A DNA stretch of 64,000 bases, taken from the sequence record NC_070950.1; one strand, written 5' to 3'. Positions within the stretch are counted from its first letter, which is position 1. Each line of letters starts with the position of its first letter. Under the pieces are notes generated by a model. That model saw only the letters and a program-made list of their open reading frames with translations. It ran no database searches and was not told the origin of the DNA. The position numbers were made by a program, and so were the translations under genes. Below are positions 1 to 64,000 of this stretch, in pieces.

Positions 1-84
1 CACCGGCACGGGGCAGTTCCTTTACAGTCCAACGGTGGAACCTCACGAATTCTTATTCCGAAATCTCAGTAACGGACTCAACCT

Positions 85-3000
85 ATGAGCGTATTATACC
101 AACAGTTCTTCCGCAATTTTGTTCTTAGGAAAAAACAAGAAATTACAAATCCTAAGTTTCACCATCTGACGGATATGGTGTTGCCGAGAGAATCGGTAAT
201 GATGTATCTACCGAAGACGCAAGAAGATATCGGCCCGAGTACCGAGGAGCCCTTAATAGGGACTTACCCTGATGGGGTTAACATTTATTTCAACAGTCTT
301 TATATAACCCCCATCGGAAGAACTCGACCCGTTCCCTTTAACGAAAAGCAATCTATACAGCTTTATCGTAAAAGCCATTTCAAATACAACTGGGCGAGGA
401 CGTTGTCCAACTACCTGAGTCGTCGTCAGGAACTGTTGGTAAACAACATAGCGATGGGACCTCATCGTCACCGTTATGTCTTTACTCGCTTTGTTCAGTT
501 CGAACGAGCTTACAACCAACTGGCTTCTGGGATTGAAGCGGTTAAACAAATGAGTAAGGAAACGACCCGCCATCAATACTGGCGAATAGAACTTCCTCCA
601 GCCATCCCCGATTATCGTCAGCTACTGGTAGCAGTCGATCATTATAAGAAGGCGTTCAAAGACGGCGTTTATACCACGACTGACAATCAGGCGGTACTCC
701 CGTTTAAGGGTTACGGTTCTTATTGGATCATGGACTGGTATCTCTTCTTGATAGGCGAAAAGAACTACAGTCTGTTTAATCGCTTAGATAAAGAAGAAAT
801 GGATAAACTCCACATCATCTTTAGTCATAATGGACTCAGCTGGGTAGTTAACCTTGGTATCGTCTCTCAATGGATGGAAGAACTTAACGACAAGCACGGC
901 AATCCCACCAGTATGCGTGTTAACGCGGCTAAACGGTTCCTGCTTGGATTTAGGGCTCTGATAGCGGGCGGCACGCTAAGTGAAACCATAGAGGAGAAAC
1001 CTCATGCCGCAGAGAATGTCGGATTGGGTACTGGAACGCCAGAAGAGGAAAGAAGAAGCCAGGAAGTTAATAAGGAATCAGAAGAAGAACCGCTGGATCT
1101 CGATGAGTCTGAAGAGATTACTGATCAGTCTGTTACTATGCTTGATCTTTTCATGGGCAGCAAAAAGGCTGATACAGAATCTGATGATGACCAAGGAGGA
1201 GAGGATTCAGGAGGAGCTGATGAGAATCACGGAGAAGAGTGGGCTGCAGCGGTCGACGATGAATTACTTTATAACGCCGAAACAGAAGGACTAGGGGAAA
1301 CCAAGAAAGTTATTTTCAGTACCCCGGAATCTGGCATCCTGAGAGCCTTAGAGCAAAGAGCCAAGGCCGGGACATTAACTGTTGCGGAACAACGTTATTA
1401 CACTAATCTCGCGCAATCATACAAAACAATCAAAATGCCTAACGGTGAAAGTCTTGAAAGTTTTGTTAAGATCGATCAGGCCAAACTCCGCCACCTTCCT
1501 GCTAAAATTGCTCCTGAGATGAGAGGGATCATCGACCCTTCTCAGCTACAAAGTAGAGCGACAAATCTTAAAACGAAATACTCTGAAGAATTCCTTAACC
1601 GGGATATCGCCGGGATGATTCTTAACATTCAGAACGCCGGTATCGTTTTAACCGACCTGAAACGTGAACGTATCGTCAATGCGGAATCGGCTTACGACGT
1701 TTATACCATGAACGTTCATCCTGTTGGCGGATCGCCTAAGACCGCAATGTTCCGTATCCCCAAAATTGACAAAGACGGAACCTTCACTGTCGATGGGGTA
1801 AAACAACATCTTCAACTTCAGCGTATGGAAATACCGATTCGTAAGATAAACTCGGAGCAGGTTGCTTTGACGAGTTATTATGACCGCAAGATCATGATGT
1901 CTCGTTCTACCAAGGTCGCCGACGATTACGGATTGTGGCTGAACAAGCAGCTTATTCTGTTGGGCGAAGCCGGTAAAGTATCCGGGGTGTTGGGCGATGT
2001 CTATAATCGTAGTTACGCTGTTCCTCGTACTTATTCTGCGTTAGCCAAACGGTATCGGTCATTAAAGGCGGGTGGGATTGAATTCAACTTCGATCTTTCT
2101 AGTCTTGTTGGATCAGAGAAAGAAATCAATAAGCTGATTTCTCCTAACTGGGTTCCGGTGGCTAAAGAAGGTGACGACTTCATCTTTATGGATGATGGCG
2201 GTAACCTTTATAAAGATAAGACACACATTGGTTCTTTCGAAAGCCGCTGTGGAATTGACACGACGAAAGCCCCAGTCGATATCGTTACGGTGAATGTAAA
2301 CGGATACGCCTTCCCTATCGGGGTAGTGCTGGCTTACTACTTCGGATTCGACGAACTTCTTAAAGCACTCAATGCTGACTATCGGACCGTTCCGGCCGGT
2401 GAGAAAGTTCGGATGGGTCAGGACGAATACGCGATAACCTTTAACGATGAAACGCTCATTTTCAACAGACGGGATAGTTTAACCGCACTCATTATGGGTG
2501 GGTTCCGGAAGTTAGCGAATTTGAGTAACTTCTCTCGTTATGACCTAAACACGAAAGGTGTGTGGGTGCCGGCTATCGGGGATAAGAAAGTCAAACCGGG
2601 TCATTTTGATGAAATGCGTTTGATGTTCGAAATGTTCATCGATCCTATCACCAAATCTGAACTGGTTAAAAGGGGTTATCCGACCGAGCTTCATTATCTC
2701 ATGATCGAAGGCGTCAAAATGCTGAACACCGATCGGACTGCTCACGAGATAGAATTAACTGAGCAACGTTTCGTTGGGTATGAACGTTTCGCCGGTCGGG
2801 TCTATAACGAAATTGTTAAGTCGACTCGTCAATTCAGGAATAAAGGTAATGACAAACGTTTCACCTTCGATATGAACCCTGAAGCGGTTATCATGAGTAT
2901 CATCACCGATACAAGTGTAAACCTAGTCGAAGAGGTTAACCCCATCCACGAAATCAAAGAACAGGAAGTTGTTACCTTTGGTGGTACTGGTGGGCGAAGT

Positions 3001-4341
3001 GAAACGACAATGGTCAGACGTACACGTGGTCAGCAAGAGAACTATGCTGGGGTTATCTCCGAGGCTGGTAAAGACTCCGGTAAAGTTGGGTTCGTGAGTT
3101 ACTTAACGAGCAACCCTAAGATCGCCGATTTCCGTGGTAACGTCGACCTAAGCATGCCTGACACTCTGAGCGGCAGACTGTCGGTAACATCCAACCTTTT
3201 AGCTCACTCGACCTCCGATGACCCCAAACGTGCTCTGTTCTCCGGGGTACAGCAAAGCCAGGGGGTATCTGCGACTAACTATCAGACCAACTGGTTACGC
3301 ACAGGGGATGAGCTGGTTATCGCACACCGGACATCTGAGCTTTATTCTAAACCGGCTAAACTCGACGGTAAAGTAATAAAGCTTACCAAAGAAGGTTTAG
3401 TGGTCGAATACAAGGATGGAACGACGGACAGCTATCCGTTAGGCTTGACTATCGGTAGTGCGTCTGGTGAATTCCACAGACACACAAGGGTTACCGATTT
3501 AAAAGTCGGCGATAGTTTCAACGCCGGAGACATTATCGGTTGGGATGAAATGTACTTTGAAAGGGATTTGGCTAACCCTAATCAGGTCGCGTGGAAATGC
3601 GGGGTAATGGTGAGGATTGCCTTTGTTGAGAATCAGTTCACGTTTGAAGACTCCATTGAGGTTTCTAAAGACTTCGCTGAGCAGACGAAAACGCCTTATT
3701 TGAAGTTGAAAGAATTCTCTTTAGACTTCGAACAAACTCTCGTCCCTCACGTAGAAGTCGGGTCGGAAGTCGACATGGACGCGATTTTATGCTCGATAGA
3801 GGATCCCCACGTAAGTGGTCTGGACGATTCTGATGACACTTTCTCAGGATTAGAGCGTTTAGGGGTTAAACAAATTCGGTCTAACCATCATGGCCGTGTT
3901 GTTAAAATTGAGTGTGTTTATAACGGTTCAATTGAAGACATGTCAGATAGCCTGAAAGGGTTTGTGACTAAGTTAGATAAAGAACGTCAACAGCTCAATA
4001 AGGTCACTCATACCGGGATCGTTAACGGTAACGTTGGGGGAAACACGTATGTTAAGAAAGCCAGTGTTGAACCTAATCGGGTTACGGTTAAAATCTTTAT
4101 TGAGGATCTCAATAGCTCCGAAACCGCCGATAAATTTGTAGTCGGTAACCAGATGAAAGGCACCGTGGGGAATATCGTGAACTACACAATGCGCACACTG
4201 GATGGCCGTATTGTCAAGATTCGATTCTCATTTAAATCGATGTTCAACCGTATGGTTCTGAGCTTACGAGATAAAATGGGTATCAATGAAGTTAACGCCA
4301 ACCGCACTTCGGCAGCAGTTAAAGCTTTCAGAGGAAAATAA
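85..4341 (+). CDS. Virion RNA polymerase beta subunit, N-terminal part (phiKZ gp178-like)
   Basis: 1418-aa ORF with RNAP beta-like motifs (EAGKDSGKVGFVSYLT, FEDSIEVS, DKFVVGNQMKGTV); size and position upstream of the head protease cluster match phiKZ-like vRNAP. Confidence 0.85.
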   Translation: MSVLYQQFFRNFVLRKKQEITNPKFHHLTDMVLPRESVMMYLPKTQEDIGPSTEEPLIGTYPDGVNIYFNSLYITPIGRTRPVPFNEKQSIQLYRKSHFKYNWARTLSNYLSRRQELLVNNIAMGPHRHRYVFTRFVQFERAYNQLASGIEAVKQMSKETTRHQYWRIELPPAIPDYRQLLVAVDHYKKAFKDGVYTTTDNQAVLPFKGYGSYWIMDWYLFLIGEKNYSLFNRLDKEEMDKLHIIFSHNGLSWVVNLGIVSQWMEELNDKHGNPTSMRVNAAKRFLLGFRALIAGGTLSETIEEKPHAAENVGLGTGTPEEERRSQEVNKESEEEPLDLDESEEITDQSVTMLDLFMGSKKADTESDDDQGGEDSGGADENHGEEWAAAVDDELLYNAETEGLGETKKVIFSTPESGILRALEQRAKAGTLTVAEQRYYTNLAQSYKTIKMPNGESLESFVKIDQAKLRHLPAKIAPEMRGIIDPSQLQSRATNLKTKYSEEFLNRDIAGMILNIQNAGIVLTDLKRERIVNAESAYDVYTMNVHPVGGSPKTAMFRIPKIDKDGTFTVDGVKQHLQLQRMEIPIRKINSEQVALTSYYDRKIMMSRSTKVADDYGLWLNKQLILLGEAGKVSGVLGDVYNRSYAVPRTYSALAKRYRSLKAGGIEFNFDLSSLVGSEKEINKLISPNWVPVAKEGDDFIFMDDGGNLYKDKTHIGSFESRCGIDTTKAPVDIVTVNVNGYAFPIGVVLAYYFGFDELLKALNADYRTVPAGEKVRMGQDEYAITFNDETLIFNRRDSLTALIMGGFRKLANLSNFSRYDLNTKGVWVPAIGDKKVKPGHFDEMRLMFEMFIDPITKSELVKRGYPTELHYLMIEGVKMLNTDRTAHEIELTEQRFVGYERFAGRVYNEIVKSTRQFRNKGNDKRFTFDMNPEAVIMSIITDTSVNLVEEVNPIHEIKEQEVVTFGGTGGRSETTMVRRTRGQQENYAGVISEAGKDSGKVGFVSYLTSNPKIADFRGNVDLSMPDTLSGRLSVTSNLLAHSTSDDPKRALFSGVQQSQGVSATNYQTNWLRTGDELVIAHRTSELYSKPAKLDGKVIKLTKEGLVVEYKDGTTDSYPLGLTIGSASGEFHRHTRVTDLKVGDSFNAGDIIGWDEMYFERDLANPNQVAWKCGVMVRIAFVENQFTFEDSIEVSKDFAEQTKTPYLKLKEFSLDFEQTLVPHVEVGSEVDMDAILCSIEDPHVSGLDDSDDTFSGLERLGVKQIRSNHHGRVVKIECVYNGSIEDMSDSLKGFVTKLDKERQQLNKVTHTGIVNGNVGGNTYVKKASVEPNRVTVKIFIEDLNSSETADKFVVGNQMKGTVGNIVNYTMRTLDGRIVKIRFSFKSMFNRMVLSLRDKMGINEVNANRTSAAVKAFRGK

Positions 4342-4342
4342 A

Positions 4343-5203
4343 ATGTCTATCGCCCTAACCAAAGCGATTAAAGATATCCAGGTATCTTTAAAAGAGGTGG
4401 GGCTTTATCCTTCTAAGATCGATGGTGTGTGGGGGGATGGAAGTTCGACTGGCTTCCTTACCCTCATCAACTATTATGCGTCTAAAGAAGGTAAAGCGTC
4501 TCAAGTTAAAATCGGTCCTAAGGTCGGCAACGAAGTAGCCTTTAAAACAGTTCAGCAACAACTCCAAAACGTCGGGCTTTACGGCGGTACGATCGACGGA
4601 CTTTGGGGTAACGGAACCAAAACCGCTTTGGCAACTCTGAACAGCGTCTTCCGTTTAGGTTATCAACTACCTAAATACAGCGCATGCTGGAGTAAGAAGG
4701 TTGAACCGGCATTCGTTGCCCGTTGTAAGAAATGGGTGGACGACGAAGCTCTGGTTCCTGAATGCCTTGATTTCGTCATGGCGATTATGTGTTTCGAATC
4801 AGGCGGTACCTTCCGACCAGATATTCAGAATCGCGCCGGCGCCAACTATTGGGGTTTAATCCAATTCGGTACTGCGGCCGCAACCGATCTGGGTACTACT
4901 CTTGACAAACTCAAGAAGATGACTCAGATGGAGCAACTGGAGTATGTGTTTAAATACTTCAAGATGCGGATGAAATCGTATAAACTGAAAAGTCTGGAAG
5001 ATTTCTATATGTCCGTATTTTACCCGGCCGCAATAGGTAAATCTCCTGACACCATGATCTTCGCCAATGGTTCTGTTGGTTATCGCCAGAATAACTTACT
5101 GGACGTTGACAAAGACGGTAAGATTACCGTTGGAGAAATCAGCGTTAAAATCTATCAAACTTACTACGACGGGATGCTACCCGTTAATCGGAGAATTGTC
5201 TAA
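4343..5203 (+). CDS. Modular endolysin / lytic transglycosylase with two peptidoglycan-binding repeats
   Basis: Repeats LKEVGLYPSKIDGVWG and LQNVGLYGGTIDGLWGNGTK; lysozyme-like catalytic segment MCFESGG...YWGLIQFG; ATG at 4343 follows the upstream stop. Confidence 0.8.
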   Translation: MSIALTKAIKDIQVSLKEVGLYPSKIDGVWGDGSSTGFLTLINYYASKEGKASQVKIGPKVGNEVAFKTVQQQLQNVGLYGGTIDGLWGNGTKTALATLNSVFRLGYQLPKYSACWSKKVEPAFVARCKKWVDDEALVPECLDFVMAIMCFESGGTFRPDIQNRAGANYWGLIQFGTAAATDLGTTLDKLKKMTQMEQLEYVFKYFKMRMKSYKLKSLEDFYMSVFYPAAIGKSPDTMIFANGSVGYRQNNLLDVDKDGKITVGEISVKIYQTYYDGMLPVNRRIV

Positions 5204-5364
5204 TGGACGATACCATTAAAGAAGCGGTCGCTATCGCCAATTTGTTTGAATTGGTTAAAGCAACAACCGGGAAAGTCGGACTTGAATATATGGCCCCCAT
5301 TGATGATTCTCGTGCCGACGAAATTATCAGCGGTGCTATCAACGCGGCAGTAAAAGGACAATAA
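5203..5364 (+). CDS. Small 53-aa protein (MDDTIKEAV...AAVKGQ), below the ORF-track cutoff
   Basis: ATG overlaps the endolysin stop (TAATG); stop lies 2 nt before the next ATG and the ORF fills the gap exactly. Confidence 0.7.
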   Translation: MDDTIKEAVAIANLFELVKATTGKVGLEYMAPIDDSRADEIISGAINAAVKGQ

Positions 5365-5366
5365 CA

Positions 5367-6866
5367 ATGATCAAGCAATCTTCCGTTTTCATTGCGTTGC
5401 CTATCGCAGAAAGTTTGGTTGGTGTTAACAAAACCTTTGCTGATAAAAGCCATCCGCTCATCAAAGGCCTAAGCGAATGCAGCTATGGATTGGTTCCCTA
5501 TACCCTCGATAACCTTCCTTTGACTTTACCGGAAGTTACTCACGAGGAAATGGAACACGGTTTGCTGCTGGATGAAGCCAGTACAACACTCGCTGAATCT
5601 GTTCGTAAGAGTTTCCAGCAAATCAGCCATTACCTCAAACCTTTCGCGAAAAATCTCATCGAAGAAATTTACAAGGCGACAGATATTGATGAAGACGCTA
5701 CACGTCAGATTTTTGACCGTCTTCAGATTGAATACCGTAAGCTCGATTACAGCTTCTTCGATAGCCCGTTTTACCCGAAAGAGATTGACGGCTCTATCGA
5801 CTACAGCAAGATCCCTCTGAAAGATCTGATGTTGCCGGATAACGCAGTTGATAAAGACTTCGGCGGGTTCGCCGATTATATCCAGGCGCCTAACGCAGAG
5901 ATCAAAGAGATCTTTGAAGCTTATCAGCCGGGTTGGGCGTTCGATAAATTTATTGGGAACAACAACTGGGCCGACGTCTTCAATATTTTCAACGGTAATG
6001 TTGATCTGACAACGGCCGGTTACAAAGACCCGGCACCTCTGTTCAGTCTGTACGTGCTGTTTACGAAAATGAAAGCGGATGAAAATCCGGCTCCATTCGT
6101 AAAAAATATCGAACTCCATCAGTATCGTGGTTACGTCAACCGGATGCATAACTTCCTGACCGTAGCGCTTGTTTTTTGTTCTCGCTACTATCAGGGTTTG
6201 AAACTCACTCCAATGCCTGTTTTATCTTTGGTGGGCAAAATGGAAATGGATCGTGGGATTAACCTCCTGCGCGGTAAAATCGTCGTAGGTCTTACCAAAA
6301 AAGGTCTTGATCTTTACGCAGCGGCGGCACCTGAAGGTTCTGTGAGTGAAGCTCTGGCCGGTAAGGCAGTGGCCATGATCGCAACCAAGTCCGATAAAGC
6401 TGGTTTGAACATCGTTGCAGGCGCAGAGTACTTCCAGGAAGTATTCCGCAATTACCTGGCTGGCGTAACGGGATCTCTGAACGCTAAGATCACTGAATCC
6501 TGTCGGGACGCAGTTGAGAATGCGCTGATCAAGTTCCAGAACGAACACGCGGAACTCAAAGATACCGTGATGGGTCTCAATGACAAAATTGAATTCCGTC
6601 GTCTGAGCCACGCTCTGCAGTCTGACGTGGATGCGTTCGTTGGTGGTTATAAATCGCAAGTTGTCGCTAACGGCGTTCCGCTGGATAAATACGTCATGGG
6701 TTCTGATCTCGTTGCCTCTCTGGGTAACCTGATGGGTATGACGTTCGCGGCGGATGTACTGCGCACCAGTGCTCGCTTGATCGGTTCAGGTGAGATCACC
6801 GATGTTCAGAAACGCGAAGCGCTGACCGAAGCGGTTGTAAAATCTTTAGTTAAACATCTTGTCTAA
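5367..6866 (+). CDS. Conserved virion/head protein (phiKZ gp177 / SPN3US gp243-like by synteny)
   Basis: 499-aa ORF between vRNAP beta and the protease; assignment by gene order only. Confidence 0.5.
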   Translation: MIKQSSVFIALPIAESLVGVNKTFADKSHPLIKGLSECSYGLVPYTLDNLPLTLPEVTHEEMEHGLLLDEASTTLAESVRKSFQQISHYLKPFAKNLIEEIYKATDIDEDATRQIFDRLQIEYRKLDYSFFDSPFYPKEIDGSIDYSKIPLKDLMLPDNAVDKDFGGFADYIQAPNAEIKEIFEAYQPGWAFDKFIGNNNWADVFNIFNGNVDLTTAGYKDPAPLFSLYVLFTKMKADENPAPFVKNIELHQYRGYVNRMHNFLTVALVFCSRYYQGLKLTPMPVLSLVGKMEMDRGINLLRGKIVVGLTKKGLDLYAAAAPEGSVSEALAGKAVAMIATKSDKAGLNIVAGAEYFQEVFRNYLAGVTGSLNAKITESCRDAVENALIKFQNEHAELKDTVMGLNDKIEFRRLSHALQSDVDAFVGGYKSQVVANGVPLDKYVMGSDLVASLGNLMGMTFAADVLRTSARLIGSGEITDVQKREALTEAVVKSLVKHLV

Positions 6867-6881
6867 TCGGGAATTTAATCC

Positions 6882-7607
6882 ATGAACTATTCGGCTCTAA
6901 CGAGAAATAAGGATCGGGTCTTTAAAGCATTAAAAGAGTTAGAGGGCCATTCGGTTATCGCTCTGGAGCCGTTAGAGGTTCATATCCCCAAACGCTTTAT
7001 CGAGCGATCACTAGCCGATATCGGTGATAAGGTTGAAACGATCGGTGTTCTGGGGATCGTCATTCCCGATGTCGCTTATTGCTGCATGTATCGCGTGGCT
7101 ACTGTAACACTGTCACCAAGTAACATCAGGGAAATCACAATAGACGGCGTAAGATATGTCGTATTGGATTTCGAGAAGGGCGATACAGTCTTTAACAACA
7201 TCGAGGTCGTTAAAGACGAACATCTCAACTATTCTTATTACATGGAGTTCGGGTATTTCGCAAGGGTTCCTTGGTACGTCGATGTAACGATGGCACCTAA
7301 GCTTTTCGATTACGCCGGGCTGATCACCGGTAAGAAAGTAGGGACGAGTCCTCAGGTATTCAGGGTGCTTTACGGATTATCATATCGAGATCCCGATAAC
7401 TACGAGATCGCTTATCGTTACGGCCCAGGAATTAAGGCCGGGAAGAAACCTCACCTGGTGGGGCTCAATAACGGCAGCATGTTGATAGATGGAACATTCA
7501 ACCGCCTCATGGGCGGATATCTGGCCGACAACACCATTGCGGCTATTCTTAATCCTGATACCAAAGTCACTGATTCAGAAAAAGTGATGAAGGGATCGCC
7601 AGAATAA
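6882..7607 (+). CDS. Probable virion RNAP beta-prime C-terminal subunit (phiKZ gp176 / SPN3US gp244-like)
   Basis: 241 aa, directly upstream of the prohead protease as in phiKZ-like phages; no diagnostic catalytic motif seen. Confidence 0.5.
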   Translation: MNYSALTRNKDRVFKALKELEGHSVIALEPLEVHIPKRFIERSLADIGDKVETIGVLGIVIPDVAYCCMYRVATVTLSPSNIREITIDGVRYVVLDFEKGDTVFNNIEVVKDEHLNYSYYMEFGYFARVPWYVDVTMAPKLFDYAGLITGKKVGTSPQVFRVLYGLSYRDPDNYEIAYRYGPGIKAGKKPHLVGLNNGSMLIDGTFNRLMGGYLADNTIAAILNPDTKVTDSEKVMKGSPE

Positions 7608-7621
7608 AATAAGGGTAAACC

Positions 7622-8485
7622 GTGAGTCAGTTTTCTTTCGGCAACATTATTCTTGCCAGCAACGGTAAGAAAGGACTACTAAAGCCGATCGATGATTCTG
7701 GTTACTATCTGCTTAACGCGGGGGGATTTAACGTCCCTAACCGTAACGGGATTAAATATACTGCCAATCAGTATATTCAAGAGTGTATGTCCGAGGACTC
7801 CGATCTCATGCGTCGTATTAAACGCGGTGAGGTTTATGGGGAATGCGGACATCCTCCTATGTTCTTTTACGAACGCGTCAACGGTGTGATAGTAAGAACC
7901 AAGATCACCGATCTGTATCAATGGATCATGCGTCTTAAAACTATCGACATGGACAGGGCGGCTTTCCACATTCGCAATATCCATTTTGATACTGATGCAT
8001 GGACCCCTAACAACAACGGCCCGATCTATAACAGTATCGAAGTTAAACCTTACCTTTCAACGGTGTTTGGTAAGATGTTTGAAGAGAATCTGTTAACACC
8101 TGATATGAACACTTCTGTGTCTATCAGGACGGTCACCGCTCCTCAGCAATTCGGTCATAAGACTCGTGAGGTCGAATACTTCACTGGTTACGATTGGGTT
8201 TATGAAGCGGGCATGGATTGGGCTAACAAACACATGACTGCCGGATGCGAAGCCTTCCTGCAAGAAATGGTGTTTGACGAAAAACAATCCATGACGTTGG
8301 ATACCGATACCGCCATTCAGCTGATCGAAGCAGGACTGGAGAAGGTTGACGATATTCGTAGCGTTGAAGGGGTAGAAGCCTTTGAATCCATCAAAGGACT
8401 GCTCGGGTCTCTTAAACGTCACAACGAAGACCGTAAACAGAAACACACCATTTCCTACGCTTCTAACTGCCTGGATTTATTCTGA
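7622..8485 (+). CDS. Prohead (head maturation) serine protease, phiKZ gp175-like
   Basis: YGECGHP (His), SVSIR (Ser) and GYDWV (Asp) motifs of T4 gp21-type proteases; GTG start. Confidence 0.85.
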   Translation: MSQFSFGNIILASNGKKGLLKPIDDSGYYLLNAGGFNVPNRNGIKYTANQYIQECMSEDSDLMRRIKRGEVYGECGHPPMFFYERVNGVIVRTKITDLYQWIMRLKTIDMDRAAFHIRNIHFDTDAWTPNNNGPIYNSIEVKPYLSTVFGKMFEENLLTPDMNTSVSIRTVTAPQQFGHKTREVEYFTGYDWVYEAGMDWANKHMTAGCEAFLQEMVFDEKQSMTLDTDTAIQLIEAGLEKVDDIRSVEGVEAFESIKGLLGSLKRHNEDRKQKHTISYASNCLDLF

Positions 8486-8487
8486 TA

Positions 8488-8522
8488 ATAACTGGAGGGG
8501 GAAACCCCTCCAGTTATTTTTT
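8488..8522 (+). terminator. Intrinsic terminator
   Basis: 13-bp stem ATAACTGGAGGGG-GAAA-CCCCTCCAGTTAT followed by a T run. Confidence 0.85.
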
Positions 8523-8571
8523 ACTCACATCCTATTTTTATGTCGACATAACACAATAAGCGAGTTTAACC

Positions 8572-9222
8572 ATGTTTAAGAAAGATCTCTCACTCACTCA
8601 ACTCAATGATCTGGCGGCGATCAATTTTCTGGTAACTGTTCCTCTGGAAGTTAAATTGATCAGCAATCTTTACGGCGAGATGGAACGTATTTGGGGTCAG
8701 ATGCGCGATCAATATGGTGAGCATCTCATCGAACGTAATCTCGGTGGCGGTGTCAAATCCGACGGCGTAAGAGATTATGCCGAGAAACTCACCGTTCTCG
8801 TTTTTAACTCCATCGGGTCGTTCCAGCGCGGCTTGTCGAAGAAAACCATCAGTGATAAGAATGATGAGGCGACAACGCTCATTCGTCGCGTACCGGCGTA
8901 CACCGATCTGACAAACGAAAAACTTTTCAAGATCTTCATGATCAACCTCTTCGGTTACGACGAAGATCTTATCGCAATCTCTTTTGCGACTAACGATAAA
9001 GATCGTAGCAAACTGCTCTTCCGCTACATCCTCAATCGTTTTGACATCGTTCGTAACAATCCTGAGTCCGAAGAACTTATGGAAGGTTTCTATCCTGATA
9101 ACTTCTTCGAGATCGTTGCCGAAAGACCAAGCGACGTTTATCAGGAATGTTTCGCGTACATCGTAGAACAGGGTTATCCGGTCATGAAAGCGCTGCAGTA
9201 CTACGCGTCCTCATTACGCTAA
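8572..9222 (+). CDS. Hypothetical protein, 216 aa
   Basis: ORF with a plausible start; no motif recognised. Confidence 0.7.
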   Translation: MFKKDLSLTQLNDLAAINFLVTVPLEVKLISNLYGEMERIWGQMRDQYGEHLIERNLGGGVKSDGVRDYAEKLTVLVFNSIGSFQRGLSKKTISDKNDEATTLIRRVPAYTDLTNEKLFKIFMINLFGYDEDLIAISFATNDKDRSKLLFRYILNRFDIVRNNPESEELMEGFYPDNFFEIVAERPSDVYQECFAYIVEQGYPVMKALQYYASSLR

Positions 9223-9355
9223 AAGTTTTAAGACCTATATAACTAAGGTGAGGCAAACACAGACAAGACAGTCTGGGTGATGTTGTAACATCATCTTTTT
9301 GTTTCCTCATCTTTCTTATTTTTTTAACATCCAATTTATTATCGAGGACCGAAGA

Positions 9356-9799
9356 GTGAGCAAACTTAACAAAACTTATGCTGAATCCCAAACTGCCGCT
9401 ATTGCCAATCTGACCGAACACGCGAGCTACGACAAAGCAACGGCGCACACTACCTTTTCAGCAGAAAAGTTTTCTTTGCCTGAAGGGGTAACCCCTGAAA
9501 GTATTAAGACGCACAAAGATCTCTTCATTGACATCACCGGTGCAATCGAAGAAGCTACCGCGCAACAAACGCTGGCTGCTCATAAAGCCGATGAAAAAAT
9601 TCTCACCACCACAGGTTCTCTGGAACTGGGCGGGGTCGTCTTTACCTCTCAGCACCACCTGAAACAAAAAGTAGGCGAACACGATCTGTTCGGCGGGAGC
9701 GTGACCAGCGTCGATTATATCTATTCTCCTGAAGCGACCGAATGGGCGGCAAGCATGCGCGCCAATAACGCGAGTATCGCCGAAGATCTTTTTAAATAA
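9356..9799 (+). CDS. Hypothetical protein (probable GTG start, MSKLNKTY...)
   Basis: GAGG RBS upstream of GTG 9356; preceded by a TATATA-type promoter motif near 9235; followed by a terminator. Confidence 0.7.
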   Translation: MSKLNKTYAESQTAAIANLTEHASYDKATAHTTFSAEKFSLPEGVTPESIKTHKDLFIDITGAIEEATAQQTLAAHKADEKILTTTGSLELGGVVFTSQHHLKQKVGEHDLFGGSVTSVDYIYSPEATEWAASMRANNASIAEDLFK

Positions 9800-9806
9800 G
9801 GCATTC

Positions 9807-9852
9807 TTACTCCTGCCCTTAGGGCAGGAGTAAATAAGGCGTTTTATTTTTT
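9807..9852 (+). terminator. Intrinsic terminator
   Basis: Stem TTACTCCTGCCC-TTA-GGGCAGGAGTAA, then a T-rich tract. Confidence 0.75.
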
Positions 9853-9869
9853 TAGGGGAAGAAAGTAGA

Positions 9870-10148
9870 ATGGCTTCTAAGTCAACCACAAGAATCTACG
9901 AACTTGCTGATGGTGGGATTCGGATTGGGTTTGTGAGAAATGAAGGATCGATCAAGGTTAAGGTAGAGCAGTTTGACCGAGAGCGCAAACTCATGAATCT
10001 GTATGGCGCAACCATCCATATTTTAGAAAAAGCGGGCGCCATCACTGAACTAAGAAAAGTATTAGGTAAACAATTTCCGCGTTGGGGATTCGACATGAAT
10101 CCCGAAGCAAAGGAAGACATCGTGCTTACTTTTATCAAATTGTTCTAG
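9870..10148 (+). CDS. Hypothetical protein, 92 aa
   Basis: ORF with purine-rich RBS, followed by a hairpin near 10158. Confidence 0.65.
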   Translation: MASKSTTRIYELADGGIRIGFVRNEGSIKVKVEQFDRERKLMNLYGATIHILEKAGAITELRKVLGKQFPRWGFDMNPEAKEDIVLTFIKLF

Positions 10149-10249
10149 TATTTTATGGTAGGGGTGCTTTAGGCACTCCTACTGGACTCATCGTGCATTT
10201 TAATTCAACACACAAAAAGAATGAGACCTGTACTATTTAAGTAAGAACA

Positions 10250-10951
10250 ATGATAGGAGTTGCTTTCATGGATTCAATAAGCTGGTACGGAAAATTTAAA
10301 GCAGTAACCGAGGATTTGATTCCGGTTGATCTTTTACGGTACTGCTTATGGTCGATCACCTTTAATGACAAAGCGCATGATTTGAATCACGTTTATCATG
10401 TTTGTAAACAAGGGAACGATCTTGCATTATTACAAGATTACGATGACCACTGGCGAAGCCTAGTATTGGCGGGTTGTCTGCTTCACGACATTGGGTGTCG
10501 TTACGATCGTAAAACCCATCATCTCATAGCGTATGGGTTGGTCTTCGACTTAACCCATCGTTATTGCACTGGACACTATTCGCCGGAAGAGACATTGATC
10601 ATTGCGAAAAGTTGTCTGGAGCACAGAGCAAGCTGGGAAGGTGATTTCAGTCATCCTATTTCAGAAACGGTTGCTCTGGCCGACAGAGGTATTCCTGATT
10701 TCGAGTTATACTGCAAACGAGCCGTTCAGTTCAGGTTAGATCAAAACCTGACTGAAGATGTTTTGGTAGAAGAAGTTCGCGTTCACATGTTAGACAAGTT
10801 CCTACCTAAGACGGGATACGTTTGGAAAAACTATCCTGAATTAGGATTGTCTTTATATGAACAAGAATGGAAAGTGTTCCACGATAAACTTAAAGACGAA
10901 GTTGTCTTTAGAGAGGCTGTACTAGAAGCGTACCGTAAATTAAAATCTTAA
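10250..10951 (+). CDS. HD-domain metal-dependent phosphohydrolase
   Basis: Ordered H...HD...H...D motifs: AHDLNH, CLLHDIG, LEHRAS, ALADRG. Confidence 0.8.
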   Translation: MIGVAFMDSISWYGKFKAVTEDLIPVDLLRYCLWSITFNDKAHDLNHVYHVCKQGNDLALLQDYDDHWRSLVLAGCLLHDIGCRYDRKTHHLIAYGLVFDLTHRYCTGHYSPEETLIIAKSCLEHRASWEGDFSHPISETVALADRGIPDFELYCKRAVQFRLDQNLTEDVLVEEVRVHMLDKFLPKTGYVWKNYPELGLSLYEQEWKVFHDKLKDEVVFREAVLEAYRKLKS

Positions 10952-11008
10952 TCTATATTGTTAACGTCCTCATAAGGGGCGTTAACAATAACCTACGAGG
11001 AAATCATC

Positions 11009-11503
11009 ATGATTATTTTACTTGCTGTTTTTGCTATTATCCTTTGTATTGGTTTTTGTTATAAAAAGATCAATATCAAAAACGACATCGGAATCAAGGT
11101 TAACAACGCCACAAAGATGGTTATCGACATCAACCTTGGTAAAATTAAAGGGGAGTTCAAGATCGTTAAACACAGTCGGTGTTTCAAACCCAGGGTCTCT
11201 CCTGGATTAAACGGATTGGTTTACACCGTTCCTGTGTTTTGTACGTTATCTGAATTCATCACCGGCTTATATTCTGAAGAAATAAGACCTTACGACAAAC
11301 AAAAAGATAAACACCTCTTAGACGTCGTCAGAGCCATCGTAGGGGTCGAATTAAAGGACGATGGTATGATTGCCTTATTCGACGACACGACCCTTTGTGA
11401 GACCGTAGAGAGAGCCAGAGAGTCATTTGTGATGAATAAGGATTATTTCTTCTCCGAGAAGGGGTGGAACCGAGGCAATGTTATTGCACCTATCAACCTT
11501 TAA
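11009..11503 (+). CDS. Hypothetical protein with N-terminal membrane anchor
   Basis: Hydrophobic N-terminus MIILLAVFAIILCIGFCY followed by KK; GAGG RBS. Confidence 0.7.
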   Translation: MIILLAVFAIILCIGFCYKKINIKNDIGIKVNNATKMVIDINLGKIKGEFKIVKHSRCFKPRVSPGLNGLVYTVPVFCTLSEFITGLYSEEIRPYDKQKDKHLLDVVRAIVGVELKDDGMIALFDDTTLCETVERARESFVMNKDYFFSEKGWNRGNVIAPINL

Positions 11504-11517
11504 TTAAGGATTTTAAA

Positions 11518-11658
11518 ATGTCTGACATGTTTGACGTGGATCAACTCAACAACCTGAACCTGGAAGCGGTTGAAGAGAAAGTCGAATCTCTTCGTGATGG
11601 TGGCGGTGAAGTTGTCGAGGCTTCCGATGAATGTGAAGGCGGCGCCTGCAAAATTTAA
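11518..11658 (+). CDS. 46-aa acidic peptide ending DECEGGACKI, resembling the NrdA C-terminal redox tail
   Basis: AAGGA RBS, ATG at 11518; CxxxxC-KI C-terminus; terminator directly downstream. Confidence 0.75.
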   Translation: MSDMFDVDQLNNLNLEAVEEKVESLRDGGGEVVEASDECEGGACKI

Positions 11659-11668
11659 AACGCATAAT

Positions 11669-11722
11669 AACTCCTACTCCCCATACGGGGAGTAGGAGTT
11701 AGCAGTACTTATTTTTTTTTTC
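11669..11722. terminator. Bidirectional terminator between convergent genes
   Basis: 14-bp stem AACTCCTACTCCCC-ATAC-GGGGAGTAGGAGTT; T run on the right, A-rich on the left. Confidence 0.85.
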
Positions 11723-12619
11723 TTACAGCATGTATTCAGGAGCGGTAACTTTAGCCGCTTCACGAGTCATCGCAGCAAGAGTACCAGAATCAGTAAGACT
11801 CTGGAGAATCGCCGTAGGCTGCAGGAATCCGGATTCGGCACCGCGACCAGCTGGGTTATACATCGGGAGTTTGCTCAGGAAAGAACGAGCAATCTCTTTA
11901 GCGGCCTGGGTATCGAAATCGATCAGACCGGTGTATTCCATGTTGATGTCACGCATCTGACCAGCTTCGTCTTTGTTACGACGCATCTGGATTTCAACGG
12001 TGTTACGCGGCATGATACCTACTGCAAGAGCAGCATGGGCAACATCACGCATATTACGCGTCGGTTCCAGATAAATGTTCGCACAAGAGATTTGGTCGAT
12101 CAGGAGATCGCCTGGATCATCGAGGATAACTGCACGAGGATGGCCCAGATCCGGATCGTTCAAACCATACAGAGACCAGGAACGATGGAGGTTAGTATAA
12201 ACCTCACCTTCGATATCCACGCCAGCATGGTTGATAACACCGAGGGTACGAGTACCGCCCGACGGTACGGAGAATACACGGCCAGAGAAACGCTGTTCTG
12301 CGAATTCGGTCTCGATACGTTCAGAGAGACCGGTGATTTCACGACTACGCGTTTCAAACCAGGATTTCGCCAGTGAGTGGAGGATGTTACCTGCCGGCAT
12401 ACGGCTAAACAACGCAGGGGTGCTGATACAGAAGCACCAGGTCTGCTGTTGAATATGCGGATGCTCGGAGACCATGTTGGCGATATTGGGAGCCCAGCCA
12501 TACTGGCCCCCTTGAGGGCCATTCAGAACAGGACGGTCGCCCACGCCGAACGCAGAGTACCATTCAGAACTCCCAGGTACCAGCGTGCTTGTGTTCCTAA
12601 ACGGAGTGTTGCTTGACAT
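11723..12619 (-). CDS. Tail tube protein (phiKZ gp30-like)
   Basis: 298 aa, directly downstream of the sheath gene on the same strand. Confidence 0.75.
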   Translation of the reverse strand: MSSNTPFRNTSTLVPGSSEWYSAFGVGDRPVLNGPQGGQYGWAPNIANMVSEHPHIQQQTWCFCISTPALFSRMPAGNILHSLAKSWFETRSREITGLSERIETEFAEQRFSGRVFSVPSGGTRTLGVINHAGVDIEGEVYTNLHRSWSLYGLNDPDLGHPRAVILDDPGDLLIDQISCANIYLEPTRNMRDVAHAALAVGIMPRNTVEIQMRRNKDEAGQMRDINMEYTGLIDFDTQAAKEIARSFLSKLPMYNPAGRGAESGFLQPTAILQSLTDSGTLAAMTREAAKVTAPEYML

Positions 12620-12634
12620 TTAGAGTCACCTTAC

Positions 12635-14794
12635 TTAGGAGTTAGTGGTATCGAGATCTTCTTCGTTATACGCAGCAAGACTCATGTTCATCATGTACTT
12701 ACCTTTACGGAACCAGACGTTACCAACGCTGTTCAGAACAGCTCGGCTACCAGCACCGGTTTCGTTGTAAGTGCAATCAACCCGGAGGTCTTTGAACATG
12801 GTACCCATACGACGACGGATAGCTGCTTCAGAAGTATCTTTGACGGTTGATGCATAGGTCGCAGCATCAATAGTCGTATCACCGGATACCAGCGTCCACG
12901 CGTCAGCGATAACCTTCTCAATACAAACCGCAGTGAAGTTAGTGATCAGGTCCTTCAACACGGCGTCGTTATCGTCATACACGGTTGGAAGCGCAGGACG
13001 GTAATACTGAGATGTGTTGTAAGGACGAAGACTGATACCACCTTCATCGAAGTTATTCGCAGCGGCGTCATCACCTTCGAAGTCCATGGTCGGAGAATGC
13101 ATCTGGGTCAGAATGCGGTTATCGCCATGATCCGGAGAATTCACCGAGCTCAGGTTACCGGAGCTATTACCGCCAAGACGAGCGAAGAAGTAAGCCAGGT
13201 CCAGCGTTTGCGGGAATTCAAGGCCGGTGCTTTCGTCGATGATCTTAGCATCCCACAGGGAGATAGCTGCACGGGACGCCGGAGTGCCGTAAAGCGAAGA
13301 TTCCGGATACAGACGAATCTTAGTCGCCAGAGACTGCATCATGGAATAACGCTGGGCGATGGTATTGTCTTCCAGCCATTCGGAAGCCTGCAGGATCAGA
13401 ATCTGATCTTTACGGGTGTTCCAGAGCTCGATCAGCGCGTTCTTAATATCCAGGTTATAACCCACATCCCAGATAACAGATTGGCGGTTGCGCGTCCAAT
13501 CGTTAACAGTGGACGATTGGGCATAAGCCTGAATATCAGCCAGATACAGAGACTGGGCTACAGTCCAAGCGTCTTTGATACTCAGCTGGTCAATATGACC
13601 GTTGTTGGTCGCCGGGTCGAAGTTGTAAGTCCCTTCAACCGGAACCGGTGTAGTCCGATCCTCTTTCAGGAACGGAGAGATACCGCCAGCAGCGTCGATA
13701 TAACCGGAGTTAGCGAACGGGTTAGCGTCATCCACCAACATACACGCATAATACGGAACGTTGGTATGGTTGGTCAGAGTGAACGGGTTCATCTGACGAA
13801 TTGGGTTGACACCCGTTACGTTAACAAGCGCCGATTTACCGGCAGCCAGTTCTGCTGCATACAACGCCGCACAAACTTCCTGGATGTTCTGATCGTAGAC
13901 CTTGACTTCGTAGAACGGAGCAGGGCGCAGAGTCACCTGACGGTTGACGTTAGCGTTGGTGAAGTCACCTACTGCGGTCGCCAGGCTGTAACGAACATCG
14001 TACTTGTCTTTGGTGTTGAACAGCGTGTACGTTGCCGATTCACCGCCATTAACGTTGGAGAAGAAAGTCGGGACGCCCGTAGAAGATTTTACGTACATTC
14101 TCATTGAGAACGGGAACACGCCGTATTCTTCAACGAAATCTGACACTGAATCCCAATCCGTGGAAGCATTGAGGCCCATGGTCAAACCGTGCAGGTTATA
14201 TGCGTCACCAACACCAGCCGGGAGTTCGAAGAACGGATACTGAGTAAACGTAACTTCTTCCCCATTCACCGTTTCGGTGAACGTCGATTTTACGAGCTTG
14301 CCGTATTCTGGCGTGGTCGGCGAGGTAACGTCGAGCTTAACCAGTTTAACGTAAACGCCCGGCACCGCGGTACCACCGGTAACAGGGATCAGTTCACCAT
14401 CGTCGTCGAAAAGATAGCTGCCGTCAGTCGCACGCTGATACTGAGGAATAGATGTACCGTTCCCGATAGCGATAGCGTAAGCAACACGAGCTACTACGGT
14501 GTTGGCAGAAACACGGCGTACGCCAAAACCACCCTGACCGCCGGAGGTGATCATCGAGATCAGCTGAGATACCGGGGAGTAGTAAGGGGTATCAACATCC
14601 AGGATATCGCCGTAAAGATTGGTAAAGTCATTCGAGTTTATGAAACTCTGCCCGAGTTCACCCTTGGGGGTGACCACGGAAATAACCGGATAATGACAAG
14701 GATACGTAGGCAGAGACGTTACCGGGTTTAAGCGGCTCTTATCGTCCATACCGTTATTGATGACTTGTCCCGGAATGATTTTTGTAAAGCTCAT
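12635..14794 (-). CDS. Contractile tail sheath protein (phiKZ gp29-like)
   Basis: 719 aa; N-terminal sheath-like segment (PCHYPVISVVTPKGELG) and C-terminal sheath-like region; divergent from the virion/terminase operon as in phiKZ. Confidence 0.8.
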   Translation of the reverse strand: MSFTKIIPGQVINNGMDDKSRLNPVTSLPTYPCHYPVISVVTPKGELGQSFINSNDFTNLYGDILDVDTPYYSPVSQLISMITSGGQGGFGVRRVSANTVVARVAYAIAIGNGTSIPQYQRATDGSYLFDDDGELIPVTGGTAVPGVYVKLVKLDVTSPTTPEYGKLVKSTFTETVNGEEVTFTQYPFFELPAGVGDAYNLHGLTMGLNASTDWDSVSDFVEEYGVFPFSMRMYVKSSTGVPTFFSNVNGGESATYTLFNTKDKYDVRYSLATAVGDFTNANVNRQVTLRPAPFYEVKVYDQNIQEVCAALYAAELAAGKSALVNVTGVNPIRQMNPFTLTNHTNVPYYACMLVDDANPFANSGYIDAAGGISPFLKEDRTTPVPVEGTYNFDPATNNGHIDQLSIKDAWTVAQSLYLADIQAYAQSSTVNDWTRNRQSVIWDVGYNLDIKNALIELWNTRKDQILILQASEWLEDNTIAQRYSMMQSLATKIRLYPESSLYGTPASRAAISLWDAKIIDESTGLEFPQTLDLAYFFARLGGNSSGNLSSVNSPDHGDNRILTQMHSPTMDFEGDDAAANNFDEGGISLRPYNTSQYYRPALPTVYDDNDAVLKDLITNFTAVCIEKVIADAWTLVSGDTTIDAATYASTVKDTSEAAIRRRMGTMFKDLRVDCTYNETGAGSRAVLNSVGNVWFRKGKYMMNMSLAAYNEEDLDTTNS

Positions 14795-14952
14795 GCTCTA
14801 AGCCTCATATTCGGAAAACGTTTTATTAAGATATTTTTTTGATCAAAAAAATATAGATGGCCGGCAATCGTATGTCTAGAGTCACCATAAGTTACTCTCG
14901 TTTAATTTAACCGAACCCGGCACATAACATTCAACATAAGGAGCGGGGAGTC

Positions 14953-15831
14953 ATGCTTCTCAACGCATACGAAACCACAGTTGGCAAACCCTTTGCGATC
15001 ATGGATAAAGTCCAGGGCGTCCTAAAATCGTTAGCGACGATGGATGACTTAGACCATTCCAGTAAAGAAGGGGTTTATTTCATTACTTATGAAAACGGCA
15101 GCCAACTTCCTCTTTTTATTTTCCCTTTAAGTTTATTGGATCATCAGCGTCGTAAAATCACCGTTGTTGACAAGCGCCCCTTCTCCAATAAAAAAGACAT
15201 CATCATTAGTCCTGTGGAATTTATCGGGCAATTCACCGCAGCGTGCATTCAGCAAGATGTGTTTGAAGGAAACTTAAACACCATCAAAAATTCTCGTTAT
15301 CTGACGACTCGCGGATACGCCAAATCTCTCAGCAATCGCATTGGCCGTCAGAGCGGGCTAGATCCAAGAGAAATGATTGAACTCGCCATCATTCTCGGTC
15401 ACTTCTTTGTGTGTCTCACAGAGAAGCAAAACGACGATTACCAGTTCGTTAGCGCCAACGTACTGAAAAATGCGTTGCAATTAGATCAGAGTATGACTCA
15501 GCCTATTATTGAAGAGATGGGGTTCATTTCAACCATCCCTGAGCTGACCAAATATATCGCTGATCGTCCTGGCTTTTTCAAACTGAAGAATTTCACTCAA
15601 AAAGATTTTATCGGGTTGGGCAGCAACATCATCTTCAGTAACCTCGGCAAACAGGTTGTCGGAGCAGCATTGGAACACCCTCCATTATTTACCGGATTGT
15701 GTTTTATGGCGCTGAAGAACAGAATGTACCTTCAGACTGTTTTGGGTCAGCAAATCGATCCTAAGTACAACGAAAGATTAACCGATAGCTTTGTTAAAAT
15801 GATCAACGGGAATTATCCCGTCCAACTTTAA
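14953..15831 (+). CDS. Virion structural protein (phiKZ gp28-like by synteny)
   Basis: 292 aa, first gene of the operon divergent from the sheath; AGGAG RBS. Confidence 0.55.
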   Translation: MLLNAYETTVGKPFAIMDKVQGVLKSLATMDDLDHSSKEGVYFITYENGSQLPLFIFPLSLLDHQRRKITVVDKRPFSNKKDIIISPVEFIGQFTAACIQQDVFEGNLNTIKNSRYLTTRGYAKSLSNRIGRQSGLDPREMIELAIILGHFFVCLTEKQNDDYQFVSANVLKNALQLDQSMTQPIIEEMGFISTIPELTKYIADRPGFFKLKNFTQKDFIGLGSNIIFSNLGKQVVGAALEHPPLFTGLCFMALKNRMYLQTVLGQQIDPKYNERLTDSFVKMINGNYPVQL

Positions 15832-15836
15832 AAGGA

Positions 15837-18440
15837 ATGGACATGAGTGTGTCGTTGGTTCAACCAAGAACTGACTTGATACGTTACGCCGAGTCCAATA
15901 TGTGGTCGTCTCCCTATAACGATCAACAATTCAGGCTGGAGCTACAACGTATCAGTCCCCCAGTAGGGTTGGTCAATACCTTTACGTATATGGGTAAAGG
16001 GAGAGGATTACCTGATTCTACTACCCCTCATCACGTCTATACTCTTAGTGGTACCTCGCTAGGGTACTGGAACTTCATCAACAAAAATATAAAAACTAAT
16101 CCAGTTGATACCTGGGTGAGAGTTGATTGGCTCAGCCATCAGCGTGGTGTTTATATTGAACTTTATCGCCCGGACGGCAGAATCTATCCAAGAGATTGCG
16201 CGTGGATCATGCGGACTTATGACGGTGCACACCTTCTTTGTGTGGAACGTTTAACCAACTACCCGCTGCCATTAAACGATAACTTCTATCTACGGTGTTA
16301 TACCCCTGATTGGGATATTTATCGTGGGGTAGAAGGAACCGACGAAAATAACGGGTTTCAGTATACCAGTTTTGTCGGTCCAACTCAGGCTAATCTCACG
16401 GCGCTCCAAACCCAACTCAATACGTGGAGTGGTTTAGGTGGATTATCGTCCATTTATGTCGATGGAATAAAATGTCCGTCTCTTCCTACGGTGTCAGCTG
16501 TTACGCTGAACACTATCGTAGAGATTTTCTACGATCCGACCGTTTATAGAGTCGATAACTACGACTTGAAAACTCTGCCGGACTTCTATTCTGATTTGGA
16601 TAGCAAGCGCAAATACATCGTTCACCCTCCTAAGGTTGAAGGTGACTGGGCGTTCCGGTACTTCGACGATTGCGACATCTACATCACGACACCGGCCGGG
16701 AAAGGGTTATATTTCAATATCAATAGCCCTGATGCATTGCGTCAACTCACTCACGCTGACTACAGTGTGAGCGCTGATTACATCGCGACCCTTATTGATA
16801 CCCTGGCCGATCTTAAGAATCGAGACGATCTGAAACTGCAGGTGATTTATCGCAGCACGAACTGGAGTCACGATCTCGTATGGGAAGCCAATCGAATCAG
16901 GTACCTTTACCGTCTTGATGATAATGGAATAATCAACGCAATGACTGCGGTTCACTCCACGTTGCCTGAATGGACAGCCAGTGGTTTGGAAAATTCTTAT
17001 TCCATGCTGATCAACAGACAGAAATGGGGAGAGCTGACCGATGAGAATATCGTTAAAGCGTTAGGGTTTAATGCCCTGACACAAGCTTTAGCGTCATCAC
17101 CGGTATCAATGCCCTACGTGGAAGGATACGCCGGTTACGACGTTCCTGTTAGCTTCCAGGAAGCTTGCGTGGCTTTTGAGTACGATGCCGATGGATTGCT
17201 CATCAACAATTATCCGTTGACTAACGCACTGAAATACGCTCCTAATAATCCAACCTGCGCCATGGTGGAGTTCATCGCTGGTAGTCCGGCTATCACCAGA
17301 CATCAAGTGATTGGGAGTGATCCGGTTACACTGTTGAGTAACTGGTCTTATTTAGCATTGCAATCCGGCCGGTTAGTTTCCACTGGGGAATCTGACGGGA
17401 AATGGGTACCTGCGGTATTGGGGACTGACTATACCGTTACCAATGGTGTTCTTACCTGGATCCATGATTCAACAAACCGGATAGGTAGAGTTATCTTTAA
17501 CGATGTTTTCCTTTACAAGGATTTCACGCTATCACATCTCGACAACTCTATTTATTTCGCCATTACCGAAATATGGGAAGGCGGCGGGATAGCTGCGGAC
17601 ATCGCGCCGGCCAACATCTATATTTGGATGAACGGTCATCCCCTCATTCTTAACGTCGATTACGTGATGGATTACCCTAGAGTGTTCATCAATAACAAGA
17701 TGTATTTGAATGAGAGCGGAGAAAACGATTTTGTCGTGGCTGCGTTCGGGATAAGTACGAGTTTAACTCAGCCGGTAGAAGAATCTGAATTAGGTTATAT
17801 CGTCGGCGGAACCATCGGGGTTAACGGGCGTTACAATATCCGGGACGGAAGGGATACGAGGCTTATCGCCGCAGGTCGGTTATTCCCATCTGATGGTATT
17901 GACGATTCAGAGCAACACGCCCCTCAGAACGCCGGCTATTCTCTCAACGGTTACCCGTATCAGGTTAAGCACGTCTATCAGACCGTTCAAAAAGCGGTGG
18001 ATTTTAATAACTATCCTCGGTACGCCGAAGACAGGGATTTGGATAATCGCATCTGTACTTACCTGACGACGTATTGTGAGAAACCAGGACCTATTGTTTG
18101 GCCTAACATCTCCGATAAATACAGATTGTTTAGTCCTTTCCTGAATCAGATCGTAAATGCAATATTGCTGAAAATCATTACCATCCCTGCACCAACCACA
18201 GGTGGGGTATTCAGCAAACAGGTAATCAATGAGCTAACCAAAGATTATCAATGGTTGCTTGATTACGATCCGGCTTTCTTGAAATACGACTTGCGGTATT
18301 ACACGATCAATCCGTTTTCCATGGCGGGTATGCAAACTGTAACAACCGCCCAGTTACTCTTCATCACTCAGGTTAACGAAATCTATCTCAATAGCGCGTG
18401 CGGCATAGAGGGATATTTTGAGGTAAATAATAATGTTTGA
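15837..18440 (+). CDS. Large virion structural protein (phiKZ gp27-like by synteny)
   Basis: 867 aa; position between sheath and terminase. Confidence 0.6.
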   Translation: MDMSVSLVQPRTDLIRYAESNMWSSPYNDQQFRLELQRISPPVGLVNTFTYMGKGRGLPDSTTPHHVYTLSGTSLGYWNFINKNIKTNPVDTWVRVDWLSHQRGVYIELYRPDGRIYPRDCAWIMRTYDGAHLLCVERLTNYPLPLNDNFYLRCYTPDWDIYRGVEGTDENNGFQYTSFVGPTQANLTALQTQLNTWSGLGGLSSIYVDGIKCPSLPTVSAVTLNTIVEIFYDPTVYRVDNYDLKTLPDFYSDLDSKRKYIVHPPKVEGDWAFRYFDDCDIYITTPAGKGLYFNINSPDALRQLTHADYSVSADYIATLIDTLADLKNRDDLKLQVIYRSTNWSHDLVWEANRIRYLYRLDDNGIINAMTAVHSTLPEWTASGLENSYSMLINRQKWGELTDENIVKALGFNALTQALASSPVSMPYVEGYAGYDVPVSFQEACVAFEYDADGLLINNYPLTNALKYAPNNPTCAMVEFIAGSPAITRHQVIGSDPVTLLSNWSYLALQSGRLVSTGESDGKWVPAVLGTDYTVTNGVLTWIHDSTNRIGRVIFNDVFLYKDFTLSHLDNSIYFAITEIWEGGGIAADIAPANIYIWMNGHPLILNVDYVMDYPRVFINNKMYLNESGENDFVVAAFGISTSLTQPVEESELGYIVGGTIGVNGRYNIRDGRDTRLIAAGRLFPSDGIDDSEQHAPQNAGYSLNGYPYQVKHVYQTVQKAVDFNNYPRYAEDRDLDNRICTYLTTYCEKPGPIVWPNISDKYRLFSPFLNQIVNAILLKIITIPAPTTGGVFSKQVINELTKDYQWLLDYDPAFLKYDLRYYTINPFSMAGMQTVTTAQLLFITQVNEIYLNSACGIEGYFEVNNNV

Positions 18441-20148
18441 TACCAGCACCACATCGACCACATCAAGTACGAGTGTTGCGGCGACGGGTCCTCAGTTACC
18501 TAACTCGAATGATCTACTCACCCCACTCGATATTTCCAACCTTTACGATCCGGATACGGTAGCCGATTCTGATGCGTCAAAATACATCGTTGGTCGTGAA
18601 GGCCAAACGGTCATAGACGGATTGAACCAACGAGCTTACGTCATTACTCACGTTGGGACTGAAGATGCGAAATACAAATCAACGTTAAAACGGATAGGGT
18701 TTGTTACGGATAGCGACGACAACTCCAGTGACATCATCGGTTTACCGGGACGCTTTGCCGGCAATGGTGTTTTGGGAATCGACTACAGTGTCAGACCTCC
18801 TCGGGCTGTCATCGATGGTCGTGTATGGGCTCCTGATGCGGCCTACGGTTTGCTTTATAAAGGCGTGGTTATCGGTGATAGCGGTCAGGTCATTTCTGTT
18901 CAATACGCAACTAATGGTGATTTGATTTCTAATCAGGTCCCGACTAAATTAGCTGCGGTTAACAACATGACCAACCACAGTATTTTCACCACTACTGCTT
19001 TTTCGGTGACTCAAACGGCTGACGAACTCCCGGACGGAAGTTTGTGCACGCTGGTGTTCTTCGATGCGGCCGGTAACATGATTCCCGAACCTTATGAACT
19101 TGGCGTGATGCACACTGCGTTGCTGAGAGATCATCAGATCGGGATCAAGTATGTTTCGGCTATTGAACTGATATCTCCTTGGTTCACCGATACGACCGAT
19201 CCTACTACGCTGAACATTCCTATCAACGTTGCGATGAGCTCGGTTCAATTCTCTGCGCGCATCCATTATAACGATGGATCAACCAAAGAGCAATTGATTG
19301 ACGGGACCAAATGTGCGATCATCGGGCTCAATGAATACAAACCTACTACGGTAGGTCAGCGTGCTTCGATCGTACTTCGGTATTCGTTCGATGAGGATGA
19401 ACAGGCTTTAATTGCTACACCTAATTATCCAGACATGATCACCCAGGCTTATCAGATCGTTTGTACTCAGGTTAACGGCGCTTACTCTCCAAAACTCTAC
19501 ACTTATCCGGTGTGGAACGGAACAGGGTATTCGCTCAAACATTACCTGTACGATCTTACCCGCGGATATGCAACTGACGTTACTCAGCATGTTACACTCA
19601 ACGACACGTCGCCAGCCTTCCAGCCGGCTAACTATGGCGTTCAGCAAGACATGGTGTTTAACCTGACGCTGTCAGACGTATCTTCGACGTTTAAAGCGTG
19701 GACGCTGGTACAGCATACTTCTATTACGTTGTATAAAGCGAATACCGGGACGGGTCGTCGTTGGGCTATCCAGTACTCTTCTGCGAATAACCCTTACGTC
19801 GCTTATAACGTCGGGTATACCGAAGCCAATGGTGTTCAGTCCATTAACCTGGCTGGCTCCATCCTCACGATTTCTGATTGGTTGAATCGACTCTACTATC
19901 CGGTAGAACCATTGATCGATACCACGAAAGAATCGGCGGCTCTGGTTCCTAACTATATCCGGTTGGTTGACACTAACGGGGTTACTCACGACCTTGAAAT
20001 CAACGATTGGAATAAACCTCAAGCGCTCACTTCTCCTGTTGCAAGTGGTCAAACCCTCTTCCTGCAATGGATTCAGAAATCAGAGAACGGGGCCGAACTC
20101 CAATTGGCGACCACGGGTGTTGTTGTAGACGTCGCTCCGAGCAATTAA
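18433..20148 (+). CDS. Virion structural protein (phiKZ gp26-like by synteny)
   Basis: 571 aa, beta-rich, directly upstream of the terminase. Confidence 0.6.
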   Translation: MFDTSTTSTTSSTSVAATGPQLPNSNDLLTPLDISNLYDPDTVADSDASKYIVGREGQTVIDGLNQRAYVITHVGTEDAKYKSTLKRIGFVTDSDDNSSDIIGLPGRFAGNGVLGIDYSVRPPRAVIDGRVWAPDAAYGLLYKGVVIGDSGQVISVQYATNGDLISNQVPTKLAAVNNMTNHSIFTTTAFSVTQTADELPDGSLCTLVFFDAAGNMIPEPYELGVMHTALLRDHQIGIKYVSAIELISPWFTDTTDPTTLNIPINVAMSSVQFSARIHYNDGSTKEQLIDGTKCAIIGLNEYKPTTVGQRASIVLRYSFDEDEQALIATPNYPDMITQAYQIVCTQVNGAYSPKLYTYPVWNGTGYSLKHYLYDLTRGYATDVTQHVTLNDTSPAFQPANYGVQQDMVFNLTLSDVSSTFKAWTLVQHTSITLYKANTGTGRRWAIQYSSANNPYVAYNVGYTEANGVQSINLAGSILTISDWLNRLYYPVEPLIDTTKESAALVPNYIRLVDTNGVTHDLEINDWNKPQALTSPVASGQTLFLQWIQKSENGAELQLATTGVVVDVAPSN

Positions 20149-20231
20149 GATTCGTTATCCTAACTACCGGTCTGAAAAGACCGGTAGTTATATTTTATAT
20201 CGAGACCGAGACAAACCGACAGGATAAAAAC

Positions 20232-23200
20232 ATGTTTGCAAGTAAAGACGAATTAGAACTACATCTTGCAAGAGAAAAACTTGCTATGATAGGCGCGACA
20301 GAAAGTCAGCTCCCCGAATACCTGCTCGATGACGACACAGAAGCGCTTCCCATCAGGACCCCAGAAGAGTTGCTTCTAGCCCATTATCGAGAAGATACGT
20401 TAAGCGCGATCAAAACGGTCAGGTTCTTAAAGGACTTCGAACGTTATAACGCTAAACCGGATCTGACGACGAAGAACATCTCTTTCTTAAAGGTTGCTGA
20501 AATCTTTAGACTGATGGGGATAAAGAATTACTATTTCTGCCTCCAGCTCAACAATCCGTTGCTGATAGGGGTGGATCCTTACGACCCCAACCTGACAGAT
20601 GAACAAAAATTCATGATCCTCCAGGAGTGCCGTGAAAACTTCTGGTATTTCCTCCGTGAAGTACTTCATCTGAGCGGTGGTATTCAGTTCCAGGCAAACA
20701 GAGCAAACATCTGTTTCTTATGGTGTTATTTGTGCCACGTCAACACCATGCTAATCATTCCAAGGCAATTCGGGAAAAATTCTAAATTAGATTCTCTTGT
20801 AAAAATACCCAATGGCTGGAAGAAAATGGGGGATATGCGCAAGGGTGACGTAGTATCCACTCCTGATGGTAAAACGGCTAAAGTTACTGGAGTTTATCCC
20901 CAAGGTGTCACGCCTTTATATAAAGTTACTTTTAAAGACGGAAGAGAATCTTACGTTGGGTCTGATCATTATTGGACAGTATGGGATCCGGGTAAGGGCG
21001 ATGGCGGGGTCTGGCGAACACTGACCACACTCGAGTGCCAACAACGCATGACCGAGATGAAGAAAGCGCATAACTATCTTTCCGTTCCTTTGGTTCAGCC
21101 TGATAATGATCCAGATAAGAAACTTGCCATTCATCCTTATGTTCTAGGTGTTTTACTGGGTGACGGATGCATCTCTAATAAAAGCGTTGTTGTAGCTAAA
21201 CCAGATAAAGAGATGTTCGATAAGGTTACAGGGCTCATCCCTGAGTCACTGGAAACCTCATGGGTTGATGATAAGAGCTTTATCATCAGACGTAAGCCGA
21301 CTAACATAACCCAGAACAATCAACTTAAAGATGATTTAACCAATCTCGATTTATTCGGATTGCGGTCCTGGGAGAAATTTGTTCCTACCGATTACTTAAA
21401 TGGTTCTTATCGCCAGCGTTTAGAGTTGCTACAGGGTTTACTTGATACTGATGGTCACGCAGGTACCGGTGGTAACATTGAGTACTGTACAACATCTCCT
21501 AAACTTGCTAAAGATTTCGTTTACCTCGCTCGTAGCATCGGGGCAATATGTTCTTGTAAAGAACGCCACACGTATTACACACATAATGGCGAGAGACGCC
21601 AGGGGAGATTATCTTATCGCATTAGTGTTCGACACACACAGCCTTGGGAACTCTTCACGTTAAGTCGTAAACGAGATCGTTTAGTTGACAAAACACGAGG
21701 GTTAAAATTTAACAGCCGTCTAACCATGCGTTCCATCGAGTATGTAGGGGAAGAAGAGACTCAGTGCATTGAAGTGGACCATCCTGATCATCTTTACATC
21801 ATGGATGATTTCGTCGTCACTCACAACACGGTTTCTGCCCAGAGCATTATGTTCTGGTTAACTTACCTAACCGGGCAGTCTTATGAGTCCCACTTAATCA
21901 CCCTGAAAGACGATAACCGTAGTCAGTTCGTAGAGGCGTTAAAGGGTATTCGTAACAACATCCCGAGTTACTTAACCAACGTAGGGTGGCGAGATAAGGA
22001 TAGCGGTAACTCGTTAACCTATAGTGCGTTTGGGGATGATAAGAAGAACATCTTCCGTATTAGCGTCCCGCAAATCGGTAGAGAAGCCGCTCGTAACGTT
22101 GGTCGTGGTTTGACTATCAAAACCCGTATGATCGACGAACCGGCATATATCAACTTCATGGAAGAGATACTTAACGGTGCAGGTCCTAGTACGCTAACGG
22201 CTCGTGCTAACGCCAGAAGAATAGGCGAACCCTATGGGACGGGATTCATTACCACGCCTGCGAGTAAAACGACGGCAAGCGGCGAATACATGTACAACAT
22301 GTTGATGGATGCGACCGAGTGGCGAGAAACGTTCTTCGACAGTTTTAACGAGAGTCATCTGTACCAGCGTTTGATTAAAGCGAGTCCTGTGGAGGGAATC
22401 ACCAGCCCTACAGTAGGAATGGTTTTCAACTACTTGCAGCTGGGTAGGAATAAGGACTGGGTTAAGAAAACCATAGACGAGTTAAAGTTAAGTTTAGCCG
22501 AAGCGAAGATCGACTTACTGTTAATGTGGGACGACGCAAGTAAAGGTAAACTTTTCGACGACTTAACCCGAGAAGCGTTAAACGAGGGTAAACGAGGGAT
22601 ACTCTGGAGTCAGGAAGTAGGGAGCACGGGTTTGTTTATCGACTGGTTTATTACGCCAGAAGAACACACCCGGATCATAACTGGCAACAGTCAGACCTTT
22701 TACGTCGTTGGATGCGATACCTCTGCTGCGCAAAACCGAGATGCCTGTACAGTAGTGATAAGGGATGTCATGGATGGTAAAGTCGTTGGGGTGGGTCGTT
22801 ATCCGATAGCCTACTTAATGGACGTTGGTGAGGTACTACAAACGATCCTGTTAGAGATTAAGAACAGCTTACTGATCATCGAGCGTAACTTCGCGCATCA
22901 CATGATCGACCAACTGCTCGTTAGTCTTCCTGCATTGGGGATCGATCCCTTTAAACGTATCTTTAATCAGATCATACAAGATCCGGTTAAGTACGAAAAA
23001 GAAATGATCGAGTTTAAACAACGTAATTTCGCTAACAGAGACAGTCACTTCTATCTGAGGTTCAAACACCTGTTTGGGTTCGTTACCAATGCCAAAACGC
23101 GTGACGAAGTATATAGTTTTATCCAAGAAGCGGTAGGAACCACTGGAGATAAAATTTATTATACTAAACTCATCGACGAACTGGTTAACCTCAAAGAGAA

Positions 23201-23630
23201 AGGCGGGAGGATCGACCACGAAAACAATAAACACGATGACCTGGTTATCGCTTGGTTGTTAGGATTCTGGTTCTTGAAACTGGGTAACAATAAAAGTGAA
23301 TACGGAATTCCTCCAGGCATTAGTTTGAGTAAAATCAGCTTAATGCGTGTTGGGGACGATAAGAATGAGGAAACCAACAGTGCGCACAATGAAGCGATGG
23401 TTGCACTTTATCGTCGTAAAGTTGAAGAGCTGAGTGACAGACTTATTAAAACCACCGACAATACCGTAGCTCAAAGGATAGAGTACATGATTGACAAACT
23501 CAGCAGCATGATCCCTCAGGATAAGCGTAAGAGTTTGACCATCGATGAAATCGTTAGGAAAGCCAAGGAGGAAAGAAGTCGTCGAGTATTGGAAGCACGT
23601 AAGTTACGCAGTCGTTACGCATACATGTAA
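20232..23630 (+). CDS. terL: Terminase large subunit, intein-containing
   Basis: Walker A RQFGK|TVS (split by the intein), Walker B MIDEPAY, nuclease motifs GCDTS and HDDLVIA; probable start ATG 20232. Confidence 0.9.
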   Translation: MFASKDELELHLAREKLAMIGATESQLPEYLLDDDTEALPIRTPEELLLAHYREDTLSAIKTVRFLKDFERYNAKPDLTTKNISFLKVAEIFRLMGIKNYYFCLQLNNPLLIGVDPYDPNLTDEQKFMILQECRENFWYFLREVLHLSGGIQFQANRANICFLWCYLCHVNTMLIIPRQFGKNSKLDSLVKIPNGWKKMGDMRKGDVVSTPDGKTAKVTGVYPQGVTPLYKVTFKDGRESYVGSDHYWTVWDPGKGDGGVWRTLTTLECQQRMTEMKKAHNYLSVPLVQPDNDPDKKLAIHPYVLGVLLGDGCISNKSVVVAKPDKEMFDKVTGLIPESLETSWVDDKSFIIRRKPTNITQNNQLKDDLTNLDLFGLRSWEKFVPTDYLNGSYRQRLELLQGLLDTDGHAGTGGNIEYCTTSPKLAKDFVYLARSIGAICSCKERHTYYTHNGERRQGRLSYRISVRHTQPWELFTLSRKRDRLVDKTRGLKFNSRLTMRSIEYVGEEETQCIEVDHPDHLYIMDDFVVTHNTVSAQSIMFWLTYLTGQSYESHLITLKDDNRSQFVEALKGIRNNIPSYLTNVGWRDKDSGNSLTYSAFGDDKKNIFRISVPQIGREAARNVGRGLTIKTRMIDEPAYINFMEEILNGAGPSTLTARANARRIGEPYGTGFITTPASKTTASGEYMYNMLMDATEWRETFFDSFNESHLYQRLIKASPVEGITSPTVGMVFNYLQLGRNKDWVKKTIDELKLSLAEAKIDLLLMWDDASKGKLFDDLTREALNEGKRGILWSQEVGSTGLFIDWFITPEEHTRIITGNSQTFYVVGCDTSAAQNRDACTVVIRDVMDGKVVGVGRYPIAYLMDVGEVLQTILLEIKNSLLIIERNFAHHMIDQLLVSLPALGIDPFKRIFNQIIQDPVKYEKEMIEFKQRNFANRDSHFYLRFKHLFGFVTNAKTRDEVYSFIQEAVGTTGDKIYYTKLIDELVNLKEKGGRIDHENNKHDDLVIAWLLGFWFLKLGNNKSEYGIPPGISLSKISLMRVGDDKNEETNSAHNEAMVALYRRKVEELSDRLIKTTDNTVAQRIEYMIDKLSSMIPQDKRKSLTIDEIVRKAKEERSRRVLEARKLRSRYAYM
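20778..21827 (+). mobile_element. 350-aa intein with LAGLIDADG homing endonuclease, class 3 signature
   Basis: Begins NSKLDSLVKIPNGW, ends VVTHN before Thr+1; LAGLIDADG motifs VLLGDG and LLDTDG; block B DHYW, block F TQCIEV, block G THN. Confidence 0.9.
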
Positions 23631-23642
23631 ATTTTTATAAGT

Positions 23643-23663
23643 CTATATTACCATGATGTAAAC
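23643..23663 (+). promoter_or_regulatory. Phage early-type promoter motif CTATATTAC...TGTAAAC; related copies near 9235, 10953, 34207, 42343, 42458, 49097, 54535 and 59868
   Basis: Recurrent TATATTA-like motif, often followed by TG(T)AAAC, in intergenic gaps upstream of genes; resembles the phiKZ early consensus TATATTAC. Confidence 0.6.
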
Positions 23664-23682
23664 CTCAAATAAACTTTTAGGA

Positions 23683-23907
23683 GTGAACATCATGAATAAA
23701 TACAACGTTACCTTTATCCGTCACGACGATACTCTGGTAGCCAACGTTCCTTGTGTCAACGAGGAAAAGGATGTGTTACTCGGAGGTGGGTTGGTCGATT
23801 CTCGTTTAGGTCATCTCGAAGTCGATATCAAAACGGGAACTCTCGTTCTCAGATCCAATTGCGCTAACGATTCACTTACGGCGGAATGTCGGCTGCATTA
23901 CATTTAA
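23683..23907 (+). CDS. Hypothetical protein, ~74 aa
   Basis: AGGAG RBS; flanked by a promoter motif and a terminator. Confidence 0.65.
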   Translation: MNIMNKYNVTFIRHDDTLVANVPCVNEEKDVLLGGGLVDSRLGHLEVDIKTGTLVLRSNCANDSLTAECRLHYI

Positions 23908-23910
23908 CAT

Positions 23911-23951
23911 TATACCCCTACGGCGATTACGCCGTAGGGGTATAGTTTTTA
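23911..23951. terminator. Bidirectional terminator
   Basis: 15-bp stem TATACCCCTACGGCG-ATTA-CGCCGTAGGGGTATA between convergent genes. Confidence 0.85.
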
Positions 23952-23952
23952 T

Positions 23953-24558
23953 TTAGTTTTTAATGTAATCCACCAACGCTTCAAAATCACCGTCGTAAAA
24001 ATACGGTTTAATTTTGATTAAAGAACAAGCCGCCGACAGAGCATTTTCGTAACGATGAACGAATCGCTCAAAATACTCTCGGTTGAGAAGACGGGTTTCT
24101 TGATCATCTAAAATCGATCTGGATCCCGCTCTTTGTAAAAACGTATCGTGATCGATTTTTACAAAGATAAGTTTATCGGGGTACATTTGGGTGTTGAATA
24201 TTTTTAAAGCCTTTACGTTGCGTTCTATAACACTGTAAAGACCTATTCGACCATTACCCTGATAAACCGCAGTAGAAATAAAACAGCGATCGGAGATAAC
24301 TGTCTTCCCTTGATTTAAAGCAGGAACAACAACTTTATCTCCTAACTCTATTCGCTGAGCAATAGCGAGATAAAGTTTTGCTTCTTCACAAATCCCGTTA
24401 TCGATAATGAGATTACGGATGGTTAACAAAGAGTCCGGAGACTTAGCCGGTTCTTCCACTTGAAGAACGTCGTAATTATCGGCCTTCAATCTCTCTGTTA
24501 ACTGTTTAGTTAATGTTGACTTACCCGCTAAGTCCATGCCTTCGAGAACAATGTACAT
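23953..24558 (-). CDS. tmk: Thymidylate (dTMP) kinase
   Basis: IVLEGMDLAGKST P-loop, EEP, ISDRCFISTAVYQG motifs. Confidence 0.9.
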   Translation of the reverse strand: MYIVLEGMDLAGKSTLTKQLTERLKADNYDVLQVEEPAKSPDSLLTIRNLIIDNGICEEAKLYLAIAQRIELGDKVVVPALNQGKTVISDRCFISTAVYQGNGRIGLYSVIERNVKALKIFNTQMYPDKLIFVKIDHDTFLQRAGSRSILDDQETRLLNREYFERFVHRYENALSAACSLIKIKPYFYDGDFEALVDYIKN

Positions 24559-24628
24559 AGTGAATTTCTCCTGTAGATTTTTATCACTATAACTTATTTA
24601 TAACCGTTTTAATTTAGGAGTTAGTATC

Positions 24629-24994
24629 ATGACCGAAGAAGAGTTTGATGATGAAGTCGAACAAACAGCGAATCTTCATAACCTCACAATTCCTTATGCC
24701 GAATATATCGTTATTAAAAAACTAGTTGGCCCTGAGTTAACATTTGGATTACTTCAGCATCTCGAACATCGGAACGTCCTTCACACCAAAGAAATAAAAA
24801 GTTTAAAATTATACATCTTCGATTATTACAACAATCTTAAACCGGGGATGGTTTTCGCTTATAATCAAGAAGAAGCGATCGCCATGATCAAAGAAGCGGG
24901 AATTACGGGTCAACCAGATAAGTTCTATTCTTCGGTTAAAGAGATTGAAATTCCTGTCGATCCTATTTATATTCGTTACGCCGCTGGAGAATAA
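24629..24994 (+). CDS. Hypothetical protein, 121 aa
   Basis: AGGAG RBS; first gene of an accessory operon. Confidence 0.7.
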   Translation: MTEEEFDDEVEQTANLHNLTIPYAEYIVIKKLVGPELTFGLLQHLEHRNVLHTKEIKSLKLYIFDYYNNLKPGMVFAYNQEEAIAMIKEAGITGQPDKFYSSVKEIEIPVDPIYIRYAAGE

Positions 24995-24997
24995 ATA

Positions 24998-25444
24998 ATG
25001 TCCAATTCACAATATTCCATTTATGGTTTAAATAATATCTCCGGTGGTATTCGACGCGGAGAAACGATGGTGATAGGGGTACATACATCGTCTAAAACTT
25101 CCATGCTGAATCAGGTCATTGACGACATCATTCTGAATTGTGGATCAAATAATGTCATGTCGGATGAAGAGGCTTTAACCCAGATCGATAAGCTGAAGAA
25201 ATTTATTGCTCTTAAGCCTGTTGATTTTGTTAGCGTTACCGCGCTCAATCTTTGCGTTCAACGTAGTGACAGCACCGATGTACTGATCAGTTTTAAGAAA
25301 ATGATTGAGTCAGGCAATAGTGTTCGGGTAGACGTTATTAAGTCAAGACACGAAGTGGGTTCCGATGAGGACGCCCCTGAAATTTTTCCTCCTCACCCAG
25401 GGTGTAAACCGTTGGTCTTAATGGATCCAGAATCCGGAGAATAA
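24998..25444 (+). CDS. Hypothetical protein with a degenerate DnaB/RecA-like N-terminus
   Basis: GLNNISGGIRRGETMVIG...SKTS resembles the helicase H1 region; only 148 aa. Confidence 0.6.
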   Translation: MSNSQYSIYGLNNISGGIRRGETMVIGVHTSSKTSMLNQVIDDIILNCGSNNVMSDEEALTQIDKLKKFIALKPVDFVSVTALNLCVQRSDSTDVLISFKKMIESGNSVRVDVIKSRHEVGSDEDAPEIFPPHPGCKPLVLMDPESGE

Positions 25445-25447
25445 AAA

Positions 25448-26398
25448 ATGGAAAAGAAAAAAGAACCGTCTTTATCTGAATCAGACTCGTCTAAAAATAT
25501 GCTAAGAACCCCGTTTGATCTTGTTGACGATTATCAAGAAAATCAAAAGGGTGTTATCGATACAAACCCCCCAAAACTTATTCCTCGGATTACTGGTGTC
25601 AGATGTTCCCTTTTTAGAAGAGAGGATCTTGTTAAAGCCATGCGGGTCATCTCATCGCCTTTCAGGCCAGCAGAGTCGTCAGAGAACGATGCCGCGCAAC
25701 AGCAACAAAGAATTGAAATTCTGGCTAAAAAGATAGCGGGGACATTTGATTGTTCTAGGGAGCAAGCCGAACGGATTGTAAGAGGAGCGCTAGTCCAAAA
25801 AGGTATTAATGAAGCACTTGACAATATGTTTGATAATCTTAGTGAGTTTCAGGAAATTGGTGAAATAAAAGACGGGCGCCTTACGCTGATTCCATCTAAT
25901 GAAAAGGGCGTGATTAAACTCGCCTTACCTAACGATCAACTCCCTACAGATGTGCTTGGTCAGAAACCAGATTTGGCATGGGATGGAGAACCGGCTTTTA
26001 GAAGAGAAGATTTGTTTAAAGATATTCCTGATGTTGACCTAGAAGAGGCGTATCCGGGTACCCGTAAAACAAATCCTGAACTATACCGGACTTCACCTTA
26101 TCCGACTCCCGAAGAGATGATTACTTCTCAGAACATCGGGATGGGTAAGTTGGTACACGTTACCGACAAATGGTTCTTCTATCGTCATCACCAATTCCAC
26201 AACATTCATCACAAACGTCGTAGAGCACACTTCGATGAAATCAGTCTTATGCTGATGCGTTTTAACTGGGCTCGGCACAAAGAAGAGCTGCATAAGAAGA
26301 AATATCATATCTTCGATAAGACCCCTCGGGCTAAGGCTGAACGTTTAGCACTTAAACGTTCGAGAGAAAAGATTAAATCGACTTTGATGATTAGCTGA
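25448..26398 (+). CDS. Hypothetical protein, 316 aa, basic His-rich C-terminus
   Basis: ORF within the tightly packed operon. Confidence 0.7.
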   Translation: MEKKKEPSLSESDSSKNMLRTPFDLVDDYQENQKGVIDTNPPKLIPRITGVRCSLFRREDLVKAMRVISSPFRPAESSENDAAQQQQRIEILAKKIAGTFDCSREQAERIVRGALVQKGINEALDNMFDNLSEFQEIGEIKDGRLTLIPSNEKGVIKLALPNDQLPTDVLGQKPDLAWDGEPAFRREDLFKDIPDVDLEEAYPGTRKTNPELYRTSPYPTPEEMITSQNIGMGKLVHVTDKWFFYRHHQFHNIHHKRRRAHFDEISLMLMRFNWARHKEELHKKKYHIFDKTPRAKAERLALKRSREKIKSTLMIS

Positions 26399-26406
26399 GG
26401 TTAGAC

Positions 26407-26706
26407 ATGGAGATTCCATTAGTAAGTTCAGGAATCGGGATACACGACAAGTATTACGAGATAATCAGATATGGTTTTAACGAGTGCTTAAACGGCTTGG
26501 ACGATGAAAACAACCAAGCTAGCTACAAAGATTATCACGGCAATATTTTTACGGTATGTCGACTAAAACCTAATGATGGGTCTATTCCTATTTATTCTTT
26601 CCGGGTAGGGGAGCGGACCCTGTTAACAGGGGTAACTGATCCGAGTACGGTTGACCTGACGGAATACCGTAATCTTTTTAGGTTTATTAAAATCAAAGGT
26701 TATTGA
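26407..26706 (+). CDS. Hypothetical protein, 99 aa
   Basis: GAGG RBS; packed operon. Confidence 0.65.
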   Translation: MEIPLVSSGIGIHDKYYEIIRYGFNECLNGLDDENNQASYKDYHGNIFTVCRLKPNDGSIPIYSFRVGERTLLTGVTDPSTVDLTEYRNLFRFIKIKGY

Positions 26707-26708
26707 CG

Positions 26709-27140
26709 ATGAATGAACAAACCACTTATAAATCAGGTTATCTCCCCATCCAACTCGAAGGGTGTTCTAAAGAACAACTCATCGACATCAACGACCAGTT
26801 ATTCAGCAGGCTTAAAGAACTTCGTAAAACCTATCTTCCGGGAGATTACGAAATCACCCTCATCACCGATATTCTGAAAGGCAAGGAGCCCGAAAAGAAT
26901 AGTTTCTTTTACAGTCTGACCTGTGTCAGGAATAACTGCTTAATGGAAAACCCTGTTTCAGAACTTAAAATCAAATTAAATTCTGTGGCGATTTTCCCTT
27001 ACTCTTGGGTTATCAGGGGTCATAAAGCCAGAAACGATAAAGATCCCGAAATTAAAAGATTGAAGAAACACCTCTTTCGGATTTATAAACACAATCTTCA
27101 TAAGCGGTCTAAATTCCATAAATTAAGGAAAGGTCAATGA
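26709..27140 (+). CDS. Hypothetical protein
   Basis: ATG 26709; stop overlaps the next ATG (ATGA). Confidence 0.65.
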   Translation: MNEQTTYKSGYLPIQLEGCSKEQLIDINDQLFSRLKELRKTYLPGDYEITLITDILKGKEPEKNSFFYSLTCVRNNCLMENPVSELKIKLNSVAIFPYSWVIRGHKARNDKDPEIKRLKKHLFRIYKHNLHKRSKFHKLRKGQ

Positions 27141-27457
27141 GATCTTTTAAGCAACCCTTTACGATACATCGATACCCTAGTGTCGATAAGTTAATAAAGG
27201 AACCCGGGAACAAATCTCTGTTGTTATTGAGCTTCTTCAACTTAGAGATCAAAATCAAGAACGCAGAGCTTAGGGCTGTTAACAATCCATTTCCAGGAGA
27301 TGTGTTCTTTACTGAGGAAGTCGGTGACGATAAAATTCTCTTAGTTGTCCGGTTTAACCTCGGTACCGGGGAACGTTACTACCAACTCAATAATCTGGAA
27401 TGGGTTGTTTGCACTAACTCTCTCACCGTGAGAGAACTCACTTTACTTTTAGGATAA
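27137..27457 (+). CDS. Hypothetical protein, 106 aa
   Basis: Start/stop overlap with the upstream gene. Confidence 0.65.
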   Translation: MRSFKQPFTIHRYPSVDKLIKEPGNKSLLLLSFFNLEIKIKNAELRAVNNPFPGDVFFTEEVGDDKILLVVRFNLGTGERYYQLNNLEWVVCTNSLTVRELTLLLG

Positions 27458-27462
27458 TCATT

Positions 27463-27969
27463 ATGAACAATATTAAAGTTATCGGTCAAACAGAACAACG
27501 CGTCATCGACAAAGCACGCGCCTACAATAACCTCGTCAATGAAACCGATTTCGGAGACGGTAAAATCAAAACGGTTAACGAAGCTATCGTGCAGTGTCTG
27601 CTCTGTGAAGCAGAGGAGCTCGGTTTAGATATCGATCAAGAGCCGTTTGCTTCTCTGGGGAATCGCCAATTCACATTCTACCGCGTCCCGGAAGACGCTC
27701 ATCTCATTCCATGGCACAACCATGTTTTCAACATCTGTCAAGTGGAAGACAAACTTCAGGCGCTTGGCGCCAAAATCGTCGCGATGAGATTGAACGAGTT
27801 TGACTATCAGATAGACGTTGATCCGGAACGAGGAACTCGGACCTACTACCTTAACGGTCAACGTATTTGCGATTGCACCGGTACTCCGACGTTACAAGAT
27901 TTCAAAGATCTCTTCTCCGAAGAACGTCGTCGTTATTTCCAACAATTAGAGCAGACCCTTCGGGGTTAG
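27463..27969 (+). CDS. Hypothetical protein, 168 aa
   Basis: AGGA RBS; packed operon. Confidence 0.7.
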   Translation: MNNIKVIGQTEQRVIDKARAYNNLVNETDFGDGKIKTVNEAIVQCLLCEAEELGLDIDQEPFASLGNRQFTFYRVPEDAHLIPWHNHVFNICQVEDKLQALGAKIVAMRLNEFDYQIDVDPERGTRTYYLNGQRICDCTGTPTLQDFKDLFSEERRRYFQQLEQTLRG

Positions 27970-27977
27970 GAGTGAAC

Positions 27978-28469
27978 ATGGATAAGAAAGGCCAAGGTTC
28001 TCTTTACGGCAAAATTATTTGTACTGGTTTCAATATCGATAAAGCTACAGAAGAAGGGTTTGATCTCCTCAGTCTCGTATGGGGAAGAACACCCGGTGAA
28101 CTTTCGAACTCTGAAATACCTGGGGTGTATTTAGAACCATTCTCGCTCAAAGTAGAGAGAGTGGAACTGAAGGTGGCCGAAGAAATAATTAGCGCAGGAT
28201 GTACGGTAAACTATTCTGGTATAGCGGAAGATCACAAAAGCCACGTTTATCACGTCCGAGCGGAGACCTATGGAAGGGGACATTGTCACTTCGGATTAAT
28301 TTATAATCACGAAACTGAGAAACTCCATTTCATTGAACGCGGCGATGTCGACGTCAAAGAAAGCGATGGGTTTCAACAAGCCACTGTTGAAAAACTCATA
28401 CTTTCCTACGACGTGGTAAAATTCGAAGGTAGTCCGCAAGAATATATCGAATTTATGAAAACTCGTTAA
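27978..28469 (+). CDS. Hypothetical protein (start probably MDKKGQG)
   Basis: AGGAG RBS before ATG 27978; followed by a terminator. Confidence 0.7.
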   Translation: MDKKGQGSLYGKIICTGFNIDKATEEGFDLLSLVWGRTPGELSNSEIPGVYLEPFSLKVERVELKVAEEIISAGCTVNYSGIAEDHKSHVYHVRAETYGRGHCHFGLIYNHETEKLHFIERGDVDVKESDGFQQATVEKLILSYDVVKFEGSPQEYIEFMKTR

Positions 28470-28476
28470 AACCAAC

Positions 28477-28527
28477 TATACTCTCCTCCCCGATAAGGGG
28501 AGGAGAGTATAACTTATTTTTTTTTTC
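28477..28527. terminator. Bidirectional terminator
   Basis: TATACTCTCCTCCCC-GATAA-GGGGAGGAGAGTATA plus T run. Confidence 0.85.
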
Positions 28528-30018
28528 TTACCGGTAGGCGTCTTTAGTCAGCGTTCGTAAAACAATATACAACATCAGACTCGTTCTTAATGAACTTACT
28601 GTAATTCGGGTTTTTATCCCCGTCAGTTGTCTGACAATGTCATCGCCTTCATCTCGCATCTTAAAGACACTTTGGTTCTGACTGCGGCTACTGAGATACG
28701 CACCCCGCATTCGACGTAACACCTCTCTCAGGTCGTTAGCCCGAATACCGTTTTCCGTTAAGTATTCGAACAGGTGGGTGGTAACTTCGTCGACGAACTC
28801 TCTGTACTTAGCTCCCTTCGGCGAGTTATACTGATCGGGGAATACCCGGATAATTCGCTCCAGCTTATCCCTGGGAGAGTTGTCAATGGCTTCCGCGGCG
28901 TAACCTACCAGCTCGTCCTTGTAAAAGCCTGCAGAAGAACTGAGGACGTTTTGGATGTAGTTTTTATACTGGGTAACGTTCTTCGTCACCTCTCGTACAC
29001 TTACTCCGTCTTCCAGCGTGACCATCCCGCCGTCCAATCTGACGATATTGGTTTTCGATTTCACTTCATGGAAAACTTTGTTAATGTCGTTGATCACGCC
29101 TCTGAGTCGATCCTGGATATCACCGACCATGTAAATGATTTTCTTATCATCATCCATGGTGGTAAACGTTTTATAGTGAATCCCTGTTTTGGGATCTAAA
29201 ATAAACTCGGCTCTAGCTCGAATTAACGCCATCCAGCTACCGTAACGTTTGATATCATAACGCATACTTAAACGGTTATAGGTTTCCATGGCGATCTCTT
29301 TCTTCGCCAGGTACTTATAATCGTTCGCCATAATACTCGTCAAACATTTGTAATGGTACATCGCTAAGATGTTAACCATCGCATTATGTTTAACACGATC
29401 ATGGAGATCGCTATGAAACGTCCGGTACAGCAGGTAAACGATGCTTAGGTTAAATACGTCACCGGTCACTTTCCAGGTCGCATTGATCAGTTTACAGGCG
29501 TGGAGGTTTTCTCGTAATTCTTCTTCGTCGACATCGAAGATTTCAGTGAACCAGCGGTTTCTGTCTTCTGATGTGAAAACGATTCGGTGGATGCCCAAAT
29601 AGGGATTTCCGAAGAATTCCACGTACTGTTCGTTCTTGGTGGTAAACCCAATGACATACCGAGTTAATCTATCGGCCCAACGGTTATCTATTTCTAAATC
29701 GTGTCCGAAGGCGTTAAACACGCCGAGTATCGCGTGATCGGTATTGAAATTGTAATTGGGTAGCAGAGCTTCAAAACCAGATATCCCAAATGTTTTTTGG
29801 AGGAGTTTTTCGATTCCCTTATCGGGAGTGATCTCTTCAAACATTTTGACTTCGGGTTCGGCGTCGTACATCCCATCTTCGACCAACATCGGATCTCCGC
29901 TTAAAATCCCACTGGGATCAAATACCGGTAATCCAGAAAGCTTATCGAACCATTGACGGTCGTCATTCTGAAAATAACTCTCAGAGCCATTGAGACGATC
30001 TGCGTATTGATTAAACAT
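28528..30018 (-). CDS. Probable conserved jumbo-phage protein, 496 aa, function unassigned
   Basis: Long ORF with AGGAG RBS; no diagnostic motif recognised. Confidence 0.7.
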   Translation of the reverse strand: MFNQYADRLNGSESYFQNDDRQWFDKLSGLPVFDPSGILSGDPMLVEDGMYDAEPEVKMFEEITPDKGIEKLLQKTFGISGFEALLPNYNFNTDHAILGVFNAFGHDLEIDNRWADRLTRYVIGFTTKNEQYVEFFGNPYLGIHRIVFTSEDRNRWFTEIFDVDEEELRENLHACKLINATWKVTGDVFNLSIVYLLYRTFHSDLHDRVKHNAMVNILAMYHYKCLTSIMANDYKYLAKKEIAMETYNRLSMRYDIKRYGSWMALIRARAEFILDPKTGIHYKTFTTMDDDKKIIYMVGDIQDRLRGVINDINKVFHEVKSKTNIVRLDGGMVTLEDGVSVREVTKNVTQYKNYIQNVLSSSAGFYKDELVGYAAEAIDNSPRDKLERIIRVFPDQYNSPKGAKYREFVDEVTTHLFEYLTENGIRANDLREVLRRMRGAYLSSRSQNQSVFKMRDEGDDIVRQLTGIKTRITVSSLRTSLMLYIVLRTLTKDAYR

Positions 30019-30026
30019 ATCGTCTC

Positions 30027-30887
30027 CTAGATCCGACTTGGGACAGCGTTTCTGATGGCGTTGTATCTCCGATCCGGGTCAGAATACGTCATGAGTTTTA
30101 TCCAGCGAGTTTTAAACAATTCCTCGTACTGGTTAAGACTATCACGGTATTCGGCGATATCGTCACGGATAATATCAACCTGAACACCAGAACGAGCTAC
30201 GCCTTCGTCGACTTTGTACCGAACAGTTTTCCAAATGTAGTTCTTGGTCATCAGGATAACTAAGTCGCCGAACAGATCGTAAGCTCTTCGATGGATCGTG
30301 GATAAACCATCGTCGTAACTCAGGATAAGTTTACCTGTCAGGGAGAACACCCCACTCGGCGCTCCATGAATCACAAACGAGTTATTCCCGACGAGGGTTA
30401 TGTTCGTGAACGTCTGGGGGATTTCTCGGTTGGGTAACATCCCGTTGATCATGGAGTTCAGTGCGTCGTTGACAGTACCTACCCCGCAGGAGTCGGCATT
30501 GCCAAGTACGCTCATGATCCCACTGGAGGAATTCATCGCCCCCTGATAAACTTCCACAACCGAAATAATTTTCCGGCCGCCCGTCAGGAAATCAGGGACG
30601 TTAACCAGCTCCATCCCTTGGCCGAGATGTTCAATCCGAGATCCGGTTAAATCAATCAGCTCCGTCACCCCACCCTGGACATTACACCGGGGTAGGATGA
30701 TCGCATGTATAATTTTTTCTCGAATGCCTTGCTGAACGGTGGTCTGCGCGTACTGGTTATACCAGTTCCCGGTCAGATTCCCGTTAGGGTTCGAGAACGC
30801 AAGCTCCAACAGGTACTCAGGGATGTCACTCCCGTTGAGAACTTTGTTGATCGCGTAGTCCACGCAGTTCATAATCAACTCCCACAC
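30027..30887 (-). CDS. Probable conserved jumbo-phage protein, possibly virion, ~286 aa
   Basis: Long ORF co-oriented with 28528..30018. Confidence 0.65.
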   Translation of the reverse strand: MWELIMNCVDYAINKVLNGSDIPEYLLELAFSNPNGNLTGNWYNQYAQTTVQQGIREKIIHAIILPRCNVQGGVTELIDLTGSRIEHLGQGMELVNVPDFLTGGRKIISVVEVYQGAMNSSSGIMSVLGNADSCGVGTVNDALNSMINGMLPNREIPQTFTNITLVGNNSFVIHGAPSGVFSLTGKLILSYDDGLSTIHRRAYDLFGDLVILMTKNYIWKTVRYKVDEGVARSGVQVDIIRDDIAEYRDSLNQYEELFKTRWIKLMTYSDPDRRYNAIRNAVPSRI

Positions 30888-30899
30888 TGAGTTTCGGGA

Positions 30900-32030
30900 C
30901 TGGAGAAATTTCCGTCTCGATAAAAATTCAACTGAGAATTTTTACTCTGGGGTTTTCGGCGGTTATAATATTTCACTGCGGGAATTTAAAAACTCAACGG
31001 GTTTACGATCCCGTATGTTTTTGAGTTTTATTTCCCGTATAAAATACTCCGTGCCGTAAGACAACACCCCACAGAAAAAACCTCGCCTCCGGAAAAAATT
31101 CCTCGAAGGCGAGTTGCCATGATCTCACTCGAGCAAGAATCAATCCGACATACAATCCCAAGTGCTCCGATTTTTTTCTTCGGAATTTTGGTCGTTGGTA
31201 AATTTTTACATACAAATCTATTTTATATTTGTATTTTTCGCGTGCGCGGATATTCTAAATTTTCAAAGATAATCTAAAACCGATTCCGGTTCTGGGTTTT
31301 TATTTTTTCTGTGTTTTGATTTTCCAAATCCAATTTTCAAAAATCTAAATCTAAAAAATCTAAAATTTTAATACTCAAAAATCCAATTTTCCTAGGGGTC
31401 CTTATTACGCGTGCGTACGCCCGCACGCATATAAAAAATAAATATAATACGTAGTATTATATTTTCATTTGGTTTTATATTTTTAATTTATTAAAAATAT
31501 ATTAATATAAATTATTATAAATATTTTTATTAGTTTGTTTTTATAAAATATATATAAATATATATTTATATATATTTATATTCATTAGGCGCGCGCCAGC
31601 GCGTGTGTGCATGTGCGTGCGCGCACGCGTAATAGAGAAGGGGTTATAAAAATACAAGATTGACCCTGAGAGATTATCCAGAAAAAATCACACAGAGTAA
31701 AAATATTAACCGGAATGATTTTGAGAAGATTTAATACTCAACCTAGGAATTCGTATCAGTCGGATGAAAAAACGTTTTAGAAATCGATACAGGAATTTTT
31801 AGAGGGTATCCCGATCGAGTTCTCAGGAAAGATTATTCGGAGAATAAAAATATTTTAATCAAGATAATTAATTTTTACGGTAAGTTAGATTTATCGAGAC
31901 GAGAAGATTTAATCACAAAGTAATTTCTTACGGAGTAAATAATCTTCTGAACAGGACCGAGATCTCGAATAGCCAGATGGAAATTATCCATCCATTCGAA
32001 AGTTAACCTGAATTATCCCTAAGAGGCGAT
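30900..32030. other. 1.1-kb non-coding region, candidate replication origin or other cis-acting DNA site
   Basis: Near-pure AT core (about 31430-31585) with a 32-bp perfect palindrome; 13-bp inverted repeats at 31403 and 31622; AAATCT/AGATTT motif clusters on either side; no credible ORF. Confidence 0.5.
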
Positions 32031-32035
32031 ATCCT

Positions 32036-32770
32036 ATGCAACCAGCTAACCCATGGAAAAACAACAAGCACGTTAAATCACAAGACTCAGCAAGTGTTGA
32101 TCGTTACGAATCCCTGTTACAAGAATTACCTGATGCGTTGAATGCAACCCCTCGAGATCCCGGATATCTTATAGCGACTAAAAAGATTTTATTAGTCCTG
32201 GAAATGTCTGAAGGAACCCGACTGACCGTTCGCAACGTGATGGAAAATCCAGACATGATTCGTAAGGTCCACGAGTTGCTGGTGGAGTTAGGCTGGAAGC
32301 AAGCGATTAGCCGAGGGACTCAGGTTTTCGTCACTCACCAGGATTTAATTAAACCGAGTATCTACCGCTTAATCGACCTCGACGCTAATGGGATTGGTTA
32401 CGCTAACGAACTGCTGAATAATATTTTATTAGACCGTCGGTTCAGTGCTCGGGTAGACAATAACGATATTCGAATCCTCCCAGGAGACCGCAGCGCAAGT
32501 AACCCCTTTAGCCTGCTGTCGTCTAACGTCGTCAGTGGTTGGCGTAAAGCCATACGGGATTACGACAAAAACGTGACGGGTAATCTTATTGGACACATGA
32601 CGGTTGTCGGCGAAGACAATACGAATATCCCGCTTGATTTAAAACTGGTTTTCGCTCTGCTGGATTACATCGGGTGGCCAGAAATGTATTTTACTGGCGA
32701 ACAGATTTTATTGAGTAACCCCATTGGGGATTATCAGACCCTTGAGGTGAATTTCATCGACCCTGAGTAA
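32036..32770 (+). CDS. Hypothetical protein, 244 aa
   Basis: GAGG RBS; clean ORF. Confidence 0.75.
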   Translation: MQPANPWKNNKHVKSQDSASVDRYESLLQELPDALNATPRDPGYLIATKKILLVLEMSEGTRLTVRNVMENPDMIRKVHELLVELGWKQAISRGTQVFVTHQDLIKPSIYRLIDLDANGIGYANELLNNILLDRRFSARVDNNDIRILPGDRSASNPFSLLSSNVVSGWRKAIRDYDKNVTGNLIGHMTVVGEDNTNIPLDLKLVFALLDYIGWPEMYFTGEQILLSNPIGDYQTLEVNFIDPE

Positions 32771-33020
32771 TTCCTAACGACAGAGTGATGTTATTAGTAA
32801 AGATCTTTGGACTCCCTGTTGATTAACTAGCGACCCAACCTCATCTCTTTGAACCTCCTTACCACGAGCGAGATAGCCAAAGTAGCTAGAGATTTTCAGG
32901 GGGTTCAATCCCCATTATTCGTTAATCTTATTAGACCCATTGTCCTTAGCCATGTAGCGACGGCCATTCTCCTGTGACAGACAAGTTTTTGTTCAATGGG
33001 ATAGATTAACGTTTTTCTTC

Positions 33021-33097
33021 ACGTCGTGTTATCTGATGAGTCTTCGACGCTAAACAAGACGAAACCTAATGAATCTATTTTATTAGGTCATAATTCA
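33021..33097 (+). ncRNA. Type I hammerhead ribozyme, predicted cleavage after C33089 (GUC)
   Basis: Core CUGAUGA 33033-39 and GAAA 33061-64; stem II GUCUU/AAGAC; stem III ACCUAAU/AUUAGGU; stem I GUUAU/AUAAU; 5-bp pseudoknot of CGUCG 33022-26 with loop II CGACG 33045-49. Confidence 0.85.
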
Positions 33098-33640
33098 ACC
33101 TAAGCGTTGAACGGGCAGTTAGGGGCAATGGTCCCCGAGGTCTTCAGCTTCTTCGCCTGCCCGCACTAAAAAAGTTCTTTCATGATTAGGAGTGCCGCAC
33201 TCTACGAGCGGACAATAAGCAACCGAAAGTGGGAGAGAAAGAAGCGTGTCTGGTCGCTTGCCGGAAAGTTGGTTCAGGCGGGTTTCTTCCCAACCCAAAC
33301 GACGCTGCCCAAGATAGGGCTGCAAGTCGTATTAGCGAATTATACCGGTATGCGGGGTTTCCGCGATAAACCGGGTTAGCTACGGGTAAGAAACCGGCCG
33401 GAGTAATCAGCCTTTCGTATTCGGGTAACGTGAGTTATTGTAGAGATATCTCTGAGGGTTAGGCCAACCCCCGACGTTCTCCGAGTCCGAAGGGAAGCTT
33501 GCTCAGCTTCGTAGGAACTCCAAAATCTCAGACGGTCACACCTCGCAATCTTACGGCAGTATGATTGCCTATTCGTCCTTTGTCGCTCACCAAGGGGCGA
33601 GTAGGAAACCTCTGCCACGGCGTTTCGTTTGCCTTTTACC
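33090..33640 (+). ncRNA. Putative large structured non-coding RNA of unknown family
   Basis: Dense GC-rich nested helices (e.g. CGGGCAG 33112 / CTGCCCG 33157, GGGAGAGAAA / TTTCTTCCC, ACGAC/GTCGT, TCTGAG/CTCAGA, TCGCTC/GGGCGA) with no credible ORF. Confidence 0.55.
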
Positions 33641-33760
33641 ATTGCTTTTGTTATAACCTCTCTGTTTGAGTTGAGTGTTAACTTCCCCAAGAGTATAACC
33701 TGTTATCTCTCTCTTCGTGAGGAGTCGGAGATAATGGGGTAAATTCTTAGGAGGTTCGTT

Positions 33761-33949
33761 ATGTACACATACCAGTATACCGTGCGATACCGAATACCTA
33801 ATTCTGTGTTTACGACTTACAGCGGAGAAATTACTTCTGACTGTTTGCTCACTAACGCTAATCGCATCTTTGACGTTTTGCGCACTGAGGTTCATAAAGC
33901 TACTAACGTTAACTCGTTTAGCATTACGAACTTTAAGCTGAAAGAATAA
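33761..33949 (+). CDS. Small protein, 62 aa
   Basis: Strong AGGAGG RBS before the ATG; lies between two structured non-coding segments. Confidence 0.7.
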   Translation: MYTYQYTVRYRIPNSVFTTYSGEITSDCLLTNANRIFDVLRTEVHKATNVNSFSITNFKLKE

Positions 33950-34150
33950 GTCGAGCTACGCGCTCAACCTACCTTAGGGCCGGAAGTAGTTACGACTTAG
34001 GGGGAAAGAAGAGTCGTGCCTTTAAGTACCCCAACCCCATTCGTGTGGTGATCTTTCACATCATCCCATGAATATCGCCACATCATCATTAAAGTTCTAC
34101 CATGAATTTTTATTCCTTCCAGTAGGGTTCGGCCCTACTGGACTTTTTTC
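33950..34150 (+). ncRNA. Putative structured RNA segment ending in an intrinsic terminator
   Basis: Hairpins GAGC/GCTC, CTAC/GTAG, ACGACT/AGTCGT, TGTGGTGAT/ATCGCCACA; terminator TCCAGTAGGG-TTCGG-CCCTACTGGA-T6 at 34118-34149. Confidence 0.4.
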
Positions 34151-34280
34151 GCGTTTTTTAAATCGGCAGTTGTTTAATTATGTCAGAACTAGATTTTTTC
34201 AGTTCTAAATTATTACAATGTAAAGCAAAAGATAATGCTTTCCATTCCAACTATCATAATTTCTTTTAGGAGCTAGATCA

Positions 34281-35243
34281 ATGAGTACATTACGTGTTTA
34301 CGCGTGCGGCGGTACTGGTATTAATATTGCGTCTAAATGGATTGCCACCGGTGCGAATACGCTTATTCGTAAAGCCCAGTTCATTGGACTGGATAGCAGT
34401 GAAAACAACAAACCGTATAACGACGCCTTTAAGGTCGAACGTCCTGAAGGAACTCGTGGCGGTGGCAAAGAACGTAAGCTGATCGGTAAAATCGCTGCTG
34501 GGTTTATTGACAGTATTTTGACCAAACATAAACCGGGCGATTTCAACCTGATCATCATGAACGCGGCTGGCGCTACCGGGAGTACATTCGGCCCGACTCT
34601 GATCAACCGTCTTCTCTCTCAGGGCGTTCCGGTCATTGCGCTGGTCGTAGGCGACCTGACTTCTGAACTGGAAAACTACAACACGGTTAAAACGTTTGAA
34701 AGCTTGGACAACCAGCGCATCAATCTGAACGTACCGGTTATCATCGACTACGTGGACAACGCCAAATATCCCAGCCGCGGGTTGGCTGACAAATATGCCA
34801 TCGGCCGTCTTGATATCCTGAGCCTGTTCTTAACCGACGAACATGAAGAAAGCGATTTCCAAGACATCCGGAACCTGTTCTATTACAACCAGGTTACCAA
34901 GGCGGCGCCTACTCTTGCTCGTATCGACTTCTTGACCGATACTCAGTTAGACAACGTTACTCCGGGGCTGGTTGCTGAATTTGGTTTGTATCGTAAAGCG
35001 GACGATATCGGCAGCCATATTAAAAATCTGGCATACCGTTCGACCGGCGTTATTCAGGAAGGCAGCACTAACTTCCCAGCTGGAATAGAACATCTCCACA
35101 TGGTCTTTGATCATGATGCGACGATCAAAGATATCCTGGTTCTGGTTCAGGATCTTAAAGATATCGAGATCCAAAATAACGAACGTTTTAAATCTGCCCA
35201 GCAGGTTGGAAACGGCGGCGATGATTCTGGAATGTCCTACTAA
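34281..35243 (+). CDS. phuZ: PhuZ phage tubulin
   Basis: YACGGTGINI (T1 loop), NAAGATGST variant tubulin signature, acidic C-terminal tail DDSGMSY; 320 aa. Confidence 0.9.
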   Translation: MSTLRVYACGGTGINIASKWIATGANTLIRKAQFIGLDSSENNKPYNDAFKVERPEGTRGGGKERKLIGKIAAGFIDSILTKHKPGDFNLIIMNAAGATGSTFGPTLINRLLSQGVPVIALVVGDLTSELENYNTVKTFESLDNQRINLNVPVIIDYVDNAKYPSRGLADKYAIGRLDILSLFLTDEHEESDFQDIRNLFYYNQVTKAAPTLARIDFLTDTQLDNVTPGLVAEFGLYRKADDIGSHIKNLAYRSTGVIQEGSTNFPAGIEHLHMVFDHDATIKDILVLVQDLKDIEIQNNERFKSAQQVGNGGDDSGMSY

Positions 35244-35252
35244 GTAAAACAA

Positions 35253-35302
35253 TACTGCTACAGCCCTTCTATGGGGCTGTAGCAGTAGTTCTTTATTTTT
35301 TG
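35253..35302 (+). terminator. Intrinsic terminator after phuZ
   Basis: 14-bp stem TACTGCTACAGCCC / GGGCTGTAGCAGTA followed by a T-rich tract. Confidence 0.8.
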
Positions 35303-35357
35303 CATCTATCTATAGGTCTAATTAAAAAGTCGCTTATAAACCTTTACAGGAAGCTTT

Positions 35358-35663
35358 ATGATAAAAACAACCAGAGTGGTTAAAACGTTGAGTTTTCGCG
35401 AATATCATTCTGTGATACTTAATGTCGATAGTAACGTTGCTACAGCAGAAAGGTTGCTCCTCAAGGAGGCTTTAATCGAACACGGTTATCAGATCGACGA
35501 CGGGTTACCCGAGAGCTATCCTTATTATCCAGAATCACTAAGGGAATTCAGAGATATGTTGAAGACCAGTATCGGACACATGACTTTGGGAATTCCCACA
35601 AACGCCAAGGTCGAATACATCAGCCCTACACTTGGACTCTTTAATATCATTTTTACTTACTAA
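35358..35663 (+). CDS. Hypothetical protein, 101 aa
   Basis: AGGA RBS; first gene of a packed operon. Confidence 0.65.
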   Translation: MIKTTRVVKTLSFREYHSVILNVDSNVATAERLLLKEALIEHGYQIDDGLPESYPYYPESLREFRDMLKTSIGHMTLGIPTNAKVEYISPTLGLFNIIFTY

Positions 35664-35679
35664 CAGCAGGTGAGCTAAT

Positions 35680-36252
35680 ATGTACTCAGTGGGATCGGAA
35701 TGGCTTAAGGACCAAATTTTAACATTTGGTTATTCAGTAGAAGAAACTTCCGACGGGGACCCGAAGCAGTTAACGAGTTTTATTCGACCTATTATCGATG
35801 GTGTGGTCGAAGCGTTGAATGCGGACGACCCCGATGACATCTGGGATATTATCAGACGTTTTGAGCGGGCAATGGCGGGCAACCATGCCATCGAGCACAT
35901 CTTTAACTACCTTACTACTAATGTAAGAAAGATGGCTAAACAATCTGGTTACGACCCTAGGGTTAAGTTTAGGGTCAGAGAAGTCAAAGCGGGACGTCGG
36001 ATAAATTTCATTTTTGAAATGGACCTCGACGCAACAATAGCAGCGGTTAATTCTCTTAATCAAGAAATACTCGAAGAAGAAGATCTCGATGAAATTGTTT
36101 CCGATCACCCAGGAGTTGACGTACTTCAAAAACTTGAAAACGTTAGGAAAAGGGAACTACAAGAAAAACTTAATTCCTTTACACGAAATGTACTCGGAGT
36201 TCGTGTCGTACCAGCGGGAGCTAGCAGACGTTACCTTAATAAAGGAGTCTGA
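35680..36252 (+). CDS. Hypothetical protein, 190 aa
   Basis: AGGTG RBS; packed operon. Confidence 0.7.
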   Translation: MYSVGSEWLKDQILTFGYSVEETSDGDPKQLTSFIRPIIDGVVEALNADDPDDIWDIIRRFERAMAGNHAIEHIFNYLTTNVRKMAKQSGYDPRVKFRVREVKAGRRINFIFEMDLDATIAAVNSLNQEILEEEDLDEIVSDHPGVDVLQKLENVRKRELQEKLNSFTRNVLGVRVVPAGASRRYLNKGV

Positions 36253-36625
36253 TCTAGAAATCGTTTTTGGCGGATTGATACAGTACGTTATGGATGAGTT
36301 CCCCTTATCTGTTCGGTGTATAACTTTTGATCAAACTTCTTTCGATAAAAGGATAGCGAGAAAACATTATTCCTCGGAAGTACTTGAGGAAATATTGGAC
36401 GCAATGAAATGTGTAATAGCTAAACATATTTATGCGCTCACTCCTAATACTTTGATTAGAAAGCCTGTGTTTTATCATCTGATTAATACTCGCGTATTGG
36501 TGATCCATATAAGTGATTACGATCTAAGAGAGCCTGACAATGCATCGTATCCTCGTTCCAGTAAAACCCATCGCGGACGCAATGACGACCTTCCAACTCC
36601 CCGAGATTGGCGCGATGACACATAA
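36188..36625 (+). CDS. Hypothetical protein (start uncertain)
   Basis: In-frame ATG at 36188 within ORF 36089..36625. Confidence 0.55.
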   Translation: MYSEFVSYQRELADVTLIKESDLEIVFGGLIQYVMDEFPLSVRCITFDQTSFDKRIARKHYSSEVLEEILDAMKCVIAKHIYALTPNTLIRKPVFYHLINTRVLVIHISDYDLREPDNASYPRSSKTHRGRNDDLPTPRDWRDDT

Positions 36626-36908
36626 CCAGTTATTAGAAATGATTGTGAAATTGAGCTTAGAAGCTCGTTTTAAATCTTACGGGCTTTCTGGTGCGATTGA
36701 TATCATCAAGGATTTAATCTACGCGTTTAAACCAAAGGATTCAGTCCCAGACATTCTATTGGGTTTTTATCTCCTCCCGGGAATGGTCGCGTTAACGGAA
36801 GAAATGACTGCGATTGAGAAAGCCAGGGATGTTTTCGGATGGGACCTTTATTGTCCTAACATGAAGTCACAACATATCGTCGTCTATGCGGGAGAACCAC
36901 GTGCCTAA
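36582..36908 (+). CDS. Hypothetical protein (start uncertain)
   Basis: Overlapping packed ORF. Confidence 0.55.
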   Translation: MTTFQLPEIGAMTHNQLLEMIVKLSLEARFKSYGLSGAIDIIKDLIYAFKPKDSVPDILLGFYLLPGMVALTEEMTAIEKARDVFGWDLYCPNMKSQHIVVYAGEPRA

Positions 36909-37233
36909 GATAACTATTCAACTTGCAATACCGCCGGGAACCGATGTGGAAGGATTTGTTTCTGCATATGGTAGTCTCTTAAGAGCACATCGGGTTAAAT
37001 GTAACATCCCTAGTCAGGATGTTCAGCTTAACCATCCGTTGGAAGAAGCCCGGGAACAAATTCTGGGAGACTTCCAACGTACCAACTCCCAGCTTCAGTC
37101 GATCAGCGCTAAATACGCAGACGTCTCTGTGTCCAATGTTCTTTCAGACGGGCGCAAGATGACTATCATTTTAGCGTGCGACAAACCCAATAGTGAGTTC
37201 ATCAATGCGGATTTCTCACACCAGTCTCAATGA
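36901..37233 (+). CDS. Hypothetical protein (GTG start, MPKITIQ)
   Basis: GGAG RBS before GTG 36901. Confidence 0.6.
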   Translation: MPKITIQLAIPPGTDVEGFVSAYGSLLRAHRVKCNIPSQDVQLNHPLEEAREQILGDFQRTNSQLQSISAKYADVSVSNVLSDGRKMTIILACDKPNSEFINADFSHQSQ

Positions 37234-37522
37234 AGAAGCTTTCCTGGAGGCTATCAAACAAATTTATTTGAGAGATGACCCCCTTCCTTCTGATCAGACA
37301 ATTTACGAAGTCGTTTCCGAATGGGTTGATGATCTCTTTCAAAATGGTCATGTGGAAGAAGATGTCATTGATCTTTTTCTGGACGGACTCCCGCCTACAG
37401 AGCTTTTGAAATCTGTAACGGTGCATCCTCTTTTTAGGAAGCGGGTGGTTTATTCAGTCAATCCTTTAAATGGTATGACTGAAACTGTGGGCTTCCCCTT
37501 AATCATTCTGGAGTACGTATGA
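37193..37522 (+). CDS. Hypothetical protein, ~109 aa
   Basis: Packed ORF; stop overlaps the next ATG. Confidence 0.6.
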   Translation: MSSSMRISHTSLNEEAFLEAIKQIYLRDDPLPSDQTIYEVVSEWVDDLFQNGHVEEDVIDLFLDGLPPTELLKSVTVHPLFRKRVVYSVNPLNGMTETVGFPLIILEYV

Positions 37523-37932
37523 CCATTAGTGTGAAGAACGGGGATATCGTTAGTTTTTCCCTGGTACAAGCAAACATCATCAACAACGATTACACCAACG
37601 TAACCGTTTTAGGCCAAGGAATGTTCGACGTTGCTCGGGGAATTGATCCGGAGCTTCGCAATAAACATTACAACCTTTATCCGTATTTCAAGGATAAAGT
37701 TAACAATGTGGACGATCCTAACTACGCGGATGGTTATCTGATCTTAAAGCTATCCAACGGTGAGCTCAGCGCAATTGGGGTGCCTTGGATCAACGAAGAT
37801 ACCTTTGAGGTCATCAGCGGAGAAACCCGTGTTTACACATTCCCTACCTGGAAAAGTAAATATGAGTCAAGTCTGCATGAGCTCTTGGCTAACCTCGGCG
37901 TCGAATATTCCTATACCAGTACCAAAAAATAA
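37519..37932 (+). CDS. Hypothetical protein, 137 aa
   Basis: GGAG RBS, ATGA overlap, followed by a terminator. Confidence 0.7.
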   Translation: MTISVKNGDIVSFSLVQANIINNDYTNVTVLGQGMFDVARGIDPELRNKHYNLYPYFKDKVNNVDDPNYADGYLILKLSNGELSAIGVPWINEDTFEVISGETRVYTFPTWKSKYESSLHELLANLGVEYSYTSTKK

Positions 37933-37935
37933 ACC

Positions 37936-37990
37936 GTTACTCTCATCCCATTAGGGATGAGAGTAACCTCTTTTATTATTATTTTTTTAT
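37936..37990 (+). terminator. Intrinsic terminator
   Basis: GTTACTCTCATCCC-ATTA-GGGATGAGAGTAAC plus T tracts. Confidence 0.8.
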
Positions 37991-38051
37991 TGTCATTCCT
38001 TTTTATTAGACGAAAACAATTTTAAATTTTAAAGTGAAACGGAGCTTAAAG

Positions 38052-40136
38052 ATGACTGAGACTTTTTTAAGTCCGTTTGTTGATGACGATTACAGTGCCG
38101 ATAGGAATATCGTTAAACACTATCATGAACAAATGGCTTTGTATCTTGGTAAAAAGCGCAATGAAGATCCTAAAGCTATTTACGAAGTACTTTCTAAACA
38201 CATCCAGCCCAATCAAAACGGTTATAAAGATCGTCGTATGCAGGTTTTAGTAAAAAACAAGTACGGCGATAGAGAAGTTAAAGTCATGACGGCGTCTAAT
38301 TTCTTTAATGAAGTTAGACGTCAGAACTGCCATCTTAGTCCTAGTATGGTTGCTTACAAGAACACTGAAGAAGAGCAATCCGTTAACGCGATAGGAACAG
38401 AAAAATTTCTTAGCCTTCGGTCCCACTATAAAGGGTTAAAACAAAAGGCCAGTGACGAAGGTGATGAATGGGGTAAGAAGGCTTTCCACGAAATTCAAAA
38501 CGCCTTGAAAATATTCAACAACGCCCAATCAGGCGCAATGTCATCCCGTGGGACTCCTCTTGTTAATAAGTCAGGTCATACTGCTCTGACTAGTGCTTGC
38601 CGTGCTTTGACCAGTACCGCTAACATGTGTAATGAAAAGTTATTGGTTGGTAACCGATTCTTTAACTCGTACGAGCGAACGATGGAGAACTTACTGTCGT
38701 TACTCTCGGTTACTGATATGAAGCGAATGGACGAAGTCATCAAGAAACTGAAGATGAACTACGCGACCATAGACCAAGTTATGGAAATGGTCAAACGTTG
38801 TTCTCGTCGGTATTGGAGAGACGTTAAACAACTCGGTTACATTAAAGAGTTTTTGGAGCAACTTCGTCCGGTTGAATTAACGGCTTTGCTTTGCAATATG
38901 GATATCGAGGGATTGAGGGTTACGAATAAAGAAATCCTTTATAAATTCTTTGATGACTTCTCTCACATACCAGAAGTTCCAGAAGGCGCTAAAGCTGAAG
39001 ATTATACTCCGCCTGATAACGGGGACCGATACACACTTTGTGTTTCTAAACTCTTAGCGAAACCAAGCAAAGTTCAGTTAAACTTTTTAAACCAGTATCA
39101 TCTGGAAATGGAACATAAATGGAAAGACTTTATTGAAGTCTTCTTTAAATGCTCCATTCCTCCATCGGGCATTTATGAAATCAGGGATATGATCCGAGAG
39201 GTAGTTCAAACCTCAGATACCGATTCCTCGATTTACACCGTAGATAAAGTCGTAGAGGATTACACCGACGAAAAAGGACAATCGTTGAGATTGAATGGGG
39301 TTCTTACTTACTTCATTCGAATGATAGCGGTTCATCAGCACGCTCAGTTAAGTGAAAACATGAACGTTGCTAAACGCTACCGTAATCGTCTGACGATGAA
39401 GAACGAGTACTTGTTTGGAGGATATGTTACAACATTAATGTCAAAACACTATTTTGCCACACAGCTGATGGTAGAAGGGGTATTGAATAAAAATGTTGAA
39501 ATGGAAATTAAGGGTGTACACTTAAGGAGTTCTAAAGTAGCTCATGAGATAAAGGATTTTGCACACAAACTCATGAGGGAGATATTGGATTGTATCTATG
39601 ACAAACGTCAAATGGATGCAGCCGATATTCTCTTTAGAGCAGCAGAGTTAGAAAGGGCCATCATTAAGGATATCAACGAAGGCCAATGGGGTTGGTTAAC
39701 ACGCAACACGATAAAGAGTGACGACGTGTACACATTGCCGGATCAATCAGTGTATCAATACCACTTACTCTGGGAGGAAGTGTTCTCCCCTAAATACGGA
39801 CACGCTCCACCACCACCCTATTCTGCTATGAAAGTCAACCTTGATTTAGGTAATAAAGGTAAGGTCGAAGAGTTTTGTAAGAATCTGGAAGATAGAGAAC
39901 TTGCAAATCGTTTATTAGATTTCTTCGTTAAGAAAGAGAAAAAAGAAATCAGTACGTTCTTTGTTCCTGCTGACGTATTACCAAGATTAGGTAAGTTACC
40001 CGATGAAGTTATTAAAGCCGCGGATATCCGACAGATCATTAAACAGAACTTAAAATCCGTTTATGCTGTGTTGGAAGCTTGTGGGTTGTATATTGTTAAC
40101 GATAAAATAACGCGTTTAATTAGTGACGAGCATTAA
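38052..40136 (+). CDS. Family B DNA polymerase, polymerase-domain subunit (phiKZ gp50-like)
   Basis: QNALKIFNNAQSG (motif B, KxxxN), TSDTDSSI (motif C), SKHYFA, EIKGVHL; about 695 aa. Confidence 0.85.
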   Translation: MTETFLSPFVDDDYSADRNIVKHYHEQMALYLGKKRNEDPKAIYEVLSKHIQPNQNGYKDRRMQVLVKNKYGDREVKVMTASNFFNEVRRQNCHLSPSMVAYKNTEEEQSVNAIGTEKFLSLRSHYKGLKQKASDEGDEWGKKAFHEIQNALKIFNNAQSGAMSSRGTPLVNKSGHTALTSACRALTSTANMCNEKLLVGNRFFNSYERTMENLLSLLSVTDMKRMDEVIKKLKMNYATIDQVMEMVKRCSRRYWRDVKQLGYIKEFLEQLRPVELTALLCNMDIEGLRVTNKEILYKFFDDFSHIPEVPEGAKAEDYTPPDNGDRYTLCVSKLLAKPSKVQLNFLNQYHLEMEHKWKDFIEVFFKCSIPPSGIYEIRDMIREVVQTSDTDSSIYTVDKVVEDYTDEKGQSLRLNGVLTYFIRMIAVHQHAQLSENMNVAKRYRNRLTMKNEYLFGGYVTTLMSKHYFATQLMVEGVLNKNVEMEIKGVHLRSSKVAHEIKDFAHKLMREILDCIYDKRQMDAADILFRAAELERAIIKDINEGQWGWLTRNTIKSDDVYTLPDQSVYQYHLLWEEVFSPKYGHAPPPPYSAMKVNLDLGNKGKVEEFCKNLEDRELANRLLDFFVKKEKKEISTFFVPADVLPRLGKLPDEVIKAADIRQIIKQNLKSVYAVLEACGLYIVNDKITRLISDEH

Positions 40137-40140
40137 ACCC

Positions 40141-40171
40141 TACTCCTACTCCCGATAAGGGAGTAGGAGTA
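40141..40171. terminator. Bidirectional terminator between convergent genes
   Basis: TACTCCTACTCCC-GATAA-GGGAGTAGGAGTA. Confidence 0.8.
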
Positions 40172-40182
40172 GTTATTATGAA

Positions 40183-41178
40183 TTAAAGTGGGGAACAGCC
40201 CTTAATAGTTTTAGCAATAGAAGAGATCGTATCCATAAACTCGTTCGTGTTACTTATAATGCTTGAACAAAGTTTAAGAATATTCTTAAGTCCATCGATA
40301 AAGGGTTTGTCCAATTGTTTATCCAGATCATTCCCTTTGTTCATTTCTTCTTCTAATTTATGAATTTTCTTTTCAAGATCAGATTTAGACGATTTGATAT
40401 TTTCTAAGTTATTGGAAATTGCGTTAATGAACGATGAGGAATGTGACAAGAATGTGGAAGCCGAGTTGAGGTCTTTAATCCCGGCCACTTCCTTTTTAGC
40501 CTGAACCATTCCGTTTAAAACGGGTTGGGAGCCCTGAACCAACGCAGATATTTTTTTGCTGATGGTTTCCCCGTACCCTTCGGGAGTAACGGCTGGAGAT
40601 TCCACTTTCTTAATTTTTTCAAGCTGATCTAAAAAGCCGGCGTGAAGAGATTCAAGTTTTTTGCTTTGCTTGTCAAAAGAGCTAGACTGTTCCGCATTAA
40701 ATTCAAAAACTTTCTTAGCGACTTCTTTTACGCTGGCGGCCGGGACGACGTTAATGCCATTACGTTTAAGGATGTTCCTTAATTCTTCCTTTCGCTGGGC
40801 TGCCTGCTGACCTGTTTTAGATGAGATCTTTTCGACCATTGCGTTGGCTTGAGCCAGAGTCATCTCCGGAGGAGACTGGACTTCTTTAATGGTCTCTTGG
40901 GCTTCTTTAACCTCTGTTTTAACCGCTTCAACTTTCTTCTTAGAAGATCCCCCGAATACCCAATCGAAGATCTTTTTAAACATCCCTTTAATGTACTCCC
41001 ACGCTTTCTTTATTCCGTCTGAGACGGCATCTGCAAACCCTTCGTTACCAGAAACAAACGTATTGCTGGGTTCGTTAGCCCAAAGTACACCGCCTAAGTA
41101 ACGCGAAGCGTACGTTTCATTCCCGCTGATGCGGTCATACAACCCGTTGAAAACGAGTTCAATGTGATCGTTGTTCAT
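40183..41178 (-). CDS. Probable internal head/ejection protein
   Basis: SGNE|GF possible protease site followed by an amphipathic helix KKAWEYIKGMFKKIFDW, a pattern seen in phiKZ-like inner-head proteins; coiled-coil-rich. Confidence 0.55.
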   Translation of the reverse strand: MNNDHIELVFNGLYDRISGNETYASRYLGGVLWANEPSNTFVSGNEGFADAVSDGIKKAWEYIKGMFKKIFDWVFGGSSKKKVEAVKTEVKEAQETIKEVQSPPEMTLAQANAMVEKISSKTGQQAAQRKEELRNILKRNGINVVPAASVKEVAKKVFEFNAEQSSSFDKQSKKLESLHAGFLDQLEKIKKVESPAVTPEGYGETISKKISALVQGSQPVLNGMVQAKKEVAGIKDLNSASTFLSHSSSFINAISNNLENIKSSKSDLEKKIHKLEEEMNKGNDLDKQLDKPFIDGLKNILKLCSSIISNTNEFMDTISSIAKTIKGCSPL

Positions 41179-41187
41179 TTAGTTTTC

Positions 41188-42300
41188 CTATTTAGATAAT
41201 TTATTTTGTTTTAACATGGCGGTGACTTGTTCTAGATATTGCACTTGCAACGGGCCTGGAACGAAATGCTTAATCATTCCTTTGATATCCTGCCTAGCCC
41301 AAACATCGATATGACCATTGACCGTCCCCATTGCGTTGAAGCTTTTATTATTGAGTGCCAAACTAAGCGTCAATAACTTCATTATTGGGAATTGCCAAAT
41401 AGCGTTTGTTTGACTGTATCGATTGTATCTCTTTGCATCTACAATGAGAGGGTTGACATCCATCGTCATAAAGTCGCCTATTCTCTGTATGACGTGTTCA
41501 GGAGAATAGCTCGGCGTTAGCGTTAAAGTCTCGACCAAGAAGGTTAAGAATCCTTTGAGTAATTCACCCACTGGATTGATATTGAACTCCCCCTTGACTA
41601 CCGTTAATTGGTCGTCGATGTTCTCACCGTTAACCACGACGTTATACAACGAATTGAATACGCTCAATTGATGCTGCAAACATCTTGCGTTAATTAGAGG
41701 GGTGCCGGCCAGATAACGATGAGGACCCAATCCTGTTTCTGATCCTTCGGCTAATCTCTCGTTAAGGTAACGCCAATACCCTATACCCAAAGCCGTGATA
41801 TCCACCCCTATTACTGCGAACCCACCATAATTCATCGGATCGTTTTTGAGCGACGTGGTGTTGGTATAACGGATGTCCGTCTCGGTGCTAATCAGCGGGA
41901 TGATACTGCAAATGTCCCTTTCGTCTAAATCGAAATAATCGTCGAGGTTATCTTTAGCCGGATAAGATACCAACATTTCAGTTAACCCATTTCCGTACAT
42001 CACGTTTTGTTTTACGACACCTTTATTGTATATAGACGTGATTCCGATAGTCGACGCCCAACTATCTACCTGCATCTCGATCATTGCTTTAAGGTAGGCC
42101 GGATCCCATTCAGGTTGAATGTTCATTAATGAAAGTAACTGAACCAAAGGATGTTGGTTCTGTAAAACGTAGGTGGTATTGTCGCTCCGTGCGATCCACT
42201 GAGCACGATTAAAATCCAAGATACGTATTACATTACTGAGCCTACCATATTTATAGACGGCAGGACGATGATCGGTTGTTATTAATTTTAAAGGTTTCAT
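41188..42300 (-). CDS. Probable conserved jumbo-phage protein, 370 aa
   Basis: Position between DNA polymerase and chimallin on the opposite strand. Confidence 0.65.
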   Translation of the reverse strand: MKPLKLITTDHRPAVYKYGRLSNVIRILDFNRAQWIARSDNTTYVLQNQHPLVQLLSLMNIQPEWDPAYLKAMIEMQVDSWASTIGITSIYNKGVVKQNVMYGNGLTEMLVSYPAKDNLDDYFDLDERDICSIIPLISTETDIRYTNTTSLKNDPMNYGGFAVIGVDITALGIGYWRYLNERLAEGSETGLGPHRYLAGTPLINARCLQHQLSVFNSLYNVVVNGENIDDQLTVVKGEFNINPVGELLKGFLTFLVETLTLTPSYSPEHVIQRIGDFMTMDVNPLIVDAKRYNRYSQTNAIWQFPIMKLLTLSLALNNKSFNAMGTVNGHIDVWARQDIKGMIKHFVPGPLQVQYLEQVTAMLKQNKLSK

Positions 42301-42559
42301 TGTAGTCCTGTTAGTAACTCAGTATTATGTTATTACATATATCTATTATATGTAAACAAACACACCTCTCCGAAAGGAGGGGAGACCAATGCCGCGGAGT
42401 AAAAATCCGTTAAGCATAAAATCGATCAGTTTTTACCACCCCTAAATAATTTCAGACCGATATTATTTAGGTAGATAAACAACACAAATGTTTATCTGTT
42501 TTGATCAAACTTAATAACATCCCCCTTTATAAAAAGCTAATAGCTATTAGGAGTTAAGA

Positions 42560-44572
42560 ATGTCCGACAATCAAAATGGCAACAACTGGGAACAAACCGT
42601 CCTGAACACCGCTGCTGGTAAAGGAGAGCCGATCGTCTCTGCTTCTGCCGAGAATTTCGGTTCTCAGCTGCTCGGTCTGCTCGGCCAGGCTTCTCTTCTG
42701 GGTTCTTCCAAGAACGTGCCGGAAGTAGAAGAAACCGCGGCCCTGATCAAGAAACGCGTAACCGATCTGAAAAACGGTACGCCGGGCGAAACCCAGAAGA
42801 AGATCCTGCCGGAAGTGAACATCATCACCAAACCGATCATCTCTGCACTGCCGGGCATCGTGCTCTCCCTGCACATGAACAACAACCCTGCGGTATACGT
42901 CATGCCGGTGCTGTTCTCTAACCGTCATCTGACCAATACCCTGGAAGAGATCCAGATCGACAACGGCGTTAACCAACAGCGCAAAATGTCCATGCCGTTT
43001 ACCCCTGATTCCTACGCTCGTGCTGATCTGTTCGAACAGATCAAAATGCACTACAAAGCGATGCTCCAGGATAAAGGTGTGAGCGAATGCGTGATCATCA
43101 ACGTGATGGTTATCGACCTGGAACAGATCGTTGGTGACGATGTCCTGAATCAGGGCAAATCGCCGCTGCTGCGTGATGAAATCATGCGTAGCTGGGAACA
43201 GGGTCTGATGGTACAGATCGCGAAAATCGCAGCCAACCAGCCGAAAGCTTCTCTGCCTTCTCCGTTCTCTGCGACCGGTGGCAAAGCCTATGGTCAGCAC
43301 GGTAATGCGATTGCTCGCGTTGAACCGATCCGCGGTCAGTATGTTAACGAAGGCCTGCTGTCTCCGGCGAACCTGACCATCCGCATGCAAACTGCTAACC
43401 ATAACGGTTATCAGGGTAACGCGGAACAGTCCCGTGAAATCGTCAACACCTACGCGACCGTTAGCCTGATGGGTTCTCCGATCCAGCAGTTCAACCCGCA
43501 GCTGACCGGTAACATTCCGCAGCCGTACCTGCAGACCCCTAACGGTCGTCCTCAGGGCTACACCCCGCTGCAGCCGGTGGTTATTATGAACCACGCTAAA
43601 GCTGGCGAAGTGCTGGGCGATGCGACTGGCCTGTCGACCTACTTCATGGGTCTGTTCTCTCTGATGGCGACCAACAGCAACTACCTGTTTGCTGAAGCTC
43701 TGCGTTCTAAGAACGTAGGTTCTCGTGGCTCCCTGACTGATATGGAACACCGCATCCGTCAGATGGAAAATGGATTACCTCCGCGCACTAAGGGTACTGA
43801 GATGACCGACGCTAAACTGTCGGATATCGATTTCACCACTAACTGGATTCGCGCCAATATTGGACCTAAAGCAGTCTTTGCTGCTGACCTGATCCAGTTT
43901 GGCCCGGATGCGGCAATCTCCAACTTCCTGTTCAACCTCACTCCCGGTGCGAAAGACTACATCAAATGCGTGAAAACCGTTATTGCTATCGTCGACTCCA
44001 TCTCCGGTGATGCGAAAGCCATGTCTGCGGTTATCGCAGAAAACCAGGCCAACAACAATGCCAATGGCGGATGGATTCCGGGCAAACCGGTGCTGCACGT
44101 TTCTAACGCGCTGATCCCAGTCGGTACTTCTGTACTGGATAACAAACGCATTGCGCTCGGCGAAGTGGACGAGATGTTCCTGTCCAAGCACTATAAAGAT
44201 CAGGTCGCCCCGATGAACCAGTACCTGGAAAACATGTACGGGTCTAACCCGAACGTTCCGGAAAAACTGCGTCGCTACAATCTGTTGATCCAGCTGTCCA
44301 CCATCTTCTCTGAAGGTGTAAACCTGTTCGGCTTCGCTCGTCGTTGCTACTGGGATCCGCTGTTCATGGATGCGTTCACTAAAGCGATGAACACCATCGG
44401 TTCTCTGCAGGTTACTGGCTCTATGGGTCAGTTCGCTGCTAACGTTCAGGTCTTCGCTCCTGGCCAGCAGTATATCTCTCAGGCAACTGCTGGTAACTCC
44501 GGTGGCGTCGTTCTGGGTAACGGTATGATGCTGGGTGCAGGTGGCGGTCTGGTGTTTGGCCCGTCCTACTAA
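42560..44572 (+). CDS. chmA: Chimallin, phage nuclear shell protein
   Basis: 670 aa with similarity to chimallin as I recall it (e.g. SNALIPVG...LGEVDEM, FGFARRCYWDPLFM); directly upstream of nvRNAP beta-prime; highly expressed-type codon usage. Confidence 0.85.
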   Translation: MSDNQNGNNWEQTVLNTAAGKGEPIVSASAENFGSQLLGLLGQASLLGSSKNVPEVEETAALIKKRVTDLKNGTPGETQKKILPEVNIITKPIISALPGIVLSLHMNNNPAVYVMPVLFSNRHLTNTLEEIQIDNGVNQQRKMSMPFTPDSYARADLFEQIKMHYKAMLQDKGVSECVIINVMVIDLEQIVGDDVLNQGKSPLLRDEIMRSWEQGLMVQIAKIAANQPKASLPSPFSATGGKAYGQHGNAIARVEPIRGQYVNEGLLSPANLTIRMQTANHNGYQGNAEQSREIVNTYATVSLMGSPIQQFNPQLTGNIPQPYLQTPNGRPQGYTPLQPVVIMNHAKAGEVLGDATGLSTYFMGLFSLMATNSNYLFAEALRSKNVGSRGSLTDMEHRIRQMENGLPPRTKGTEMTDAKLSDIDFTTNWIRANIGPKAVFAADLIQFGPDAAISNFLFNLTPGAKDYIKCVKTVIAIVDSISGDAKAMSAVIAENQANNNANGGWIPGKPVLHVSNALIPVGTSVLDNKRIALGEVDEMFLSKHYKDQVAPMNQYLENMYGSNPNVPEKLRRYNLLIQLSTIFSEGVNLFGFARRCYWDPLFMDAFTKAMNTIGSLQVTGSMGQFAANVQVFAPGQQYISQATAGNSGGVVLGNGMMLGAGGGLVFGPSY

Positions 44573-44596
44573 GAGTTCGGCTGTAAGCTCACTAAA

Positions 44597-44626
44597 GGAG
44601 GAGGCGGAAGCCTCCTCCCTTTTTTA
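44597..44626 (+). terminator. Terminator after chmA
   Basis: GGAGGAGGC-GGAA-GCCTCCTCC plus T6. Confidence 0.85.
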
Positions 44627-44643
44627 TGCATTTCATTTTTTGA

Positions 44644-46074
44644 GTGAACGGAGACGTTATGGATCAGTACGGTGATCGTATTATTGATGCATTAACAGCG
44701 CCTGAATTTTCATCATTGCAACCAGAGGCTCAGTTTAAAACTTATGCCGAACAATACGGTGGTGACCTTTCTGACGACAAACGTTTTTATGAACCCCTTT
44801 ATCCCGACTTCACTGACTATAACCGTTTGCATGATACTGCTAAGGTCGATCCGGTTTACCTGAACGATTTCGATTTTTGTTTGGAAGAAGACCGAGAACG
44901 AATCGCATCTTTGATTCGTATGGACTTCAACACCGACACATTCGAAACCGTCGCGAGATGTAGCTGTGGGCATCTGAAGGGCAACTATTTGTTGGGTCAG
45001 AAAAGATCATGTCCCATCTGTCAATCCCTTGTAGAGAAAGTCGTAGAGACTTCCTTAGATACTAAGGTATGGGTCAGGGTTCCAGAAGGTGTAGTTGGAT
45101 TTATCAGTCCGGCTTATTACAAAACCTTCTTATCGAAGATCGCGACCAATTCTCCAAAGATTGAGATCGTGACTTGGCTCATCGATCCGTCTTATCGTCG
45201 GGGTAGTCGGGCTCAGCATACTGAGTCTGGTCGTCGGATGTTGGCTGAACTCGATAAACTCGGAATAGTCCCCGGGCTTAACAGCTTTATATTGAACGCG
45301 GACAGATTCATGGAACACTTCCTTGTTGGTGAAGGAAGAGGTGCTGTGAGCATGAAGCCGGCTGATGGTAAAAAGCATTTGGATAAGTATTACGAATATC
45401 GTCATCTTATCTTCCCGCGCTATTTGTCCGTACCCAATAAACTCGCCACCATCATCGAGCAAGATGGTAAAGATAAGTACGTTTCTTCAACCCAATTGAA
45501 AACCTCGGCAATCTACCAATCTATTGCAGATACGAGAGATTCTACTGAGTTTTATAAATGTACGATTAAGGATCTTAAGGAGAACGCTGATATCGTCGGG
45601 AAGGCGATAGTTCGATTAGGTAAGCAGAACTCTGATAACTATAAGAGTCAGCTGTTTGCTAAATCGAGCCTGATACGTAAACACGTAATCGCGGGATCGT
45701 TATCTTTATCAGGTCGTGGTGTTATCACATCAACGACTGGGTTGCATGATGCCGGTGTTGCTAAGATACCTTGGATCATGGCAGTGGCTATGCTGAAGAA
45801 ACACATCCTGGGATATCTTTACCGTTTAGGGTACAGCCCCCTGAAAGCCGAAAGTGTAATCAGTACAGCAGCACACCAAGTCGTCCCGGTAATCGATCAA
45901 TTCTTTACCAAGCACGAAAAGCAAAAAGACATTGTCTGCATTTTAGGAAGAAACCCATCAATTCAGTACCTGTCAGCAAAAGCCTTCTTCATGTCGATCA
46001 ACCGAGATTTAGAAGACGAGTCGATAAACTTACCAATACTCTCAGTTAAAACCTTTAATGCTGACTTCGACGGT
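44644..46074 (+). CDS. Non-virion RNAP beta-prime N-terminal subunit (phiKZ gp55-like), exon 1
   Basis: Zn-binding CSCG...CPIC, GRNP, ends FNADFDG (catalytic motif interrupted). Confidence 0.9.
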
Positions 46075-47489
46075 AAACGTGTTGCCGTCCATAAATTTCT
46101 CTAACTGCTGGAACACCCTAAAGCTCGTTTAGCTACAACGTAATCCGCAAGGATAACCGTGAATGCGGTCGAAAGACAGAAAAAATAAACGAGATGATCT
46201 ATGCTTAATATCTTGATTAAGGATTTAATTGAGTGCTAAGGATTTCTAATGGGCGATCAGCATCGAAGCTTCCTTATGGGAAGAACGTTCAACGACTAAA
46301 TACATCGAATTCGTGATGTTAACGGGAAAGCAGCTTACAGGATGTGACTGCAAGATATAGTCTCAACCGGTGCGAAAGTGTCGGATAGCAAATGCTCTAG
46401 CCAGGCATTTGCTCTTGGATTAACGACCCAAGCAGCCTCTTTATTATGATCCTTTAAAATGAGAAAATTAATACCCGGAACTAAAAACTTCTATGCGGGT
46501 GACGACAATCAGATTTATGATTCTGAAGGAGTCCCTAGAAAACAATATGTGAATGGTGACGGTTACAAAACAGCTTCCGTTCTATTGGAAGACGGAAGAT
46601 GGGTAACCTTTGGAGTTCAGCGTTTAGTCGCCATGGCCTTCAAAAAGACCGACGTACCATTTGCTTTACTAACAGTCAACCACATCGATAAAGTTAAATG
46701 GAATAACACTCCGCCTAATTTGGAATGGGTGTCGAATAAGCATAACGTTATTCACGCTATTCTCCTTAATAAGAAATCTTTGAGGCCTTTAATTTCTTGC
46801 GAGAAAGATAACGAAAGTTTCTTTTTAGCGGATATCTATGATGCTGTTATCCATTTTGATTCAGACGTTGAATCAGTTTGGGGAGCTATCAGAGACGGTA
46901 AAGAAATTGATGGGTGGAAAATTTCCTACATTAAGGCCTCTGATAAAAGAAACCAGAGGATTATAGTGAAGGCCCCTAAGGAAAGATCTGGCCATGAAAG
47001 GCCGTTGACTATGATGGATGTGGAAACAGGAAATATTAAAGAATTTTCTTCCATTAAAGAAGCCGCGAGCCATTTCTCTGTCTTAATAACCCATATCCGG
47101 ATTAGAATTTCCACTCCAGGATATCCTAAGGTTTTTAGGGGGAGATATGTTTTCGTAGATAAGGGAGAGAGTTTTGATTTTCTAAATGAGGAGGTATTGG
47201 GAAGATTAAAAAGAACAGCGCCGAAACAGGTGTTAGCTTATAATTTGGAAACGTCGACTTTTCGGACGTATGATTCGGCTCGATCGTTTATTCAAAATAA
47301 TAAGCTCAGTAAAAAAGCAGTCTCGGTGAGACTGAAGAAAGAAAAATTGGAATCGGTTTCCGGTTGGTTATTTAAATACCAAACCGCTAATCCAGATTCT
47401 GATAAGAAAGCATTATTAGAGATGGCTAGATCTCTCTTAGTGTAGGAACATATGAGGCGATAAAACCGGTTAATCCGGACAATGCGAAG
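46075..47489 (+). mobile_element. Group I self-splicing intron, 1415 nt
   Basis: P1 with U-G wobble (GACGGU / GCCGUC); P AACTGCTGGAA at 46103, Q GGCGATCAGCA near 46252, R GTTCAACGACTA near 46288, S AAGATATAGTC at 46352; terminal G47489; P10 GTGTT / GACAC. Confidence 0.9.
46459..47445 (+). CDS. Intron-encoded HNH homing endonuclease (I-HmuI-like)
   Basis: VNHIDKVKWNNTPPNLEWVSNKHN HNH motif; C-terminal NUMOD1/IENR1-like repeats (EFSSIKEAASHF, TYDSARSF). Confidence 0.88.
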   Translation: MRKLIPGTKNFYAGDDNQIYDSEGVPRKQYVNGDGYKTASVLLEDGRWVTFGVQRLVAMAFKKTDVPFALLTVNHIDKVKWNNTPPNLEWVSNKHNVIHAILLNKKSLRPLISCEKDNESFFLADIYDAVIHFDSDVESVWGAIRDGKEIDGWKISYIKASDKRNQRIIVKAPKERSGHERPLTMMDVETGNIKEFSSIKEAASHFSVLITHIRIRISTPGYPKVFRGRYVFVDKGESFDFLNEEVLGRLKRTAPKQVLAYNLETSTFRTYDSARSFIQNNKLSKKAVSVRLKKEKLESVSGWLFKYQTANPDSDKKALLEMARSLLV

Positions 47490-47678
47490 GACACTATGTA
47501 CTGTTATGTATTGAGTGATTTGAAAGGTAAGGCCAAAGCGTATGGGTCGTTCGGTCATCAGTCCATGCTTGATGAAAACGAACCATTTACAATAAGTCGA
47601 TTTGCTGATCAAACTTCAACGAATTTGATGAACCTCAACAACATGATGAGAGGAACACCAATCAATGAATGCGGCTGA
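47490..47678 (+). CDS. nvRNAP beta-prime subunit exon 2 (DTMYCYVL...)
   Basis: Splicing restores NADFDGDTM, matching the canonical NADFDGDxM. Confidence 0.85.
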   Translation, partial: DTMYCYVLSDLKGKAKAYGSFGHQSMLDENEPFTISRFADQTSTNLMNLNNMMRGTPINECG

Positions 47679-48300
47679 CGCGTTTAGCTTTAGTTGTGCC
47701 GGCGCTATTGACGAAGGTCGAATGCGTCAGTATGCCGGCTACGTTCAAATGAATTTTGATAACGTGAAAGGTATGGGAGGTTGGCTGGCGAAAGAAGCAG
47801 AAAAAACGTTAGACCGATTTTCTAACTTCATGAATTCCAGGGCGTGGGAGTTATCCAAAATCCTAACGGGGAATGGCGATGGTGAATACGTAGGACGATT
47901 TGACATCGGTTATTTAGGTTCCCTCAACGCTCAACAGCAAGCCCAGGGTTTCATGCGGGATTACATCATGGCTAACCCATTGGTTATGCAGATGTATCTG
48001 GATGGAGGATTGGAAGGCTACGGTGGTGAGTTCTCCCCGTTCTGTAATGCCGTTGGTAAGAACAACGTTTTCTATCGTAACGCCACCCATGGTATAGTAC
48101 AAACTGAAACTAAAGACGACGTTCAGAAAACTTGGTTCAGTCACTTTGGTGATGTGCCGGGCACAGGAATGTCATTTAGGGAACAAGCAGACATCATGAG
48201 AACTTGGAAAGCGACCAATCACCTGATAGGTTCTCAACTCTTTGATATGACCTCACCATCGAATAAAAAGATGAATGAGGATAACGAAGAGGAAACATAA
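47665..48300 (+). CDS. Probable conserved jumbo-phage protein, 211 aa
   Basis: Overlaps the end of exon 2; GAGGA RBS. Confidence 0.7.
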   Translation: MNAADAFSFSCAGAIDEGRMRQYAGYVQMNFDNVKGMGGWLAKEAEKTLDRFSNFMNSRAWELSKILTGNGDGEYVGRFDIGYLGSLNAQQQAQGFMRDYIMANPLVMQMYLDGGLEGYGGEFSPFCNAVGKNNVFYRNATHGIVQTETKDDVQKTWFSHFGDVPGTGMSFREQADIMRTWKATNHLIGSQLFDMTSPSNKKMNEDNEEET

Positions 48301-48348
48301 ACATTTTTGGGGGAGGAAACTCCCCCATTTAACATCGAGAGTAAACTT

Positions 48349-48711
48349 ATGAATAGCGAACAAACCAAACCCATGCATAGTGTTTTTATGCAAATCATCA
48401 GTTCCGAAGAAATCGGTAATTTGAAGAATGCCGTTCGGAATACCGAATTCCTTTTAGCCGAGTTAGGCGAATCGGAAGACGGCAAACCACTGGATCCATC
48501 CCATCTGATCTTTATTGTAACTGACATGTCTTTTGACGAACACGGAAACTTGATGGGAAGAGTAACTCCCACCGGCCCATACAAGGACAAGGGACGGGAA
48601 TGGATTTCAACTAAAAAATATAAAACACCTATTTTTAAGTTTATTCCGAGAGTGGCTACGAATAACCGCAATTGGACCTTCATCAATAAACTCGACGTGG
48701 TGGTCAAATAA
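48349..48711 (+). CDS. Hypothetical protein
   Basis: ATG 48349 after a hairpin; TAATG coupling to the next gene. Confidence 0.6.
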   Translation: MNSEQTKPMHSVFMQIISSEEIGNLKNAVRNTEFLLAELGESEDGKPLDPSHLIFIVTDMSFDEHGNLMGRVTPTGPYKDKGREWISTKKYKTPIFKFIPRVATNNRNWTFINKLDVVVK

Positions 48712-49073
48712 TGGAAACCACTCGGGATTATACAGCGAAGATCAAATGGCCTTTTGTTGTTGTGTTTAATCTCAATGATGGTCCGGAGGAAACTTCCTCC
48801 GTGATCATTAAAACCAGGATCCCTTCTGGCGGATATAAGGAATTCCACATCTACTTAAAAGATTTAATCGACCGTGCTCGTTTAAACGTTCGAGGGTCAA
48901 TCTCGGATAAAGATTTCTTAACCGATATTAGCGAGTATTTTATTTCGTCTGTTGCTTCTAAATCAGCGGATAAGAAAACCTTGGCTGAGGCCTGTCGGTC
49001 GGTTTTAGAAGGAAACGTGTTTAATCGTAAGATATTCGTTCCCTTTTACGGACTCAGGCCGAGAGAAGAATAA
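48711..49073 (+). CDS. Hypothetical protein, 120 aa
   Basis: Translationally coupled start. Confidence 0.65.
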   Translation: METTRDYTAKIKWPFVVVFNLNDGPEETSSVIIKTRIPSGGYKEFHIYLKDLIDRARLNVRGSISDKDFLTDISEYFISSVASKSADKKTLAEACRSVLEGNVFNRKIFVPFYGLRPREE

Positions 49074-49124
49074 TTGACATGCAGATAATTATACATCGAT
49101 ATTATTTAGTCGGAGGAATTAAAT

Positions 49125-50261
49125 ATGTTTATTTCTAAACGAGGTAAGCTCCGACTACATAAAGATGATTTAGAAACAATCGAAAGAACTTTTGGTTGTC
49201 GGAGGTTTGTATGGAATCAGCTTTTAGGATTTCATAAAAATCAGTATGAAAAATGGAAAGAAGATTGTACTTTAGAGAAACCTAAAGTTTCTATTTCGGC
49301 TTTTAGAGAGGAATTTAAACGTCTTAAATTAACACACCCTTGGTTAAATGAAGTAAGCTCTATCGTTTTATATGAGACTATTACCGATCTTTATAATGCT
49401 TTTCAGGGTTTCTTTAAGAGCGGTAAAGGTTATCCTAAATTTAAATCTAAACGAGGGATGCAATCTTTTCGAATAGCTTCTCGATACAACATGCGTGTTT
49501 CAGGTAATCGAGTTAGGATACCTAAGTCGAATTACTACGCTAAGTTCTCTAAAAATACGGTTTTAAACGATCCTTCGTCATATACGGTCACTCGTGACAA
49601 CGTAGGAGATTATTTCATCTCTTTTGTAGACCAGATCGACGAGATCGAACAAGAGCCTGAAAGTAAAGGTAAGCACGTTGGTATTGATTTAGGGATTAAA
49701 TCTTTAGCGATTATCAACTCTAATAAAGGGGAGTCTTGGGAGTTAGAAAATCCCAAAACCTACGTCAAGTACCAAAAAAGGAGAACGACGCTACAACGTC
49801 GTTTAATGAAAAAGAAGAAAGGGAGTAACAATCGTAACAAAGCCAAAATTAAATTAGCAAAGTTAGAACGTAAAGTATCTAATATCCGTAAAGATCTTTT
49901 ACACAAATTTACCACTAAGATTATTCGTGAAAACCAAACCATAGTTTTAGAGGATTTAAACGTAAAAGGAATGGTTAAAAATCATAAACTGGCTAAACAT
50001 ATTCAAGATTGTTCTTTTGGTACGATTAGAACAATGTTAGAATATAAAGCTAAGCGTTATACCAAACCAAAAGTGATTTGTCTTGTTCATCGTTTTTATC
50101 CCAGTACTCAACTCTGTTCTCATTGTGGCATGAAAAGTGAAGTGAAAATCAAACTTCATATAAGAGAATGGACCTGTGGTCACTGTGGGGTTAAACACGA
50201 TAGAGATATCAATGCAGCTACGAATATCCTTAACGAAGGATGTCGTTTAACAGCCTCCTAG
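49125..50261 (+). CDS. tnpB: TnpB RNA-guided nuclease (IS200/IS605 OrfB family), stand-alone
   Basis: RRFVWN HTH; RuvC triad GIDLG / VLEDL / HDRDINAA intact; Zn ribbon CSHC...CGHC; no tnpA in the window. Confidence 0.92.
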   Translation: MFISKRGKLRLHKDDLETIERTFGCRRFVWNQLLGFHKNQYEKWKEDCTLEKPKVSISAFREEFKRLKLTHPWLNEVSSIVLYETITDLYNAFQGFFKSGKGYPKFKSKRGMQSFRIASRYNMRVSGNRVRIPKSNYYAKFSKNTVLNDPSSYTVTRDNVGDYFISFVDQIDEIEQEPESKGKHVGIDLGIKSLAIINSNKGESWELENPKTYVKYQKRRTTLQRRLMKKKKGSNNRNKAKIKLAKLERKVSNIRKDLLHKFTTKIIRENQTIVLEDLNVKGMVKNHKLAKHIQDCSFGTIRTMLEYKAKRYTKPKVICLVHRFYPSTQLCSHCGMKSEVKIKLHIREWTCGHCGVKHDRDINAATNILNEGCRLTAS

Positions 50262-50372
50262 GTTAAGGGTATTTAATTACCCCTACCCTTGGTCTGAGGG
50301 GACGTTAAGCCTGTGGAGCCGGGTTGCAGTTAGGACCCCCTATGAAACAGGAAATTGAAAAATATGAGACAG
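50230..50372 (+). ncRNA. Putative TnpB omega-RNA (scaffold plus guide)
   Basis: Scaffold-like ACGTTAAGCCTGTGGAG ... CTATGAAACAGGAA overlapping and following the tnpB 3' end; boundaries approximate. Confidence 0.55.
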
Positions 50373-50398
50373 AATATTTTATTTATAAGGAATCTATT

Positions 50399-50524
50399 AT
50401 GTCAATCATCGCCTCTATCGCCATCGTTGTTATTATCACCGCAGTAGTCTACGTGCTCACCAAAGATGCCGTGGAAGAAATCTTCCCGGTGCGTAAAGAA
50501 ATGGCTGTTCGTAACAAACGTTAA
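50399..50524 (+). CDS. 41-aa single-pass membrane peptide
   Basis: AAGGA RBS; hydrophobic IIASIAIVVIITAVVYVL then a basic tail; terminator at 50535-50582. Confidence 0.7.
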   Translation: MSIIASIAIVVIITAVVYVLTKDAVEEIFPVRKEMAVRNKR

Positions 50525-50582
50525 TTTATTGTTACTCCCCTCCGAAAGGAGGGGAGCCTAACCGCGATTATTTTTTTTTTTC

Positions 50583-50990
50583 ATGAGGTTCATGATGACC
50601 GGATTTTGCGTTGCAACAATGTCGACGTTGGGCTTTATAGCCGATGACGTTAAACTCGCTATGGACAGACACCTCACTTATTGGTTTGCATCCAGACGCG
50701 ATCAAAATAAGTTAATAGGTGAGGTCGATTCCTTTGAATATCTTCTGATGACCTACCAAGGTAATCGGAGCGCTTTGGTCAGTAATGTCGAAAGCTCACT
50801 CAGGACTTACTTCCAGCAGATTTTCAGTACTGTAGAAGTTCAAGTGTCAGATTCCGATATGCCGGGTGAAACAGAAAACTTTACACTGGTCATGGCGCTT
50901 AGGGTGACACACGAAGGCGTCCCTTATGACCTTCAAAATGCCGTTATCGTATCCGGCGCTTCTTATACTCTTCTTCCGAGAGGTAACTAA
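50583..50990 (+). CDS. Probable conserved protein, possibly baseplate-wedge (gp25-like) fold; start uncertain
   Basis: ~125-135 aa ORF heading the SbcD operon; fold is a guess. Confidence 0.55.
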   Translation: MRFMMTGFCVATMSTLGFIADDVKLAMDRHLTYWFASRRDQNKLIGEVDSFEYLLMTYQGNRSALVSNVESSLRTYFQQIFSTVEVQVSDSDMPGETENFTLVMALRVTHEGVPYDLQNAVIVSGASYTLLPRGN

Positions 50991-50992
50991 CA

Positions 50993-51754
50993 ATGTCCGA
51001 CAAAATGCCATCCGAACACTACGCGCTTAAATTCTTAGAGGGCGGCACCCCTAAGGTTATCAATGGTAAACGCTACCTGGAAATGAACGGCGAACTGGTG
51101 AACGTCGCCACTTCTATTTCAGAGGCGACCTTCGTCAGAGATTGGCTTCTCGGATTCTCGTTAGGTTATGTCGGCGAGAAGTCTTATTTTGATTTTGCAC
51201 GGTGGATGGAAATTAGTAACGAAGGACGCTCGGCTGTTATCGTCCATGATAACGAAGACGAAAATAAACCTATCTTTGTTGTTCCTCCTCTGACCGATAC
51301 GAAAATGACAGCTCAGGAAATGGAAGTTCTTCAGGTAGCCGCTGGCGTGATGAGCAATGCTTATGGCGCGCAATTCGGCGGATCGACCAGCAGAAGTACC
51401 GAAATACTTTTACAGGGTCTGTCCATTATCCAAAAAGGTCTGCAGTCTGGCGAATACACCATAACTGATCTCGTCCCACCCTTCATCTATGAAAAATACT
51501 CGATCAATCCTCGAGTATTTAAAAAGATGATGCATTGTAAAAATACCTTTGGGTTGGATACCAATGATGAGAGCTGGAAAGTTCTAGAAGCTTGTTTCAG
51601 AGTCATTGACGAAGGTAAAGTGTTAAAACAACAACAGTACGACTTCTTAATGGCGATCACGCAAAATACAGCAATCGTCCCCGATCAATGTAAACCTGAC
51701 AGTAAAAATAAACAGGAAGATCAATTTACAGAGATCAACCCATTTGAGTGTTAA
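50993..51754 (+). CDS. Probable conserved jumbo-phage protein, 253 aa
   Basis: Packed in the operon before the SbcD-like gene. Confidence 0.7.
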   Translation: MSDKMPSEHYALKFLEGGTPKVINGKRYLEMNGELVNVATSISEATFVRDWLLGFSLGYVGEKSYFDFARWMEISNEGRSAVIVHDNEDENKPIFVVPPLTDTKMTAQEMEVLQVAAGVMSNAYGAQFGGSTSRSTEILLQGLSIIQKGLQSGEYTITDLVPPFIYEKYSINPRVFKKMMHCKNTFGLDTNDESWKVLEACFRVIDEGKVLKQQQYDFLMAITQNTAIVPDQCKPDSKNKQEDQFTEINPFEC

Positions 51755-52887
51755 GCATGATTAATTCCCCCAAGAAAATTAGGATGTTGTGGTCAAGTGA
51801 TCATCACACACTTCATGAAGGTACCCCCACAGTTCACATCTTAAGTAACCTGGGGGAATTCTTTTATAAGTACAATTCCCTGGCAGAAACAGACATCGTT
51901 GTTTTTGGCGGTGATTTTTTTCATAAGCTAGTCGATGCTTCTAACAGCTCGATGCGTTTATGTGAATATTGGATTAACAAATTTTTAATTCGGTGTGCTG
52001 AAAATAACGTTGTGGTGAGAGTACTGGAAGGGACGAGTTCTCACGACTGGGAACAACCGGAAATATTCCAAATATTGAGCCCGGATAACCTTGATTTAAA
52101 ATGGGTTAAAGAGCTGAGTATTGAGCGCATTGAAAAACTGGATATGACCGTGCTTTACGTTCCGGATAACATGGGGGGTAAGAAGCCCGAGGTTATTTGG
52201 GATGAGGTCATCGACCTTCTAACTAAGCATAACCTGGAGAAGGTAGATTTTGTCTTTTTCCACGGATCGTTTAAATACCAGTTGGACGAACGTTTTAGTA
52301 AACATAGCCATGATGAAAAATTGTGGTCGACGATTGTTAACTATTATATCTTTGCCGGGCACATCCACAAACCTTCAGAATGTGGGCCGATCAGATGTTC
52401 AGGATCCTTCGATAGAACAGGTCATTCGGAGGAGCATCCTAAGGGCGGATATATCGTTGATTACTTCCCAGAAGATAAGAAGTGCACCGCCACCTTTTAT
52501 GAGAATAAAAAGGCGCTGCCTTATATCACCCTGAGAATTACACCGGAAACAACAACAGAAGAACTAAATGATAAGCTTGGGTTCCTAATGGATAAGCGAT
52601 ACCCCAAAGCCAGTCATTTTTGGATTAGAGGAGGGAATCCTCTCGTCGTTAATCCGATCATTCAGTTCTTCAAACAACAATATCCTCAGTATGACTTTAA
52701 GAAAGAAAACGTTGTTACTCATGAAGCAGTAATTGACGATGAGCTTTATACTGAAGATCTTTATTCCGGCATAACGTTAACGAAAGATAACATCATCCCT
52801 TCTCTAATGGGCTATTTGAATAAGAAGATTTTGTTAGTGGATGAAGAGTTAGATTCCCTAACAAAAACAATGGAGGAGTTTATCTAA
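51748..52887 (+). CDS. SbcD/Mre11-like metallophosphoesterase nuclease
   Basis: SDHH, GGDFFH, GTSSHD, FHG and AGHIH motifs. Confidence 0.88.
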   Translation: MLSMINSPKKIRMLWSSDHHTLHEGTPTVHILSNLGEFFYKYNSLAETDIVVFGGDFFHKLVDASNSSMRLCEYWINKFLIRCAENNVVVRVLEGTSSHDWEQPEIFQILSPDNLDLKWVKELSIERIEKLDMTVLYVPDNMGGKKPEVIWDEVIDLLTKHNLEKVDFVFFHGSFKYQLDERFSKHSHDEKLWSTIVNYYIFAGHIHKPSECGPIRCSGSFDRTGHSEEHPKGGYIVDYFPEDKKCTATFYENKKALPYITLRITPETTTEELNDKLGFLMDKRYPKASHFWIRGGNPLVVNPIIQFFKQQYPQYDFKKENVVTHEAVIDDELYTEDLYSGITLTKDNIIPSLMGYLNKKILLVDEELDSLTKTMEEFI

Positions 52888-53687
52888 TGAGGGCGTTAGG
52901 GGCGTTAAATATCTCGGTAGGGACGTCTTTAGCATTCGAAGGGGCGGCTAAAATACAGTTGCTCCAATCGGACTCCTTACTTATCAATCTACGGACGATA
53001 GCACGTAATGCCAGGGAGGCTTACGATAAAGATGATTCCGACGGAAAGGATGTCGATCTTCTTACAGCAGCGGCAAGCGATGATTTGATAGGTCTCATTA
53101 AAACCGTTCAGGGATGGATGGGACAAAAAACGATCAATCTTATCGTTTATCTTCCTTCTTACAGATCGCTCCCTAAGATTTTTAAAAGGGCGAATCTCTG
53201 GGAACCGACAACGGATATCCAGAAAGAAAAAGATAGACTTGATACCGCCGTACTGAATAATTTAAAAAAACGGTTCGGGGCTAACATTAAGGAAACGGAC
53301 GTCAACCTTCCTGAATTTATAGGGAATGGTTTGATTTTAACGCATCACCCCATTGATCTTGTAATGACAGGAAGTGGAACAAGGTTGCGTTTAATCGAAT
53401 CCTATACTGGGACTTTGAAAGGACATTCTCAGTGGTACACAAAATTTTCCGGTGGGGAAAAACTGTTTAACATTCCCCTAAACAAATTAACCATTCAGAT
53501 ATTCGGGGATGGACCGGTTAATTTTAAATCGGAAAAAAGTCATAAACTTAAAGACCTAATAAAAGATATCGCTATTAAAGGTAAATGGACCTCGGTAACG
53601 ACTCTGGACGCAGTGAGATCTAGTATCAATGTTCACGCTAAAGGATTTGACCGAGATGGGTTATTAATACTTTTAAACGGCGGGTAG
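52887..53687 (+). CDS. Probable conserved protein, possibly nuclease-like fold
   Basis: 266 aa, TAATG-coupled to the SbcD-like gene; fold call is tentative. Confidence 0.55.
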   Translation: MRALGALNISVGTSLAFEGAAKIQLLQSDSLLINLRTIARNAREAYDKDDSDGKDVDLLTAAASDDLIGLIKTVQGWMGQKTINLIVYLPSYRSLPKIFKRANLWEPTTDIQKEKDRLDTAVLNNLKKRFGANIKETDVNLPEFIGNGLILTHHPIDLVMTGSGTRLRLIESYTGTLKGHSQWYTKFSGGEKLFNIPLNKLTIQIFGDGPVNFKSEKSHKLKDLIKDIAIKGKWTSVTTLDAVRSSINVHAKGFDRDGLLILLNGG

Positions 53688-53727
53688 CTTTATATTAGCA
53701 CAAACCCAATTTCAAAGGATTTACGTC

Positions 53728-54468
53728 ATGAGTGATTTCAACAACGGTAACAATGGTAACTCCCGTCCCAAAACTCCACTGAACGATTATCGTTACCCGC
53801 ACCCTAAAACCAAAGAACCTCTTCCGGGCGGCAAATACCCTGCGCAAGCGTACTGGGAACTGACCGCCGCTGGTAAGGTCGTTTTCAAAGTACAAGACGG
53901 TGTGTTCGGCGGCGGCGATAACGCGTACAAGAAAAAAGAAATTGAAATGATCGCGTTCGAGCGCAATGCCATCTTCCAGCTTCTGAGAGAAGCAGCGACC
54001 GATCCCAATTTCACCAAATCCCAATACACTGTTCGTGATCGCCAATTCATTCGTGAAGGTGGTCAGGCTAAGATGTCCGACAACCCGATGACCATCGGTG
54101 TGTTTACCGTCATCCGCGATTCGAACGGTGTTGTTCAGCTCGGATTCAGCAAGTCTGATTTCAAAGCTCTGTTCGTTTTCGACAATGCCCGCGAATCCAC
54201 TCTGGTCGATTTTGTCGACGGCGAATTCAAACCGGCTCACGCTCGCATGAGTCGTCTGTATGTCCTCGGTTATCTTTCGGCCGTGGAAGGCTGGCTGAAC
54301 GCTGCTGAGTTCTCTCGCTACCAACCGCCTAAACCGAAAAATGGTGGTAACGGCGGCGGTGGCTGGAACAACAATAACGGTGGCAACCGCGGTAATGGCG
54401 GCGGTAACAGCTGGGGCGGTGGTGGCAACGCACCGGCCGATGACTTCGCGGAAGACATTCCGTTCTAA
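53728..54468 (+). CDS. Probable ChmC-like nucleic-acid-binding protein with Gly/Asn-rich disordered tail
   Basis: C-terminal GGNGGGGWNNNNGG...DDFAEDIPF; directly upstream of the gp68-like nvRNAP gene as in nucleus-forming phages. Confidence 0.65.
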   Translation: MSDFNNGNNGNSRPKTPLNDYRYPHPKTKEPLPGGKYPAQAYWELTAAGKVVFKVQDGVFGGGDNAYKKKEIEMIAFERNAIFQLLREAATDPNFTKSQYTVRDRQFIREGGQAKMSDNPMTIGVFTVIRDSNGVVQLGFSKSDFKALFVFDNARESTLVDFVDGEFKPAHARMSRLYVLGYLSAVEGWLNAAEFSRYQPPKPKNGGNGGGGWNNNNGGNRGNGGGNSWGGGGNAPADDFAEDIPF

Positions 54469-54482
54469 AAACAAAGATACTC

Positions 54483-54520
54483 TCTCCTACTCCCTAGGGA
54501 GTAGGAGATTACTTTTCGTT
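54483..54520 (+). terminator. Intrinsic terminator
   Basis: TCTCCTACTCCC-TA-GGGAGTAGGAGA, same stem family as 11669 and 40141. Confidence 0.7.
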
Positions 54521-54586
54521 ATAATTTTTTAGCACTATATTATTTACTGGTAAACCCCGGCTATAAAAATTATTGGGAGTAATAAC

Positions 54587-56173
54587 GTGGAATTTAAACT
54601 CAGTTTAAAACAGAGTGGGAAAAGTCCATTTGCTGGAGTTATTGCGCAATATGGCGAAAGCATTATCGAGTTCAAAGGCAGTGGCAGATTAAATTGTGGT
54701 ACGATTTACGATGATCTTTTCTTTTCTTTTAACGAATACGTCGGGCATTTAGAAGAAAAGAATAAGGCCCGTTTATGGGAACTGATGGTTGCGGGTAAGA
54801 CCATTTTGGATCCTTCTTATTTCGACATTGATAACGTCGACGAAGAACTGATGTTGAACAACCGGGATTATAATTTCCTCGTTAAGAAACTCAAGCCCAT
54901 CGTCGCTGAAATCTTCGATGTGTTGAAAATGAAGAACTACGAGTACTTCATGGAACAGTCCGGGTATATCGATCCACCTAAAGATCTTACCTCGATGTCT
55001 GGTCTTGGAGAGTATCCGGCCGAGACAACTATCACCGCCGAAGATTATCGTAATCTGGCGGCGTTGGTTTTAGGTTTACGCGGTCCACTCCCCATCATCA
55101 CCGAGATGATTTATAAAGTCGAGAGCATCGCTGGTAAAGCATATAAGGAAGTCGTAGCTGGAGATCTGATAAACGATATCGAGTGGGTCAAGCAACACGT
55201 CGGCTGGAATCGTTTAAACGAGTATATCTCTTTTACTTATAGTGCGAAGGGAAGGGGACCTAATGGGCTGAGAATAGATATCGTCAGTGACGATCGTTTC
55301 ACTACTCATGTCGTCTATAAGGCGTTGTTCGGGCGTTTATGTTTAAGTCACGTGCCCAGCAAAGATCCACGAAAGAATTTGGTTAAATCGCTTTATTCTA
55401 TCGTCAACCAATCCGACAAAGTTCCTAGTAGTGTAAGGGAAAAGAAAGGAGGGGGTAAAGACGAGAGTAACGATAGAAGGAGTTCTTACGAGATCTATCA
55501 GTTGCGAGAAGAAGTGAACGCAACCGATGAAGCGGCTGTGGCCGAGTTCTTTACTTTCGGTATGTTTGATGAAGATGACAATCCGATTTATAAAGATCGA
55601 TTCGTACATCAGTGTAACGGTTTGAACATAGCTGATCCTAACAAAGCAGAAATTCTACATGATCTTCTGCCGGATAACTGGGATTATGAACCGAGACAGC
55701 ATATCGTTAAATTGTGTCAGATGGCTTTCTCTGACGACATTCCCTTTAACATTTATTATGCGTTGGATTATCATCAATTGATGTCGGCCATTGTTTTGGC
55801 TCAGTTAAAGCTACATCAAATGGGATATCCTCACCTCGCGGTATTGTTAACGTCAGTTGAGGATCCTGAAGGTGAGCGAATCAACGCAGACGTAATCTTC
55901 TCTTTAAACCAAACAGAACGTCAACGTATCGAATCGTTATGTGATGTAGTTAAAGGAGACGGGGCCACATCAACTAATAACGAAGCAGTATCAGCGGCAC
56001 TTGAGTTCTTTAAGGAACTCGGTAACAGTGCATGGCAGTCAACCATAGAGCTTGGCCTTATCGATGACGATAAAGCTTTAGAAAGTGCACCACGTGGTTT
56101 TTTATACGAAGTCAATTTGGATATTCAGATTAAAGAAGAGTTCATTCGTCTTTATGAAGAAATCAACAGTTAA
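54587..56173 (+). CDS. Probable nvRNAP promoter-specificity subunit (phiKZ gp68-like)
   Basis: 528 aa, GTG start; size and synteny upstream of the beta/beta-prime genes. Confidence 0.65.
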   Translation: MEFKLSLKQSGKSPFAGVIAQYGESIIEFKGSGRLNCGTIYDDLFFSFNEYVGHLEEKNKARLWELMVAGKTILDPSYFDIDNVDEELMLNNRDYNFLVKKLKPIVAEIFDVLKMKNYEYFMEQSGYIDPPKDLTSMSGLGEYPAETTITAEDYRNLAALVLGLRGPLPIITEMIYKVESIAGKAYKEVVAGDLINDIEWVKQHVGWNRLNEYISFTYSAKGRGPNGLRIDIVSDDRFTTHVVYKALFGRLCLSHVPSKDPRKNLVKSLYSIVNQSDKVPSSVREKKGGGKDESNDRRSSYEIYQLREEVNATDEAAVAEFFTFGMFDEDDNPIYKDRFVHQCNGLNIADPNKAEILHDLLPDNWDYEPRQHIVKLCQMAFSDDIPFNIYYALDYHQLMSAIVLAQLKLHQMGYPHLAVLLTSVEDPEGERINADVIFSLNQTERQRIESLCDVVKGDGATSTNNEAVSAALEFFKELGNSAWQSTIELGLIDDDKALESAPRGFLYEVNLDIQIKEEFIRLYEEINS

Positions 56174-56206
56174 CATCCCCCATTAATCTTTTTAGGAATA
56201 ATTATC

Positions 56207-57679
56207 ATGTCTACTGAAGGCAAAATCTATCTGGTCCGTGCGCGTTTTGGTTTGGCCAACATCTATCAAAATCAGGTGAATAGAACACAGAGCATGAGTA
56301 TCAACTCCCAAGATGTCGATCTGCTCAACGTTTCAAAAATTAATGGTCGGGTTAGCCAGAACACATTGCACGAAATCGGTGTGCGGACAGGCGGAGTATC
56401 CACTCAGGCCGACGGTTACGCATTTATCGAAGATGGTTGGGATGCACCCCGTCGTGGTCTGGCGATGCTTGAATTCGAAATTGAATCAGCGATGAACGTC
56501 GAAGAAAAACTTCATATCCTCGGTTATTTAGCTGGCGGTAGTGCGTCTGTTGATGAAGGTGTTCCGGAAGACGTTATGTTTGTCCCGGTGCGTAATTGGG
56601 TGGTTAACAAAACCATGCAAATGTTACACACCGGCATGATGAAGTCCACAAGTAATTTGACAAGTGCGTCTCAGGTCCTTTTAAACAACCCGATGGCTTC
56701 AGGTGGTTCGTTCGCTATTCGTCCTCTGGATATTGTTGACGGCGCCTCAGGTATGGTCGCTGATGACGTCCAGGACCAATCGATGAATGGCGGGATGGAA
56801 TCCCAGTATGTCGGAACCAGTAACTCCATTCTTCAGCATAATGGCGCCGCTTACTCTAAAGCCAAAAACCAATCTCCGGGGGAATACGCGAAACAATTGC
56901 TCAAGTCGAGTTTACGAGCCGGGTCCTCTATGGAGACTTCTCGTGATCCGTATGGATCCATGGGTGATGCATGCATGGACCCTGGTCTGAGCGAGACGGC
57001 CCTGCATCGAGACCCGTTCTTTAAAACCATGCGTCATGCGTTAGGCATGGGTCAGATGCAAGGATTCCAAGGTTTCTCCGTGGGTCAGATCGCATACGTC
57101 TTTGAGAATCTTCCTGACGTTATGGACCTCAGTACATGTGACGACAATCGTTTCCAGATAGAGGACCATCGACTGACGACGAATGAACTGGGGTCGTCTA
57201 ACTATAACGAAATCATCGGCAATGAGTTGAGTAGCCTGGCGCAGTATATCCTCGTTGAATCAGAGTTGGGTTATCTGGACATCGTAGCAACTAACAATGT
57301 CCAGAATTCCGTCGATAGCATCAATGGAATGCCGGTAGGTTTCATTGTGGGGGAATCCGGGCTATTGGTTGATGGGCTGGAAGGTTCTTTGGAGGAACGT
57401 GTAGAGAAAGCAAAAGAGCTCTTCTTGAGCCATTTCTTCTTGAAGTACGCTACTCCGTATCTGCATGATCGCACTTTGATCAGCTTCCGTATGACGATGC
57501 GTCTCTTCGGCGAAACTGTTATCGAGATCTTCACTAATGGTGATGAAAGCAACAAACGCCGTATCGCTTTCCCGACCTTCTCGACTAACCGAACCGACCT
57601 GACTCTGGCGTCTATGGAATCTGCGGTTAACACCGGCACGACTTTCTTCCGTAACCTGAAAGACTATTTTAACTTTTAA
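56207..57679 (+). CDS. Probable PicA/Imp1 nuclear import factor (phiKZ gp69-like)
   Basis: 490 aa directly downstream of the gp68-like gene; synteny only. Confidence 0.55.
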   Translation: MSTEGKIYLVRARFGLANIYQNQVNRTQSMSINSQDVDLLNVSKINGRVSQNTLHEIGVRTGGVSTQADGYAFIEDGWDAPRRGLAMLEFEIESAMNVEEKLHILGYLAGGSASVDEGVPEDVMFVPVRNWVVNKTMQMLHTGMMKSTSNLTSASQVLLNNPMASGGSFAIRPLDIVDGASGMVADDVQDQSMNGGMESQYVGTSNSILQHNGAAYSKAKNQSPGEYAKQLLKSSLRAGSSMETSRDPYGSMGDACMDPGLSETALHRDPFFKTMRHALGMGQMQGFQGFSVGQIAYVFENLPDVMDLSTCDDNRFQIEDHRLTTNELGSSNYNEIIGNELSSLAQYILVESELGYLDIVATNNVQNSVDSINGMPVGFIVGESGLLVDGLEGSLEERVEKAKELFLSHFFLKYATPYLHDRTLISFRMTMRLFGETVIEIFTNGDESNKRRIAFPTFSTNRTDLTLASMESAVNTGTTFFRNLKDYFNF

Positions 57680-57694
57680 TAGGAACGTTTAATA

Positions 57695-59083
57695 ATGAAT
57701 AACCTGAACAAACTTTATCTGTCCATGCTGGAAGCTTGGGGTGCTAAAATGGAACCCGATCATAGTCTGGTTATGGTTCTGGATGGAGAGAAGTACCCTA
57801 TTAAGGTTGATGGAATGAATGTCTATCTCCCGGTAGACACTGTTCTGGATGGTAACACCATGGATAAAGTTTTCTTCCATCCGGCCTGCGAAAGTATTAT
57901 CAGCCGTGAAACCGAGATCTTTAAAGTCATTCGTAAACTGACCGGCATGAAGCTTCTGGATACCTTTAAAAAGCTCCCCCTGGTTCTGTTCAATATCGCG
58001 TCAAAACGTTCCAACAAAAATCTGCGTAGTGATCTGGTTGATATCATCGATCCGTTACGCGACGTCAAAGAAGCAACGCGTAAAGAAGTAATGAATCTGT
58101 TTGAACAAATGCGCGTCGATCTCGAAGAGAACGCAACTGTCGACAATCGTTTCATTCACTTCCAAACAACACGCGGCGGCCGTAGCAAAGTAGGCGGGGA
58201 AAAGATCTGTTATAAAGCTAAACCTATTTTCCCGTTCTATTCGGAAATGGCGAAAAAGCTGAATCGCAGTGAAGGTCTTCCGGATAACCAATCTGTTGAT
58301 GTTAACGGATGTCAGATTAGTGTGGGCGGGCTCCGGATCGCCGTGGGTATCTTTAAAGCAGTGTTCCCGGAAATCGATACACCGGACTTCTACGAGTTCG
58401 AATATCATCATCCGGATGCCGCTCGTCTCTGCGCGTTCTCTGGGGCGTATGTCAACGTGGCTGAATCCATCAACTCTCTGCAGAACTCGTTCCGTACTGA
58501 GTTCGATAAGGTTGGAGTGTATGGGTTGGAAGTGGGCTTCTTTGAGAAGATGGATAATATCTCCGAATTCTACAAACAAGTTCCTGCCATGAACTATAAC
58601 TCCCAGAATACGGTGGCGGATAGTTCATCAGGTAAATCACATTTGATCGACCAGGTGATCAACACTCAGTCGGTGATTAGCCAGAATCAGCCGCAGCAGA
58701 ATCCCCAACAACATATCGGTGGCGACAGCAACAACGGGTTCCGTTCTGTTGTAGAAGCCAGTATGCAGCCTGGTGAAGTTTATCAGGGTTGGTATTACGA
58801 CCAGAACACATCGTTCTATATCCACACCACGATGTCTACTGCCGGTCAGGTAAGCTATCGGATAACTCGCGCCGGTAACTTACTCAGCCGAGAATATAAC
58901 GGGGTACCTCAGCAGCAAGGGATGTATCCGGGATACGGTCAGTATTATCAGCAGCAGTATATGCAACCTATCGCTTACGCTAACGTAGGTGCGCCTCAGC
59001 AACAATATGTGGTGGCGACTCCTCAGATGCAGCCGTCGGTTGTGAACACTGGTTATCAGCAGCCGTCCATTGTGACTTTCTAA
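57695..59083 (+). CDS. Conserved protein (phiKZ gp70-like by synteny) with Gln/Tyr-rich C-terminus
   Basis: 462 aa; followed by hairpin GTGAATGGG-GAAAT-CCCCATTCAC near 59097. Confidence 0.6.
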   Translation: MNNLNKLYLSMLEAWGAKMEPDHSLVMVLDGEKYPIKVDGMNVYLPVDTVLDGNTMDKVFFHPACESIISRETEIFKVIRKLTGMKLLDTFKKLPLVLFNIASKRSNKNLRSDLVDIIDPLRDVKEATRKEVMNLFEQMRVDLEENATVDNRFIHFQTTRGGRSKVGGEKICYKAKPIFPFYSEMAKKLNRSEGLPDNQSVDVNGCQISVGGLRIAVGIFKAVFPEIDTPDFYEFEYHHPDAARLCAFSGAYVNVAESINSLQNSFRTEFDKVGVYGLEVGFFEKMDNISEFYKQVPAMNYNSQNTVADSSSGKSHLIDQVINTQSVISQNQPQQNPQQHIGGDSNNGFRSVVEASMQPGEVYQGWYYDQNTSFYIHTTMSTAGQVSYRITRAGNLLSREYNGVPQQQGMYPGYGQYYQQQYMQPIAYANVGAPQQQYVVATPQMQPSVVNTGYQQPSIVTF

Positions 59084-59139
59084 CTTAACCTGTGTAGTGA
59101 ATGGGGAAATCCCCATTCACTATTTTTTTGGGATAAAAT

Positions 59140-59490
59140 ATGCGATCTGTCGTTTTAACTAAAGATTATTTGCTTTACTGGGAAAAGCAAAACCGCATTA
59201 CGGTCAGAAATATTGTAAATCTCCTCAACGTTAAACCAGTTTACGGGGAGCTTTTATCGGATCTTCATACCAGAGTGGATTCAGAAAGACTCACCGTTGA
59301 ATTTCGTAACGTCGTGGCGAAGTTTGAAAGATTTAAACTAACTCCCCAATTGAATATTGAAGCGGACGTTTCTTTCATGGGAAGCCTAAAAGAAAACACG
59401 CCTCCCTCCTCCGACGTGGTTTACCACGCCAGAGGATTTTTAATGGGAGACCGTTTAAACGTTGTTGCTATTGACGTTTCGTTGAAATAA
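59140..59490 (+). CDS. Hypothetical protein, 116 aa
   Basis: GGA RBS. Confidence 0.55.
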   Translation: MRSVVLTKDYLLYWEKQNRITVRNIVNLLNVKPVYGELLSDLHTRVDSERLTVEFRNVVAKFERFKLTPQLNIEADVSFMGSLKENTPPSSDVVYHARGFLMGDRLNVVAIDVSLK

Positions 59491-59524
59491 ATTAAAACTA
59501 CACATTGTATCTTAAGCGACTATG

Positions 59525-59848
59525 CTAACTTAACCTCTGAGTGTTGGCTTTGGAAATTAAGTTGTCGACGATTTGCTGGTCGACATAAAGAAACGTAGTC
59601 ATTCCACTAACGTCTTGACTTGGATCCGTGATTTTATTTAAAAAACAAGTTATCCATCTCATTTCAATGGGTATGTTGTGCGCTCTCAAAACACGACTAA
59701 AATCGTACTTGTGTGCATTAAGAAAACTTCTATCGGAGATAACCTGGGTCTTAGCCATGGAAGTTAAATAATCAATGTTGCTGCGTAATAAGACCTTGGT
59801 ATCCTCGGAGAAGTAAACGTCATCAACGGTGACAAAATTACTGAACAT
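59525..59848 (-). CDS. Hypothetical protein, 107 aa
   Basis: AGGAG RBS on the minus strand. Confidence 0.6.
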   Translation of the reverse strand: MFSNFVTVDDVYFSEDTKVLLRSNIDYLTSMAKTQVISDRSFLNAHKYDFSRVLRAHNIPIEMRWITCFLNKITDPSQDVSGMTTFLYVDQQIVDNLISKANTQRLS

Positions 59849-59923
59849 AAGCTAACTCCTTTAAGACCTATATCATCGCGATGTACCACAACTTTAGGAA
59901 TAATAACGATAGAGGCACGTTTC

Positions 59924-62035
59924 ATGGTAGAAAAATTTGTCTATAAGAAACCCACAAACCAGCTTAAACCAGAGTTGATGTCTATCAATATTAACTTGAA
60001 CTCATTTCCCTGGTCGGTTTCATCGTCACGTCAATATATGTTGGGTGGTAACGTAGCTAAAGCGGTTTCCGTACAAGGTGCGTCGACAAGACGCAATCCT
60101 ACCGGCTTCGAACCAGAATATGCTAAGTACGCTCGTAAAGTCGTAGCGCCGTCAAACATGACTGTAGAGAGAACATTTTATCAGCGATCTCTACAACCCG
60201 GTAGCAATCTTGCAGATGATTGGGCGGAGATCCACGTTATCTTCTTTAATGAAGAACACCAGCTTTATGATCTCTTAACTATTCCACGATTTAATACGCA
60301 GAATACTTATGTTGGGTTTGAGTACAAACTTAACAAGGATAACCTTCGTAAACTCAGTACAGAATCACCGACCTTTAAGAAAGGCGATGTGTTTGCGTAT
60401 TCTCCAAATATCAGCGATACTGGAGAGTGGATGTTTGGTACTGAGGCGATGGTTTGTGGGATGACCGCACCTTATACCGAAGAAGACGGCATTGCTATTA
60501 CTGAGAGTTTTGCTCGTAAGCTGACCAGCATCTTCCAACATTCTCGTAAGTTCTCCTGGAACGAAGCAGAGTACGTGCCGCTGAATCTTTATGGAACATT
60601 AGATTCTCCACGGCCTTTCCCTGAGAACGGAGAAAGTATTCGTAGTGACGGTATTGTCATGGGGTTCCGTAGACGTGACACTTCGAGCGCTCTGGTGGGC
60701 TTAACCAAAAAAGCACTCATGCGTCCTGATCAAACTTATGATATTCTTTTCTACGCGCCTAAAGATTGCGTTGTTAAAAATATCTCCGTCAAGTCAGATC
60801 GTTATAAGAACGTTTCCAATAACAAACGTCAGGAGAAGATTACTCAGCCTCACACTCAGTTGCTGGAACGTTATGAGCAGCGTTCTAACCAAATGGCGTT
60901 TGAGGTCCAGGAGTGGTATTACCGGATGGATGCGAAGTTTAAAGATTCCGATCTTCCTTTCACCCATGCGCTCCAAGAGTTCATCTCTAAACAGTTAGGT
61001 GATGTCACTAAAAACTTCGCTACCGGCAAGTATAACCAGGTCAAGCGAACCCACCGCAATAAGGCGCTTTTGGATTGGAACGTCGAGATTACTTTAAAGG
61101 AAAGAGTCACTGCGCGTAAACGTTTTAAAATTACCGACACTCAAGGCGCAAAAGGCGTAATCGTTCACATTATACCCGATGCTAACGCACCTCGATACGC
61201 CGATGGACGTCGATCAGAAGTCATCATTAATAACACTCCTGCTTTTAGACGCCAGATCTTTTCGGCGTTAATAGAAGCTGGGGTTAACTTAATAGGCTTG
61301 GAGATCGAAAACAGGATCAGGGTTCTAGTCGCTCAAAATGGAGGGTATAAGAAAGCTTATCAGGAGCTCATTAAGTTTTATCGTTCTACCGCTCCGGAAT
61401 TCGCTGATATCGTTGACGCCGCCCTCCCCACGGAAGAAGAACAATTCGATCACGTTGACTTTGTGTTGAGTGATAAGATCTGCGTTCAACGTCGAAGCGA
61501 CACTCAGCTGTATGGTGCCGACATTCTGCGATTGATGCGTGAGACCTATCCGGATATCAAACCTCAGAAGGCAATTTACGTTAACGAGCTCGGTCAGGAA
61601 ATCACCACCATGTTCCCTGTCAGTATCAGCAGCATGTATTACATCCTACTTGATAAGTTCGGTAACGATATGAGTTGCCAGTCATTCCCTAAGCGTAACG
61701 TGTACGGTCTGCCGTCTAAGTTGAACCATGGCGATCGTTATAGGGATTGGCACCGTGCTCAACCAGGCCGTAATATGGGCGAGGCGGAATCACGTCAGAA
61801 AAACACTCAGATGGGGGGAGAGGAAGTTGTAAGGCAGTTGGCGGCAGCTAACTCCCCTTACGTTTGTATCATGATGACGAAGCGTATTATTCGGGCTAAT
61901 AACCCGTTTCGAATTAAAACCATTATTAAACCTGAAGAGTATGCGATGAGCCGATCTTTGGGAATGACGATGAATTTACTTAACGACGCGGGTTATACTT
62001 TACGTAAGGAAAAAGACAGTGATCTTACTTCGTGA
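59924..62035 (+). CDS. Non-virion RNAP beta subunit (phiKZ gp71-73-like), uninterrupted
   Basis: SSRQYM, YTEEDGIAI, FKITDTQGAKGVI beta motifs; 703 aa. Confidence 0.88.
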   Translation: MVEKFVYKKPTNQLKPELMSININLNSFPWSVSSSRQYMLGGNVAKAVSVQGASTRRNPTGFEPEYAKYARKVVAPSNMTVERTFYQRSLQPGSNLADDWAEIHVIFFNEEHQLYDLLTIPRFNTQNTYVGFEYKLNKDNLRKLSTESPTFKKGDVFAYSPNISDTGEWMFGTEAMVCGMTAPYTEEDGIAITESFARKLTSIFQHSRKFSWNEAEYVPLNLYGTLDSPRPFPENGESIRSDGIVMGFRRRDTSSALVGLTKKALMRPDQTYDILFYAPKDCVVKNISVKSDRYKNVSNNKRQEKITQPHTQLLERYEQRSNQMAFEVQEWYYRMDAKFKDSDLPFTHALQEFISKQLGDVTKNFATGKYNQVKRTHRNKALLDWNVEITLKERVTARKRFKITDTQGAKGVIVHIIPDANAPRYADGRRSEVIINNTPAFRRQIFSALIEAGVNLIGLEIENRIRVLVAQNGGYKKAYQELIKFYRSTAPEFADIVDAALPTEEEQFDHVDFVLSDKICVQRRSDTQLYGADILRLMRETYPDIKPQKAIYVNELGQEITTMFPVSISSMYYILLDKFGNDMSCQSFPKRNVYGLPSKLNHGDRYRDWHRAQPGRNMGEAESRQKNTQMGGEEVVRQLAAANSPYVCIMMTKRIIRANNPFRIKTIIKPEEYAMSRSLGMTMNLLNDAGYTLRKEKDSDLTS

Positions 62036-63998
62036 TTATGCGAATCTGACCGAACGAGAGCTCCTGACCAAATGGTGGAAGAATCGTGTTAAAGTTGTGG
62101 TTAAGGATGACCACGGTGAAACACTAGAAACTGATTCTTACGTGTTGATGGTGAATTGGTATGGATTATCGATTCACCGAGCCTATAACAAAATCCCTTA
62201 TTCCATACAAGAGATATTCCAAGCCAAAGTTTGGAATGATAAAACAATACAGCGGCCCATTAACTGGTTCCTCCAAAATCAGTTGATGCCGTTAATTGAC
62301 GATCCGGTTGAAACTGATCGGATCAAGCAAATGATCTACGAGTGGCAGATCAAACTTAATAACTTCCTGCATTTCTTTGGACAGGGTGCTGAGATATCGG
62401 CATTGGGGTACGATATACTCGACGTTATGGACCATCCTTCGATGAAGAGTATCAAGGAACGGATCCATTCTCTCGAAATAACCATCGATGAAGGGGAGGC
62501 GGAATTTAAATCGCTTATCCTTGAGCATGAAGATTTCGATAGCAACACCTTTGCTTTACTCGCTAGGACCGGGTCGGTTTCGGTCAATCAGGGCTTCCAA
62601 ACCGTTATTATCAGGGGATCGGTATTTGACCTAAACAACCAGATACTCCCCAATCCTGTAGAAGCATCATTTGCAGATGGTTTGGTTAATTTGGCAGATG
62701 CTTTGGGTGAGAGTAAAGCGGCAGGCAAGAGTCTCATCAGTAACGGTCGCGCATTGGAAGATTCAGAGTGGTTCCATAGGAAATTGCATATTGTGACTTC
62801 CGTGGTGACCGATCTGCATCATCAGACTGATTGCGGGACGACCTTCACAGTACCGATTAAAATTCTTTCCAGGGATATGCTTTCTGCTATGAAGGGCAAG
62901 TATATCGTGGAAGAAGGTAAGTTGGTGTTATTAACCGATCAAACCATTAAACGTTACCATAAGGGCGACGTTATTAATATGAGGTCGGTTAAAGGTTGTC
63001 TTACCCATAAGCCTGGTGAACCTTGCGGGGTGTGTTACGGTAAGATGAAGGCGTCGATACCGTATAACGTCATCATGATGAAATCTGCGAATCCTGGCAT
63101 GTATTCCGCCACGGCAATTGCAGAACGTATTGGTCAGGCTCTTCTTTCGACCAAACACTTCATGAGACACACTCAAACTATTCCGTTCTTTGTTAAGCCA
63201 ACAGATGCGGATGTGATCTCCTCTGATACGAATTACATTTTCTTGAATAAAGAAATGTGTCGTAAAGGAACTAAGGTCATATTGGATGGGTTGATCGGAA
63301 GCGAGCTTTCTGACTTCCGAAATCTGGAATCTCTGGATGAGATCAATTTCGATCAATTGCGGACATTCCCTTCTGTTGCGTTTGAATATGAAACGGAAGA
63401 CCCGATGACCGAAGGTATTGCGATCACACAACGTAATATCACCACGTCTGTATCCTCTCGTAGTGCAAGGATGTCAAGAGAGTTTATCGAGTACGCCATC
63501 TCTAAAGGGTGGGAGAAAGATAAAAAGTTGATTACGGTCGATCTATCCGATTATCGTAGTGAGGATCCGTTGTTCTTCCTCCCTTATGTACATGAGGACC
63601 TGGATCAGTATCGTCGTCAAATCGAAGGATTTGTCTCTTTCTCCAATCGTAACAACGCTTGGAAGCAAAGGGAGATAACTCCTGAGATCTTCGGGGAAGT
63701 ATTAGGGGAAATGTGGAGCTTAGTAAACCGTAAGTTTGCCGGGATCAACATTATTCACTCCGAAATTATCCTTTACTCCCTGTTAACGAGGGATCCGTTT
63801 AACGGATTGTATAGGATACCGAGAGGCGACGAGCCCCAGTATTTCTCCGCTTTCACGCATTGTATTAACAATCGAGGAATAGGGACCCTGGCGATTTACC
63901 AGAAGCAAAATCAGATACTCGAATCCCCCGAGACGTATGATATTAAAGAACGTCAAGGAGGCGCCTTTGAGTGTTATCTGGCTCCAGCCGTCCTATAG
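62019..63998 (+). CDS. Non-virion RNAP beta-prime C-terminal subunit (phiKZ gp74-like)
   Basis: DCG...GCL...PCGVCYG Zn site; trigger-loop-like AERIGQALLSTKH; 659 aa. Confidence 0.88.
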   Translation: MILLRDYANLTERELLTKWWKNRVKVVVKDDHGETLETDSYVLMVNWYGLSIHRAYNKIPYSIQEIFQAKVWNDKTIQRPINWFLQNQLMPLIDDPVETDRIKQMIYEWQIKLNNFLHFFGQGAEISALGYDILDVMDHPSMKSIKERIHSLEITIDEGEAEFKSLILEHEDFDSNTFALLARTGSVSVNQGFQTVIIRGSVFDLNNQILPNPVEASFADGLVNLADALGESKAAGKSLISNGRALEDSEWFHRKLHIVTSVVTDLHHQTDCGTTFTVPIKILSRDMLSAMKGKYIVEEGKLVLLTDQTIKRYHKGDVINMRSVKGCLTHKPGEPCGVCYGKMKASIPYNVIMMKSANPGMYSATAIAERIGQALLSTKHFMRHTQTIPFFVKPTDADVISSDTNYIFLNKEMCRKGTKVILDGLIGSELSDFRNLESLDEINFDQLRTFPSVAFEYETEDPMTEGIAITQRNITTSVSSRSARMSREFIEYAISKGWEKDKKLITVDLSDYRSEDPLFFLPYVHEDLDQYRRQIEGFVSFSNRNNAWKQREITPEIFGEVLGEMWSLVNRKFAGINIIHSEIILYSLLTRDPFNGLYRIPRGDEPQYFSAFTHCINNRGIGTLAIYQKQNQILESPETYDIKERQGGAFECYLAPAVL

Positions 63999-64000
63999 AC

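What the first reader, a model, noticed from the sequence alone, without database searches (positions are those of the whole stretch)
33021..33111. Complete hammerhead ribozyme in an intergenic locus of a nucleus-forming jumbo phage
Seen in sequence: all hammerhead core nucleotides are present (C3-U4-G5-A6-U7-G8-A9 at 33033-39, G12-A13-A14-A15.1 at 33061-64, cleavage triplet GUC at 33087-89). So are stem II (GUCUU/AAGAC), a 7-10 bp stem III, a 5-bp stem I and a 5-bp pseudoknot between loop II (CGACG) and the 5' tail (CGUCG). A second ACCUAA at 33098-103 can pair with the UUAGGU strand of stem III, an alternative fold that would switch cleavage off; that copy can itself be sequestered by the hairpin UUCAAC/GUUGAA (33094-111). 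Established: type I hammerheads self-cleave after NUH, leaving a 2',3'-cyclic phosphate and a 5'-OH. Inference: the ribozyme matures the 5' end of the large structured RNA downstream, giving a 5'-OH end that resists 5'-monophosphate-stimulated RNase E decay. This could be an undescribed ribozyme-processed RNA system in Chimalliviridae.
Basis: partly seen in the sequence, partly recalled or inferred. Interest (0 to 1): 0.88.

Follow-up and report, generated by a model that had tools for sequence, protein, structure and literature searches.

The report
Hammerhead ribozyme in jumbo-phage leader RNA
A self-cutting RNA (a type I hammerhead ribozyme) really is encoded in a 1-kb non-coding stretch upstream of a small gene and the tubulin gene phuZ of Klebsiella jumbo phage Miami; it is kept, with compensating base changes, in four distantly related phage lineages, and most likely trims a long folded leader RNA to a defined 5' end. 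This is a well-supported new example of a known kind of phage ribozyme, not a new kind of system.

Summary
Window 33021-33094 (+) holds every hammerhead core nucleotide, three stems (I 5 bp, II 5 bp, III 9 bp) and a 5-bp pseudoknot. It is the only such site in the whole 253-kb genome of Klebsiella phage Miami. No motif this good appeared in 1500 shuffles.

The ribozyme recurs at the same place, upstream of a 62-67-aa ORF and phuZ, in three more lineages whose PhuZ is only 47-74% identical. Seven base pairs change on both sides, spread over all four helices. The only core changes are at N7 and H17, the two positions known to tolerate change.

It lies inside a conserved non-coding locus. About 250 nt of upstream RNA precede it. 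A 350-670-nt structured leader follows and runs into the small ORF gp270. The 3' cleavage product begins with a hairpin 4-7 nt from the cut in every lineage where that stretch can be read.

The best reading is co-transcriptional self-cleavage that insulates and matures the 5' end of the leader-gp270 RNA. Cleavage itself and its function are untested.

The element is confined to Miami-like phages and is single-copy, so it is not a Chimalliviridae-wide system. Type I hammerheads in phage intergenic regions are already known. Interest is moderate.

The parts
32787..32950 (+). Conserved upstream non-coding block (region A), part of the presumed 5' cleavage product
   Evidence: 0-4 differences per 50 nt within the Miami group, against 10-12 in the adjacent gene gp267. 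No frame-specific protein similarity to other lineages.
32853..32865 (+). 13-mer ACCUCCUUACCAC. Its first 9 nt equal the anti-Shine-Dalgarno end of 16S rRNA (from memory).
   Evidence: Identical in Miami, L065 and L008 while the flanks differ. Unpaired in the minimum-energy fold of all three. Unique in the Miami genome. Absent from L081.
33021..33094 (+). Type I hammerhead ribozyme, whole motif including the pseudoknot 5' strand
33022..33026 (+). Pseudoknot 5' strand CGUCG, pairs with 33045-33049 in loop II
   Evidence: G33026-C33045 becomes U-A in L008. Four central pairs are invariant. One pair is lost in L065.
33028..33032 (+). Stem I, 5' strand
   Evidence: Pairs with 33090-94. Three of 5 pairs change on both sides across lineages.
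33033..33039 (+). Core C3-U4-G5-A6-U7-G8-A9
   Evidence: Invariant in six distinct sequences, except U7 to C in L066, the known variable position.
33040..33060 (+). Stem II (33040-44/33056-60) with its 11-nt loop, which carries the pseudoknot 3' strand at 33045-49
   Evidence: U-A becomes C-G in L081. 100% of cells are paired.
33061..33064 (+). Core G12-A13-A14 and A15.1
   Evidence: Invariant in all lineages.
33065..33087 (+). Stem III hairpin (9 bp, 5-nt loop)
   Evidence: Two pairs change on both sides. Pairing probability 1.0.
33088..33089 (+). U16.1 and C17. The predicted cut is between C33089 and A33090.
   Evidence: C17 in five sequences and A17 in L081; both are allowed (H).
33090..33094 (+). 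Stem I, 3' strand, which is the first bases of the 3' product
33094..33111 (+). Hairpin P-a, the first structure of the 3' cleavage product
   Evidence: A 5-6-bp hairpin starts 4-7 nt after the cut in Miami, L008 and L081, with unrelated stem sequences. L065 is identical to Miami as far as the contig goes.
33112..33760 (+). Structured leader RNA (region B). It includes hairpin P-b (33249-54/33260-65), helix X (33568-82/33591-605) and hairpin Z (33703-13/33724-34), which ends in UAAUGG ahead of the ribosome-binding site.
   Evidence: Fold z-score is -4.6 on + and -2.3 on -. Variants within the Miami group are 10 compatible to 2 breaking on +, and 5 to 8 on -. Helix X is 15/15 bp in four sequences, with at least 6 covarying pairs. 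Hairpin Z is present in all four lineages.
33761..33949 (+). gp270, a 62-aa ORF conserved as a protein in all lineages, always between the leader and phuZ
   Evidence: AlphaFold model has pLDDT 92.5 and a beta-beta-alpha-beta fold.
34118..34150 (+). Intrinsic-terminator-like hairpin plus U tract, the likely 3' end of the unit
   Evidence: An equivalent hairpin plus U tract is at L008 1262-1300.
34281..35243 (+). phuZ (tubulin), the syntenic anchor used to find relatives

Best explanation
The element is a genuine type I hammerhead ribozyme, held in shape by a pseudoknot between loop II and the RNA just 5' of stem I. It sits inside a + strand transcript of about 1.3 kb that runs from just after gp267 to the terminator at about 34150.

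As the RNA is made, the ribozyme cuts between C33089 and A33090.
- The 5' piece is about 250-300 nt. It carries region A and the whole ribozyme body and ends in a 2',3'-cyclic phosphate.
- The 3' piece starts with a 5'-OH and four free bases, then hairpin P-a, then a 650-nt folded leader, then the small ORF gp270.

Cleavage frees the leader from whatever lies upstream, so that it folds the same way every time. It also gives the gp270 RNA a fixed end capped by a hairpin, which should be a poor substrate for decay that depends on the 5' end. The layout is a natural counterpart of the synthetic 'ribozyme plus hairpin' insulator RiboJ.

Shown here: the motif, its uniqueness in the genome, its conservation and covariation, the structured + strand leader, and the conserved 5' hairpin.

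Inferred: transcription across the site, cleavage in vivo, the insulating or stabilising purpose, and what the leader and gp270 do.
For: - Motif complete and beyond chance.
- Four lineages keep it at the same place. These are the Miami group; L065 with L007, which come from the same sample and are taken as one phage (PhuZ 74% identical); L008 (49%); and L081 (47%).
- On six distinct sequences, 93.1% of cells are paired and 7 pairs change on both sides: pseudoknot 1, stem I 3, stem II 1, stem III 2. No shuffle of 500 reaches this, and slid controls give at most 2.
- Core changes occur only at N7 (L066) and H17 (L081).
- Hammerhead nucleotide identity between lineages is 82-85% (Miami against L008 and L065), against 61-72% for the flanking genes.
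- Within the Miami group, 33000-33600 is nearly invariant while gp267 differs at 20-24% of sites.
- The leader is structured on the + strand, with covarying helices X, P-b and Z.
- A hairpin lies 4-7 nt from the new 5' end in all three lineages where that stretch can be compared.
- Published precedent: phage and prophage hammerheads are thought to process long transcripts, and about 40% use a stem I/II pseudoknot (PMC3088659).
- 55 IMG/VR phage contigs carry type I hammerheads with the same stem II sequence just upstream of genes.
Against: - There are no expression data. Promoter, transcript ends and cleavage are all unobserved.
- A terminator-like hairpin at 32899-32913 lies between region A and the ribozyme in the Miami group. 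It might end some transcripts before the ribozyme.
- Nested-structure energy models do not favour the hammerhead fold: -13.0 kcal/mol with the P-a hairpin included (-9.2 for stems I-III alone), against -21.9 for the minimum-energy fold. This is usual for pseudoknotted three-way junctions.
- Stem I is short and AU-rich, and has a U.U mismatch in L081.
- The pseudoknot rests on a single covarying pair and loses one pair in L065.
- The covariation alignment for stems I-III was fitted to the model's structure.
- Only six distinct sequences from four lineages are available.
Confidence: 0.7

Rival explanations
1. The point of the cut is the upstream piece. The ribozyme defines the 3' end of a small RNA of about 250-300 nt (region A plus the ribozyme body, ending in a cyclic phosphate). 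An exposed anti-Shine-Dalgarno-like loop on that RNA would pair with ribosome-binding sites, either gp270's own or others. This does not exclude the best explanation.
For: - In a type I hammerhead the catalytic body stays on the 5' product.
- Region A is as conserved as the leader.
- In L008 the neighbouring upstream gene is on the other strand, so region A is not a 3' UTR there.
- The 13-mer is identical in three lineages and unpaired in each minimum-energy fold.
- Its best duplex partner within the Miami downstream RNA is the gp270 ribosome-binding region, at -19.2 kcal/mol.
Against: - The 13-mer is absent from the fourth lineage, L081.
- No comparable pairing site exists near the gp270 start in L007.
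- Any Shine-Dalgarno sequence pairs with such a motif by definition.
- A 9-mer is expected about twice by chance in 253 kb counted on both strands.
- The stems around the loop are weak and do not visibly covary.
Confidence: 0.15
2. The ribozyme is a regulated switch. An alternative pairing of the stem III 3' strand with ACCUAA 33098-103, or a bound factor, would turn cleavage off, so that the cut controls gp270 expression.
For: The complementary hexamers exist. The leader is long and structured enough to hold a sensor. The gp270 ribosome-binding site is paired in the minimum-energy folds.
Against: The alternative helix evaluates at +0.5 kcal/mol and has pairing probability 0.0, while stem III has 1.0. 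Only 4 of its 6 bases are kept in L008 and none in L081, with no covariation. No riboswitch family matches.
Confidence: 0.06
3. The motif is a relic or a chance look-alike with no catalytic role, and its conservation reflects some other constraint on the DNA or RNA.
For: It falls below Rfam gathering scores. Cleavage is untested.
Against: No shuffle of 1500 matches it. The substitution pattern follows hammerhead rules exactly: the core is fixed except N7 and H17, and there are 7 compensated pairs. Control phage hammerheads also fail Rfam gathering.
Confidence: 0.04
4. It belongs to a selfish or circular-RNA element (retrozyme- or viroid-like) that has lodged upstream of phuZ.
For: Type I hammerheads are typical of repeats and selfish elements (PMC3088659). 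The locus is missing from other Chimalliviridae phuZ regions.
Against: There is a single ribozyme per genome and no second cleavage site. No flanking repeats were found, and no reverse transcriptase or mobility gene lies beside it. Synteny with gp270 and phuZ is stable across deep divergence.
Confidence: 0.02

Closest known systems
Type I hammerhead ribozymes of phages and prophages with a stem I / stem II pseudoknot (Perreault et al. 2011, PMC3088659)
   Same: Same core, same open-stem-I topology, and a pseudoknot in place of loop-loop contacts. Intergenic position in a phage on the coding strand. Presumed role in cutting long phage transcripts.
   Different: Here it lies 350-670 nt, not tens of nt, upstream of the next ORF. 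It is flanked on both sides by conserved structured RNA, is single-copy, and is in a nucleus-forming jumbo phage. I found no paper linking self-cleaving ribozymes with this family.
The IMG/VR phage type I hammerhead class 'CUGAUGA-GUCUU...AAGAC-GAAAC' (55 contigs)
   Same: Identical stem II sequence (GUCUU/AAGAC), a 5-6-bp open stem I, and a hairpin stem III.
   Different: Those have a fixed 8-nt loop II and sit just upstream of a ribosome-binding site and start codon. Miami has an 11-13-nt loop II that pairs with the 5' tail, and a long leader. No flank similarity was seen.
Rfam RF03152 RAGATH-1-hammerhead and RF00008 Hammerhead_3
   Same: Best Rfam matches. The RAGATH-1 alignment has the same type I register.
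   Different: Scores are 19 and 23.7 bits against gathering scores of 56.3 and 48.5. The Hammerhead_3 alignment forces a wrong (permuted) topology.
RiboJ, the synthetic insulator made of a hammerhead followed by a hairpin in a 5' UTR (from memory, not checked here)
   Same: A ribozyme immediately followed by a hairpin, which removes upstream sequence and leaves a hairpin-capped 5'-OH leader.
   Different: RiboJ is engineered, uses a type III satellite-RNA ribozyme, and sits next to the ribosome-binding site. Here the arrangement is natural, type I, and followed by a 350-670-nt folded leader.
glmS ribozyme (a 5'-UTR self-cleaving ribozyme that sets mRNA fate through its 5'-OH end; from memory)
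   Same: A self-cleaving RNA in the leader of an mRNA, where the nature of the new 5' end matters.
   Different: It is a different fold, is ligand-dependent, and its cleavage destabilises the mRNA. No ligand domain or switch is evident here.

Membership tests
Hammerhead ribozyme | Core strand C3-U4-G5-A6-N7-G8-A9 | tested here: met
   CUGAUGA at 33033-39. Invariant in six distinct sequences except N7 (U to C in L066).
Hammerhead ribozyme | Core strand G12-A13-A14 and the A15.1-U16.1 pair | tested here: met
   GAAA at 33061-64. A33064 pairs with U33088. Invariant in all lineages.
Hammerhead ribozyme | Cleavage-site nucleotide H17 (any base but G) | tested here: met
   C33089 (GUC). L081 has A (GUA).
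Hammerhead ribozyme | Three helices around the core, with canonical pairs next to the core and supported by covariation | tested here: met
   Stems I, II and III have 5, 5 and 9 bp. G10.1-C11.1 and U2.1-A1.1 are canonical. Six double changes fall in stems I-III. 93.1% of cells are paired; 0/500 shuffles reach this.
Hammerhead ribozyme | [quoted passage not shown] | tested here: inconclusive
   A 5-bp pseudoknot (33022-26/33045-49) sits at the same spacing in all lineages. One pair changes on both sides (L008) and one pair is lost in L065. The four central pairs never vary, so they say nothing.
Hammerhead ribozyme | Score at or above an Rfam hammerhead model's gathering threshold | tested here: not met
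   Best scores are 23.7 bits (RF00008, threshold 48.5) and 19 bits (RF03152, threshold 56.3). Control: three loci with canonical IMG/VR phage type I hammerheads also give no gathering match, so this is a limit of the models.
Hammerhead ribozyme | Mg2+-dependent self-cleavage that gives 2',3'-cyclic phosphate and 5'-OH ends | not testable with these tools
Type I topology | Stem I open (5' and 3' ends), stems II and III closed by loops | tested here: met
   The type II and III descriptors find nothing here.
Phage gene-proximal type I hammerheads (IMG/VR class) | Position just upstream of a ribosome-binding site and start codon; fixed 8-nt loop II | tested here: not met
   The distance to the gp270 start is 671 nt in Miami, 351 in L008 and 523 in L081. 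Loop II is 11-13 nt.
Ligand- or fold-switched ribozyme | A conserved alternative pairing, or an aptamer, that competes with the active fold | tested here: not met
   The alternative helix evaluates at +0.5 kcal/mol with probability 0.0 and is not conserved. No riboswitch match.
Known large structured RNAs (Rfam families such as GOLLD, ROOL, group I/II introns, RNase P, tmRNA) for the leader | Match to the family covariance model | tested here: not met
   No match with E up to 10 other than the hammerhead and four chance-level hits. No tRNA or tmRNA.

The most novel reading that the evidence does not exclude
The hammerhead may be only the processing site of an undescribed two-part RNA device specific to Miami-like Chimalliviridae. 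One part would be a released small RNA that displays a 16S-like anti-Shine-Dalgarno loop. The other would be a 350-670-nt multi-domain leader RNA with no Rfam relative. Together with the small gp270 protein, whose fold weakly resembles ribosomal protein LX, they would control translation or RNA fate for a phage whose transcription is walled off from ribosomes.
Probability: 0.12. Interest if true: 0.8.

Novelty: new member of a known kind. Interest (0 to 1): 0.5.

Why it matters
As far as the searchable literature shows, this would be the first self-cleaving ribozyme documented in a nucleus-forming jumbo phage. It comes with unusually good comparative support for a small clade. It marks a conserved, unannotated RNA locus next to phuZ; two spurious ORFs are annotated over it in the reference genome. 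It offers a natural example of the 'ribozyme plus hairpin' insulator design used in synthetic biology. It also shows that Rfam's hammerhead models miss a common class of phage type I hammerheads. It does not change what is known about hammerhead chemistry or about phage ribozymes in general.

Tried and rejected
- Rfam at gathering and at E up to 10 gave only sub-threshold hammerhead matches and nothing for the leader.
- ARAGORN found no tRNA or tmRNA.
- PhuZ relatives in IMG/VR: none.
- Hammerhead-pattern scans found nothing in IMG/VR, only one Miami-like contig in JGI metagenomes, and nothing in GTDB genomes.
- The leader hairpin pattern found nothing in IMG/VR and six hits in GTDB genomes. 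About four are expected by chance, and none shares further similarity.
- PhuZ-upstream regions of Aphrodite1, PDCC-1 and RisingSun hold no hammerhead, no gp270 and no similar RNA.
- Protein-coding reading of the locus is rejected: only short hits in several frames and both strands, which mirror nucleotide identity.
- A minus-strand gene behind the strong reverse-complement ribosome-binding site of the 13-mer is rejected: there is no conserved ORF (read directly from the sequences).
- A centromere or iteron-like DNA element is rejected: no repeat families.
- Pfam, PHROGs, NCBIfam and PDB sequence searches gave nothing for gp267 or gp270.
- MAFFT could not align helix X across lineages. A covariance model of it recovered L007 only weakly (14.2 bits) and missed L008. 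The helix X, P-a, P-b and Z comparisons therefore rest on my own registers, checked by script.
- Cis pairing of the 13-mer with the gp270 ribosome-binding site is strong in Miami, moderate in L008 and absent in L007, so it stays unexplained.

Full report
**Identity of the window.** The region is 100% identical to Klebsiella phage Miami (NC_070950.1); window position equals record position minus 189,383. Miamivirus is placed in Chimalliviridae in the NCBI taxonomy. It is also used as a distant relative of phage RAY in the core-genome paper on nucleus-forming phages (PMC10299810). The finding lies in a 990-nt gap between gp267 (32036-32770) and a 62-aa ORF, gp270 (33761-33949). The tubulin gene phuZ follows at 34281-35243, and all three genes are on the + strand.

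**The observation.**
- Core: CUGAUGA 33033-39, GAAA 33061-64, U33088-C33089.
- Stems: stem II 33040-44/33056-60, stem III 33065-73/33079-87 (9 bp), stem I 33028-32/33090-94 (5 bp).
- Pseudoknot: CGUCG 33022-26 with CGACG 33045-49 in loop II.

A descriptor search finds this as the only hit in the window. In the entire 253-kb genome, scanned for all three hammerhead topologies, it is the only hit with stems this long. None of 1500 dinucleotide shuffles of the window produced a motif with stems of at least 5/5/7 bp. Stems of at least 4/3/4 bp arose 0.0013 times per window.

Rfam reports nothing at gathering score and only weak matches in E-value mode (Hammerhead_3 23.7 bits, RAGATH-1-hammerhead 19 bits). 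As a control, I scanned three IMG/VR loci that carry canonical phage type I hammerheads. They also fail to reach gathering, so the Rfam result is a limit of the models and not evidence against the motif.

**Relatives.** GenBank holds only close relatives: YC1, phiKp_32 and BUCTxx100 at 99%, and KPN8 and VB_ZK_P1 at 93%. One JGI metagenome contig and two Logan contigs are of the same group. Within this group, 33000-33600 shows 0-4 differences per 50 nt (mostly 0-2). The adjacent gene gp267 shows 10-12, and short spacers (32950-33000, 33600-33700) show up to 15.

More distant lineages came from protein searches with the neighbouring genes.
- PhuZ at 74% identity: L007, from sample SRR11192622. 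The contig starts inside the leader.
- PhuZ at 49% identity: L008.
- A 39%-identical gp267 homologue from the same sample as L007: L065, whose last 100 nt are the hammerhead. I treat L065 and L007 as one phage.
- A profile search with gp270 gave a 67-aa homologue on contig L081, followed by a PhuZ that is 46.7% identical to Miami's.

The hammerhead is found at the equivalent place in each lineage, by nhmmer, by eye, or by a covariance model built from the first three lineages (L081 796-902, 51.3 bits, E 2e-12).

**Covariation.** I counted pairs on six distinct sequences aligned to the model (A9).
- 93.1% of cells form standard pairs.
- Seven pairs change on both sides: one in the pseudoknot, three in stem I, one in stem II, two in stem III.
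- No shuffle of 500 reaches the observed values, and sliding the 3' partners by 1-3 columns gives at most 2 such pairs.

Caveats: stems I-III were aligned with a model that contains them (the pseudoknot was not in the model), there are only four lineages, and shuffles ignore relatedness.

The core is invariant except U7 to C in L066 and C17 to A in L081. These are the two positions where natural hammerheads vary. Hammerhead identity between lineages (Miami against L008 and L065) is 82-85%, against 61-72% for phuZ, gp270 and gp267 DNA. Taken together, this is a real hammerhead under selection.

**Surroundings.**
- The downstream 530 nt fold better than shuffles on the + strand (z -4.6) than on the - strand (z -2.3). 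The L008 and L081 leaders give z -4.65 and -2.9.
- Within the Miami group, substitutions that fall in pairs predicted from Miami alone are 10 compatible to 2 breaking on +, and 5 to 8 on -.
- Across lineages, several helices recur with different sequences. P-a is a hairpin that starts 4-7 nt after the cut, seen in Miami, L008 and L081. P-b is a 6-bp hairpin with loop CGCUY. Helix X is 15/15 bp in Miami, L066, L007 and L008, with at least six covarying pairs. Hairpin Z has the form UUA...UAA followed by UGG, and lies 27-47 nt before the gp270 start in all four lineages. These registers are mine, checked by script, because MAFFT and a small covariance model could not align them.
- No frame-specific protein similarity exists in the locus, whereas gp270 is conserved as a protein.
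- The leader matches no Rfam family.
- Upstream of the ribozyme there is a second conserved block (32787-32950).
- A strong terminator follows gp270 at 34118-34150.

The unit is therefore: upstream RNA, hammerhead, 5' hairpin, long structured leader, small ORF, terminator, with phuZ behind it.

**Mechanism.** Type I topology means that the ribozyme body stays on the 5' product. The 3' product keeps only the 5-nt strand of stem I. Hairpin P-a overlaps that strand by 1-2 nt, and its formation should help release. The 3' product would begin with a 5'-OH, 3-6 free bases and a hairpin.

I infer that the cut insulates the leader from upstream sequence and fixes a protected 5' end for the leader-gp270 RNA. 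However, 5'-OH protection is only partial, because RNase E also uses direct entry (PMC4191395).

The alternative helix evaluates at +0.5 kcal/mol and has pairing probability 0.0, against 1.0 for stem III. It is also not conserved.

**Scope.** There is one copy per genome. The phuZ regions of Aphrodite1, PDCC-1 and RisingSun hold no counterpart. This is a feature of a Miami-like subclade, not of Chimalliviridae as a whole.

**Comparison with what is known.** Hammerheads of all three topologies are common in phages and prophages. They are thought to process polycistronic transcripts, and about 40% use a stem I/II pseudoknot (PMC3088659). A pattern scan found 55 IMG/VR contigs with type I hammerheads that share Miami's stem II sequence, placed just upstream of ribosome-binding sites. 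Three features are new here: the host family (no paper in the library links self-cleaving ribozymes with jumbo or nucleus-forming phages), the long conserved structured RNAs on both sides, and the deep conservation with gp270 and phuZ.

**Unexplained.**
- A 13-mer at 32853-65 is identical in three lineages. Its first nine bases equal the 3' end of 16S rRNA (my knowledge). It is unpaired in each minimum-energy fold but absent from L081. Pairing with the gp270 ribosome-binding region is strong only in Miami.
- gp270 is modelled confidently (pLDDT 92.5). It resembles archaeal ribosomal protein LX only weakly: TM-scores normalised to the query of 0.61-0.72 across the LX/eL20 hits, and a best Foldseek E-value of 0.025.

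**Verdict.** This is a new, well-supported member of a known kind, and interest is moderate (0.5).

Noticed in passing
window 32853-32865; L065 1505-1517; L008 470-482: The 13-mer ACCUCCUUACCAC is identical in three lineages. Its first nine bases equal the anti-Shine-Dalgarno 3' end of 16S rRNA (from memory). It is predicted single-stranded, unique in the Miami genome, and absent from the fourth lineage, L081.
   Followed up: partly
window 33761-33949 (gp270): A conserved 62-67-aa protein always lies between the leader RNA and phuZ. The AlphaFold model (pLDDT 92.5) has a beta-beta-alpha-beta fold. Its best PDB matches are archaeal and eukaryotic ribosomal protein LX/eL20 (TM-scores normalised to the query of 0.61-0.72, best E 0.025), which is not significant.
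   Followed up: partly
window 33119-33298 and 33376-33690 (- strand); L081 740-1297 (- strand): The ORFs annotated as 'hypothetical protein' (gp268 and gp269 in the RefSeq record, and a 185-aa call in L081) lie on the strand opposite the conserved structured RNA and the hammerhead. They are not annotated in YC1, phiKp_32, BUCTxx100 or VB_ZK_P1, and are probably spurious.
   Followed up: partly
window 32899-32913: The hairpin GGGGGUUCAAUCCCC has a tRNA T-arm-like loop and is flagged as terminator-like. It lies in a stretch of about 120 nt between the 13-mer and the hammerhead that is present only in the Miami group.
   Followed up: no
window 31200-31700: A very AT-rich stretch (GC 0.20-0.30) lies between divergently oriented genes. 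Only tiny ORFs are annotated there. It may be a promoter cluster or an origin-like region.
   Followed up: no
window 33319-33331 / 33811-33823 and 33408-33424 / 33790-33806: Two nested long-range complementarities (13 nt at 92%, 17 nt at 76%) link the leader with the first third of the gp270 coding sequence. TTACGACTTA is also repeated at 33810 and 33990.
   Followed up: no
window 33972-33982; L008 about 1146-1156; L007 about 450-460: The motif CCUUAGG(G/A)CCG is conserved just after the gp270 stop codon, in an otherwise diverged 3' region ahead of the terminator.
   Followed up: no
L009-L063 (IMG/VR contigs): 55 viral contigs carry type I hammerheads of the form CUGAUGA-GUCUU-(8 nt)-AAGAC-GAAAC just upstream of a ribosome-binding site. 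Some contigs hold 2-3 copies. Three that I tested do not reach any Rfam hammerhead gathering score.
   Followed up: partly
NC_070950.1 85722-86111 (outside the window); also 8976-10697 and 169907-171397: The Miami genome is annotated with a small 'RNA ligase' (gp080, 129 aa) and two 'ribonuclease' genes. Enzymes of this kind could act on 2',3'-cyclic-phosphate or 5'-OH ends.
   Followed up: no
L070 (OR529409.1): 'Stenotrophomonas phage BUCTxx100' is 99% identical to Klebsiella phage Miami over this locus and has an identical PhuZ. That is an odd host label for so close a relative.
   Followed up: no
window 32036-32770 (gp267): The gene just upstream differs at 20-24% of sites within the Miami group, while the non-coding RNA next to it is almost invariant. 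It is linked to the locus in two of four lineages and has no family or structure match.
   Followed up: partly

Follow-up and report, generated by a model that had tools for sequence, protein, structure and literature searches.

The genome of Klebsiella phage Miami carries an insertion (window 49106-50371) that we read as a TnpA-less TnpB/omega-RNA cassette of the IS200/IS605 type, which probably spreads by RNA-guided homing. Judging from sequence, we give this reading a probability of about 0.6. The insertion has exact ends, close relatives lack it at this site, sister copies are found at many other sites, the protein and the tail following its gene are under purifying selection, and no transposase was found in the five phage records searched. 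Beyond general reports of TnpB in phages, we found no description of this jumbo-phage TnpB family in the literature.

The window is the whole 64,000-nt stretch of DNA that was analysed, and it comes from Klebsiella phage Miami (MT701590.1, 253,383 bp). A position in that record minus 189,383 gives the window position, and window 47600-52000 was 100% identical to MT701590.1. The first-pass annotation of the window had linked the gene to a nucleus-forming phage. This was borne out, as PMC10299810 places Miami in the family of nucleus-forming phages with chimallin and the window has a weak tubulin-family match at 34302-34715.

Insertion site and empty alleles

We compared the flanks of the insertion with phages phiKp_32, YC1, VB_ZK_P1, BUCTxx100 and KPN8. 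All five lack tnpB at this site: their flanks are 96-98% identical to those of Miami, the middle 29% of the query is missing, and where Miami has the 1,266-bp insert they have 18 bp of native sequence. In alignments with phiKp_32 and KPN8 the left junction falls at 49105|49106, directly 3' of CGATATTAT. The right end is GACA at 50368-50371, and homology with the empty site restarts at 50372. Metagenome contigs independently confirmed these joints, 49105 and 50372 being separated by 18 letters. The features of the locus are as follows.

49097-49105, plus strand: native phage motif CGATATTAT, also present in the empty sites; likely an early-promoter core, its final TTAT being the likely target/TAM; the insert begins directly after it.
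49106-49124, plus strand: left end and 5' leader, conserved among copies, with the Shine-Dalgarno sequence GGAGG at 49112-49116.
49125-50261, plus strand: tnpB, intact, 378 aa, with D188, E276 and D361 and with C331/C334/C351/C354.
50209-50371, plus strand: omega-RNA scaffold, overlapping the last ~50 nt of tnpB, including the 18-mer 50354-50371 and ending in GACA (50368-50371); the 5' limit is approximate.
50372-50391, plus strand: predicted guide, the first ~16-20 nt of native flank, starting at 50373 if 50372 belongs to the scaffold (compare position -1 of ISDra2).
50399-50524, plus strand: native small membrane-protein gene, 41 aa from the ATG at 50399; its orthologues phiKp32_0200 and KPN8_270 have 126 nt.

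The gene had been described as having no transposon ends. As to the ends themselves this has to be corrected, since the insert ends sharply and exactly on both sides; what stood is that classical GC-rich subterminal hairpins were not found. Two candidate end hairpins were seen, a weak AT-rich one of 3-5 bp before GACA, which covaries between subfamilies, and a stem between the ribosome-binding site and codons 9-11. Neither resembles a TnpA-binding hairpin.

The cassette now separates the 41-aa membrane-protein gene (50399-50524) from its promoter. In GenBank this gene is CPT_Miami_288 (50342-50524, 60 aa), and the annotated ATG lies inside the omega-RNA scaffold. In the relatives the orthologues have 41 aa, with a start codon that corresponds to 50399; the start of CPT_Miami_288 was probably mis-called.

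A 328-aa ORF with HNH_3 and NUMOD1 matches, of the free-standing homing-endonuclease type, is located 1.7 kb upstream of tnpB (window 46459-47445, plus strand). The GenBank record has no CDS there, and ~1.4 kb around the ORF are absent from 5/5 relatives. It is a second mobile nuclease gene near tnpB. We also note that OR529409.1, named 'Stenotrophomonas phage BUCTxx100', is ~97% identical to the Klebsiella phages over the compared loci, and its label looks doubtful.

The TnpB protein

The ORF at 49125-50261 matched OrfB_IS605 (1.8e-29), Cas12f1-like_TNB (5.2e-20) and HTH_OrfB_IS605 (5.8e-7) in Pfam, all above the curated cut-offs. ISDra2 TnpB (8bf8/8exa) aligned with the Miami protein end to end (E=1.8e-55). 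The RuvC triad D188/E276/D361 and the zinc-ribbon residues C331, C334, C351 and C354 were invariant across 27 family members. The protein is thus full-length with triad and ribbon complete, in agreement with the first-pass description of an intact TnpB, and nuclease activity is predicted. Among the copies dN/dS was 0.09-0.22 at a dS of 0.5-2, and the TnpB protein is therefore under strong purifying selection. GC content across tnpB is ~33-35%, against 44% for the Miami genome.

The ribosome-binding site of tnpB forms one side of an 8-bp stem, the inverted repeat I1, in which 49108-49115 pairs with 49149-49156 (codons 9-11). The stem is kept in most copies via G-U changes and could possibly act as a translational brake. 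A comparable brake is known for IS200 tnpA.

The omega-RNA scaffold and its guide

The tail from the stop codon to GACA is better conserved than the gene before it, with a mean identity of 86% (minimum 77%) against 72% for the CDS in 13 copies. RNAalifold gave 48 pairs for eight copies, eight of them with compensatory changes, mostly in the stem at alignment columns 141-163. Folded as a single sequence, the tail had z = -1.59, a stability that is not significant. No matching omega-RNA family was found in Rfam at the gathering threshold or at E<=10. The identity and the compensatory pairs bear out the omega-RNA-like 3' region that had been noticed on first inspection. With the TnpB domains, the triad and the RNA all present, we assign the gene to the TnpB (IS200/IS605 OrfB) class, for which RNA-guided, TAM-dependent cleavage is predicted.

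Conservation among copies extends over ...GAARCAGGAA, a short AT-rich hairpin and (A)AGACA, and no further. The hairpin differs in sequence between subfamilies and keeps its pairing. The terminal ...AAGACA is present in 15 of 16 compared copies, P19_54 being the one without it.

The first-pass annotation had proposed 50354-50375 as the guide. ZKP1_a, a VB_ZK_P1 copy located elsewhere, has the 18-mer 50354-50371 with one change. Six copies at different loci share a sister version of it without any difference, and a seventh departs from that version by one base; the proteins of these copies are ~61-80% identical to that of Miami. Because the 18-mer recurs at different loci, 18 of the 22 bases of the proposed guide belong to the element, and we abandoned that proposal.

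In ISDra2, the pseudoknot arises from pairing of positions -5 to -3, just ahead of the guide, with a stretch ~100 nt upstream; position -2 makes a non-canonical pair and position -1 is unpaired (PMC10097598). In the Miami family, the AGAC of the terminal GACA can pair with a conserved GGTCT ~80 nt upstream, which suggests a pseudoknot here too; covariation cannot test this pairing, because both sides barely vary. Given the covarying hairpin, a GACA/GGTCT pairing like the ISDra2 pseudoknot and the precedent of position -1, the 18-mer reads as scaffold. The scaffold likely ends at 50371 (or 50372), with native flank from 50372 (or 50373) as the guide.

We compared the exact guide 19-mer with IMG/VR and with species-representative genomes, one per species, and obtained only chance matches in unrelated AT-rich organisms, none of them enterobacterial. 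An enzyme aimed at host DNA, as had been suggested, finds no support in this result: the likely guide is the phage's own flank, and the exact 19-mer has no match in any enterobacterial species representative.

The relationship to ISDra2 TnpB of Deinococcus radiodurans (8bf8, 8exa, 8h1j) extends to domain order, length class and the aligned D-E-D triad and zinc ribbon. The ISDra2 omega/reRNA is alike in that the scaffold overlaps the 3' end of the gene and reaches the right end, with a guide expected from the flank (PMC10097598). ISDra2, however, has tnpA, hairpin ends and the TAM TTGAT, whereas the Miami cassette has no tnpA in the phage, a 19-nt left end, TTAT as its likely TAM and ragged junctions.

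Copies in other phages and in metagenomes

Miami has one copy, VB_ZK_P1 three, phiKp_32 two, BUCTxx100 one and KPN8 none. These seven intact copies in four phages occupy seven different loci. The six outside Miami encode proteins 68-80% identical to that of Miami, and each has a matching empty site in the other phages. The closest relatives of Miami TnpB are all found in jumbo-phage-like contexts, phage EL among them. ORF037 of EL, a 'putative transposase', is 52% identical as a protein, has an RNA tail ending in AAAGACA and carries CTATATTAT before its left end; it differs in belonging to another phage genus, in its locus and in having a longer leader.

A protein word search returned ~26 clusters with at least 47% identity, and the next matches dropped to 45% or less. 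We inspected 11 contigs representing 10 of the ~26 clusters, and all 11 had phage-type neighbours (Cpn60, SMC_N, SLT, Acb1, Tad2-like). Nine further loci came from metagenomes. A protein search of IMG/VR gave relatives at 45% full-length identity or less and thus no additional close copies. As far as sampled, the cassette family is restricted to Miami-like and EL-like jumbo phages. A 1.8-kb contig with a family member (P0006) is labelled as a 'Spirochaetia bacterium' MAG, a label that looks doubtful.

Two of the copies depart from the Miami element in different ways. P0001 is a 96% identical copy at the Miami locus with the same right junction; its differences from the Miami element cluster beside difference-free stretches, so that the two form a mosaic. 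P0016 (L180 1112-2265), on a 252.8-kb contig of an NCBI assembly, lies upstream of Cpn60 and is split by a frameshift or stop into 124 and 254 aa. It is a decaying member of the TnpB family.

The metagenome runs X2, X3 and X15 were available as contigs and serve as evidence of presence only; the RNA-labelled runs are wastewater libraries kept as contigs and probably represent DNA. X3 contained the filled allele, with contigs over both junctions, together with the empty allele, and X15 contained the empty allele. In X2, the left flank and first 715 nt of the element had 2 differences from Miami over 1,121 positions, and contigs further along the element had 0 to 2. Over the right junction, the X2 contig 50337-50700 had 21 differences in 364 nt, all the listed ones lying right of 50400, and many of them are common to the empty allele of X15. 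A near-identical element joined to an X15-like diverged right flank therefore indicates that one element occupies differing backbones, an outcome to be expected of homing or gene conversion. Both patterns expected of a homing gene, presence and absence at one site (the five relatives and X3) and one element in diverged backbones (X2), were found.

Search for a transposase

Searched in six frames, the full-length records of Miami, VB_ZK_P1, phiKp_32, BUCTxx100 and EL gave no match to the profiles PF01797 (Y1_Tnp) and PF00239 (resolvase), and the control genomes scored. No tnpA was seen beside the family copies on the 11 inspected metagenomic contigs. The earlier statement that the window has no tnpA can hence be extended to five whole phage records, which lack the Y1 or serine TnpA of an autonomous IS200/IS605 transposon.

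Promoter motif, target and junctions

In 10 of 16 copies, EL included, the left end is immediately preceded by the motif C-K-A-Y-A-T-Y-A-T (K = T or G). For the motif-preceded copies whose empty alleles are known (Miami, ZKP1_c, Kp32_b), the motif is in those empty sites as well. TAYATTAT occurs nine times on the plus strand of the Miami genome and not once on the minus strand, against ~34 occurrences expected for the two strands combined. Nearly all occurrences look intergenic, and most are preceded by a T-tract. Examples of a T-tract with CTAYATTAT or CGATATTAT are window 42458-42470, 49097-49109 and 54535-54547. Jumbo phages with their own RNA polymerases have early promoters that are AT-rich motifs of ~10 nt, centred near -10 (PMC7598289). 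On the basis of these promoters and of the distribution of the motif in Miami, we take CTAYATTAT as a candidate early promoter of Miami-like phages.

The promoters that the first-pass annotation had assigned to the gene did not hold up. The TTGACA box (49074-49079) is native phage sequence found in the empty sites, and sigma-70-like matches are no commoner than in shuffles. The first nine bases of the phage promoter-like 13-mer upstream are likewise native and also in the empty sites. TATATTAT was considered as an abundant promoter in the window and rejected, having one match only; the genome-wide count showed the motif to be rare and strictly strand-specific.

Of the nine motif sites of Miami, 38451 and 107037 are the empty sites of the ZKP1_c and Kp32_b copies, and the P0004 insertion is found a few dozen bases downstream of a third, 73749. 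ZKP1_a and Kp32_a are inserted directly after TTATG. With insertions behind the motif or TTATG, our best guess for the target/TAM is thus TTAT, which may either coincide with the promoter core or have been selected for providing expression. In seven empty sites, the guide match was preceded by TTAT in two, each with a mismatch at the first guide base, and by YCAT, AAAT, ACTA, TCTA and TCGA in the others. These seven sites thus did not yield one consistent TAM.

The right junctions are exact and the left junctions ragged. At the left, 18 bp of the target were lost in Miami and ~214 bp in ZKP1_b, and extra foreign DNA is present in ZKP1_a (45 nt) and Kp32_a (150 nt). This foreign DNA ends in TTAT/TCAT just before the element and contains a full promoter-like motif in Kp32_a. 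In ZKP1_c, Kp32_b and BUCT, 5-11 bp of the target are duplicated on both sides. TnpA peel-and-paste, staggered-cut duplication and circle integration via promoter homology were each tried as a uniform junction model; each fits some sites and fails at others. ZKP1_a (L009 ~2743-2760) is inserted directly after the start codon of the downstream gene. Its right end brings a new in-frame ATG, and the downstream gene starts M-R-H-F-Y-D, not M-F-Y-D.

The Miami guide from 50372 has a perfect match in the empty alleles, preceded by AAAT and not by TTAT, and 18 bp of the native sequence there are missing from Miami; homing of the Miami copy into the empty alleles known so far may thus not be possible. 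The empty alleles of ZKP1_a and Kp32_a have TTAT followed by a 15/16 guide match, and that of ZKP1_b has TCAT or CCAT followed by a perfect guide match. From these matches, homing by the family appears plausible, and homing by Miami's own copy uncertain.

Alternative explanations

A non-autonomous IS200/IS605 element could be moved in trans by a Y1 TnpA of the host or of another phage. The exact and conserved right end (...AAGACA in 15/16 copies) would fit such an origin, as would TTAT-type bases directly before the left end in 10/16 copies, and ZKP1_a and Kp32_a, if the element is taken to be one base longer, sit cleanly at TTATG without any duplication. We nevertheless think it unlikely. TnpA is lacking in the five phage genomes and beside the copies on the 11 metagenomic contigs, recognisable TnpA-type subterminal hairpins were not found, and a host enzyme would need access to DNA in the phage nucleus. 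Peel-and-paste, moreover, does not produce ragged left junctions (45/150 nt foreign, 18/~214 bp lost, 5-11 bp duplicated).

Similar doubt attaches to a passive passenger, spread by general phage recombination alone, with TnpB kept for another role or transiently. Ordinary phage recombination could spread the cassette without a nuclease; the element copies are mosaic (P0001 against Miami), and the junctions resemble illegitimate recombination. Yet a dN/dS of 0.1-0.2 over a dS of up to 2, invariant catalytic residues and an 86% identical tail are hard to explain without a function of the nuclease and RNA, which makes this explanation improbable.

The main reading of the first-pass annotation, a domesticated TnpB with a fixed element-internal guide (the 18-mer after GGAA) directed against the host or rival phages, has in its favour an intact nuclease under purifying selection and an 18-mer more conserved than the protein, with a sister version identical in six copies, and is still very unlikely: the 18-mer block is scaffold-like, being a hairpin that covaries between subfamilies plus the GACA that can pair with GGTCT, and presence/absence polymorphism, many loci and a decayed copy misfit a fixed gene benefiting the host. 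Insertion polymorphism between 96-98% identical flanks, copies at many loci, a frameshifted copy and filled and empty alleles in one metagenome therefore mark a selfish mobile element, not a domesticated gene. Among the three options raised at first, a homing device for this locus is the best supported.

Proposed homing without a transposase

We propose that the homing cassette works as follows. Lying directly behind the phage promoter motif, it would be transcribed from that promoter. TnpB would bind the 3' part of its own transcript, the scaffold ending in GACA together with a guide from the adjoining flank at 50372. During mixed infection, the complex would cut a related phage's allele that lacks the cassette, and repair by recombination with the cassette-bearing genome would copy the cassette into the cut allele. 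Now and then the cassette would reach a new locus, in most cases immediately 3' of TTAT in the promoter motif.

IS605-family TnpB has been described as a transposon homing nuclease (PMC10690162). The RNA-guided cut of a vacant site and the recombinational copying described there are the mechanism that we propose for the Miami cassette. The experimental cases concern bacterial chromosomes and plasmids, whereas the arena of the Miami cassette would be co-infecting jumbo phages. A 2026 review (PMC13565253) prefers 'non-restorative homing' as the explanation for a plasmid population in which spread depended on TnpB and not on TnpA, and lists co-infecting phages as possible homing targets. The seg and mob genes of T-even phages are similar as well, each being one nuclease gene between conserved phage genes that varies among close relatives and spreads in mixed infections. 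Their products recognise DNA via protein contacts, whereas the guide of Miami TnpB would be RNA and would change with every new flank.

More tentatively, and with less than even odds, the copies may form a fully transposase-independent RNA-guided homing family in nucleus-forming jumbo phages. Such a family would sit behind the early-promoter core CTAYATTAT, be expressed by phage RNA polymerase and use each new flank as a guide to invade or exclude co-infecting relatives in the phage nucleus. The DNA of these phages lies within a protein shell, where an active nuclease has to act, and this makes nuclear import and transcription by phage polymerases directly testable.

Cas12 descends from TnpB, whose role in nature is still under study. 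If the reading is true, a lineage able to persist and to pass from one lytic phage to another with no transposase would be a clean natural case of RNA-guided homing and a new player in the competition of co-infecting phages. Exact insertion behind a rare promoter motif offers a starting point for studying the early promoters of Miami-like phages, and the compact 378-aa nuclease with its ~160-nt scaffold is a candidate genome-editing tool.
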